Assembly: GCF_963506605.1 (NCBI RefSeq)
Contig: NC_083277.1
Span: 6,386,001 to 6,450,000, forward strand
From: Zootoca vivipara
Taxonomy: Eukaryota
Direction of reading: 5' to 3'
DNA: 64,000 nucleotides
Positions 1 through 64,000 of the stretch are shown piece after piece (positions within the stretch are counted from its first letter, which is position 1; every line of letters starts with the position of its first letter). The notes beneath the pieces are model-generated. The model did no database searches and had not been told where the DNA came from. It saw only the letters and a program-made list of their open reading frames with translations. Made by a program: the position numbers and the translations under genes.

Positions 1-650
1 CATTTATATTTTTCACCCTTGCAGTTTTCGACATTGCTATAACATTACATTCAAGAGGAATTGAACATCGACTTCCCTTCACTGCATATTCTAATCATTC
101 CATATTTTCCCTTTCTTGTTTCTCGTTTGTTTCTCGGCCCTTGTTTTCAGACGGCCCTTGAGCATGTTAGAGTGCTTTCCTGCTGCTCACCACTTGTTTC
201 CCGTTTGTTTCTCGTTTGTTTCTCAGCCCTTGAGCATGTGCAGAGTGCTTTCCTGCTCACCACTTGTTTCTCGTTTGTTTCTCGTTTTTCACTCCGTTAT
301 AGTGTCGGGTTTACTCTAAACCTGCTAACGTTTTAACCTGCTTGCAGTGATTCTTCATATAACCTACAAACCTTTTCCAACGGATAAAGGATCTCTTAAG
401 TATATGCAGAACGCCTTTCTCCAGATGGGGAACTGCTACTTTTCTCCCTTTCTTGGGGCTGCACGCAGTATCCCACAGCATGTGCAGAGTGCTTTAAAAA
501 AAAAGCGGCAGAATCATTCCCCCCCCCTTTCTGGATGGAAGAAGATCTATAGGCAGACGGCCTTTGAGCATGTGCAGAGTGCTTTCCTGCTCACCACTTT
601 CTGTCTGGGCAGACAAACAAAAAAACATACGCAGAGCGCTTTTCTTCAGA

Positions 651-1005
651 TAAAAAGGTAAAGGGACCCCTGACCATTAGGTCCAGTCGTGACCGACTCT
701 GGGGTTGCGCGCTCATCTCGCATTATTGGCCGAGGGAGCCGGCGTATAGCTTCCAGGTCATGTGGCCAGCATGACAAAGCCACTTCTGGCGAACCAGAGC
801 AGCACATGGAAACGCCGTTTACCTTCCCGCTGCAGCGGTTCCTATTTATCTACTTGCATTTTGACATGCTTTCGAACTGCTAGGTTGGCAGGAGCTGGGA
901 CCGAGCTGGGACCGAGCTCACCCCGTCACAGGGATTCGAACCGCTGACCTTCTGATCAGCAAGCCCTAGGCTCAGTGGTTTAACCCACAGCACCACCTGG
1001 GTCCC
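651..1005 (-). mobile_element. Sauria SINE
   Basis: 5' GGGACCCAGGTGG...GGTTAAACCACTGAGCC head, GGTTCGAATCC B-box, ACCTTT tail. Confidence 0.92.
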
Positions 1006-1280
1006 TAAGATAGGGAACTGCTAATTGCAGTGTTGGGCAGCTCCTGCCCCAAACAAGCGCTTGAAACTCAGGAAAGATGGGTGGGAGCTATGCCTGGAAA
1101 AATCAAAGGCTGGTTTTTAAATAAATCTACTGTATATTTTAAAAAACATTTAAAAAAGGACTAACTTTCAACAATCATACATTCGCAAATCCATTAAAAA
1201 AACACAGAGATCAACTATATTGATTGATTGGCACCGGCCTGTCTCGGGAGACAACGGAGGAGTGAGCCCAACTACCGGTA

Positions 1281-1530
1281 TTACAGAAGAATCTTTTTAA
1301 TTGCCTGCATAGGCTTCGCTACACAACAAAGTTTTTGCGGGCATTTAAAGGTTAATGGAGAAGACGCCCGCTGAATATCTATTGGCTGACCATTCCACAG
1401 GGACGGGGGCGGCGCCAGAAGTGACCAACCCCATCCCTCCACAGGGATAAGTGAACGTAGGTGAGGAGAAAGAGGGGGGAGAGGGAGATTTCCGGTTGCC
1501 AATGGAAGGAAGCAGGAGCCCCGCACCCCC
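1281..1530 (-). mobile_element. Old LINE (L2-like) 3' end fragment; a similar piece lies at about 2030-2130
   Basis: APPPSLWNGQPIDIQRASSPLTFK resembles the L2 ORF2 C-terminus. Confidence 0.45.
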
Positions 1531-2356
1531 CGGCTGCGTTCAAATAGGAACCTGAATAGGCGTGAGCTCTGAATATCCTGCCCAGTTTGTGAAGTTGGGG
1601 AGAAGGGAGATGAACAGCTGGGCGCGCCTTATCGGACCATTTGAGGTAGAGGGGCGAAAGGGAGCTTCTCCTCCAGAAATGTAGGGATTTGGGGGTATTG
1701 CAAGGGAAGAAGAGCAAACCCTACACAAATCCGGAGTGGAGTCCCTAAGACAGTTAGATGGCACCTTGCCTTGTACGCCTCCTTCCGGAAACTCCTGCAG
1801 CCAAGCTAGTACCAAACGTCTTGCTCTGCTTTCCTTTGGACCCCCATCAGCGAGGCCAAGGGGGGTGTCTTGCCAACTGGGCAGCCCAGGACCTCCAGAC
1901 ACACTGCCCTGGCATGTGCTCCAAGGAGGTCGCTTTGGTTCTGCTAACGCAGTTGTTTGACTTCACCCCCAGAGGCGAGCTCCATTGTTTCTCAAGACAG
2001 ATGGATGCCAAAACAACTAACCATTAAATTTTCATAATTTCCTGCATAGGATTGGCAGCATATAAAGGTTTTCAGCAGGTGTTCAAAGGCTGAGGAAGAA
2101 GGAACCCGCTGAATCTCGGGCTGATGATACTCAAGACGCCATTTCTTCTTGTTGTCAGGTGAACCTCAACAACTCAGAGGACAACCAGTGATGTTCCTGC
2201 AGATTCTCCCTGCCGGGTTTGTTTAGGGTTTGTTACAGGCGGACAACCTTAACATGAGCCCGGCAGTGCTCATATCTCTCCTGTGGATTCCAGCAGCAGG
2301 TAAGTAACTGGGCCTTAAGCAAAGTGTTGGTTTCTTCCAAAAGCAAACGGGTACAA

Positions 2357-2748
2357 GGTAAAAAAAAGGTAAAAGGTAAAGGACCCCTGGATGGTTAAGT
2401 CCAGTCAAAGGTGACTATGGGGTTGTGGCATTCATCTCACTTTCAGGCCGAGGGAGCCGGCGTTTGTCCACAGACAGCTTTCCGGGTCATGTGGACAGCA
2501 GGACTAAACCGCTTCTGGCGCAATGGGACACTGGGGGAAGCCAGAGCGCATGGAAACGCCGTTTACCTTCCCGCTGCAGCGGTACCTATTTATCTACTTG
2601 CACTGGTGTGCTTTCAAACTGCTATGCTGGCAGGAACTGGGACAGAGCAACGGGAGCTCACTCTGTTGCAGGGATTCGAACTGCCGACCTTCTGGATCAT
2701 CAAGCCTAAGAGGCTCAGTGGTTTAGACCACAGTGCCACCCGCGTCCC
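2357..2748 (-). mobile_element. Sauria SINE
   Basis: Same body as 651-1005, with (ACCTTT)n tail. Confidence 0.9.
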
Positions 2749-2926
2749 CTCCCACCTCATGCTGCAGCCCAAGTGCTGGCAGCAGTAAGACCTAGTATTT
2801 CCTGCAGCCCAGGGTGTCCCACTCTTATTACCAAACCTTGAGGATTATTTGGCACGATGACTCTGTGTGTAAGTTTTTCGGCCCTGTAGGAAAATACTAG
2901 GAGAGATTTTTCTTTCTTTCTTTTAG

Positions 2927-3044
2927 GGTCTGGTGATCTTTGAGGCAGCAGCTGTGTGTTTCCCTGAGGAGGAGCGGGCGTTGCTGGATCCAGGCCACAG
3001 AGCCTTGTGCAAGGAAGTCATGGAGGAGAACGTAGCTTCTCTAG
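2927..3044 (+). pseudogene. ZNF gene 1: degenerate KRAB-A exon (GLVIFEAAAVCFPEEERALLDPGHRALCKEVMEENVASL)
   Basis: ttttag| acceptor and |gtaag donor; 118 nt, 9 nt short of the usual 127-nt KRAB-A exon; conserved W replaced by R. Confidence 0.85.
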
Positions 3045-3395
3045 GTAAGAACAGCTGCTTGTGGGCTTTTTCAGAGCCACCATCTGGTTGGGCTCTGTGA
3101 AAGCCAGCAAGGGTTTTCATACGCCCCTAAGCCAAATTATGGACTAGCCATCTCTAATGGCTGCTAGTCATCATGGCTATGTTCTGTCTCCAGTGTCTGA
3201 GGCAGTGTGCTTCTGAATACCTGGGAATCACGATTGGGGAGAATGCAGTTGTTCTGCCAAGTGAAGGAGATAACGAGGCTTTCAAGTTTTATTATTGTTT
3301 TTTGTTTTAAAAAGGGCCATCTAAGGTATCTAACTGTTGGAGATGCAATAGGGATAATGCTTCTCTAAAACATATGTTTTTTCATTGTCCTATAT

Positions 3396-3542
3396 CAGGC
3401 ATCCCCAAGCTTTGGCCCTCCAGATGTTTTGGACTACAATTCCCATCATCCCTGACCACTGGTCCTGTTAGCTAGGGATCATGGTTGTAGGCCATTGGTT
3501 GTAGGCCAAAACATCTGGAGGGCCGCAGTTTGGGGGTGCCTG
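3396..3542. mobile_element. hAT MITE (CAGGCATCCCCAA TIR family)
   Basis: TIRs and 8-bp TSD tcctatat. Confidence 0.9.
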
Positions 3543-3776
3543 TCCTATATTGAAAGATTTGGGGCAGAAAGTAACTGAAACCATCAACAGATGGGTGGGT
3601 TATAAGATAATAATAATAATAGTAATAATAGGCTTGAAAGCAGAGGATGGTCCCCTATCAGGGATAGCGTAGTAGCGTCCTGCATTGTGGCTCCTGCATT
3701 GAGCAAAGGGTTGGACTGAATGACCTTTGGAGGTTCCTTCCAACTCTAATCAAGATTCTCTCTTTCCCCTCTGCAG

Positions 3777-4868
3777 CAACTGGGCGGGGCAGCGAGGATT
3801 ATGGAGAGCGAGTTGGGGTGTCCTTGGAACCAGTCAATAATGAAGTGGAAGAAGAGACCTTTGGGGATCAAGAAATGTGGAGGCAGGGTGGACACCAAGT
3901 AGACGTCTGTGAAATCTCTGTCCAAAGAGCGCACACAGAGGAGAAACCCCTTCAGTCGCAGCGCAAACCTCATCTCTCATCAGATAATCCACATGGGAGA
4001 GAGAAAAGTTAAAGGTCAGGAGTTTGGAAAGGACTTTAGTCAAAGCAAACACCAAGCTTCACACCAGACAATTCATGGGAGAGAGAAAAATCATAAATGC
4101 CTGGAATGTGGGAAGAGCTTCAGTCGAAGCACAAACCTTACTAAACATCTAAGAACTCACACAGGGGAGAAACCGTTTAAATGCCTGGAGTGTGGGAAGC
4201 ACTTTAGTCAGAGCTCAAACCTGATTTCCCATCAAATAATTCACACCGGGGAAAAGCCCTATCAGTGTTTGGAGTGTGGCAAGGCCTTCAGTCACAACAC
4301 AAACCTTACCAAGCACGGGAGAATCCACACGGGGAAGAAGCCTTTCAAATGCCTGGAGTGCGGCAAGAGCTTCAGTCAAAGCTCAGACCTCATTTCCCAT
4401 CAGAGAATACACACGGGCGAAAAGCCATTTAAATGCCTGGAGTGTGGGATGTGTTTCAGTCAGAGCACGGCCCTTACGAAACATGACAAAATCCACACGG
4501 GAGAGAAGCCCTACGAATGTCTGGAGTGCGGAAAGAGCTTCAGCTGGAGAAAAAACCTTACTTCACATCAAAAAATCCACACAAAGGAGAGGCCGTACAA
4601 ATGCCCAGAGTGTGGGAAAAGCTTCAGTCAGAGCACAAACCTTATTAAGCATGAGAGGATCCACACAGGGGAGAAACCCTATAAATGCCTGGAGTGCGGC
4701 AAGACCTTTACTGTGAGCACGAGCCTTACTTCACATCAGAGAATCCACAGAGAGGGGATGCCGTATAAATGCCCCAAGTGTGGCAAGAGCTTCAGTAGGG
4801 GCCATAGCTGCCAAGTTTTCCCTTTTCCCGCGAGGAAGCCTATTCAGCATAAGGGAAAATCCCTTTAA
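3777..4868 (+). pseudogene. ZNF gene 1: C2H2 finger exon (8 intact fingers), frameshifted near 3950 and interrupted by a MITE at 4803
   Basis: Phase-1 acceptor ctgcag|3777 reads ATGRGSEDYGE...EEKP and stops at 4010-4012; the finger array is in another frame (ORF 3909-4868); further decayed fingers to about 5220. Confidence 0.8.
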
Positions 4869-4892
4869 AAAAGGGATAACTTGGCAGCTATG
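4803..4892. mobile_element. 90-bp hAT MITE inserted in a zinc finger
   Basis: TIR catagctgccaagtt/aacttggcagctatg; 8-bp TSD gtaggggc. Confidence 0.92.
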
Positions 4893-5328
4893 GTAGGGGC
4901 ACAAACCTTGAGAAGCACAAAAGAATTCACGCTGGAGAGAAATGCTTAAATGTCTGGGGTGTGGAAAGAGCTTCCGTTGAAGCGGAGACCTTCCTTCCCA
5001 TCAAAGAATTCACCCAGGAGATATGCTGTTTAAATGTCTGGAGTGCGGAATGAGCTCGTCAGAGAACCATCTTTACTAAATGTGACAGAATAGTAAATTT
5101 AGGAAGCATTTTAATGCCTGGAATGTGGGGAAAGCTTCGGGTCAAGCACAATGCAGGCTAATGATCTTAGAAACCTGGATTGCGGTTGGAGTTTCAGTCA
5201 GGGCCCATCCCTTAAATTTCCATCAAAATGTTCATTGCATTGAATTTTCAAAAAAAAAAAGTGTCTATTTTATTTATTCGGGGTGCCAAGGGGGAGTGCA
5301 AGGGTATCATGGAGAGAAAACAATAGAT

Positions 5329-5464
5329 CAGGCATCCCCAAACTGCGGCCCTCCAGATGCTTTGGCCTACAACTCTCATGATCCCTAGCTAACAGGACCA
5401 GTGGTCAGGGATGATGGGAATTGTAGTCCAACACATCTGGAGGGCCGAAGTTTGGGGGTGCCTG
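5329..5464. mobile_element. hAT MITE (CAGGCATCCCCAA family)
   Basis: TIRs; 8-bp TSD caatagat. Confidence 0.9.
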
Positions 5465-6182
5465 CAATAGATGGTTTTGGTTAAGAGCCGTCTGCTTTTC
5501 ACGTTGCCCATATTTCTGTCACTTCTTTTGATACATGTTCTTGTAGTTTGTTGGTAGAATGTGTAAGTGATGAAAAAGAACCAGGTGGCAAAATGAAACT
5601 GTGCTTCCTCTTTTTCTAATCTGTCCAATAAAATACTTCCAAATGTTTTTGTTTGTTTTTGTGGTCTTCCATTTCTTAGGACTCATATAGACAATACATT
5701 TTCCAGATAGCCTTGGCTGGGATTTTATTTTAGACATTTCATCTGCGGGGAGCCCTCAATCCAAGGCTGGGAAAGGGGGGGCGATCCTTTCTGTCCTACT
5801 CAGCTGCCCTCTATCAACAGCTGCCTCCCTGCCTCTTCTTGTCCCACTGGCCACCCTTTGAGGTTGGAGGGTCCCCACGTGGGGCGACCTCCCTCCCCAA
5901 AGCGCATATTCTCTGCTGCATTTCCCACCAATCCTCCATGGCACTCTTGCCTCCCCACTGCCTGGAAAAGATACTCACCAGATTCCTCTCTGGGTGGGAG
6001 AGACAAAGGGCTGTTTCTGCTCCCCCCCCCCCCCAGAGGAGCTGGCAGATCAGGAAGCGCCAGAATTCCTTCTTTCCAGAGACCTTTCTAGAAATGCAGG
6101 CCTCGTCTGTCCCCCTTTGACCCTTGGGCGGACCGAAGCCTCACTAGGAAAACGACACGTGTCTATGTGGCGGAATAGTGCC

Positions 6183-6876
6183 TGATGATGATTCCAGTTC
6201 ATCATGGGTTAATCTCTCACTCCCATTCTAGGCAGGTGTTCCTTGGGAGGCGGAGCTTGAGGGGATTCTAAATGGCAGTTGGCAGTTGGCAGTTGGAGAG
6301 TAGAGTGTCAGAGAGGGATGCAGGAGCTGTATTAAGAAATCTGTGTTATATGAAAAGAAGATGATGAACTAAGAGTTTAAACAAATGAAACCATAAAGAA
6401 ATATACATGTTCTCCAGTTAAATAAAGCTTTCATCTATGTTGTGTCAAATTGGATGTTCCTCCTTATTCCAGCAACGTATCTAAACTCAAAAGGGTGGTG
6501 ACTGAAGAGGGGAGATAAAACTAAGCCTGAGGAGCAGGTGGATAGTTTGCATCTCAAAGTCACGCACAGAGGAGGCAAGTGGAGGGAAAAGAGTGCCTTG
6601 CAGTGGCTAAAGTGCTAAGGCAACCGCTGCTGAGGTGAACCTGAGTTGAGAGGGAAACCTTACTGAGGGCACAAGACTGTTCCTGTAAAATTTGCCTGGA
6701 GTTTTTAAGGATACAGAGCCACGTTATTTGGAAAGCTGGAACTGTACTCTATGTACTAGCAAACCCATATAAAAACAGGGAGTTTATTTGGGAGAAAGAA
6801 GGAATAGTGGGTTGTTTGAACAATAACTGAATTCCTTCAGCACACTGTTAGTAATAGAGAAGGGAGGATCGTCACA
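6183..6876 (+). mobile_element. Probable LTR (TG...CA), with its tRNA-Leu PBS displaced to 8313-8330
   Basis: tgatgatgattcc...ggatcgtcaca imperfect terminal IR; AATAAA at 6421; tggtggtagcggtgggat follows once the 6883-8296 insert is removed. Confidence 0.6.
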
Positions 6877-6882
6877 TTTTTG

Positions 6883-8296
6883 TTTTTTAAATATATTTTT
6901 ATTAGTTTTCCAATTAAAACCAATTATATCACATTCATTATTTCAAATTATACACATATATATCAATCAAACCGAATGTTATGCCAAATCATCTAGAATT
7001 TTTTTTTTTTTTGGGTTCCCATTTGGATTCCTCGCAACCGTCCACTGCCGTCTTTTTTCTAAAGTTCAAATCGTCCTCCAAGTTCATAATAATCCAGATC
7101 TTTCCCTTACAGTCACATAGATGTTTTCCACTTTCAACCGATTGTTTCCCAGCTGCTGAGATAAATATCAAACAAGGTTTCACAGATGTTCTTTCTCCTG
7201 TGTGGGTTAATCAGTCCAGCCTCCCCATAAATCTTCTTAGTCTGGAGCTCCCTGTTGCGTCAACACGAAGCAGCGCCATCTTAAAAAGCTCAAATCACGT
7301 TCGTTTTCTCTCATAGCCATGTAGATTAACGATCTTAGTAAAATAAAAAAATTCCTTCAGTAGCACCTTAAAGACCAACTAAGTTTTTATTTTGGTATGA
7401 GCTTTCGTGTGCATGCACACGAAAGCTCATACCAAAATAAAAACTTAGTTGGTCTTTAAGGTGCTACTGAAGGAATTTTTTTATTTTACTTCGATCCAGA
7501 CCAACACGGCTACCTACCTGTAACCAGATCTTAGTAAAATTTACAGCTTTTCCAGGCAGAAGACCCAAACATCAAACCATAAACTCTTGGTAAATTAATG
7601 GATCTCCTTGCCCTATAGCTGAACTTAGCTTCAGGTCGCTGCTCCAATTCAAAGTGCGTCACAGCTCATAAATCCTCCGAACGCGTGCAGGCACTCCTTC
7701 CGTCCAACTAGGGGGGGGGCTTTTCTCATCGGCAACTCCACATCTTTAAAAAATATGCTCAGTAACAACAGTTTATAAAGTTCAACTCACACAGTCTTTT
7801 GCTTCTCTTTCACTCCAAACAAGCCAGGACATCGCGTCTGGGAAGGTACGAAGTAACTCATATGAAGGAAAATATAAAAAAAACTCACTTCCCTTATCGC
7901 TCCGTCCCCATCAATCCTTCTTCCAGATGAAATACAGCCTTTGACTCCTCTCCCTCAGCAGCATAAATTTCTCAGCAGTAAACAGCGCTTCTTCCCCTCC
8001 TTCTGAAGTATGTCCATAGATTTAAACCTAATTATCTTCTTTAACCATGGAAATCCCCGCCATGCAGATTAGCGTCCGGGAGTCCTGGCCCTCGTAAGTG
8101 CTTTTCAGCCCAAGCTCCCCCCACTCCATAAACAGTCGGAGTGGGTCTGGGGGCATCGCGGGCCAGCGGCCCCTCTCCGTAACCCCCGGAGAGGGTAGGG
8201 GGTTGCCATTTACTCCCCTAGCAACCGCCAAATTCCTTACGAAGGTCAGAGGGATGGAAAACAGGTCCGCCATTCCTGCCGGCGGAAACCGGAACC
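6883..8296 (-). mobile_element. Non-autonomous L1-like retroelement
   Basis: 18-bp TSD aggatcgtcacatttttg; CpG-rich 5' end GGTTCCGGTTTCCGCC...ATGGCGG; AATAAA and A-rich 3' end. Confidence 0.75.
7337..7526. mobile_element. Penelope-like element remnant forming a 154-bp perfect palindrome (7337-7490)
   Basis: tagcaccttaaagaccaac / cagaccaacacggctac motifs; flanking direct repeat gatcttagtaaaat. Confidence 0.75.
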
Positions 8297-9447
8297 AGGA
8301 TCGTCACATTTTTGGTGGTAGCGGTGGGATCGTCACACCCTGCGCCACCCAGACTACCCCTAATGCCGGCAATGCAAGTTGCAAAAGCATATAGACTCCC
8401 AATTCTCACTCCAGAGTCAGTCATCTGGAGCCGACTCAACTCTGGTCAGTTTTATAGTGCATACCGGTAATTCACCCCAACTTGCTTGCACAATATTCGC
8501 TGGCAGGATATAAGGCCTCACCCTAGATTCGTATGATGACATGAAGATAACCCACAGCTTTTATTTTCCCCAGTCCTGTTCCTAATGTTCTTCAGTCCTC
8601 CACACGGTCCTTCTGCAAAGGTAGTGGTTATATACAGGGCATACAGATTTCCTACTCCAAAGAGTATAAATAAGTATAAATAAGAATAGGAACAAAATAA
8701 GCCAATCACTCCACCCACACAGGAGCCATAAGTCACAGAAAGCGAAAGATCATGCAGCTCCATACAGTCATAAATTGACACAGCTCACAGTGAAATTCCT
8801 CTTAAAACTTTTAATGGTGTTTCTATTTCCTTGGATACATATTTCAAATCTATTTAATTAGTGTAGCAATTGTTAAATAAATTCCACTTTGGACTCATAC
8901 TCCATTGTGTTTATTATTAAAGGGAACTTCCTTACAGACAGACAACGGCTACATACTGTACAACTATCTGACTTTCGAAGACATCTGAAGGCAACCCTGT
9001 ATTGGGAAATTTTTAACGTCTAATGTGTTACCATTTTTTTACGTGCTGCGAGCCGCCCAGAGTGGCTGGGAAACCAAGCCAATTGGTGGGGTATTATTAT
9101 TATTATTAGTAGTAGTATTATTATTACTATTACTATTATTATGCCTACAGAGTCCCGGCTAGTGCAGAGTGCGAATGTCGCTAACATATAAGGCAGGAAA
9201 AACCTAGCAATACATGGTTGGATGCTGTGCAACAGAAGTAAAGCAATGGTTTGAAATTATTTCATCAAAGGAATGAGCCAAAGGATCGTTGCCTCAGTCC
9301 CTACAAACACACACACTTTTTGAACAGATTGATCCAACAATTATTTTCACGTCAAGTAATGATCCAGGATCTATGCATTTCCTCAAGTTCTCCCCTCAAG
9401 TCCAGCGCCCAGAAGGACAGGCATTTCTCACTGGTAGGTTCACCAAT

Positions 9448-9830
9448 AAAGGTAAAAGGTAAAGGACCCCTGGACAGTTCAAGGCCAGTCAAATTAGACA
9501 ATGGGGTTGCAGCATTCATCTCGCTTTCAGGCCGAGGGAGCCAGCATTTGTCCGCTGATGGCTTTTCCAGGTCATGTGGCCAGCATGTCTAAACTGCTTC
9601 TGGCACAATGGGACACTCTGACAAGTGCCAGAGTGCATGGAAATGTCATTTACCTTCCCGCCGCAGCGGTACCTATTTATCTATTTGTGCTGGTGTGCTT
9701 TTGAACCTCTAGGTTGGGAGGAGCTGGAAAAAAGCAATGGGAGCTCACCCCATTGCACGGGTTCGAACCACCAACCTTCCGATCGGCAAACCCAAGAGGT
9801 TCGGTGGTTTAGACCACAGCGCCACCTGCT
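9448..9830 (-). mobile_element. Sauria SINE (diverged)
   Basis: Similar to 651-1005. Confidence 0.88.
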
Positions 9831-9939
9831 CCCCCCTGTTCACCAATAATCAATGCCAGGAGACAGGATCGCAAACAAATATAAATTGTAGTATACCATT
9901 TCTTTAAAGAAATAGCATACTACAGTTAATATTTCTTGC

Positions 9940-10270
9940 GATCCTGTCTCCACTTCCATCATCCAGCCTGGACACTGAGGTCCAGCTCCGAGGGCCTTTT
10001 GGCAGTTCCCTCCCTGCAAGAAGTGTGGTTACAGGGAACCAGGCACAGGGCCTTCTCAGTCGTGGCACCTGCCCTGTGGAACGCCCTTCCACCAGATGTC
10101 AAGGAGATAAACAATATTACATGACCTTACGTAGACATCTGAAAGCAGCCAGTATTGGGAACTTTTTAACATTTGATGTTTTATTGTGTTTTTATAATTC
10201 CCCAGAAGCTGCTCAGAGTGGCTGGGGCAACCCAGTGAGATGGCCGGCATAGAAGTAATAAAATAATTAT
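9940..10270 (+). mobile_element. L2-like LINE 3' fragment
   Basis: RAFSVVAPALWNALP motif; cagagtggctgggg...(TAA)n end. Confidence 0.8.
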
Positions 10271-10494
10271 TCTAATGAGGAAACATAAGAGGAGTTGGAG
10301 AGCCACAGGTTTTGCCGCTCCCGGGCTACAATTTCTTCCAGACCTGGAACACCTTCCGATGCAGCCAAATCTGAACAAAAATTAAAATGTCATGGGTCTC
10401 TCTCTCTCTCTCTCTAGCCTGCCCCACACCTTCTTTGTAAAATAAGGTGGGCTTTCTGGTATGGCTTTACTCCAGAGTGGTCTCTCGTAAGGAA

Positions 10495-11105
10495 CTAGGT
10501 CACGCAGAAGGCTTTCCCGGAACAGGATTGTTCTGTGGGCGGCCTGCCCCCGGCGTGGTTCCTCCGGTGGCGGACCAGGTGCGACTTGCTGATGAAGCCC
10601 TTCTCGCAGACGGCACACTTGTAGGGCTTCTCGCCCATGTGGGTCCTGCCGTGGGCCAGGAGGTTGGAGGTGCTGCTGAAGCTCTTCCCGCAGGCGCAAC
10701 ACCGGTAGGGCTTCTCCCCGGTGTGGGTCCTCTCGTGGAGGATGAGGTGGGAGCTCTGGATGAAGCTCTTGCCGCAGAAGGAGCAGGCGTAGGGCTTCTC
10801 TCCCGTGTGGGTCCTCTCGTGCGTCACCAGGTGCGACCGGCGGCTGAAGGACTTTCCACAATAAGCGCACTGGTACGGCTTCCCGCGGAAGTGCGGGCTG
10901 TGTCTCCGGAGACCCTCCTTGCAACCGAGGGGCGCCCCGTCCTCGCATGGGTAGGCCGTCTCCTGGATTTCAACCGCTTCGTACTTCACGAGCTCCGAAC
11001 CGAAGCTTTCGCCAGATCTGTGTTCTGATCCTTGAGGCTGCTGCCGCAGCAGGGTTTGATCAAGAGAGATCTCGCTCGACCCACGGGGAACAGATTCAGG
11101 TGTAA
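10495..11105 (-). CDS. ZNF gene 2 terminal exon: 4 C2H2 fingers
   Basis: ORF 10495-10989 with TGEKPY linkers; frame stays open upstream to a phase-1-compatible AG at 11106-11107 (weak pyrimidine tract, so the 5' boundary is uncertain). Confidence 0.8.
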
Positions 11106-12227
11106 CTAATCAGGTGTAAATATTGAGGCCAGTTGTAGGCATCAAGTGATTATTATTTTTACCACTTTCTATGATCAAGCTGCTATGAAATGTTTGCACT
11201 TTAATTTTTAACCTCTATAATTTTGCAGTGCCTTTTAGAGTACAGGTTTAGTTACTTTTATAATATAGGATAAAGCTGCTAGGAACTACGAGCAATTTTA
11301 TTTTTTTAAAAGCCTCTATTAAACGTTTTACACACATGGTTAGTTTCTGTTCTATTTGGTGCAGTCACAGAGGGGCGATTGTACTGGAAGATTTTTATAT
11401 TTTTCATTAACAGATACATTTTAATCCATCTTTTGTTTTCCGATGACTTTAAATGTTGTAACATTTTCAGCACTTACACTTTGAAACTCCCTGCCTATTG
11501 ACACCAGCCAGGTGCATTCACTGTATTCATTTTGGTCCCTGCTTTTTTTTAAAAAAAAATTCTTAGGGAAGTCTAACCAAAAATGCAGATGTTGGTGTGT
11601 TTTTGCTCTCATTTTAGTTTATCACGGATTTTAATTGCTTGTTCGTAACTGATTTTATTTGTTCCTTGTAAGCCGCTTAAGAGGTTTCATTACAATTAAG
11701 TGGAATATAAGTTTTGCTAAATGAAATTAATTAAAAATAGAGAAAAAAGCGAGTTCTCTGTTGGATTGCTATGTTTTGAAACAATTTACCCGTATTCGAT
11801 TCTTAGTGTTAATTGTGTATTGATTCACATTTTTGTTGTTCTTTGGCAAGACATTTTGAGTGTTTTTCTGTTTTTGTTTTAAATGGGAAAGCAGCATACA
11901 AATTTAAATCAAAGATAAATCACAGTGATTGTTGAAAAGAATTGACAACCAAACACAACAACAGGGTGAACTAGGGAGAAAAAATGTAACTCTCATTTTG
12001 TGGCCTATAGGCGTGGGAGACAGAAGGAAAGGCAACGTCTTTCTGCTGGAAGGAGAGAAAGGTTTGTCTCCTCCTCTCCTTGAAAACTTTCCTTTCCAGC
12101 TGCTGATGACAAGAATTCTGTAACTGAGGTGTGCTTTCCCCCCTCTCCTCCTCCCCCCTCCCCAGTGCCTTTTCCTTTTGTGCCACATCTTTTTGGCTGC
12201 AAACCTGAGATTTGGTATCCTCCTTAC

Positions 12228-12357
12228 CTCGTGAGCTCAAATCTCCAGAGCTGGCCTCCTCCTTCGCGCCCCTCTCCTTTTGCCTCTGCCCCGTGTTGGT
12301 CAGAACCTGCGCCGGTTCAGAGAAACTGTAGCCGTCCTCCTCAAAGGCTGCCTGCAC
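12228..12357 (-). CDS. ZNF gene 2 internal exon: degenerate KRAB-like (VQAAFEEDGYSFSEPAQVLTNTGQRQKE...)
   Basis: ttccag| acceptor, |gtaagg donor, 130 nt, phase 0 to 1, matching both flanking exons. Confidence 0.75.
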
Positions 12358-12611
12358 CTGGAACGACAGCAGAGATTCCTTGCACAACAGCCTCTGCACT
12401 GCCACTTTTGCTGGGTGGGGGACTGCGGAAGGTCCCAGGTTCGATTTCTGCCCTATCAGGTCAAGCAGGCAAAGGAAAGGGATCCAGGGAGCTGCAGCAG
12501 CTATTGCATCTGGCTGCAGCAGGAGAAGAAGAGGAGAGCAAGGCATCTGCTAAGACAGAAGCTCCACCAAACTCCTACCACCCTCAACTGTTACCCAATA
12601 TTCATCTAACT

Positions 12612-25702: not shown

Positions 25703-25725
25703 CTCTGCAAGGTGCTTCTCACATC
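25703..25725 (-). CDS. TRIM-A exon 4 (23 nt, DVRSTLQR)
   Basis: Canonical 23-nt TRIM exon with AG/GT boundaries. Confidence 0.88.
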
Positions 25726-26163
25726 CTAGAGGGAAAAAGAGAAAGGAATTCACTGCACACCACAGGCCACACTAGGAAGACCCCCTCAGAAGTTGTGGAG
25801 GGAATGGGAAGAGAAGCTTGGTCAAGAGACCGGCTTATGTCGGAAGGAGGCCTGAATGCTTCCTCAGTGAAGCCCCTCACAGGGCAGGAAGGCAGCATTG
25901 CCCAGTGGGAAGGCATTCAGAGACAAATCATCAGCAAAGAGCAGAAAATCACCTCCCGTTCCATCAAGAACACAGAAGAATCTCTCGTCTGCATTCAGAT
26001 GAGTTAAGCATCTTAGGTCTCTTGGGTGTTCCTATCTATTACAAACCTGACTAGAGGCTCCATCAACTGAGCCCCTGCACTCCTTGCATACATGAAAGGG
26101 GCACAGAAAGGACGAGAGGCAGCCTTTTCCTGCAGCCTTGGGCTGTTCCTGCCACCGTCTTAC

Positions 26164-26394
26164 CTGCAGGAGTTCACTCGCTGGCTGCTGACGCTTCTCC
26201 TCCATCTCCTGGATGATCTTCTCAAGAGAGGAGAGTTTCCTGGAGAGTCTGGCCAGCTGCTCATCCCTTCTCCCTGCAATCTCCTTCTCCAGTTCGCCCA
26301 CATGATTCAGCAAATGTTTTTCTTGTTTTTTCAGGAACTGGTGCAATTGTCTGAACTTCTCCACAGTCTTCAGCCTCTCCCTTTCTGTTAATTT
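26164..26394 (-). CDS. TRIM-A exon 3, coiled coil (231 nt)
   Basis: KLTERERLKTVEKF...QQPASELLQ; canonical 231-nt TRIM exon. Confidence 0.92.
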
Positions 26395-26929
26395 CTGCAA
26401 GTAAAGATGAGGTCTGAGTGTGGACAATGGTCAGCCTTCAAAACAGCAGGAAGAAAATTATAAGAATTCCACAGGGAGGGCACTTCTGATTTTTCAGAGA
26501 CATGAAACCTACAGCCAGTGGCTAAAGAAGTAAACATTTATTTTGAGGGGAGGCCCTTTCCATTGATCTTTCTGTTGACTTATATTTTGCAGAGGGCTAC
26601 TGCCTAAAGCAAAGAGCTTCCCCCCCCCCAGCCATAGATGTCCCCTGCATGTTTTGGGGCATGGCGTAACCTGAGTTCTAAGTTGTTCAGAGAACATTCA
26701 TGGACATCAAACACCCCTCAGTTTACACTGGGGCCATTTAGGTGTAGGAAGAAAATAGAAACAGAGGAGGAGGACGACGACAAAGTGCAGAGTTCATCCC
26801 CATAGCTCCCCTGTTTTCTTTAAAGGTTCAAAATGGCCTGAGTTTCCTAAAAAATTGAAATTATATACTGCCCTATACCTGGAGGTCTCAAGTGCTTGTT
26901 CCCTGTCTAGTAACAATAGAGACCCTTAC

Positions 26930-27025
26930 AAGGAGGTCTTTGCTTTCCTTGTCCAGATCTGCTTGAAAAGCCAGAATTTCCTCTCTCTCTTTCCTCAGAA
27001 TCTCCAGGCGGCGGCAGATCTCTCC
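26930..27025 (-). CDS. TRIM-A exon 2, coiled coil (96 nt)
   Basis: GEICRRLEILRKEREEILAFQADLDKESKDLL; canonical 96-nt exon, phase 0-0. Confidence 0.9.
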
Positions 27026-27452
27026 CTAAAGAGAAAAGGAAAAACTCAGATTTGATTGAGACACACAGAGAGGAGATGAAAATCATACTGTCATCTTGCG
27101 CCCAGTGGCCTTGCTATAATAGCAAAGTAGTTGACTGGAGGAAATAAAAGTCCAGATGTTTTCAACCTTTTTGTGTCCACGGCTCCCTCAACAAACTCCC
27201 CTTGCTTGCAGCCCCTCACCCTTTCTCAAACCCCCTCCCTTGCAGAGTGCTCTCTCAGCCTCCTCTCCTGTCCTCTCTCCTTGCGAGTCCCAGCCTGACT
27301 TGAGATCCCAGAGAGAGGTGGGAAGAGGAGAAAGGGCCAAGGCAGGATCCCACCTGGGATGAATCAGTCCAGCATCAAAGAGATAGTGAGGTCAACCCAA
27401 GAGGTGAGAGATGCAGGGATAGACCTGAGCTTCTCAAAACTTCACCCATTCC

Positions 27453-28824
27453 CACTTTTTTATATATGGGAAGAATATAAGAACCTATTGGAACCCAAAA
27501 CCCCATGGTGGGCCTCGCCTTTTGAAATGGTGGCAATGGATGGTAATCCGAAGGGAGGGAAGTGGCAGACGTATAAGGATCTTGTGGAAAAAGTAGATGG
27601 TGAATATAGATTAAAATCATATCAGCAGGTTGAGTGCTTTTGTCAAAGCTGGTTACAATATTGTCAAGTACAAAGTGCATTTAATAAACATAAAATGATA
27701 GGCTTTCTGGAGAACAAATCAAAGTTACAAGATTTATTAATTGATAATTCAAAAAAACCATTGGCAAAAATTTATAAATTTTTATTAGAATGGGAGATGA
27801 AGGATGAGGAGGTGAAGCACGTGATGATCAAATGGGCGCAGGATGTAGGAAGAACAATATATAGTGAACAGTGGGAAAGGTTATGGAGAACTGACATTAA
27901 TTTTACAGCTTGCATGGGAATCAGGGAAAACATCTGGAAAATAGTCTATAGGTGGCATCTAACACCCGGAAAGTAAGCAAAAATATATAAAAATGATGCC
28001 AATAAATGTTGGAAATGCAAAGAAACTAAAGGGGATTATTTCCACTGTTGGTGGGGTTGTAAAAAGGTAAATAGATTTTGGACCGAAGTTTATGAGAATG
28101 TAAAAAAAATATTGAAATGGACAATCGAGAAAAAACCCGAGATTCTATTATTAAGCCTGATCCCGGAGGACATGCCATCAGATAGAAAGAACATCTTGCT
28201 TTATGCCTGTGCCGCGGCCAGATTGTTAATAGCACAAAACTGGAAGGGAGAGAAGCTACCAACTATACAAGATTGGCGTATTAAATTAGTGGAATTTATG
28301 AATTTAGCTAAATTAACTGCGATAATCAGGAAAGTCCCCAGACAGAAATGGACAAAAGAATGGAAGTATGTAGAGGATTACCTTCGAGCTGAAGGTATTA
28401 GTGCTAGATGGGTAATTTGCTTTGATTAAATTCACACAAGGTCACTGGAATTGTAAGAAAAGGTGAATAAAATGAGATAAATGTAAAATGATAAGTTTAT
28501 AAGGGAAAGCATAGTAACGTTCAGTATAATAGGGAATCGATATGTAAATGTTGGGAAGTTTATTGTAATTTTATTTCTTGTATTTTCTTTCTCCTCTTTC
28601 TCTTTTCTTTTTCTTTCATTTTTTCTCTTTTCTTTTTTCCTCCCCTTTTACTTTTTCTAATAAGTTTTGGTTCTTTTTTCTTGTATTATTTTGACTTATG
28701 TTTGCATTTGTGTTATATTGATTTTTTTCCCATTTGTGCTGATTTATGTTATGTTATGTTGAATTATGCTGATTTTATTGTTAATATGTTTAATATTTAA
28801 TAAAGTATTTTAATTAATTAAAAA
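27453..28824 (+). mobile_element. 5'-truncated L1 (ORF2 C-terminus, 3' UTR, poly-A) in TRIM-A intron 1
   Basis: YRWHLTP..CWKC..HCWWGC zinc-knuckle region with stops; 17-bp TSD aaaacttcacccattcc. Confidence 0.9.
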
Positions 28825-29214
28825 AAAACTTCACCCATTCCAAACCCCTCTTCTGCAAGCCTAGGGATTTTCCACCCTTCCTCTTAACATCACTGCTTTG
28901 CCGCTTAATTGGGCCAAATGGCAACTCAGGTTTTCTGCTACTTGTCAGTTATTTTTTCTGCAGTAGCCAGAGCCCACGTGTGCTTGCGCCACCAGGGGAG
29001 ATAAAAGTGCTGCAGCTTCTTCCATTTCTGGACCAAAGAAGTTCTTGCTGTGGCCAGAATCCACCTATGTAGACCCTTAGATCAGAAGATTGCTGTCTGG
29101 TCATCCCGCCAATTCAAAGGGGCCAGCTTCTTTTCACTATTATTACTATTTTGTGGCATTATTAGCATTGCATGACAAAGGAGCATTTTTGCACCACAGT
29201 AGTAGAACAAGTGA

Positions 29215-29575
29215 CCCAGGTGGCGCTGTGGGTTAAACCACAGAGTCTAGGGCTTGCTGATCGGAAGGTAGGCGGTTCGAATCCCTGCAACGGGGTGAGC
29301 TCCCGTTGCTCGGTCCCAGCTCCTGCCCACCTAACAGTTCGAAAGCACATCAAAGTGCAAGTAGATAAATAGGGACCGCTCCGGCGGGAAGGTAAACGGC
29401 ATTTCTGTGTGCTGCTCTGGTTCGCCAGAAGCAGCTTTGTCATGCTGGCCACATGACCCGGAAGCTGTCTGCGGACAAACGCCGGCTCCCTCGGCCTATA
29501 GAGTGAGATGAGCACCGGCACCGCAACCCCAGAGTTGGACACGACTGGACCTGATGGTCAGGGGCCCCGTTACCT
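29215..29575 (+). mobile_element. Sauria SINE
   Basis: 15-bp TSD tagtagaacaagtga. Confidence 0.92.
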
Positions 29576-29614
29576 TAGTAGAACAAGTGATTTTTTAAAA
29601 AAGGGATTAAAAGA

Positions 29615-30131
29615 CACTATAGCTTTAACTATACGGGCCTTTATCGGCAAGGTGATGTCTCTGCTTTTTAAGATGCTGTCCGTATAGTTAAAGCTATGGT
29701 TTTTCCAGTAGTGATGTATGGAAGTGAGAGCTGGACCATAAAGAAGGCTGATGCCAAAGAATGGATGCTTTTGAATTATGGTGCTGGAGAAGACTCTTGA
29801 GAGTCCCATGGACTGCAAGAAGATCAAACCTATCCATTCTGAAGGAAATCAGCCCTGAGTGCTCACTGGAAGGACAGATCGTGAAGCTGAGGCTCCAATA
29901 CTTTGGCCACCTCATGAGATGAGAAGACTTCCTGGAAAAGACCCTGATGTTGGGAAAGATGGAGGGCACAAGGAGAAGGGGACGACAGAGGATGAGATGG
30001 TTGGACAGTGTTCTTGAAGCTGCGAACATGAGTTTGACCAAACTGTGGGAGGCAGTGGAAGACAGGAGTGCCTGGCGTGCTCTGGTCCATGGGGTCACAA
30101 AGAGTTGGACTAAATGACTAAACAACAACAA
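29615..30131 (+). mobile_element. Bov-B fragment with an inverted 5' piece
   Basis: RT C-terminal sequence, (CAA)n tail, TSD aaaaagggatta; 29617-29680 is in the opposite orientation. Confidence 0.88.
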
Positions 30132-30137
30132 AAAGGG

Positions 30138-30178
<41 letters not shown>

Positions 30179-30706
30179 TATATTGCACAGGTCCAATTCG
30201 AGTTGCCATTAAAAAGTCATCTTTCCCTTTGCCATTTGGGGTGAGAGGAGATCCTCAGCCCCACCCCCGCTGAAACATCATTGCACAGGCCCCAGAATAA
30301 GCATGCTCCCCACCAGTAGGTGCTTCCACGCAGGGCATTGAGGAGGCATCCTGGTAGCCAAAGGAGACATGTACTTAGTTGTGTATGTGCAATTTAAATT
30401 TGTACTGTTCTAAATATGTACAAAGCAACCTTGCTGGGGGATGTGGATGAGGTTAACCCTTTCTCTCCCTACCAAGGTCCCAGTTCAAATATTTGAAGCT
30501 GCTGCTAGTATTTCAAGATCCCCTTGACTTCAACTCCCTCCTCCCAGCCATCCCAGGAGTCCTCAGGCTTCCCCTTGGCTGCTTCTAACGTAATTAACAC
30601 AACCAATTAATGCCATGCCTACTTTGGACCTGAGAAGAAAAGAAAAAAACCTCCCAGGAAGAATCCACAGCTATTTCTCCCTCCTCAAGATCCAGGGATC
30701 TCCTAC

Positions 30707-31174
30707 CTTGTATTCTTCGAAAGCCTCCTCCAGAGGAATCACCTTGTGATTTTCATGTTCCTTTGATCTGTCACAAACCACACAGATGGGGGCTTTGTGG
30801 ACTTTGCAAAAGAGTTTCAGGGGCTCCAGGTGTTTCTCGCAGACTCTTCCTTTCCCTCCATCTCCCTCTCCCTCTTCGCACATTCTCCCTTTCCCCCCTC
30901 CTTCTTCTCTCCCCTCTTGAAGGCTGAGATTCTGGGCTATTTCTACCATATTAGCCAGTTGCCTGTTGGGGATGAGACCCCTTCTCTGAACTGTTTTTCT
31001 GCATTGAGGGCAGGAAGCCTCTGCCTCCGATTCCCCCAAGTACTGGATCAGGCAGGATCGGCAGAAGTTGTGCCCACACTTTGCGATGGTCACTGGATCC
31101 TTGAAATAATCCAGGCAGATGGAGCATGTGACTTCATCACGGAGACGCTGGATGTGACCCCCTGCAGCAGCCAT
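30707..31174 (-). CDS. TRIM-A exon 1: RING + B-box2 (TRIM27/RFP- or TRIM39-like E3 ligase; whole protein about 505 aa)
   Basis: CSICLDYF..CGHNFCRSC..CPQC RING; CEKHLEPLKLFC..CVVC..H..H B-box; AAG|gtagg donor. Confidence 0.95.
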
Positions 31175-31222
31175 GGCTCCCTCGCGCCAAAAATCCGAGT
31201 TAAGTCCCGCCTTAAGGAAGGA

Positions 31223-31266
31223 AGTTTCCTTTCGCGGAAATGACTCATAAACTTAGTGACCACGTG
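31223..31266 (-). promoter_or_regulatory. Interferon-type promoter module of TRIM-A (ISRE-like, GAS, AP-1, E-box)
   Basis: agtttcctttc 31223-31233, ttcgcggaa 31231-31239, tgactca 31241-31247, cacgtg 31261-31266; 50-90 bp upstream of the ATG. Confidence 0.6.
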
Positions 31267-32141
31267 ATCTTTTTTAAAAAGAAATATGTCCCCAGGTCTT
31301 TGCATTTGCTGAATGTTTTCTCAAGTAGCAGCGAATGTTTCCAGATTGCTTCCCATGCTTTTGATTACACATAAACACACATGTACCTAGTAAGTTGCAC
31401 AGTATTTTCATTCAAAGGCTTCATTGTCATTTTTGAATTGGATAAAATCTGCCTCTGACCTAAATGGACGGGAGTTCTGATTTAGCAAGTGTGAAGAAAA
31501 CTCCTAAGAATCTGGTTGCTAATTCTAACTTTATCTGGTTTTGAGGTCAAAGGAGCAAGGTTTTCAACTGAGATGCCAGATGGCAGGCTGATTTTTAACC
31601 AACTTTTGCATGGTGGGTCCTCCTGAGATCATCAAGCAGCAGTTGTTTTTACTACGTTTGGACACAATTGGACACCATTTTGAATCGAGATGGCAGGCTG
31701 CTCCTTTCAAAACTGTGCTAGTTTTAACCACCTATTTCAAAACTGAACTGTTGTTTTTTTAGTTCCCTAGAACCCCCAAGGACCATTGGGTACAAAGATG
31801 CTATTATTTGATTTAAATCATAAGCAAGTGGTCTGTGACCCTTCAAACACTCTTGGACTCATCAGCCCTTGGCAGCATAGCCAATGGTCAGGTATTGCAG
31901 GAATTGCAGTCGACCCTTTGGAGAGATGTAGGGCCATAATCTGCTCCTCCCTCCATCAAATGCCGCCTGTGGGGAGCAGAAAAAGTAAGAGAAGTGGTGC
32001 CTCCTCTGCTTGAGCTTTCCTACCCTAGCTGGCCAGGACAACTTGGAAGTATGAATTTGAACCCCATAATTTTTTTCCCTCCTCCCTCCCAATCCATTTT
32101 CCTTTTGTGTTGTTTCTTTCCAGTGTTTGCCTATTCCTGTA

Positions 32142-32329
32142 CAGTGGAACCTCGGTTTATGAACACCTCAGTTTATGAATTTTCGGTTTATGAACGCCGT
32201 GGACCCATCTGGAACGGATTAATTCACTTTCCATTACTTTCAATGGGAAAGTTCGCTTCAGTTTATGAACGCTTCAGTTTATGAACAGACGTCCGGAACC
32301 AATTGTGTTCATAAACCGAGGTATCACTG
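32142..32329. mobile_element. Tigger-type MITE
   Basis: cagtggaacctcggtttatgaac / gttcataaaccgaggtatcactg TIRs; TA TSD. Confidence 0.85.
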
Positions 32330-33044
32330 TACTAGACAGCTACGATGGTGATGTTCTCTGTCCACTGTTGCCTCTGAATGCCCATTGCCGGAAACCACAG
32401 GAAGAGAAAGCACAAAATTATCTGTTCCTTTCCAAGACGTCAACCAAACACAAAGGTCTCCTGCGCAGTTCAGAATTTTTATTCTCAAAATTTGTTACCA
32501 AAGTCTGGTTGACTCTCACACAAAAATCCCCCCCCCCAAAGAGAAACCAGCAGCCTCATTTGCACCCATCACCTTAACTTATTGTCCGCCAGGTGTCAAA
32601 ATAAATTACTTCTGTTCGTGTCGCAACCTCCTGCCCACACCTCCAAACTGAGGAGACATTGAAGAGGATGAGACGATGAACGCGGTTCTGAGGAGTTAGC
32701 AACTGGAGCTTGGGGGGGGGGTATTCTGGCCTGGTGGGGATTGCTCAGCCCCTCAGCTGACATTGCTCTCCTTTCTGATGGCATCTTCAATACCATGCCT
32801 AGGAACAAGAGGAGAAATAATCGTGTGCATGTTCACGGCCACCGACTTGGCTGGCTTTCAAAGAGGATCAAGCAAATTCATGGAGGGCAAACAAGGCTAT
32901 ATTGATGGCTACTAGCAACAAAAAGCTGTTTTTTTCATAAAGCCTGCAACTCAGGGATGGCCCATGTGGTGCCCTCACGCTGTGCTTGGGTTCCCAACTC
33001 CCATCTCCCAGCGAGAACGTCCGGTCGTCAGGGGTGATGGGTGT

Positions 33045-33298
33045 TTAAAGATTCTCTCAAGGCGAATCTTTAAAAAATGTAGTATAAACACAGACTACTG
33101 GGAAAAACTGGCTTGTGAGCACTCCAGTTGGAGAACAGCCTTTACCAAAGGTGTCATGGGCTTTGAAGACGCTCGAACTCAGGACGCAAGGGAGAAACGT
33201 GCTAAGAGGAAGGCACGCTTGGCAAATCCACACTGTGATTAACTCCTACCCAGAAACCAATGTCCCCACTGTGGAAGGACGTGTGGATCCAGAATTGG
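33045..33298 (+). mobile_element. RTE-clade LINE 3' fragment, truncated at the duplication junction
   Basis: WEKLACEHSSWRTAFTKG; paralogous to 46090-46300 and 56720-57327. Confidence 0.8.
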
Positions 33299-33313
33299 AT
33301 ATAAATATAAAAA

Positions 33314-33362
<49 letters not shown>

Positions 33363-34119
33363 TAATTCACTTTTCTATCTGTCTTTAAACTAGATTGCAT
33401 TTCTTTTGTGTTTTGAACTGTTCCATGAGAAGAAGACCACGGTGGGGTGTTAGTATTCGCAATTACAATGATAAAATATAAATCATCATCTCCGGATATG
33501 AAGACCAAATCTGGCACAAGGGTTCCTAACAGGGCCGTCTTAAGCATATCCGGTGCCGTGGTGCAAAGATCCCTCCAGCGCCCCCCCCCCCATTTCCCAG
33601 ACTTGCCAACCTTTGGGGAAGCATCCTTGGGGGAGCATCAACCCTAAACGCATTAACTGGGCTGAAACCCCACTCAATGAAACGAGGTTTATTTCTGACC
33701 AAGTGTGGAGATGGCGAGGCTGTATTTGCAGAGGGCATTTGAAGCTGACGCGCTCTTCCAATTTCTTTTTTATTTTCTTCCCATCTGAAGTCTCCAGCTA
33801 TCCTGCCTGACATGGGGGAAGTGGTTCATTTTTTTAGTCCTCTATTAATCCAATGATGCATGCATTTTCACAGCTGCATAAGGTCTTGTGGGGAGAGGAC
33901 GGTTTTGTAGAATCACAGAGTTGCGAGGGGTCCTGAGGGTCATCTAGTCCCACCCTCTGCAGTGCAGGAAATGTTTGCCCAACGTGGGGCTCAAACCCAC
34001 AACCCTGGGATTAATAGTCTTATGCTCTGCCAATTCAGACATCTCAAAAGGAAAACAAGATTGAAGGCGAGGAAAAGAGTATTTATTGGGACTATTAAAA
34101 ATGTGATTGTCTCTTTAAG

Positions 34120-36302
34120 AAGAAGATCAAACTTATCCATTCTGAAGGAAATCAGCCCTGAGTGCTCACTGGAAGGACAGATCCTGAAGCTGAGGCTCCA
34201 ATACTTTTTTTTTTAAAAAAATATTTATTGTCATTTTCAACTTAAAATTTCCATTCATATCATTATCTCTATATAACCATATAACCAATCATCATCAAAA
34301 AAAGAAAAAGTCCAAAAAAGGCAGAAAAAAGCAAAAAGCAAAAATAACTAAGAAAAAAAAACAGACAAAAAGCAAAAACAAAAGGAAAAGAAGAAAATAA
34401 TACCAATCTATTATTCATCACATTATCATAACATTGACTTCCCCGCTCCTCCCTTCCCGAGCCTAAATATAACCCCTATTTAGCAATTTTCTAATTAAAT
34501 TGAAATCTCTCCAATTATTCACCAAAAAAATATTCTAACATATACAATTTAGCATTCTAACATATTCAATTCTTTAAACTGCATTACCAATTTAATTAAG
34601 CCTCTAATTACACCCTTTAGCCTCTTAAATTTTCACTAAAATTATTCTAACTTATCAAAACAAATATTCTTTCCCTCCAATTACGATTTTAAAAACCTAA
34701 TGTCCCCCCTCCTCCACCGGATGACTTTCCCCTGGATATCCCAATCAGCTCATGTGTTCAGTCCAAATCCAAACCATTTAATCCGTCCCTTTGTTTACAA
34801 TTCCTCTCAACCCACTCCATCTCTCACCCACTTCAGCCCAGCTTCTTCGCTCCACCAACCCCTCTGCCATCCCCAGTCCAGTTGTTCCTTTTTCTTAGCC
34901 TCCCAGTTAACATGTTCTTCACCTGGTTCTTGCCTCCCATCTCTCACTAAGGAGGTTTGAACCCAGGCCTCCACTTCGGTCTTTGGCACAGCTTGATTAT
35001 TTTTTCCAGGAACCTGCTCTCCCTCTCTCACTGGGAGACACAGGTCCTGGGAGTCTCTATCCGATACAGTTCTATTGTTGTAACTCATGTTCCGTGCAGC
35101 CTCTCCCACCAGCTGCACTTCGTTCGAAGTCTGTAACTCCTCTCGGTCTTCTTGTCTTAAAAAATTGAAGTTTTTATTTTCTAAAGTTTCAGTCTGTGCG
35201 TCAGTGCTGTCAGCGGAGAGGGGTTGGCGTAGGTTTTCAATGCATAACTTTGTCAGTCTCGTATATTCTTTAACTCCCTGCATCACCTCTTGCACTTTTT
35301 CCCACACAGTTTGCATCTCTTTCTCACACAACATGTCTGGTTATTTTGACTATCTCCGTCCTTTGTCTTCTCAAATTACAATATGGCGCATAGGCTGTTG
35401 TGCCCGAGAGTAAGTCCTTCTTTGGCTGGCCGGTACATCTAGGCTTCTGTCACCCCGCTACTGGAGAGTTTGTTCTTATTTGTATCCAAAATTTGCGGAG
35501 ATCCAAATTAAATATCACTCACCTCCCCTTGGCTCCGCTACCACCGGGGAGGGGTTCAAATTGCTTTTTAGCAAAGTCCAGAGTCCCGTTCCAGCGTTAT
35601 GGCTGCAGGCTCTGCAATTGCTTGATGGTACCTCGGTAGGGGGGGGGGGAAACGACCTCCGTTTTCTTTTAAATTCCCCTCCTGTGTCCCAATTCCGTCC
35701 AAATTTGTAAAATTTCTTTACTTACAAGTCCAAATTTATTTCTTTGGAGGTATCTAGTGCGCGTTGTCGCCGGCATGGAGCTTACCGCCTCAGAGGTAGC
35801 GAAAAGACCCAAGGCTCCATCCCGCTCTGCCTGCGCACGTCATCCCCCCAAAAGGGGGTTGTCGGGCGACAAACGGAGCTCAAAGGAGCTCAGCTGGGTA
35901 CCCACGTCCCCAAAAAGCCAAATTCGGGGGTTCTCCGGGTGGCCGCTTCGCCCGAGCGGCTCTACCCCCCCCCCTCTGAGGCGCCGGGAACCTCGGAGCC
36001 CGAAAATTCCCCTCCGGCTTCCAATGGCGCCAGACCGGAAGTCAGCCCTGAGGCTCCAATACTTTGGCCACCTCATGAGAAGAGAAGACTCCCTGGAAAA
36101 GACCCTGATGTTGGGAAAGATTGAGGGCAGAAGGAGAAGGGGACGACAGAGGACGAGATGGTTGGACAGTGTTCTCGAAGCTACGAACATGAGTTTGACC
36201 AAACTGCGGGAGGCAGTGGAAGACAGGAGTGCCTGGTGTGCTCTGGTCTATGGGGTCATGAAGAGGCGGACACGACTAAATGACTAAACAAAAACAACAA
36301 CA
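34120..36302 (+). mobile_element. Bov-B fragment (34120-34207 and 36048-36302) split by an L1-like insertion
   Basis: SILKEISPECSLEGQILKLRLQY|FGHLMRREDSLEK; absent at the equivalent TRIM-A site. Confidence 0.9.
34208..36047 (-). mobile_element. Non-autonomous L1-like element with a 175-aa ORF
   Basis: 18-bp TSD ctgaggctccaatacttt; CpG-rich 5' end; poly-A 3' end; ORF 34807-35334. Confidence 0.8.
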
Positions 36303-36464
36303 AAGCTGAAGAGGGAATTATGGGGAAAGGAAAGAAAATGAATCCTCTCAAAGGTCCTCCTGAAAAACTGCCCAAGGTTGTCTTGGCGGGTAAATGTTTT
36401 ATATATCAGTCACTCTGGTCTGGAGAAAAACTCCTGCTGGGCCTGAGAGGCACATTTAGTCTCC

Positions 36465-36982
36465 TCAGGAGATACTGAGGTGGGTTTTATCTCTCCAGAG
36501 ATGAAAGAAAGGGAGGAGGGTCTCTCCAGAGAACGAGGCTCCTGAGAACGTGTAGAGTTCGGCTCCTGAGTCAGCGTCATAAAAAGACACACGTCCCCCT
36601 TCATAGTCCAGAGTCACCCGGATCCTCCTGGGCTTCTCCCTCAGGGACAGAGGAGACGAATCAGGGGAGGTGAAGGCCCAGTAAATGCCTTCCCACTTCC
36701 CCACAGCCCAGATCCCCACCTCAGGACTGAAGTAGAAGCTGCCCTTTCTCTCCACAGACTTTCTGGCGACCCCCACAGCCCACCCTTCCCCACTTCCCAC
36801 ATTGACTTCCCAGAAATGTCTGCCTGCTGTGAATCCCTCACGTCCCAACAAACAAGAAAAGATGTTGAATCTCTCAGGATTATCAGGCAGGGTTTGAGGT
36901 CTGTCTCCCAATCTCAGGCTTTTCCGATTCTCCGACAGGATGAGCCAGGGATGGGCTGTGTCTGGATCCAGAGTGACATTTG
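36465..36982 (-). CDS. TRIM-B terminal exon: PRY/SPRY (B30.2)
   Basis: Open 518-nt paralogue of 19786-20303. Confidence 0.9.
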
Positions 36983-37029
36983 CTGTTGGGGAGAAAAGAG
37001 GGAAAGAGAAGATTAGGCAGAATCAGCTG

Positions 37030-37061
<32 letters not shown>

Positions 37062-37143
37062 AGAGACTGAGACTCCTCCTTGCAGACTTTGATCAGAATA
37101 AATATCTTCCTTGTTGGTTTCTAAATCAGTTTTCTCCACTTTC

Positions 37144-37503
37144 ATCAGTCTTTGAGAATTGTGAGCTTCGTTAGTCTTGTTAAGCCTTCACACATGAACC
37201 TTTGAAAGAGTCCGCCCCCTGAGGAAACCATTCCTGTGAAACGGGAAAGAACCTGGCTACCCGTCAGATGAGATAAGAACGTATGTGAAGAGATAAGAAC
37301 GCATGATACATCATAGCACTTTATTGTCGGACTTTATTGCAGTTTATACTGAACTTTTAAGACTTCGAGCATGAGACTTTGCACACATTTTTGAATCTCC
37401 TTGTATATGTGAAGGTTGTTTATACATTTAAATATTTGCACCTCACAGTGGTTTTTCTTTTCATTGTTTCGCCAACATCACCATGGTTGTCTGTTTGTTG
37501 CTG
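37144..37503 (+). mobile_element. Insertion specific to unit B; probable Penelope-like fragment with a hammerhead-ribozyme core
   Basis: Absent in unit A (about 20523); CUGAGGA..GAAA CGGG..CCCG UC at 37219-37265. Confidence 0.5.
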
Positions 37504-37694
37504 CTTCTCTCAACCCAGGCATTTTCTAAGAGGAAAAACCACTCAGCAAACCTTTTACTCCTCTCTTCTGTTAGTGAAGGAGAAATAGAGGAAAATTGAA
37601 GGGAGAAGAAGAGAAACTGCTCTCCTCTTCCAGTCTTTGTGGGAATTGGCCGTTGGGGACCTCTGGGTTGGGCTGGGAGATGAGGACCCCCTGT

Positions 37695-37749
<55 letters not shown>

Positions 37750-39032
37750 TAATTACGTTTGCATACAGCCCTTCATCTGTAGGTCTATAGGTCTCAGGGT
37801 GGTTCACAGCATATAAAGACAACATAAAAACACATACAGTATAGGCATCCCCTCACTTTCACGGGGGTCACGTTCTGGGCCCTCGTACCCATATGTGAAA
37901 ACCGTGATAAGAGGGGAACCTGTTTATTCCTTCTCTCCATCTCTCTCACCCACTTTGTCTCTCCTTGCCTTCCTACCATCTTGGAAGTTTAAGGCTTGCC
38001 GCCACGGAAGAGAAATCAGGTGGCAGGGTAATTTTACAAAGGATGGCTTATTCCATGCTTCTCTTTTGGATTTAATGCATACCATAAGACTAGTTCCCTG
38101 GGGGAAGGGAGGAATAACTCAAAAGGTTACCAGTTTGTGGCTGAGACAGTCATGATAGGCAAGTGTAGGGCTGCCATATTTTGAAGAGCAAGAAAGAGGA
38201 CACATTTGCCAACTACTTTTAACCATGGATCACTATGACAACTCATTTTAAATACCCCTACTATATGTAGGCTATAGAAGGTGTGATATATTGCTAGTAG
38301 CAATGCTCTTAACTTTCAACAACAAAATAATAATAATACATATTGCTCCCTCACTTGCCACATTAAAGTTTTTGGGCTCACGTTCACCTCTTTGTGAACA
38401 TAAGTGTGCACAGAACAATTTATTAAACTGTTTAACATCTGCATATGGACTCTCCTTAAGGGCAGGGGGATGTTAACTCTTGCCTTCCCAGACTCCTCCA
38501 ATATCTTGTAGCTGAGCCCGCGTCCTTTTAGTTCAGCCACAAGAGAAGGGATTTTGCTAGCTTAAGAATCTGTTGTGATTCTCTGCTGCAGACTAGCTAA
38601 GCAAGGTGGCTTAGATCGGAGTCTAATACACTAGAAAAAAATTAATGGGATCATGTAAACCAAAAAACCAAACAAAAAAACTTGGGACTATGCCAAATTT
38701 AAAAAATCCTCCCAGGCAGAAATTTTAATCATGAAAATAAAGGATGTGGCAGGGAAAAAGAAGACATATGGCAACCAGGCCTGAAAAAGGTCACATGGAA
38801 AAGCGACCCAACTTTCTCTAGGCAGGAATAAAACTCTTCCCTCCTCTGTCTGATCCTTCTGGGAAGTTTCACCCCCCCCCCTTCTGCACCTCCAAGTCCA
38901 CCCTCTCTGCATTTGTGGTACAAACAGCAGGGCTAGAGTCAAGCTGTGGGTGGTCTCAACTGTACAGAAGAGACTCTTGACCCACCATGAAACTCTAGTC
39001 CCCCCCCCCCTGTGAATTGGGGTGAAACTTAC

Positions 39033-39062
39033 CTCTCTGGAGATTTCTGAATGACTGGACAT
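39033..39062 (-). CDS. TRIM-B 30-nt mini-exon
   Basis: Intact splice sites; DVQSFRNLQR. Confidence 0.65.
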
Positions 39063-40211
39063 CTGAGGAAGCAAAAAGACAGGCTTAATGGTCTACACTG
39101 CAATAGCTCAAAGAAAATCTTTTTACAAAATATCACCATAACATAGAATCTGTTGTTTCCATATTTCAAACAAGATTAAATCATAGAACAAATAATTGCA
39201 AAGATGACAACCGTAGGCCTAAGGAATTGAAACAACTAACGTGTTTACCTGTGAATCCTGCATTGCAGAGGGTTGGACTAGATGATCCTTAGGATCCTTT
39301 CAAACTCTACTATTCCAGGATTCCATGGGGAAATCAGAAATGGTAAACCATACTAGAAAATGGAGGAATACAATCATTCAAAATTCAGAAATGAATTGTT
39401 GATCTGTACTGGAGGGCTTGAGGAAGGTTAACATCTGCCCCAAATAAACTGGTGGGAAAAAGCTGTTCAAACTGAAATTTCCAATCATGCTGACAAACCA
39501 AATTGCAGAGGAAGAATTGGCAGAGCTGGAATGGGGCTGATCTCATGAGAACTGTGGGAACTCTGAGGAGATTGGGATGGCTGAAGCATGAGAAATGGCT
39601 GGTGAGCTTGAAACTCTGAGGAAGAGGCGGCTCAAGCCTTGGCTGTGCTGCTGGGAGACCAGCCTGGGCAGGAGGTGGAGGAGGGACTGGGTGCCTGTGG
39701 GTGCCCTTTAAAACACACTTCAAGAGGGGGAAATCCAAGCAAATCCCGAGAAGCCTCAAAAGAACCTCTCCAGATTGTGTGGAGGGAAAACAAAATGCAA
39801 GGGAGGTTCCCTAGACATGAGAACTCGAGAAGAGGGACATTGGACTGATCCTGCAGGATTCTCCTTAAGGGCTTTTGTAAGATATTGCAAGGCTCTGACG
39901 CTTTTTCCTACAAACAAGCAGTATATAAATTTTATGAGGGGGAAACCAGGATAATAGTCTATGGGCAGGAATGGAACTCAGACTGGTGTGCAGGTTCTTC
40001 ACAGGGACGAACTCTGCCCCCACCCCAAGCCTTCAAACCCCCTCCCAGTTCATTCATGGGACATACAAAGAACCCAAACACCACTACAGGACTGTTACCC
40101 AGAGTGATGCCACTGATGGGGGTCCCAAACTCTGCAGCAGAGACGGTTCAAAACCCATGAAATATCAGCCCCCATCTCTCCTGTGAAATTGTTGCTCCCC
40201 TGGAAATTTAC

Positions 40212-40244
40212 CTTTCTGAATCTGTTTTCTGCATAAAAGAGCAT
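40212..40244 (-). CDS. TRIM-B 33-nt mini-exon
   Basis: Intact splice sites; DALLCRKQIQK. Confidence 0.72.
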
Positions 40245-41109
40245 CTGAGGAAGCAAAAAAGATATAAAGTGTAAGGGCAACACTCTTCCACCTGAAATAA
40301 ATCTCCATACAAAAGTAACACGTTGTGGCTCCCAAACGTCAAAAACCTAGAAGTAAATACTGCAAGAGCCGTGCCTCGGAAATTGACCGTTTTGTAAGTT
40401 GAATCTCCTTTTGGAGCCGATTATGTTCGACTTCTGAGGTTTGACTGTACAAGTATTAAATAGTACAGTGGAACTTCAGAAGCTGACCGCCTTTGAACTC
40501 GAATGTTTCAGCTTCCAAACAAAAGAAAAACCGAAGTGATTGTTTTTCAGAAGCCGAACCTCCAGCACAGCTTCTGCAGCTTCCGATTGGCTGCAGGAAG
40601 CTTCTTCAGCCAATCGGAAGCCATGCCTTGTTTCTTGAACCATTTTGGAGCCAAAAGGACTCATGGAACAGATTAAATACAAGAACCGAGGTACGACTGT
40701 AGAAAAAATGATAAAAAACAAGAAAATCATAGGAAGAATCAATGAAAATAACTAAAGCTTTAAAACTCAGCAATCATAAAGCAAGCATACAAATAGCACA
40801 ATAAAAATATTCAGTATGAATCCTGATGGTCTCTGAACTTTGCCACAGAAATTGGGCTCTACATTCTTGGACTGGAGGGAGGAAGAGCAATAGGAATCCT
40901 GTAAAAGTATAAAGAGGGGAGATGGAGGCAGCCGTAACATCTTCCCCAAGTAAAGTGGTGGGGTAAATTATTAAAACCAAAATTGTGAAACATGAGAAGT
41001 GAAGGTTGCTGTGGAAGGATTGGCAGAGCTCTCATGCAAAGGGAAGTCCTTCCTCAGCAACCTTTTAGAAATCTTTCAGATTTTTAACAAGCATAATTGT
41101 GCCCTATAG

Positions 41110-41247
41110 CAGTGGTTCTCAACCTGTGGGTCCCCAGATATTGTTGGACTACAATTTCCACAATCCCTGACTGCTGGTCCTTCCCACTAGGGATGATGGG
41201 AGTTGTAGTCCAACAACATCTGGGGACCCACAGGTTGAGAGCCACTG
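41110..41247. mobile_element. hAT MITE (CAGTGGTTCTCAACC TIR)
   Basis: TIRs; 8-bp TSD ccctatag. Confidence 0.9.
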
Positions 41248-41623
41248 CCCTATAGGATTCATGTCCTCTTGCTTCCATCCTCAATGTGGGAACTCTCAGG
41301 AAATTATTATGCTTGAAGCCCTAGATATGGCAGCTGCAGGGGAACGTCTGAGGAAGAGATGGCTCAGGCCTTGGCTCCACTGCTAAGAAACAAGCCTGAG
41401 CAGGAGGTAGAGGGGGAACTGGGGGCTTCTTAATGCCCTTTGACTCCATTCATAGCAAGAGAGGCTCCCAAAGGAAAATCCCAGATTGTGTAGACAGGAT
41501 ACCAAAAGGAAAAGGAGGTTCCGTAAAATTGTAAACAGATGCACATGGGAGGAAAATATCCCGACTTTGCTTGACACTCTGGTTCAGACTTTCTTTACAA
41601 GCTCCAGTGTCATTTTTCATTAC

Positions 41624-41742
41624 CTTTCCATTTTTCCATTGTATCCTCCACAAGGTGATTTACATCACAGGATTCCAAGATCCTGTTCCTCAGTTCTGGA
41701 GGGAAAGCCAGTGGCTTGTCTAGACTCTCCCTTTTCTCATAC
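41624..41742 (-). CDS. TRIM-B exon 5 (119 nt)
   Basis: Open, intact AG/GT. Confidence 0.78.
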
Positions 41743-42944
41743 CTGGTGAAAAGAGAAACAATGTCAGCCCATTCAAATCCACAATTCTTGGCACAGGAAA
41801 AGAATTTTTTTTGAAGAAAAGCCCTGTTTTCCTGGGATTCAAACAGCCTCCCTTAGTGCAAGAGTGGAAGGGCGCAGGGCTGGAAGGGACCCAAGGATCA
41901 ACCGCTATCTACCAAAACCTACCGGGGATCTACCAGTAGATCACAATCAACCTGTTGGACATCCCTGGCCTACAGGGACCGGCAGGCACCGAGTGGGGAG
42001 ATTAACCCTCACTATGGACTCCTCAACCAGACCCCCAAGGGCCAACACAGCAACCCCAAGCCTCTCCCCACTGTTGTCTATTAAAGAAGTAGCAGAATCA
42101 AATGGTATCAAAGGGCAGGAATTGTCTGAGGGTGAGGACAGCACAGCACACATTTTCTTTTTCTAAATGTCCCCAGAGAAGGTGTGAGGAAGATAAAGGG
42201 ATTCACTTTTCTTGGAAAACGTGAAATGTTCCTTAAAACCTCTACTCTGAACCTGAATGACACCTTAAATTTAAACACTGCAGCCGGAATATGGTCAGGA
42301 AAATAGCCAATTCCTTTGTGAGAAATCACCCCCTCCCAAGGGGCTCTATGGGGCAGGTGTTTGCTTGAGATAAGGTGGGGTGGCTGGCAGAGTGTTTGCT
42401 GTAAGAGTGACTAAACTGGTCAGTCAAGAAGGAAACAACTAAGGCAATAATTGCTCCAAAGAAAGTAACTTTGCCTTGTTGTGTGCCAGTAAAACTGCCT
42501 TCCCTTAGCGACACTTGAGTAAACTCAAAATATTTGTTTTTGGAGCTTGGGGATCTTGTCCTTTGATATATTAGATAACCTCAGCTCTATAATCAGATGT
42601 TTGCAGAAGATGAGACAGATCTTCCACAGGTACACAGCCAAATCAAATGACTAATCAAAAGGACATTCAGGCCAATACAAAACAAATTATAATCTGTATA
42701 ACTGTATAATTGTGTATGATTACAAAAGAAAAACCAAACCTCACCAAGGAAATGGCGCCAATTCATTGGGGAGAATTGGGGGGCTACAAATTCCAAAGAG
42801 GGGGTCCAGTTTTACCAGTGAGATGCTGCAGGGAGTGAGTCCTACAGTCTCTCGCCTGCAGCCCCTGTTTGAGGGCCATGTTTGAGGTTCTTGCATTCTG
42901 GCCTCATGGAGGGATGCTAATGGAAATGAGCCAGATCCACTTAC

Positions 42945-42967
42945 CTCTGCAAGGTGCTTCTCACATC
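42945..42967 (-). CDS. TRIM-B exon 4 (23 nt)
   Basis: Same sequence as TRIM-A exon 4. Confidence 0.8.
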
Positions 42968-43139
42968 CTAGAGGGAAAAAGAGAAGGGAATTCACTGCAC
43001 ACCACAGGCCACACTACGAAGACCCCCTCAGACCTTGGCCCTTGGATGTCAGTTTGCCTGGCACATGCCAAGGTTGTGGATAGGGATGGCTGAATCAGCC
43101 AGTTTTGGTTTCTCACAGTTTTTATTTTTCCACTCTGAG

Positions 43140-43627
43140 ATAGAATAATAGAATCATAGAGTTGGAAGAGACCACAAGGGCCATGCAGTCCAACCCCCTG
43201 CCAAGCAGGAAACACCATCAAAGCATTCTTGACATATGCCTGTCAAGCCTCTGCTTAAAGACCTCCAAAGAAGGAGACTCCACCACACTCCTTGGTAGCA
43301 AATTCCACTGCCGAACAGCTCTTACTGTCAGGAAGTTCTGTTTAGGAACTTTAGGAAGTTCTGTTTAGTTCTCTTACTGTTTAGGTGGAATCTTCTTTCT
43401 TGAAGTTTGAATCCATTGCTCCGTGTCCGCTTCTCTGGAGCAGCAAAAAACAATCTTTCTCCCTCCTCCATATGACATCCCTTCATATATTTGAACATGG
43501 CTATCATATCACCCCTCAACCTTCTCTTCTCCAGGCTAAACATACCCAGCTCCCTAAGCCGTTCCTCATGAGGCATTGTTTCCAAGCCTTTCACCATTTT
43601 GGTTGCCCTCTTCTGTACACGTTCCAG
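43140..43627 (-). mobile_element. CR1 LINE 3' fragment
   Basis: [22 protein letters not shown]; (ATTCTATG)-like tail. Confidence 0.9.
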
Positions 43628-44607
43628 ATAATTTTTCCAATATCAAGTTCTCCACATTTCCACATAGGTTTGCAATTATTTTTAAAAAATCCTTATGAAA
43701 ATCCACCGGCATTTTAGGGAAATTTCACATTTGTGGGTTCAAGAGAAGATTCCAACACATCTCATGTCTTAGATTATAATTTATTAATTTTACCCCCGTT
43801 GGCATTGTGCAATTAAGACATAAGTAAGCCTACAGGATAATCCTACTAGGGCACTGTCCCAAATTGTCTTCCACAGAAGTCCCCAAATTTCAAATGCTAC
43901 TTTCCAACTGAAAATAAAAAAGCACCTGCAGCATAAAATGCCTCCAAAGGGGTAATAAAACAGCTCAGTGTTTCTCTGGGCTCATCCACACTTCTGCTTT
44001 TCCTGTGCCCAGAAAACATGGGTCCAAGTGGTTTAGCCTTTGCCCTGCCACTTTCCCTCAGGAAAAACCTGCTCCTTAGTGCAACATCAAAGCAATCTGG
44101 AGAAAACCTGGCTGACGTTTGCTCTCAATCAGGAGTAAACAGTGGGTTTTCCTGGAGGAAAGGGGTGGGAGAAGCAGCAGTCTGGATGAGTCCCTCTGTC
44201 TTGCTCTTTTGTCACTGTGACTGAGGACCATTTTGGACCGATATGTATCCACGGGGAAAGTGATCGACCCAGAAGTCGTGGAGGGAACGGGAAGAGAAGC
44301 TTGGTCAAGAGACTGGCTCATGTCGGAAGGAGGCCTGAATGCATCCTCGGTGAAGCCCCTCACAGGACAGGAAGGCAGCATTGCCCAGTGGGAAGGCATT
44401 CAGAGACAAATCATCAGCAAAGAGCAGAAGATCACCTTCCGTTCCATCAAGAACACCCAGGTCTCTTGGGTGTTCCTGTCCATTACAATCCTGACTAGTG
44501 GCTCCATCAACTGAGCCCCTGAACTCCTTGCATACATGAAAGGGGCACAGAAAGAATGGGAGGCAGCCTTTTCCTGGAGCCTTGGGCTGTTCCTGCCACA
44601 GTCTTAC

Positions 44608-44838
44608 CTGCAGGAGTTCACTCGCTGGCTGCTGATGCTTCTCCTCCATCTCCTGGATGATCCTCTTAAGGGAGGAGAGTTTCCTGGAGAGTCTGGCCAG
44701 CTGCTCATCCCTTCTCCCTACAATCTCCTTCTCTACCTCTTCCATATGATTCAGGAGACGTTTCTCTTGTTCTTCCAGGAACTGGCGCAGTTCTCTGAAC
44801 TTCTCTACAGTCTTCAGCCTCTCCGTTTCTGTTAATTT
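44608..44838 (-). CDS. TRIM-B exon 3, coiled coil (231 nt)
   Basis: Open, intact AG/GT. Confidence 0.85.
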
Positions 44839-45327
44839 CTGCAAGAAAAGAGGAGGTCTGAGTGTGGACAATGGTCAGCCTTCAAAACAGCAGGACGAAA
44901 ATTATAAGAATTCCACAGGGAGGGCACTTCTGATTTTTCAGAGACATCAAACCTCCAGTGGCTAAGGAAGAAAATATTTATTTTGAGGAGAGGCCCTCCC
45001 CATTGCTATTTCTGTTGACTTCTATTTTGCAGAGGGCTACTGCCTAAAGCAAGGAGCATTTTCCTAGCCATGGATGTTCCCTGCATGTTTTGGGGCATAG
45101 CATAACCTGAGTTCTAAGTTGTTCAGAGAACATCCATGGACATAAAACACCCCTCAGTTTAGACTGGGGCCATTTAGGTGTAGGAAGGCAACAGAAACAG
45201 AGGAAGAGGGGGAGGACAAAGTGCAGAGTTCATCCCCATAGCTCCCCTGTTTTCTTTAAAGGTTCAAAATGGCCTGAGTTTCCTAAAAAATGAACAAGAT
45301 TGCCCCATCACTTCTTAGTCCTGACTC

Positions 45328-45379
<52 letters not shown>

Positions 45380-45453
45380 TGAAATTATATACTGCCCTAT
45401 ACCTGGAGGTCTCAAGTGCTTGTTCCCTGTCTAGTAACAATAGAGACCCTTAC

Positions 45454-45549
45454 AAGGAGGTCTTTGCTTTCCTTGTCCAGATCTGCTTGAAAGGCGAGAA
45501 TTTCCTCTCTCTCTTTCCTCAGAATCGCCAGGCGGCAGCAGATCTCTCC
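45454..45549 (-). CDS. TRIM-B exon 2 (96 nt); no RING/B-box exon upstream, so the gene may be truncated or a pseudogene
   Basis: Open GEICCRLAILRKERE...; upstream sequence jumps from TRIM-A-equivalent 27392 to 32736. Confidence 0.8.
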
Positions 45550-46631
45550 CTAAAGAGAAAAGAAAAAACTCAGCTTGGATTGAGACACACAGAGAGATGA
45601 AAATCATACTGGCTTCCTGGGTCCAGTGGCCTTGCTATAATAGCAAAGTAGTTTACTGGAGGAAATAAAAGTCCAGATGTTTTCAACCTTTTTGGGTCCA
45701 CGGCTCCCTCAACAAACTCCCCTTGCTTGCAGAGCTGGCAGCCCCTCACCCTTTCTCAAACCCCCTCCCTTGCAGAGTGCTCTCTCAGCCTCCTCTCCTC
45801 TCCCCCCTCCTTGGGAGTCCCAGCCTGACTTGAGGTCCCAGGGAGAAGTGGGAAGAGGAGGAAGGGCTAGGCATGATCCAACCTGGGATGTATCGGTCCA
45901 GCATCAAAGAGATAGTGAGGTGAGGATTGATCAGCCCCTCAGCTGACATTGCTCTCCTTTCTGATGCCATCTTCAATACCATGCCTAGAAAAACGAGGAG
46001 AAATAATCATGTGCATGTTCACGGCCACCGACTTGGCCAGCTTTCAAAGAGGATCAGGCAAATTCATGGAGGACTGTGTTTTTCATACAGGTGTCATGGG
46101 CTTTGAAGATGCTTGAACTCAGGATGAAAGGCATGCTTGGCAAATGCACACTGTGATCAACTCCTGCCCGGAAACCTATGTCTCCACTGTGGAAGGATGT
46201 GTGGATCCAGAATTGGCCTCCACAGTCACTTACGGACTCACTGTTAAAACCGTGTTTATGGAAGACAATCTTACTCAGCTACAAGTGATCGCAAAAGAAT
46301 AAGAATCCATTTAGACCAGGGGCCAGCAAACTTTTTCAGCAGGGGGCCGATCCACTGTCCCTCAGACCTTGTTGGGGTCCAGGCCATACTATATTTTTTT
46401 GGGGGGGATGAATGAATTCCTATGCCCCACAAATAACCCAGAGATGTATTTTAAATAAAAGCACACTGATTCCCGTTTGTAGGCTGGATTTAGAAGGCGA
46501 GCTGTCTATGCAGGCCATAACGTGCTTCTTTGTAATAAGAGGTAACCAACATATCACTTCTGCCCTCAAGGTTTTTAATGCTAAAGTCAGAGCCCAACTG
46601 CTCTATGGAATTCCAATTTGGATGACAGGGT

Positions 46632-46906
46632 TTAGCGAAGTTCTGTCAGACTCCTTCCCTTCCCCAGGGTTACAACGGTTTTGCACAAAGATACGACAAC
46701 TTGGGCACTCAGAGGATGAAGAATTTCACCCGCTGTCTCTGTGGTGTGATCTTCCCGTTTCCATTCACCGTCTTGGCTTCTCAAGGCATTTTTCTGCGTA
46801 TAACCCTGGAAAACATCATTTCTCATCTCTCTCTTTCCCACTTGTTCTGAGTCTTCTGGAACATATTTCCCCTCAACTCGGCTACGATCAGCCACCTTTT
46901 CTTTAC
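46632..46906 (-). pseudogene. Orphan 5' part of a ZNF-type terminal exon, without fingers
   Basis: cctacag| acceptor, phase-1 frame GKEKVADRSRVEGKYVPEDSEQVGKRE... resembling pre-finger linkers; abuts a LINE RT fragment. Confidence 0.4.
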
Positions 46907-46966
46907 CTGTAGGTTGAAATTAGAGAATCCCAAACTCAACTCATTCCCCGATAGGATGGAACTTGA

Positions 46967-47011
<45 letters not shown>

Positions 47012-48011
47012 TATACCCCGCCCATCTGGCTTCCCCAGCCACTCTGGGCGGCTTCCAACAGAAAAATAAAACACAGTAATCTATTAAACATTAAAAGCCT
47101 CCCTGAACAGGGCTGCCTTCAGATGTCTTCTAAAAGACTGGTAGTTGTTTTCCTCTTTGACATCTGTTCGGAGGGCGTTCCACAGGGCAGGCGCCTACAT
47201 ATGAGTGCTTTAAACATAATGGTAGGGATGTGGGGTTAGCCTGAACTTAGCATAACATTGTGGATCTTGGAGGGACCTTGGGGTCATCTAGACTGACCCG
47301 CTATTCAAGGTAGGATCTGCAGTGCCAGGTGCCACCGAAGCATCCCTGGCGGACGGCTGTCCACTCTCTTCTTTAAGACCCCCAGCGACATTCCCACCTC
47401 CTCCACGAGTCGGTTCGATCCTCTTTTTAAAGCCATCCTTGTTGGGGGACTACAATTGCCTCCTGTGGAGGGGAGTTCCAGAGGTTAAAGATGCGCTGCT
47501 GTGAGAAGGTCTCTTTGGTCTCCGATGCTCTGGGAGGGATGCTCAAGCTGGCAGACCCCCTTCGTTTTAGGAGCGTCTCTGCCCCATGCCGTCCCCCTGC
47601 CCTACCACCCCTCCCCAGTACCCCATAGAAAAGCACTGTCCGCGTACCCTTTGACCCAACTTGCTCAAAGAGTTTGCTTCTTATGGAAGGGGGAAATCAG
47701 CAGCACAGAGACCCCTGGCCGCTACCCAGAGGAGGGAGAGCGATTGCAAAAGAGGTTCTTTTTTTCCTCCTGCCTCTCCACCACCATGCCCCAGTCTAGG
47801 ACACTGCGCTCCTCCCTCCTCCTCCTCCTCCTCCTCCTTTTCTTCTTTCCTCCTCCTTTTCTGCCAGCTGCAATAGAAATTCAAAACCAAGGCCCACCCC
47901 CTAACCAGGGAGGAAAAACCCTTCCTGGCTTTCACACGCCTGCCTCCCTTTGTGCAACTCTAGCCATTGCAGCTCTGTGGGTTTAACTCTTCAGCTGCAC
48001 AAATCCATGCA

Positions 48012-48141
48012 GAATAGCAGAGTTGGAAGGGACCTAAGGGTCATCTAGTCCAACCCCCTCAATGCAGGAATTTTTCACCCAACATGGGGCTGGAACCCAT
48101 ATCCCTGAGATTAAGAGTCTCATGCTCTGCCATCTGAGCTA
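48012..48141 (-). mobile_element. tRNA-Lys(CTT)-derived SINE
   Basis: tagctcagatggcagagcatgagactcttaatctcaggg head followed by a CR1-like tail. Confidence 0.75.
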
Positions 48142-48419
48142 TCTTAGGTGCAACCTTATTAGAAACGGTGCATTATTATTATTATTATTATTTAATCGTA
48201 TTGGCCCAAATATAAGCTGCACTTTCCCCCCCAAATTCTGACCATGAAAAAATAAAGTGCAGCTTAAATTTGCGACCTTACAAAAATGGGCTTTTACGAT
48301 ATTGCTGCTGAAACAGACATACGGTAAAGGGAACAAAAAAAAATGTTTTATTGCTAGTTTGCGAGCTTAAGACTTCATTTGCCATTTACGGGTGTGAGTG
48401 CCTGCGGAATTGTAGCAAT

Positions 48420-48458
<39 letters not shown>

Positions 48459-49267
48459 TATTTATACCCCGCCCATCTGGCTGGGCTTCCCCTGCCACTC
48501 TGGGCAGCTTCCAACAAACATTAAAATACATCAAGTAGCAATTTGCGATTTTAGCGATTGTATGGTAACTTTTGTGGGCTTGCAAGATCAAAGGCTTCAA
48601 TTGGCTTGGAGTTACAATTCTACCAAGGGCAACGATTTTCAGCCTGTAACCCGATTTTAAGGGAGCGGCTTTCCACAGGGAGGGCGCCACTACCGAGAAG
48701 GCCCTCTGCCTCGTTTTTTAAATTTATTTTTCAAAATTTGAAATTGGCTATCTTGCCTCTTCTTGGTCTCCTCTTTTCCAGGCTAAACTTACCCAGATCT
48801 TTCAACCGTTCCTCATAAGGTTTAGATTCCAGACCTTTGATCATCTTGGTTGTCATCCCTCAAGGGTTAAAATAAAATTAGGATAGAGTACTTGTGGATC
48901 CCCCCCCCACTTCTTTTTCGTCTTCTCTTCTTTTCCTTATTCTTCCTTCTTTCCTAGTTCTTTTGAATAGTTTGACTTTCATCGTTTTATGCTGAAACCA
49001 CTTAATAGAAACTGGTATGAAAAAACGAAGATTCAAGTTCATCCTGGAGGTGGCTGGACAGGGGAGGAAGGTTAATTGTGTTGGTTCAGGAATTATTATT
49101 ATTAATAATAATATTAATTATTTATATCCAGCCCATCTGGCTAGGTTTCACATCTGAACAAAAGATGTTAGGAATCAAGTGGGAAATGCAGCCTATAGAG
49201 TGTTTCCAAATGGGGATTTTAGGGTGGGGGGCAGACAGTGGGAGGGTGGATATCGGGATATTCAAAT

Positions 49268-49711
49268 CATAGCTGCCAAGTACCCGGATTTCCCGGGAAA
49301 CCCCCGTCTTTCCTTACCATTTCCCGGAGGTCTCCCGTTCCAGCTCCTCTCCCGTTAATTTCCCTTATTTTGGTTCCTGTCGGTGGCCATTTTTCTGGTG
49401 CCACTTTGCCCATCTATGGGCACCAGAAAATGGCTGGCGCCGGAAGTTGCGTCTACACATGTCCGGAAGTGCGTAGACGCAACTTCCGGTGTCGCTTTGC
49501 CCATCTATGGGCACCGAAAATGTCCGGTGGCGACACCGGAAGTTGCATCTACGCACTTCCGGACATGCGTAGACGCGACTTCCGGCGCCAACGCCGACCA
49601 TTTTCGGTGCCCATAGATGGGCAAAGTGACACCGGAAGTTGCGTCTACGCAACTTCCAGTGTTGCGCGGCTGCCTATCCCAGATTTCTCTGCGGGGTACT
49701 TGGCAGCTATG
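49268..49711. mobile_element. 444-bp hAT MITE, same TIR as 4803-4892, with internal CCGGAAGT palindromes
   Basis: TIR catagctgccaagtaccc / gggtacttggcagctatg; 8-bp TSD attcaaat. Confidence 0.92.
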
Positions 49712-50589
49712 ATTCAAATATTGCAGATTTTGTAGCTTGGTGGCAGAACATCTGCCTCACAAGGTCTCGGGTTCAATCCCCATTTAAAAAGACCAGGGAG
49801 CAAGAGGAGGGGAAAGACCTTTTTCTGTACGAGATCCAGAAGATTTCCTGACACTAAGCACTGCTGGGCTAGACAGCCGGATAATTTGACCTGGCATAAG
49901 GCAGCTTCCAACAGAGAGAGAAATTGTAACAGGACTAAGTGCGGAATTATTCATATTTCTGCTAACAACACTGCTCTGCCCATGCCTTCCCAACCCTCTC
50001 AAACGGATATCGTAGAGTTGGGAAGAGGCTCAGAAAACACCCGCCAAAGTCGGAGCGTCTCCCCCGTGTGGGGAAGTTTCAACATTTGGGGATTTTTTTG
50101 GTTTAGAGGGAAATGCGAGAAAGAGGCAACGAGACAGAACTTTATAAAATTATGCACAGTCCGTCTTATGGGCTGCTTGTTACATTTATTTTATTTTGAG
50201 GAGAGAGAACCTATGCGCGGCACAGAGAAAGAAATGCAAGCCATGGGGAACACTGATAAGGTGCTTCTCGCGCTCCCATAACACCAGACATCCAATGAAG
50301 CCGAACGCTGGACAAAAGAAAATTATTTCACATTTAAACTGTGGAACTCACTGCCACAGGAAGCACCAACGGCCACTGATTAAAAAAAAGACAAATTCAT
50401 TGAGGAGAGGGCTACTGAGTGATGATGATGATGATGATGATGATCATTTTTTTTATTTGTACCCCACCCATCTGTCTGAAGGCAGTAAGTATCCCAAATC
50501 CCTTTGAAACATGATTTGCAGACAGCAAAAAGCAAGGAACAAACACTGTTTATATACATTAACTTAGGAGGGAAAAAAAACCCATGAAA

Positions 50590-51476
50590 TTAGACCGTTG
50601 AAGGTTCAAGATGGATTCTCTGGTGTCTGATAAGATGCTTGCTCCGGTAGAAGCTCTCTTCGCACTTGGAACATTTGAAGGGTTTCTTCCCAATGTGGCT
50701 TCTCTGGTGTCTAAAAAGGGTGGACTTGTCGCAAAAGCGCTTGCTACACTGGGAGCATTCGAAGGGCTTCTCCCCGGTGTGGTTTCTCTGGTGCGTGGTA
50801 AGGTGCTGGCTCTGGTTGAAGCTCTTCCCGCACTCGGAGCAGGTAAAGGGTTTCTCGCCCGTGTGGTTCCGCTGGTGCGTGATAAGATGTTGCCTCTGGC
50901 TGAAGCTCTTCCCGCACTCGGGACAGGCGTACGGCTTCTCTCCCGTGTGGGTCCTCCGGTGCCTTATCAGGCCGGATTTGTGGCAGAAGTTTTTCCCGCA
51001 GTCCGAGCATTTATAGGGCTTCTCCCCCGTGTGGATTCTCTTGTGTGAGATAAGGTTTGTGCTCCGACTGAACCTCTTCCCGCAGTTCAGGCAAACGTAG
51101 GGCTTCTCTCCCGTGTGGGTGCGCTGGTGGCTGTTGAGGTCCGAGCGCCTGCGGAATATCTTCCCGCAGACCGAGCAGTCGTGCGGCTTCTCTCCTGTGT
51201 GGATTCCACGAAGGTTCGATTCATCTCGGAAAAGCTTCTCGCTCACCGTGCTTCTGATGCGCTTCTTCCTTTTGAGGGTGCCCTGCTGGGCTGACATTTT
51301 GCAGGCGTTGTCATCCAGGCAAGGGAGAAATTTGTCCCTCCACATCTCCATTTCATGGCTCCGAAGCTTCTCTGACTTCCCTTGGCTCCCATCTTTTTCC
51401 TCCAGCTCCTGACCCACTCCTCTTCCTTGTGGGACCCAGAATAGTTCTCCACCAGTAGCACACTGGTCCCTATCAC
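50590..51476 (-). CDS. ZNF gene 3 terminal exon: 7 C2H2 fingers
   Basis: ORF 50590-51417 extends in frame to a ttcagcag| NAGNAG acceptor, phase 1. Confidence 0.92.
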
Positions 51477-51504
51477 CTGCTGAAATAACGAAAGGAGATT
51501 GTTA

Positions 51505-52190
51505 GTAATAATGATAATAATAAATTTTATTTATACCCCGCCCTCCCCAGCCAAGGCCAGGCTCAGGGCGGCTAACACTAGATATAAAACAACTGATTAA
51601 AATACAACTTAAGAACAAGATTAAATACATTAAAATTAAAATGCAGCCTCATATGGAAGGGAAAGGGGGGGAATGGGGGGCAGGGGGATCAGGTTGGCTC
51701 CAGGCCAAATGCCAGGCAGAACAACTCTGTCTTACAGGCCCTGCAGAAAGAAATCAGGTCCCGCAGGGCCCTGGTCTCGGGAGACAGAGTGTTCCACCAG
51801 ATCGGGGCCAGTGCTGAGAAGGCCCTGGTTCTAGTTGAGGCTAATCTGATTTCCTTCGGGCCCAGGACCTCTAAGGTGTTACTATTTATGGACCTTAAGG
51901 TCCTCCGTGGGGCATGCCGGGAGAGACAGTCCCATAAGTATGAGGGTCCTAGGCCGTAACAGACTTTAAAGGTCAAAATCAGCACCTTAAATCTGACCCT
52001 GTACTCCACTGAGAGCCAGTGCAGCTGGAAAAGCACTAGGTGAATATATTCCCATGGCAGGGAACCCGTGAGGAGCCTCGTTGCAGCATTCTGCACCCGC
52101 TGGAGTTTCTGGGACAGCTTCAAGGGCAGCCCCGCATAGAGCGAATTACAGTAGTCGAGCCTGGAGGTGACCGTCACATAGGTCACTGTT
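51505..52190 (-). mobile_element. L2 LINE 3' fragment
   Basis: RLDYCNSLYAGLP..LQRVQNAA..LHWL..RVRFK. Confidence 0.9.
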
Positions 52191-52719
52191 AGGAATGAAC
52201 TGGAGCAACTAACCCTATTATATCAACCTGCCTCATTGGAGGTTTTTAGAAGGCCATCTGTCCTGGATGCTTTAGCTGAGATTCCTGCATTGCAGGGGTT
52301 TGGACCAAATGAACCTTGAAATCCATTTAAGTTGCTACAGTTCTATGATCCCATGAGTCAGGGATGCAACAAGCTAAACTTTAGAGACAACCTCTCATTT
52401 GCAAATCATGTTCTAATCACCCTGACTCTGCGGTTAGACCAGGTGTGAAACAGGACGGTGTCTGCATCAGAACGCCCCGCTTAAAATGAAGGAGGGAGGG
52501 AAAACGCTTTGTTTTAGCGGCACCTTCCACCTGATGTTATTGAGACACCAGGTGATTGACAGGGGGTGTCCCCGCCCACCTGTTAAAATTTCACCTTCAA
52601 GGCTGATCCTGTCAAGGATCAGCTTCGTGGAGCCAAAAAGCCATCTCCAACCCAATGATTCTATAAACTATTAGCAACTGATTCCGCTTTGGTCAAAGAG
52701 ACAAGGCAGCTTTTCTACT

Positions 52720-53138
52720 ACATTCAGCCCGGACACTGAGATCCAGCACCGAGGGCCTTCTGGCGGTTCCGTCATTGCGAGAAGTGAGGTTACAGGGAAC
52801 CAGACAGAGGGCTTTCTCGGTAGTGGCACCCGCCCTGTGGAACGCCCTCCCAGCAGATGTCAAGGCAATAAGTAACTATTTTACTTTTAGAAGACAACTG
52901 AAGACGGCCCTGTTTAGGGAAGTTTTTAATGTTTAATGCTGTACTGTTTTAATATTCGGTTGGAAGCCGCCCAGAGTGGCTGGGGAAACCCAGCCAGATG
53001 GGCGGGGTATAAATAATAAATTATTATTATTATTACATATTTTGGAAAGTCGTAAATTTCAGCTGAGCATTCGCTATCTTGTTGAAAAGCCTGCGACATC
53101 TGCAGAGTTCGTTGTATACAGTTTGCTGATTCTTTGTA

Positions 53139-53181
<43 letters not shown>

Positions 53182-53645
53182 GTAATTTTTCATTACTTAC
53201 ACCACTCTGGGCGGCTCCCAACAGAATATTAAAAACACGATAAATCATCAAACATTAGAATCATAGAATCACAGAACCATAGAGTTGGAAGAGACCACAA
53301 GGGCCATCCAGTCCAACCCCCTGCCAAGCAGGAAACACCATCAAAGCATTCGTGACATATTAAAAGCTTCCCTTGCCTTCAGGTGTCTTCTAAAAGTCAG
53401 ACAGTTGTTTATTTCCTTGACATCTGATGGGAGGGCGTTCCACAGGGCGGGTGCCACTACCGAGAAGGCCCTCTGCCTGGTTCCCTGTAACCTCACTTCT
53501 TGCAGGGAGGGAACTGCCAGGAGGCCCTCTGTGCTGGAATACATACTATTCCAGACAGAGGGCCTTCTCAGTAGTGGTGCCTGCCCTGTGGAACGCCCTC
53601 CCATCAGATGTCAAGGAAATAAGCAGCTCTCCTATTTTCAATGTA
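52720..53645. mobile_element. Cluster of L2 fragments in both orientations with a nested CR1 3' end
   Basis: L2 motifs, (TAA)n tracts, CR1 tail at about 53255-53350. Confidence 0.75.
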
Positions 53646-53847
53646 GGAATGGCTAAGTCAATGCAAATAGGAACTGAACAGGAAAAGGACACAATCTGTT
53701 GTGGATTTTTGAGGGGTTTCTCTGCTGAGACCTTTCATGGGCGTCACAGAAGGGGCCGAGCGCCCAAGTTGGTGATTCCCTGTGACAGGGCATTATACCT
53801 AATTGAAACGACACAGTAATTCATGGGGGGGGGGGTTGAGCCCTTAC

Positions 53848-53974
53848 CCAGCACGCTGGAGACCCCCTCATTTTCCCGCTTGAACTCCCCGTCGAGCTGT
53901 CTCTGGGCGGTTTCCGGCAATGCCTCCACATTTGCAGCGAAGGTCACAGCAGCCTCTTGGAACGACCCTGGCAC
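53848..53974 (-). CDS. ZNF gene 3 internal exon: degenerate KRAB-A-like (127 nt)
   Basis: VPGSFQEAAVTFAANVEALPETAQRQLDGEFKRENEGVSSVL; tttcag| and |gtaagg; canonical KRAB-A exon length and phase. Confidence 0.82.
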
Positions 53975-54274
53975 CTGAAATACCCGTCAAGGTTTTAGTC
54001 AAGAAACAAAGTGCTCCTGTTTCACAGAACGACAGCAGCGGTGAGGAACGGGATCAGACCAGAGATAAGATCTAAGTCTGAAGGATGGGGGTGGGACCAT
54101 CGCAGCAATGTCCGGTGATCCATTTCTGGCCTCGTAAGTATATGAGAACCGCCTGCACTCTCAGCATCCGGAACAAACTACAGTTCCCAGGATTCTTTGC
54201 GGGGGGAATCAAGGCTATTTACGTGCTTTAGCTGTTGTGTGGATGTCCCCTGGGGCAGCAGAGGACAAGGAAAA

Positions 54275-54935
54275 GAAGAGAATTACTGTATAAAACAAGT
54301 ACAAATACCTTCTGGAAATGTAAAGAAAAAGAAAGTACCTTTTACCATATGTGGTGGACGTGTAGGGTAACAATAACTTTCTGGGAGGTGATATATAATG
54401 CAATGAAAAAAATGTTTAAAATAATGTTTGTCAAAAAACCAGAAGCTTTTTTTATTAGGAATTATAGGTACTGAGATACCAAAGAACCAGAAAAAGACTT
54501 TTTATGTATGTGACAACAGATGCTATTAGCTCAGAGATGGAAGGAGGAAACTACCCCAACCAGAGAAGAATGGCAAACCAAGTTGATGGACTATGCCAAA
54601 ATGGCAATATTAACTGGGAAGCTCAGAAATCAAGAAGACAAAAACTTTAATAAGGAATTGGAAAAGTTTATAACTTATTTACAAGAGCACTGTACGCAGG
54701 TTAAAACATTAGCAGGATTTTAACCACGCTTGTAAAGTAATGCAAAGTATGGATAACTTAGAAGGATTTTAAAAATTGGATAAGTACTGGTATTGATAAT
54801 CAGTTGTAAATAATACCATCAGGACCCATGGAAGGGATGGGGGAAAGTCAGGAGATTCAGAGTCATCTCGATATTTGGATTTGGAATTATTTTTTGCTGT
54901 ATGTGTATACTTTTTAAAATCAAATAAAAATTACA
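54275..54935 (+). mobile_element. L1 3' fragment
   Basis: WKCKEKESTFYHMWWTC; AATAAA followed by (CA)n. Confidence 0.82.
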
Positions 54936-55709
54936 CACACACACACACACACACCAAAGGTTCAAATCACAAAGCAGCCTATTTTCAGCAGTGATTGGCC
55001 TGTATACAGCTGTATACAGCTATTATCCATTTCCCCCATTCTATCTCTTTCTCTCTCCTCCTCCTTGAGTGTGCATATATATATAATATATATAATCATA
55101 GTATCATAGAGTTGGAAGAAACCTCAAAGCTCATCTAGTCCAACCCCCTGCAATGCAATATGAGCTAAGGCAATCTCATGGATGGATAAAAAATGTGGAT
55201 AACGGACTAATATGCAGTTGTAAATATTGATATTAGGACCCATGGAGGGGATGGGGGGGGGAAGTCCTGAGATTCAGAGTAATCTCTTTACATGGATTTT
55301 TTAAATATAATTGATTTTAAGTTTATAATTTCTAAAATCAAATGATTTTTTTCTCTAAAAAACAAAACAAAAAGGAAAAGAGGAGAATTAGGATAGCTAT
55401 CTTCTAATAAAGGTTGTCACATGGAAGATGGAGCGAGCTTGTGTTCTCCTGCTCTGGAAGGTAGGACTCGAACACATGGCTCCAAGTTACAAGAAAGGAG
55501 ATTCCGGCTAAGCATCCGGAAGAACTGATGGACAACAAAGGGCATGGCCTGAGAAGGGTCCTGAGGGCCAGAGAGAGGCCTGCATTTGGCCCCTGTGCCT
55601 GGGGCTCCCCACCCTTGGTCTCCACCCTTTTTAAGGTGTGACACTCAGACATTTGCGCCACAACCGCCTTTTTTGGGGGGGGGGAAATCCCAGGATGCGG
55701 TACTCTCAC

Positions 55710-56504
55710 CTGCCCTCCCGCTTTCTCCGCCTCCTGGTGCCTCAGGAGGAATTCCTCTGCCAGGGCCACGGCCTGGACGCAGCTCTCTGAGCCTCGTTCC
55801 TTCACCCAGCTCCCCATTTCCGAGGGCAGGACAGCCAGGAACTGCTCCAGGATCACCAGGTCCAGGATCTGCTCCTTGGTGTGCTTCTCTGGCCTCAGCC
55901 ACTGATGGCAAAGCTCCCTCAGGAGGCCGTAGACCTTGCGAGGGCCCTGGGCGTCATGGTAGCATTGCTTCCTGAAGAGCTGGCGATGGGCCTCTGAGCT
56001 GGCAGAGTCCTCCATCTTTATCGCTTGTCCGATATCGCCAGTGGCACCCGCCCTCCCATCAGCTTGCTGGGCTGCTCTGTTTAAAGGAAGGACCCCATCC
56101 TGGCTCTGTTCTTGAGTCCCCTGGCTGACGGCCTCTGCCCTCTCACGGTGGGACAGGGTGTTCTTGTCTTCACCCCACGGCACGGCTTCTGGCAGCTGTG
56201 GGTCGCCCTCGCCAGTGTGAGGGGTCTGCACTGCCTTCAGGAATTCCTGCCACTGGGCTTCCCAGCGGAGCGACGACAGGCCCTCATCTGGCTCCTGCTT
56301 AATGCGCTGCAGCTCTTCCCAGCGTTTGGGGACCCCGATGGCCGCTGGCTGAGAGTCTGGTGAGCTGTCTCCTGCCCCTGTTGCCTCTTTGAGGCCCAGA
56401 AGCTCCTCTGGCTCCATCTTCATCTCTGGGTCCCTGCTTTCATCCGGAATGGCCTGCAGCTGGAGAGTCAGGGTAGGGGAGCTGTCCACTTGCTCCACCG
56501 CCAT
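55710..56504 (-). CDS. ZNF gene 3 first coding exon: SCAN domain (ZSCAN/ZKSCAN-like; about 602 aa total)
   Basis: HRQLFRKQCYHDAQGPRKVYGLLRELCHQWLRPEKHTKEQILDLVILEQFL; ATG at 56504; CAG|gtgag donor; acceptor at 56629. Confidence 0.92.
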
Positions 56505-56719
56505 CCCGCCTCCCAGGCTTAGCCCGAAGCCTCTTGCCCCCGTCCCGCAACCCCGCTGGAAACCAGAGCTGCTGTCTTGACGCAAAAGGGGGCTCAAAAG
56601 GGCTCCTTCAGAGATGCCTCATCTCCGGCCTGCAGAAAGGTCATTCAGAAGCAGGTGGCCTTCCTGGGTGGACGACAAACCACTCACCCTGAAGGGAAAG
56701 AGGCAAACAGCCGTGAGAG

Positions 56720-57327
56720 AACAAAAGAGATTTAAAGACACTCTCAAGGCAATTTTTTTAAAAAAATCTAGTACAGTGGTACCTCGGAAGTCGAACGGGA
56801 TCTGTTCAGGAAGTACGTTCGACTTCCAAAATGTTTGGAAACCAAGGCGCGGCTTCCAATTGGCTGCAGGAAGCTCCTGCAGACAATCGGAAGCGGTGGA
56901 ACCCATATTGGACGTTTGGGTTCCAAAGAACGTATGCAAACCGGAACACTCACTTCCGGGTTTGCGGCGTTCGGGAGCCAAAACGTTCGAGTCGCAAGGC
57001 GTTCAACTTCCGAGGTACGACTGTATAAGCACTGATAACTGGGAAACACTGGCCTGTGAGCACTCCAGTTGGAGAACAGCCTTTACCAAAGGTGTCATGG
57101 GCTTTGAAGACACTCGAACTCAGGGCAAAAGGGAGAAACATACTAAGAGGAAGGCACACTTGGCAAACCCTCACCGTGATCAACTCCCACCCGGAAACCT
57201 ATGCCCCCGCTGTGGAAGGACGTGTGGATCCAGAATTGGCCTCCACAGCCACTTACGGACTCACTGTTAAAACTCGGTCTGTGAAAGACAATCTTATTCG
57301 GCTACGAGGAATCGCCTAAGAAGAAGA
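56720..57327 (+). mobile_element. RTE LINE 3' end split by a Tigger MITE (about 56774-57023)
   Basis: KRFKDTLKA...CGRTCGSRIGLHSHLRTH; (GAA)n tail; TA-flanked MITE. Confidence 0.85.
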
Positions 57328-58189
57328 CAAATGGCCTTGAGGAAGGATGTGCACAGAACTGAGTGATTCTGAGGAATGGCTTTCTCTTTGGGGCACACAA
57401 AATGAAAGGCTGGCAACATTTCACTGGAGAGCCAGGGTGGCATAATGGCAATCTGTATCCTCTCCATCAGCAGGTTGCAGGTTTGATCCCTGTAAGGGAC
57501 AATGGCATATTCTTGCATTGCAAGGGGTGCAGACCCTCCAAGTCTCCCTATTTTCCAGGGACATCCCTGATTTAGAGAATCCGTCCCCGTTTCTGGATTT
57601 GATCCCGGAATGGCCCACTCTTTATTAGGACACTCCTATTTTCATTGGAGAAACATTGGAGGGTATGGAGCTATTCGACCCCTGAGCCATCTGAAGGCGA
57701 TCCTGTATAGGGAAGTATTTTTTTTTAAAAAAATGTTTTAATGTTTTATTATGTTGCTATGTATGTTGGAAGCTGTCCAGAGTAGCTGGGGCAACCCAGT
57801 CAGATGTGTGGGGTATAAATAGTAAAATTATCATTATGGAATGATTTTAATAGAAGAAATGTTGGAGGGGATGTGGGATGGGACTAGGTGAGGCTCATGG
57901 TCCCTTCCAACTCTAGGATTCTATAATTCTTTTGAACATGCCCCCCTCTCCCAAGAAAGACCCGGCCCCTCCTCTCCCCCCACCAGCAAACCGACTTTTA
58001 AATGCACTTTTCACGCACTCTAGCAACAGCCACTGACCTGCCTGCAGCTTCTGGCAAACAGCATTCAAAAGCCGCTTTTGCAGAAACATTTGATGGGGAG
58101 GGGGGACGCAAGGCAGGAAGTTGCTCCCACTGTTGACATCCCCCTGTTCCCCCATTTCCTGCCTCTCTAAGAATCCAGCCTTTCAAACC

Positions 58190-59050
58190 CCCGCCGCCGC
58201 TTGGCTCTCTACGGGTTAAAGGGAGCGGCGCGCGCTTCCTAGAGAGGCAGGGGAAAGACGAGCGGCGAGCTTTCCTTCCTGGTTCAATCAGCGAACGGAG
58301 GGAGCAGCTGAGGTCAAAGCGGGAGAGGTGTCTATTCAAGGCGATTTGTCTACCTCTCCCACAGGTTGCGCAGCGACTGCAGAGGCATATGATAAGCCTT
58401 CCTGATTAGTATCTACATTTATATAAACTACCGGTATATATAGGTTTATATGTATAGTTATACATACGAATGTACATATACGTATGTACACACACACAAA
58501 AAATATTTTATATATATCCAAATACATACAATTTTTTTAAAGTATAAATTCCATATATAAAAATATGTACAATTTTAAAATATAAATTCCATTCATTTTA
58601 CAAGCTCTCCATCCACGATACTCCCCCAACAGAGGGTAGGAAATGCACTGCGACATTTCCTTGCTGGTTGCATGCGCAATGTGGCTTCATATAGCCATTA
58701 TCCAGCATTCCTTTTTCGGCCGGATTATTTCAAAGCAGATGTGGGGAGGGGGGGGAGACAGAACCTTCGAATCCCTCCTGCTTTATTTAAGGCCCCCCCT
58801 CCCTTCTACTCCCACTCCTGCCTATTTCCACTCCCGCTTGCCCCGCACATGGACGACCCTTAGCCGCTGCCGTTGGGAACCCGGAAGTGCCTGGACCCAC
58901 CAAGCGACTCTTCCCTCCCCCCCATCAACCCCCAAGCCTCCCGAATTGTTGTTGGGGAGGCGCTGAGGGTGAGTCTTAGGAGGGTGAGGTGGGGAGATTG
59001 CAGCAGCTCGGGGCGGCCTCCAGGCGGGCAGAAGGGGGGCGAGGAAGGGG
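58190..59050. promoter_or_regulatory. Probable bidirectional CpG-rich promoter between ZNF gene 3 (-) and KRAB gene 4 (+)
   Basis: CpG-rich patches; ccggaagtg (ETS/GABPA) near 58881; tgcatgcgca (NRF1-like) near 58669; + strand donor gagg|gtgagt near 58968. Confidence 0.6.
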
Positions 59051-59667
59051 TGAAAGGGACCCCCCTTTTAACCCCCCGCCCCAGCCCCCTTCTCACCAGC
59101 CCAGCTGGGGAAAATCCTTCCCACCACCATGCAAGCAATTTCCTCCCCCCCTTCTCTTTTTTGAAACCACGTAGTCTCTGGGCAACGCAGTCAGATGGCC
59201 ATGGTGCAAATAATAACATTATTACTGTCATCAATCAATCAATTCCACAGGAGTAGGTGTGCTCAGCTCCTCCTACTGCTCCAGACCAGGAATGGGAATC
59301 TTGTGGTTCCCCCTATATTGCATGGCTTAGGGCAGATCCTGCCTGTGCATTGAAACACCCATGAAATAACACACATTTTCGAAGGGCCCGGCTTCTCTGC
59401 AAGGATCCCTGGCTGGGGGAACTGTAGTTTTCCAAGCAGGCACCTTGCAAGGTCCACCGGGCTATGAGCTTCGTGGGCGACTGGGAATTTATTTTGTTTT
59501 TAACCTTACCGCTTTGTGGTGGAACTAAGGTGGGGGGAAAGGTGGGAAAGGACAAAGATCTTCCAACCATACTTGTCTCTCTCGCACCCCACAACCCGTC
59601 CCCACAGGTTGTGGAAGAAGCTCAGTGACCCCTTCCAGGCGGCCTCCTCTTTGTGAAAAGAGAAGAA

Positions 59668-59676
59668 ATGGCTCAG
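59668..59676 (+). CDS. KRAB gene 4 start (MAQ) at the end of exon 59608-59676
   Basis: cccacag| acceptor; gaaATGGCTCAG|gtaggt phase-0 donor in good Kozak context. Confidence 0.7.
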
Positions 59677-60029
59677 GTAGGTGAGGGAGGGGCTGCCCTT
59701 GGGGAGCCTCAAGTACTCTATTTATGATTTATGCTGTGTTTGGGATGTTCTATTATGTTATTTTTATCTTTATTCTGTATGATGCTTTGGGATTCATTAG
59801 AATGAAAAGTTTGGGTTCCTCTTTTGTTATGGGGTCTATCTTTGCTTTTTCTACATCCAAAGCTCCCTTTAAGTAGGCCCCGAGCTTTGGCTCTTGTACA
59901 ATATTTCCAAAATTTCCAAAATTTTCTTTACTTGCATGGTGGGTGAAGCAGGCAGATTGACACCCATTTCCTTAGGATTATTTGTGAGGAGTGAAGAGTG
60001 GCTGGGGAAACTTAGCCAGATGGGCAGGG

Positions 60030-60078
<49 letters not shown>

Positions 60079-60083
60079 TTCAG

Positions 60084-60210
60084 GCTCTGGTGTCCTTTGA
60101 GGAGGTGGCCATGCATTTCACGAAGGAGGAGTGGGAACTCCTCAACCCATGGCAGAAGGCTCTGTACAAGGAAATCATGCTGGACAATTATAGGAATGTG
60201 ACCTCCCTGG
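60084..60210 (+). CDS. KRAB gene 4: canonical KRAB-A exon
   Basis: ALVSFEEVAMHFTKEEWELLNPWQKALYKEIMLDNYRNVTSL; 127 nt; ttttcag| and |gtaagg. Confidence 0.95.
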
Positions 60211-60864
60211 GTAAGGACCTCTCTACCCTTTGGTTTGTAAGACACTGAAGAGATGAGATTTCTCACTCTTCATTGCTGGACTCACAATTTATTTTGGTGA
60301 ATAGCACACCTGCCATGCAAAATGTTACATTAAAAATAGCATTAAATATATAAATACAAACAGGTACAGTCGTACTTTGGAGTTCGAACAGAATCTGTTC
60401 CGGAAGTCCTTCCAACTTCCGAAATGTTTGACAACCAAAGTGCGGCTTCTGATTGGCTGCAGGAAGCTCCTGCAGCCAATCGGAAGCCATGGAAGCCACA
60501 TTGGACGTTCAGCTTCCAAGTTTTTCAATCGTTCGGGAGCCAGAACGTTGGACTCCCAAGCCATTCGGGAGCTGAGGTACGACTGTATAGTGTTGAAATT
60601 TCAACAGCAGGGATCATTCAGTATTGTCATTCCGGGTGAATTATGTCCTCTCTGGTCCATCGTCCCTAAAGAGAGCTCAACAGCTCTGGTCTCTCCCCCT
60701 AAAAAAAGCTCAACAACTCTGGTACATTTTCCCTAAAAAGATGACAATGGACAATGACAATGGGTAGATCGCAGTCTGCTGAGAGTTGGATGTGTCTGAT
60801 CTATGCTGTAGAGTTCTCTTCATATCCATACTGCCTTATGTCGAGTCAGACCATTGGTTTATCT

Positions 60865-61000
60865 CAGGCACCCCCAAACTTGGCCCTCCAGATGTTTTGG
60901 GACTACAATTCCCATTATCCCTGACCACTGGTCCTGTTAGCTAGGGATGATGGGAGTTGTAGTCCCAAAACATCTGGCGGGCCGAGTTTGGGGGTGCCTG
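60865..61000. mobile_element. hAT MITE (CAGGCACCCCCAA family)
   Basis: 8-bp TSD gtttatct. Confidence 0.9.
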
Positions 61001-61255
61001 GTTTATCTAGCTCAGTGTTCAGCCGGGGATTAAACCTGGGACCGTCTGCTCGTGGGGCCAGTGCTCCCACACTGAGCAATGGCCCTTACCCAAAAATCTG
61101 AACTGGGCAATAGGCATGTTGGCACCCAAGTACGGGGTGGGGGGGGAGAGAGAGACCTCCTCCTCTTGCCAAGAACAGGTTGTGGGAGACGAAAATGGGG
61201 ATGTTTCAGAAGGAAATGTGTTTGTAATTAGGCCTGCTTTTCCTTTCTCCCTAAG

Positions 61256-61348
61256 AAGGAGGAGACCCTCTCATGCCCAGGCCAGACCTCATCCGCTGGC
61301 TCGAAGAACTGGTTATACTGCCCTGCATGGAAGGATGCTCAGCAGCAG
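61256..61348 (+). CDS. KRAB gene 4: KRAB-B exon
   Basis: GDPLMPRPDLIRWLEE; phase 1-1; |gtaatt donor. Confidence 0.85.
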
Positions 61349-62406
61349 GTAATTGCGAATGTGCTCCTCCTTGCCTGGGAATTGGAGGTTTCCTGCAGTG
61401 TTGTCTGGTGCCCGTTGAGACTGGCAGGGCAGCATGGAGGGGGACCCAGCGGTGAGTGAAGTGAGAGCCAATGATGGGCAGAGCCACTCCCTTGCTGTTT
61501 GTAAGGGAGAAGGCAGGCAGGCTGAGGTTCATGGGACATTGACCCTTTCACCCTAATGGACCAGCTGCCATGGTTATCTTGTGGACTTCCGAAAATATTT
61601 TGGCAAAACCCCTTGCCCAGAGGCGCTTCTGTAGACCTTGTACTCTTGGGGCAGGAGAACAAATCTTCTTGTTCTCCAGGGAGTAGAAGAAAATGAGCAG
61701 CTCTCACAATGACAGGGAGGAAGGAGGAAAGGATAAGTGAAGAACCTGTGGCCCTCCAGTCGTAGCTGGCCAAATGATCAAGGATGATGTGAGCTGGGAA
61801 TTTAGCAACTTCTGGAGGGACATAGTTCCTCACACCTGAGTTAAGGTCCTCCCTGGACAGGTGATTTTTGAACTGGTTCCCTGATAATACAGTAATGCCT
61901 CGGTTTAAGTACGCTTCAGTTTGAGTACCTTCAGTTTAAGTACTCCGCGGACCCGTCTAGAACGGATTAATCCACTTTCCATTACTTTCAATGGGAAAGT
62001 TCGCTTCAGTTTAAGTATGCTTCAGTTTAAGTACAGACTTCCGGAACCAATTGTGTGCTTAAAACGAGGTACCACTGTAGTGTGTTTGTTTTTTGTAGAC
62101 TTCTGCCACCTTCAGCTCTCTTCCTTTCTGGAAGTTTGGTTTGTTCTTGCAGAAAATCACAGAATTTTTGGTTCCACCAATCCCCGACAGTTCCTGCTAA
62201 CCAATATTCCACCCTTGAATAGCTAAGTTAAAACAACACCTTAGTAAATATCAGCCCGGTTTATTTAATGTATGGCAGGATCTGCCTCCTCACTGAATAT
62301 TTGCATGGGTGATGTCTTTGCTATCTTCTCCACAGCTGTGAATTTGGTTGGTTCCTTCTCCTTAGAGACTCAGTTCTTCACACGCTTCCTTCCTTTTTGA
62401 TTCCAG

Positions 62407-62630
62407 GAAGTAAAGATCCAGAGATTAAAAGTGAAGTAGATTCTGACTGCCCCTTGAGTCCCCTGAAAATCTGCTTTGGAGAGTTGGGGGAAGCCCCGGA
62501 ACCGATTTGCAAGGTCAAGAGAGAGGAGGAACCTTCCATTATGCAGGCAGAAAACCGTCCACCAACAGAACAGCTTTGTTCGATACAGCCCAAAGTGTCA
62601 GCAAAAGGAGCCAAGCATCCCAAGCTGGAA
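62407..62630 (+). CDS. KRAB gene 4: linker exon (5' part of the former finger exon, ending at an internal GAA|gtaagt donor; unspliced form stops at 62663)
   Basis: ttccag| acceptor, phase 1; open; decayed finger remnants follow at about 62655-62835. Confidence 0.78.
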
Positions 62631-62869
62631 GTAAGTTATAAGTTGATTGAAAAGTGTCATTGATATGATAGGAGGAGCTTTCCTGATAAATTGGCTCTTA
62701 TTGTACATGAAAGCATCCAGAGAGAGGAGAAACTATTTTAATGTTTGGACTGGGAAGGTTATAGCGCAAACCTTTATTGCACATTGAAGAATTCACATAG
62801 AGAAGCCGCTTGAAGAGATGTGTGGAGACTTTCTGATCCTTTAAGCTTCATTCACTTTTGTGTTGTTTG

Positions 62870-63410
62870 TATTTTCACGTTCATATCAAATGTAGGAGCC
62901 TCTATAATTGACTATATTATGGTGTCATACAACCTTTTGAATAGACCTCTTGAGTGCAAAGTGGAGGAGCGGGTCGATAGCGACCGCTTACCGCTCTGTC
63001 TCCTCCTCGATGCAAGAAAGGATCTATTTTGCACTGACAAACTTGAATTCCCCAGGACCACCAATATGAAGTTGAGGTTCTCACGCATCAGGTGGTCCGA
63101 TGAACTGGACGAGGAAGTATCTTGAAGGTTACGCCCAGATATATTCCTTACTAGGAGAGACAACCTCTTAAACTCCTCATGCCCTGAAACTAGAATAAAC
63201 TTGTTTCAGGATCTGATTTCACTTTTTCAACCCTATTTGACCCCCCAAAAAAGGCAACGCGGCATCTGTTATACTTCAACAAATCTAAATCCTGGTTTGA
63301 TCAGGAATGCCTTGCTATGAAGTGCTTTCTGTTTGGAAAAGACAGGAATTATAGATCTGCGAATCTACCCTTACTCCCTGCAGAGTGGTTTGAAGCTAAA
63401 TGAAATTATA
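62870..63410 (+). mobile_element. Degenerate LINE fragment (APE endonuclease C-terminus)
   Basis: GASIIDYIMVS..VDSDRLPL (SDH-like) motif. Confidence 0.65.
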
Positions 63411-63490
63411 AAGCTAAAGCTTTGGTTGTATTTTCTTTTTCTATAAAATGAATAGAAATTATTATTATAAAAAACTTAGTTGGTCTATAA

Positions 63491-63654
63491 CAGTGGTGTC
63501 CAAACTTTTTTCAAAGAAGGCCAGATTTGATGAAGCGAAGGGGGCCGTTGAGCTTTTCTTAGGATTTTGCCCCAGGAAATAAACTGCCACAGGGGCTAGA
63601 TTAAACCGACCGGTGGGCCGAATTAGGCCCCTGAAACGACTTTGGACATGCCTG
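63491..63654. mobile_element. hAT MITE inserted in a Penelope-like remnant (about 63470-63757)
   Basis: 8-bp TSD gtctataa; flanks aaaacttagttggtc..ggtg and cagaccaacacggctac match 7440-7520. Confidence 0.8.
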
Positions 63655-63675
63655 GTCTATAAGGTGTTTCTGGAC

Positions 63676-63723
<48 letters not shown>

Positions 63724-63832
63724 GACTGCATCAGACCAACACGGCTACGTACCTGAATTTGCAGTGTGATCAGCTTGAGAAGGGACAGTCTGGTACGATA
63801 ATTCGTTCTTTCCTCTCTAAATTGTTTTTCAG

Positions 63833-64000
63833 ACCTGTAGCAGAGGATCTTCCTGCAACAGCACGAAGGCGAACAGCGTGGAAGCCCTGCTGCGAGATCC
63901 CTTTCCTGAGCGCAGTTTGGCTGAGCAGTGCCGTATTAAAGATCTCGGTCCCGACTGCCCTGACCTGTGCATTGTGCAAACCGTGCTGGAGAAAGGCAAG
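63833..64000 (+). CDS. KRAB gene 4: hAT-transposase-like (ZMYM1-like/TTF-type) exon, runs off the window
   Basis: Long pyrimidine tract + tttttcag|; phase-0 frame open for 56 codons: TCSRGSSCNSTKANSVEALLRDPFPERSLAEQCRIKDLGPDCPDLCIVQTVLEKGK. Confidence 0.72.

What the first reader, a model, noticed from the sequence alone, without database searches (positions are those of the whole stretch)
59668..64000. Candidate KRAB-hAT transposase fusion gene that swapped its zinc-finger array for a captured transposase
Seen in sequence: a fully phase-compatible open exon chain, MAQ (59668-59676) > canonical KRAB-A (60084-60210) > KRAB-B (61256-61348) > linker (62407-62630) > exon from 63833, open to the window end. 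The linker is the 5' part of an ancestral finger exon. Decayed finger remnants with stops and frameshifts follow it (about 62655-62835, e.g. gagaaactattttaatgt, agaattcacatagagaagccg), and a consensus GAA|GTAAGT donor just before them would skip them in phase 0. The 63833 exon has a long pyrimidine tract and reads ...TKANSVEALLRDPFPERSLAEQCRIKDLGPDCPDLCIVQTVLEKGK. From memory (no search run), this matches the N-terminal NSV-x-L-x-PF-x-R-x-K-x-LGP-x-P-x-L-x-I-x-Q segment just before the TTF-type zinc finger of ZMYM1-like hAT transposases; ACG AAG GCG AAC may be the eroded transposase start codon. The ORF track misses it because there is no stop in the window. Established: KRAB-transposase fusions formed by splicing are a recurrent source of tetrapod transcription factors (Cosby et al. 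2021). Inference: a lineage-specific repressor that recruits TRIM28 to hAT TIRs or MITEs. This KRAB-A is the only canonical one in the window. I cannot tell whether this particular fusion is already catalogued.
Basis: partly seen in the sequence, partly recalled or inferred. Interest (0 to 1): 0.92.

Follow-up and report, generated by a model that had tools for sequence, protein, structure and literature searches.

The report
Lizard KRAB gene fused to hAT transposases
The stretch holds the first five exons of a real, already annotated lizard gene that joins a KRAB repressor domain to DNA-binding parts of two different hAT transposons; this kind of gene is known, but I found no paper or list that describes this one.

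Summary
The five-exon chain (59668-59676, 60084-60210, 61256-61348, 62407-62630, 63833 onward) has canonical splice sites and compatible phases. Its translation equals residues 1-207 of an annotated 739-aa NCBI protein of this locus (P0013).

That protein has a KRAB-A/B domain and a disordered linker. Next comes the TTF-type zinc-finger module of a ZMYM1-like hAT transposase. That module stops after about 145 residues and is spliced to a second, unrelated BED-type (Ac/Hermes-like) hAT.

Podarcis species share this architecture at 87% identity and also keep a hAT dimerisation domain. The worm lizard Rhineura has the same KRAB, linker and junction, but joined to the full first transposase. The fusion therefore predates the lacertid-amphisbaenian split, and lacertids captured the second hAT later.

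In this species the protein ends before the dimerisation domain, and the second catalytic Asp is Val. It cannot be a transposase.

RNA data show the splice pattern, but the reads differ from the window by 2-5%, so expression of this exact copy is not shown.

The gene is absent from Table S3 of the 2020 preprint of Cosby et al. It is a new member of a known kind. TRIM28 recruitment and the DNA targets are untested.

The parts
59668..59676 (+). Coding part of exon 1 (Met-Ala-Gln) with a GTAGGT donor. The upstream in-frame V-K-R-E-E matches the Podarcis N-terminus.
   Evidence: Low + strand RNA depth at 59401-59800.
60084..60210 (+). Exon 2: KRAB-A box, 127 nt, ends in phase 1.
   Evidence: Pfam KRAB E 5e-22. 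Splice 60209/60210 to 61255/61256 seen in 6 reads of X15 and one contig of X3. AF2 pLDDT about 70-83.
61256..61348 (+). Exon 3: KRAB-B-like box, 93 nt.
   Evidence: Translation. phmmer alignments of the Podarcis orthologue to the solved ZNF93 and ZNF568 KRAB domains run through this exon. X3 contig record 4 joins it to exons 2 and 4.
62407..62630 (+). Exon 4: acidic linker, 224 nt, the 5' part of the former finger exon. It ends at the GAA|GTAAGT donor in phase 0.
   Evidence: Homologous linker in Rhineura P0002. Predicted disordered.
62671..62733 (+). Decayed C2H2 zinc-finger unit 1, now intronic, with stops.
   Evidence: nhmmer E 8e-4 over the whole window. Frames.
62753..62811 (+). Decayed C2H2 zinc-finger unit 2, frameshifted relative to unit 1.
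   Evidence: nhmmer E 5e-4 over the whole window.
63833..64000 (+). Start of exon 5. Twelve codons lie upstream of the old transposase start, then the N-terminus of a ZMYM1-like, TTF-type hAT transposase. The exon runs on past the window end.
   Evidence: X3 contig record 7 matches from exactly 63833, after 17 letters that do not match the intron. AF2 pLDDT above 90 from residue 160.
63869..63871 (+). GCG codon at the position of the transposase's original ATG.
   Evidence: Alignment with stand-alone copies that begin M-N-S/T-V. Met is kept in Rhineura, Sceloporus and Phrynosoma and is Val in Podarcis.

Best explanation
This is the 5' half of a host-transposase fusion gene of lacertid lizards.

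Shown:
- A KRAB zinc-finger gene lost its finger array. Two decayed fingers remain in what is now an intron.
- A donor inside the old finger exon splices the KRAB-A, KRAB-B and linker exons to an acceptor 36 nt upstream of the former start codon of a ZMYM1-like hAT transposase.
- This fusion already existed in the common ancestor of lacertids and the amphisbaenian Rhineura.
- In lacertids the first transposase was cut down to its N-terminal TTF zinc-finger module.
- That module was then spliced to the start of a second, BED-type Ac-like hAT.
- In this species the protein is KRAB, TTF finger, BED finger and a partial RNase H-like core. It cannot cut DNA: the second catalytic Asp is Val, and the part carrying the catalytic Glu and the dimerisation domain is missing.

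Inferred:
- The two transposon-derived zinc-finger modules bind DNA, probably motifs like the ends or subterminal repeats of the two hAT families.
- The KRAB domain brings TRIM28/KAP1 and silences chromatin there. This would resemble KRABINER and ordinary KRAB zinc-finger proteins.
For: Gene model:
- The exon chain is phase-compatible with canonical splice sites.
- It is identical to residues 1-207 of annotated protein P0013.

Domains:
- KRAB by Pfam and by phmmer matches to the solved ZNF93 and ZNF568 KRAB domains.
- The TTF-region C-x2-C...H-x5-H pattern is conserved across 30 homologues. It is predicted as a compact domain with pLDDT 91-97 at residues 160-284.
- BED finger: Pfam 30.5 bits against a cut-off of 20.6.
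- hAT core: Hermes by sequence E 2.6e-15 and by fold E 3.5e-14.

Conservation:
- The Podarcis muralis and P. lilfordi models have the same architecture. P. raffonei has a shorter model through the TTF exon.
- P0013 is 87% identical to the Podarcis muralis protein over residues 1-310, 80-94% per region, with no gap over 739 residues.
- The Rhineura protein shares KRAB, linker and junction; homology stops at residue 308.
- In the TTF-region tree the window, Podarcis and Rhineura form one clade with 98/97 support.

Other support:
- Decayed fingers lie next to the donor.
- Spliced RNA for exons 2-3-4 and an exon-5 contig starting at the acceptor.
- If the observed 11% amino-acid divergence were neutral, an open 739-codon frame has a chance of about 0.01-0.03, before counting indels.
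Against: - No read or contig shown to me spans 62630 to 63833 or the junction from exon 5 to the BED exon. RNA depth was very low, with only 6% of each run read.
- All reads over the exons differ from the window by 2-5%. They may come from a paralogue or a divergent haplotype, so expression of this copy is not shown.
- Conservation is nearly flat along the protein: linkers 80-85%, domains 89-94%. Constraint may therefore be weak.
- In this species the C-terminal third present in Podarcis is missing and one catalytic Asp is lost. That could also be the start of decay.
- Podarcis also has isoform models without KRAB-A.
- TRIM28 binding, DNA binding and repression were not tested.
- The downstream DNA could not be read.
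Confidence: 0.72

Rival explanations
1. The copy in this window is a decaying, possibly silent duplicate or allele. The transcripts seen would come from a closely related copy, and this one is drifting toward a pseudogene.
For: - Every read or contig over exons 1, 2, 4 and 5 differs from the window by 2-5%. Most listed differences are nonsynonymous: KRAB-A 4 of 5, linker 5 of 6, exon 5 2 of 3 (my codon reading).
- At five sites the RNA variant carries the Podarcis residue and the window the derived one.
- The protein lacks the C-terminal 214 residues kept in Podarcis and has Val for the second catalytic Asp.
Against: - Two independently deposited versions of this species' protein (P0001, P0013; 2 differences in 739) both keep the full open frame.
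- There is no stop or gap against Podarcis over 739 residues.
- All four zinc-finger ligand sets and the KRAB box are intact.
- The 90%-identity cluster holds no third protein from this species.
- One X3 contig at 59230-59420 matches this locus at 99.5%.
Confidence: 0.17
2. The fusion is an artefact of gene prediction. The real product would be a KRAB-only protein ending at the stop near 62663, and the transposon-derived open frames downstream would be separate relics chained on by the annotation pipeline.
For: - Read-through past 62630 reaches a stop after 11 codons.
- No junction read for 62630^63833 was listed.
- The P. raffonei model ends right after the TTF exon.
- The gene is absent from the Cosby et al. 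list, which required RNA support for every junction.
Against: - The same junction is modelled in Podarcis muralis, P. lilfordi and P. raffonei and in Rhineura, with homologous residues on both sides.
- Exon 5 has no start codon of its own, and its frame opens only 12 nt before the acceptor.
- An RNA-derived contig begins 17 nt before 63833 with letters that do not match the intron.
- The open frame is kept across species.
Confidence: 0.08
3. The downstream frame belongs to a recently inserted, still autonomous hAT element that merely lies next to a dead KRAB zinc-finger gene.
For: Related ZMYM1-like elements are widespread and often intact in vertebrates.
Against: - The start codon is gone, GCG in its place.
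- Homology to that family ends after about 145 residues.
- The nearest relative of the TTF module is the Rhineura fusion protein, not any stand-alone copy.
- No other copy of exon 5 exists in the window.
Confidence: 0.03

Closest known systems
KHATD2 (Anolis carolinensis LOC100558310), Cosby et al. Table S3
   Same: KRAB fused by splicing to a TTF-type hAT transposase in a squamate.
   Different: - KHATD2 is listed as Anolis-only, under 150 My old, and keeps DUF4371 and Dimer_Tnp_hAT.
- Here only the TTF module of that hAT type survives, and a second BED-type hAT follows.
- No Anolis KRAB protein appeared among the hits to the TTF module. Its sequence was not compared directly.
ZNF862 (mammals)
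   Same: KRAB plus a hAT-derived C-terminal part, formed by splicing.
   Different: It is a mammalian gene from a different capture event. It was not among the 120 best relatives of the Rhineura transposase part and was not compared directly.
KHATD1 (turtles)
   Same: KRAB fused to a BED-type hAT with Dimer_Tnp_hAT.
   Different: It is turtle-specific, with two KRAB and two BED domains and no TTF module.
KRABINER (vespertilionid bats)
   Same: A KRAB-transposase fusion made by splicing. It is the experimental model for how such a protein binds transposon ends and regulates genes.
   Different: The transposase is mariner, not hAT, and the gene is much younger. Function has been tested there and not here.
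ZBED1, the name RefSeq gives the Podarcis orthologue ('E3 SUMO-protein ligase ZBED1-like')
   Same: A BED finger followed by a hAT RNase H-like core and, in Podarcis, a dimerisation domain.
   Different: - The nearest relatives of this half are lacertid paralogues at 69-71% identity. They include a stand-alone 682-aa protein and NOP9 fusion models, not ZBED1 itself.
- ZBED1 has no KRAB domain and no TTF module.
- The name reflects a best hit, not orthology.
Rhineura floridana LOC133381407 (XP_061476477.1, 'uncharacterized protein')
   Same: Same KRAB-A/B (71% identity), homologous linker, same junction and same TTF module. It is sister to the lacertid genes in the tree.
   Different: It keeps the whole first transposase (DUF4371 and C-terminus, 1100 aa) and has no BED-hAT half.

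Membership tests
KRAB domain proteins (Pfam PF01352) | KRAB-A box above the curated score | tested here: met
   77.6 bits against a cut-off of 20.4, E 5e-22, on window:60084-60209.
KRAB domain proteins (Pfam PF01352) | KRAB-B box following KRAB-A | tested here: met
   phmmer alignments of the orthologue P0015 to the solved ZNF93 and ZNF568 KRAB domains (E 6e-8, 9e-8) run through the exon-3 residues. There is no separate profile for the B box.
KRAB domain proteins (Pfam PF01352) | Binding of TRIM28/KAP1 and repression | not testable with these tools
The EEW and MLD/E motifs are present by eye.
Host-transposase fusion genes (criteria of Cosby et al.) | Transposase-derived domain fused in frame to a host domain in an annotated gene | tested here: met
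   P0013 = KRAB + TTF module + BED + hAT core. It is identical to the window exons.
Host-transposase fusion genes (criteria of Cosby et al.) | RNA support for every exon junction | tested here: inconclusive
   Junctions 2-3 and 3-4 were seen. Junction 4-5 is only implied by a contig that starts at the acceptor. The junction from exon 5 to the BED exon lies outside the window. The reads differ from the window by 2-5%.
Host-transposase fusion genes (criteria of Cosby et al.) | Purifying selection on the transposase part (dN/dS below 1) | not testable with these tools
   No orthologous coding DNA could be fetched. Proxies are an open frame with no gaps over 739 residues and a neutral-drift simulation giving P of about 0.01-0.03.
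hAT transposases, ZMYM1-like / TTF-type | N-terminal TTF-type zinc finger homologous to that of the family | tested here: met
   HMMER hits to proteins that UniProt names 'TTF-type domain-containing'. The C-x2-C...H-x5-H pattern is kept. The fold is confident. No TTF profile was in the local Pfam copy.
hAT transposases, ZMYM1-like / TTF-type | DUF4371 core and C-terminal dimerisation region | tested here: not met
   Homology with Rhineura P0002 ends at residue 308. Pfam finds no DUF4371 in P0013 or P0001.
hAT transposases, Ac/Hermes-like with BED finger | BED zinc finger | tested here: met
   Pfam zf-BED 30.5 bits against a cut-off of 20.6, residues 331-381. Also matches the ZBED1 BED structure 2ct5.
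hAT transposases, Ac/Hermes-like with BED finger | RNase H-like catalytic core with the D, D, E triad | tested here: not met
   The fold and sequence match Hermes. In this species the second Asp is Val (TVNSAN against TDNGAN in Podarcis), and the protein ends before the Glu.
hAT transposases, Ac/Hermes-like with BED finger | C-terminal hAT dimerisation domain | tested here: not met
   Absent from P0013 and P0001, which end at 739. Present in Podarcis P0015 (PF05699).
C2H2 KRAB zinc-finger proteins | Intact C2H2 finger array in the last exon | tested here: not met
   Only two decayed units with stops and a frameshift remain at 62671-62811.

The most novel reading that the evidence does not exclude
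A KRAB repressor was built by two successive captures of unrelated hAT transposons. The first came before lacertids and amphisbaenians split, the second in lacertids. The result would be one protein with two transposon-derived DNA-binding modules (TTF and BED), kept by selection to silence both hAT families or their MITEs. One candidate target is the abundant element with 8-bp target duplications that sits in the gene's own intron 2.
Probability: 0.3. Interest if true: 0.6.

Novelty: new member of a known kind. Interest (0 to 1): 0.45.

Why it matters
KRAB-transposase fusions are a documented route to new vertebrate transcription factors. This one is missing from Table S3 of the 2020 preprint of the reference catalogue, and databases name it misleadingly 'ZBED1-like' or 'uncharacterized'.

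It offers a dated three-step series in living species:
1. Stand-alone transposon copies.
2. KRAB plus a whole transposase in Rhineura.
3. KRAB plus a trimmed DNA-binding module plus a second transposase in lacertids, with further loss of the catalytic part in this species.

The series shows how a captured transposase is reduced to its DNA-binding module and how capture can happen twice at one locus. It would be a useful case for studying which parts of a transposase the host keeps.

Tried and rejected
Steps that failed or were unavailable:
The end of exon 5, the BED exon and the reason for the stop at residue 739 are known only from database proteins.
- Pfam on exons 3, 4 and 5 alone gave nothing. 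The local Pfam copy has no TTF model.
- tblastn of intact finger proteins against 62631-62900 was no better than shuffles (18 bits against a shuffle maximum of 22). Only the DNA profile worked.
- Searches of the scan's earlier findings by sequence and for 'TTF' were blank.
- Pfam on the other open frames in the stretch (61342-61833 on the - strand, 60377-60733, 61921-62223, 62820-63122) found no family.

Ideas rejected:
- I first thought the iguanian TTF-hAT proteins (Anolis, Sceloporus, Phrynosoma) were orthologues of an old domesticated gene to which KRAB was later added. The tree rejects this. They group with a second Rhineura protein without KRAB, apart from the KRAB-fusion clade.
- The Hemicordylus SCAN-KRAB-TTF-hAT protein and two frog KRAB-TTF-hAT proteins are separate events.

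Exons were searched one by one by reference. They were concatenated only inside a local script, for the drift simulation.


Full report
**What is in the sequence**

The stretch reads as the first-stage reader described. ATG GCT CAG at 59668-59676 is followed by a GT donor. Four further open pieces follow:

| Exon | Coordinates | Length |
|---|---|---|
| 2 | 60084-60210 | 127 nt |
| 3 | 61256-61348 | 93 nt |
| 4 | 62407-62630 | 224 nt |
| 5 | 63833 to the window end | at least 168 nt |

- Each piece is bounded by a pyrimidine tract plus AG and by a GT donor.
- The first four pieces sum to 453 nt, or 151 codons, so the piece from 63833 is read in phase 0.
- Its frame opens only at 63821 and has no ATG. 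It can be translated only as an internal exon.
- Exon 2 is a strong KRAB-A box (Pfam 77.6 bits, E 5e-22).

**The chain is an annotated gene**

- The 56-residue exon-5 peptide was searched alone against 1.84 billion proteins. It found a 739-aa protein (P0001, 98% identity) with the match at residues 152-207, exactly where the exon chain puts it.
- Its cluster mate P0013 lies on a 123.6-Mb record in NCBI and UniRef. It is identical to the window over all five pieces.
- The tool hides its name because the window encodes it.
- P0001 and P0013 differ at 2 of 739 residues. Two independently deposited versions therefore carry the same open frame.

**Architecture of the protein**

AF2 figures are, run on a 43-sequence alignment.

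| Residues | Module | Evidence |
|---|---|---|
| 5-43 | KRAB-A, pLDDT about 70-83 | Pfam KRAB |
| 42-159 | Disordered: KRAB-B, linker and the first codons of exon 5 | AF2 pLDDT below 50 |
| 160-284 | Compact TTF zinc-finger module, pLDDT 91-97 | AF2; alignment |
| 285-312 | Disordered junction between the two transposase parts | AF2 pLDDT below 50 |
| 320-385 | BED finger | Pfam zf-BED at 331-381; AF2 |
| 430-739 | RNase H-like core | AF2; Hermes match below |

- The TTF module begins at the N-S-V-E-A-L-L motif.
- The core's best structural match is the Hermes transposase (Foldseek E 3.5e-14).
- phmmer also matches the Podarcis orthologue to Hermes at E 2.6e-15.

**Two different hAT transposons are involved**

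- Residues 165-308 are homologous to the N-terminus of ZMYM1-like hAT transposases, which UniProt labels 'TTF-type'.
- In 30 aligned homologues the C-x2-C...H-x5-H ligands are kept.
- Stand-alone copies begin M-N-S/T-V-E/D. That Met aligns with GCG at 63869-63871 in the window.
- The acceptor at 63833 therefore lies 36 nt upstream of the eroded transposase start.
- Homology to this family stops at residue 308.
- From residue 309 the protein is a BED-type, Ac-like hAT. Its own stand-alone relatives start a few residues before the point where homology begins. The second part was thus also joined at the very start of a transposase reading frame.
- A Podarcis raffonei model (P0025, 332 aa) reads through after ...Q-E-V-E-N into a short tail and a stop. 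This places an exon boundary there.

**Conservation and age**

- Models in three Podarcis species match this protein at 87% identity over residues 1-310. P. muralis and P. lilfordi share the whole architecture; the P. raffonei model ends after the TTF exon.
- Against the Podarcis muralis protein, identity is 80-94% in every region, with no gap over 739 residues.
- The full-length Podarcis proteins run on for 214 more residues, including Dimer_Tnp_hAT and the catalytic Glu.
- The amphisbaenian Rhineura floridana has a 1100-aa 'uncharacterized protein' with the same KRAB boxes (71% identity), a homologous linker and the same junction. Its first transposase is complete, with DUF4371 and the C-terminus.
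- In a maximum-likelihood tree of the TTF region, the window, Podarcis and the Rhineura fusion form a clade with 98/97 support.
- That clade is separate from one holding iguanian proteins, Hemicordylus copies and a second Rhineura protein without KRAB (92/87).
- The KRAB capture therefore predates the split of lacertids and amphisbaenians. From general knowledge this split is well over 100 million years old; I did not date it here.
- The second capture happened on the lacertid branch.
- Fusions of KRAB with this hAT type in Hemicordylus and in two frogs fall elsewhere in the tree and look independent.

**The lost finger array**

- Reading on from 62630 gives a stop after 11 codons. After that come pieces that look like finger and linker motifs, with stops and one frameshift.
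- A tblastn test was not significant.
- I then built an 84-nt DNA profile from 18 intact finger units elsewhere in the window.
- Over the whole window and both strands, the profile hits only the three real arrays plus 62671-62733 and 62753-62811 (E 8e-4 and 5e-4). The two extra hits are 82 nt apart in the same register.
- The reading that the donor arose inside a former finger exon is supported.

**State of the transposase parts in this species**

- The first catalytic Asp (T-T-D-C-W-T-S) and the C-x-x-H motif are kept.
- The second Asp is Val here, while Podarcis and all paralogues have Asp.
- The protein ends in the middle of the helical insertion domain, before the Glu and the dimerisation domain.
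- From what is known of Hermes, such a protein cannot catalyse transposition.
- In Podarcis the triad is intact by motif.

**RNA evidence**

Three RNA-seq runs of this species (6% of each read) and one set of contigs were laid on 58001-64000.

- Depth over the exons is very low.
- The KRAB-A to KRAB-B junction is seen in six reads from five starts and in a contig.
- One contig joins exons 2, 3 and 4.
- Another contig matches from exactly 63833 after 17 letters that do not fit the intron.
- No junction 62630^63833 was listed.
- All these reads differ from the window by 2-5%, and most listed differences change the amino acid. At five sites the RNA carries the residue found in Podarcis.
- The reads may come from an unannotated paralogue or a divergent haplotype. 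They show that the splice pattern is used in this species, not that this copy is expressed.

**Constraint**

No orthologous coding DNA could be fetched, so dN/dS was not computed. I ran a simulation on the 621 coding bases in the window. If the 11% amino-acid divergence from Podarcis were neutral, a 739-codon frame would stay free of stops with a probability of about 0.01-0.03, before counting indels, of which there are none. Against strong constraint, conservation is nearly flat between domains and linkers.

**Comparison with what is known**

- Cosby et al. (bioRxiv 10.1101/2020.05.07.082677) list 106 host-transposase fusions.
- Their KRAB-hAT entries are KHATD1 (turtles), ZNF862 (mammals) and KHATD2 (Anolis carolinensis, TTF type).
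- The only lacertid-specific entry is a SCAN-Tigger fusion. No entry matches this gene.
- Full-text searches found no paper on it.
- RefSeq names the Podarcis orthologue 'E3 SUMO-protein ligase ZBED1-like'. This reflects a best hit only. The closest relatives of that half are lacertid paralogues at 69-71% identity, among them NOP9 fusion models.

**Verdict**

  - Only the DNA-binding module of the first transposase remains.
  - A second hAT follows it.
  - The gene is shared across lacertids and, in older form, with Rhineura.
- It is a new member of a known kind.
- The repressor mechanism (KRAB recruits TRIM28 to sites bound by the TTF and BED modules) rests on established knowledge of KRAB proteins and hAT N-terminal fingers. 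It was not tested.

Noticed in passing
window 60865-61000 (intron 2); other copies at 5323-5464, 3383-3542, 41134-41223: A 136-bp palindromic MITE with 58-nt arms (93% complementary) starting CAGGCACCCC. It is flanked on both sides by the same 8 bp, GTTTATCT (60857-60864 and 61001-61008). An 8-bp target duplication is typical of hAT elements. The family is very abundant in the RNA runs.
   Followed up: partly
window 2930-3043 (+), upstream of the finger array at 3949-5033: A second, weaker KRAB-A box (Pfam E 5e-11, 42.5 bits) with E-E-E-R in place of E-E-W. The fusion gene's KRAB-A is therefore not the only one in the window.
   Followed up: partly
window 60113, 60143, 60144, 60173, 60185, 62450-62511, 63934-63975: All RNA reads and contigs over the exons carry differences from the window, mostly nonsynonymous. 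At 60113, 60144, 60185, 62457 and 62511 the RNA has the residue seen in Podarcis. The KRAB-B exon shows none. Whether this is a paralogue or a haplotype is unresolved.
   Followed up: partly
proteins P0044-P0046 (Podarcis raffonei and P. muralis 'nucleolar protein 9 isoforms'): Gene models that join NOP9 to a BED-hAT of the same family as the second half of this gene (69% identity). This may be another host-transposase fusion or a prediction artefact.
   Followed up: no
proteins P0068 (Hemicordylus capensis), P0100 (Discoglossus pictus), P0112 (Leptobrachium leishanense): Further annotated fusions of KRAB (plus SCAN in Hemicordylus) with full ZMYM1-like hAT transposases. They fall apart from the lacertid clade in the tree, so they look like independent captures.
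   Followed up: partly
window 63470-63755 and 61895-62060: Two dispersed repeats inside introns 3 and 4 draw hundreds of RNA reads, with loose ends at their borders. The first ends in a long ATT microsatellite. The second gives many 'goes back' joints, as other copies with internal tandem units would.
   Followed up: no
window 62820-63125 (+): A 101-codon open frame in intron 4. By eye it resembles the end of a LINE endonuclease (D-Y-I-M-V-S...S-D-R-L-P-L). Pfam gives no significant match.
   Followed up: partly
window 14172-15119 (-), 55404-56597 (-), 19786-20232 (-), 36465-36911 (-), 30671-31174 (-): By eye, from the translations only, these open frames look like SCAN-domain exons (the first two), B30.2/SPRY-like exons (the next two) and a TRIM RING/B-box exon (the last). 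If so, the fusion gene sits in a mixed zinc-finger and TRIM cluster, head to head with a SCAN gene. No domain search was run on them.
   Followed up: no
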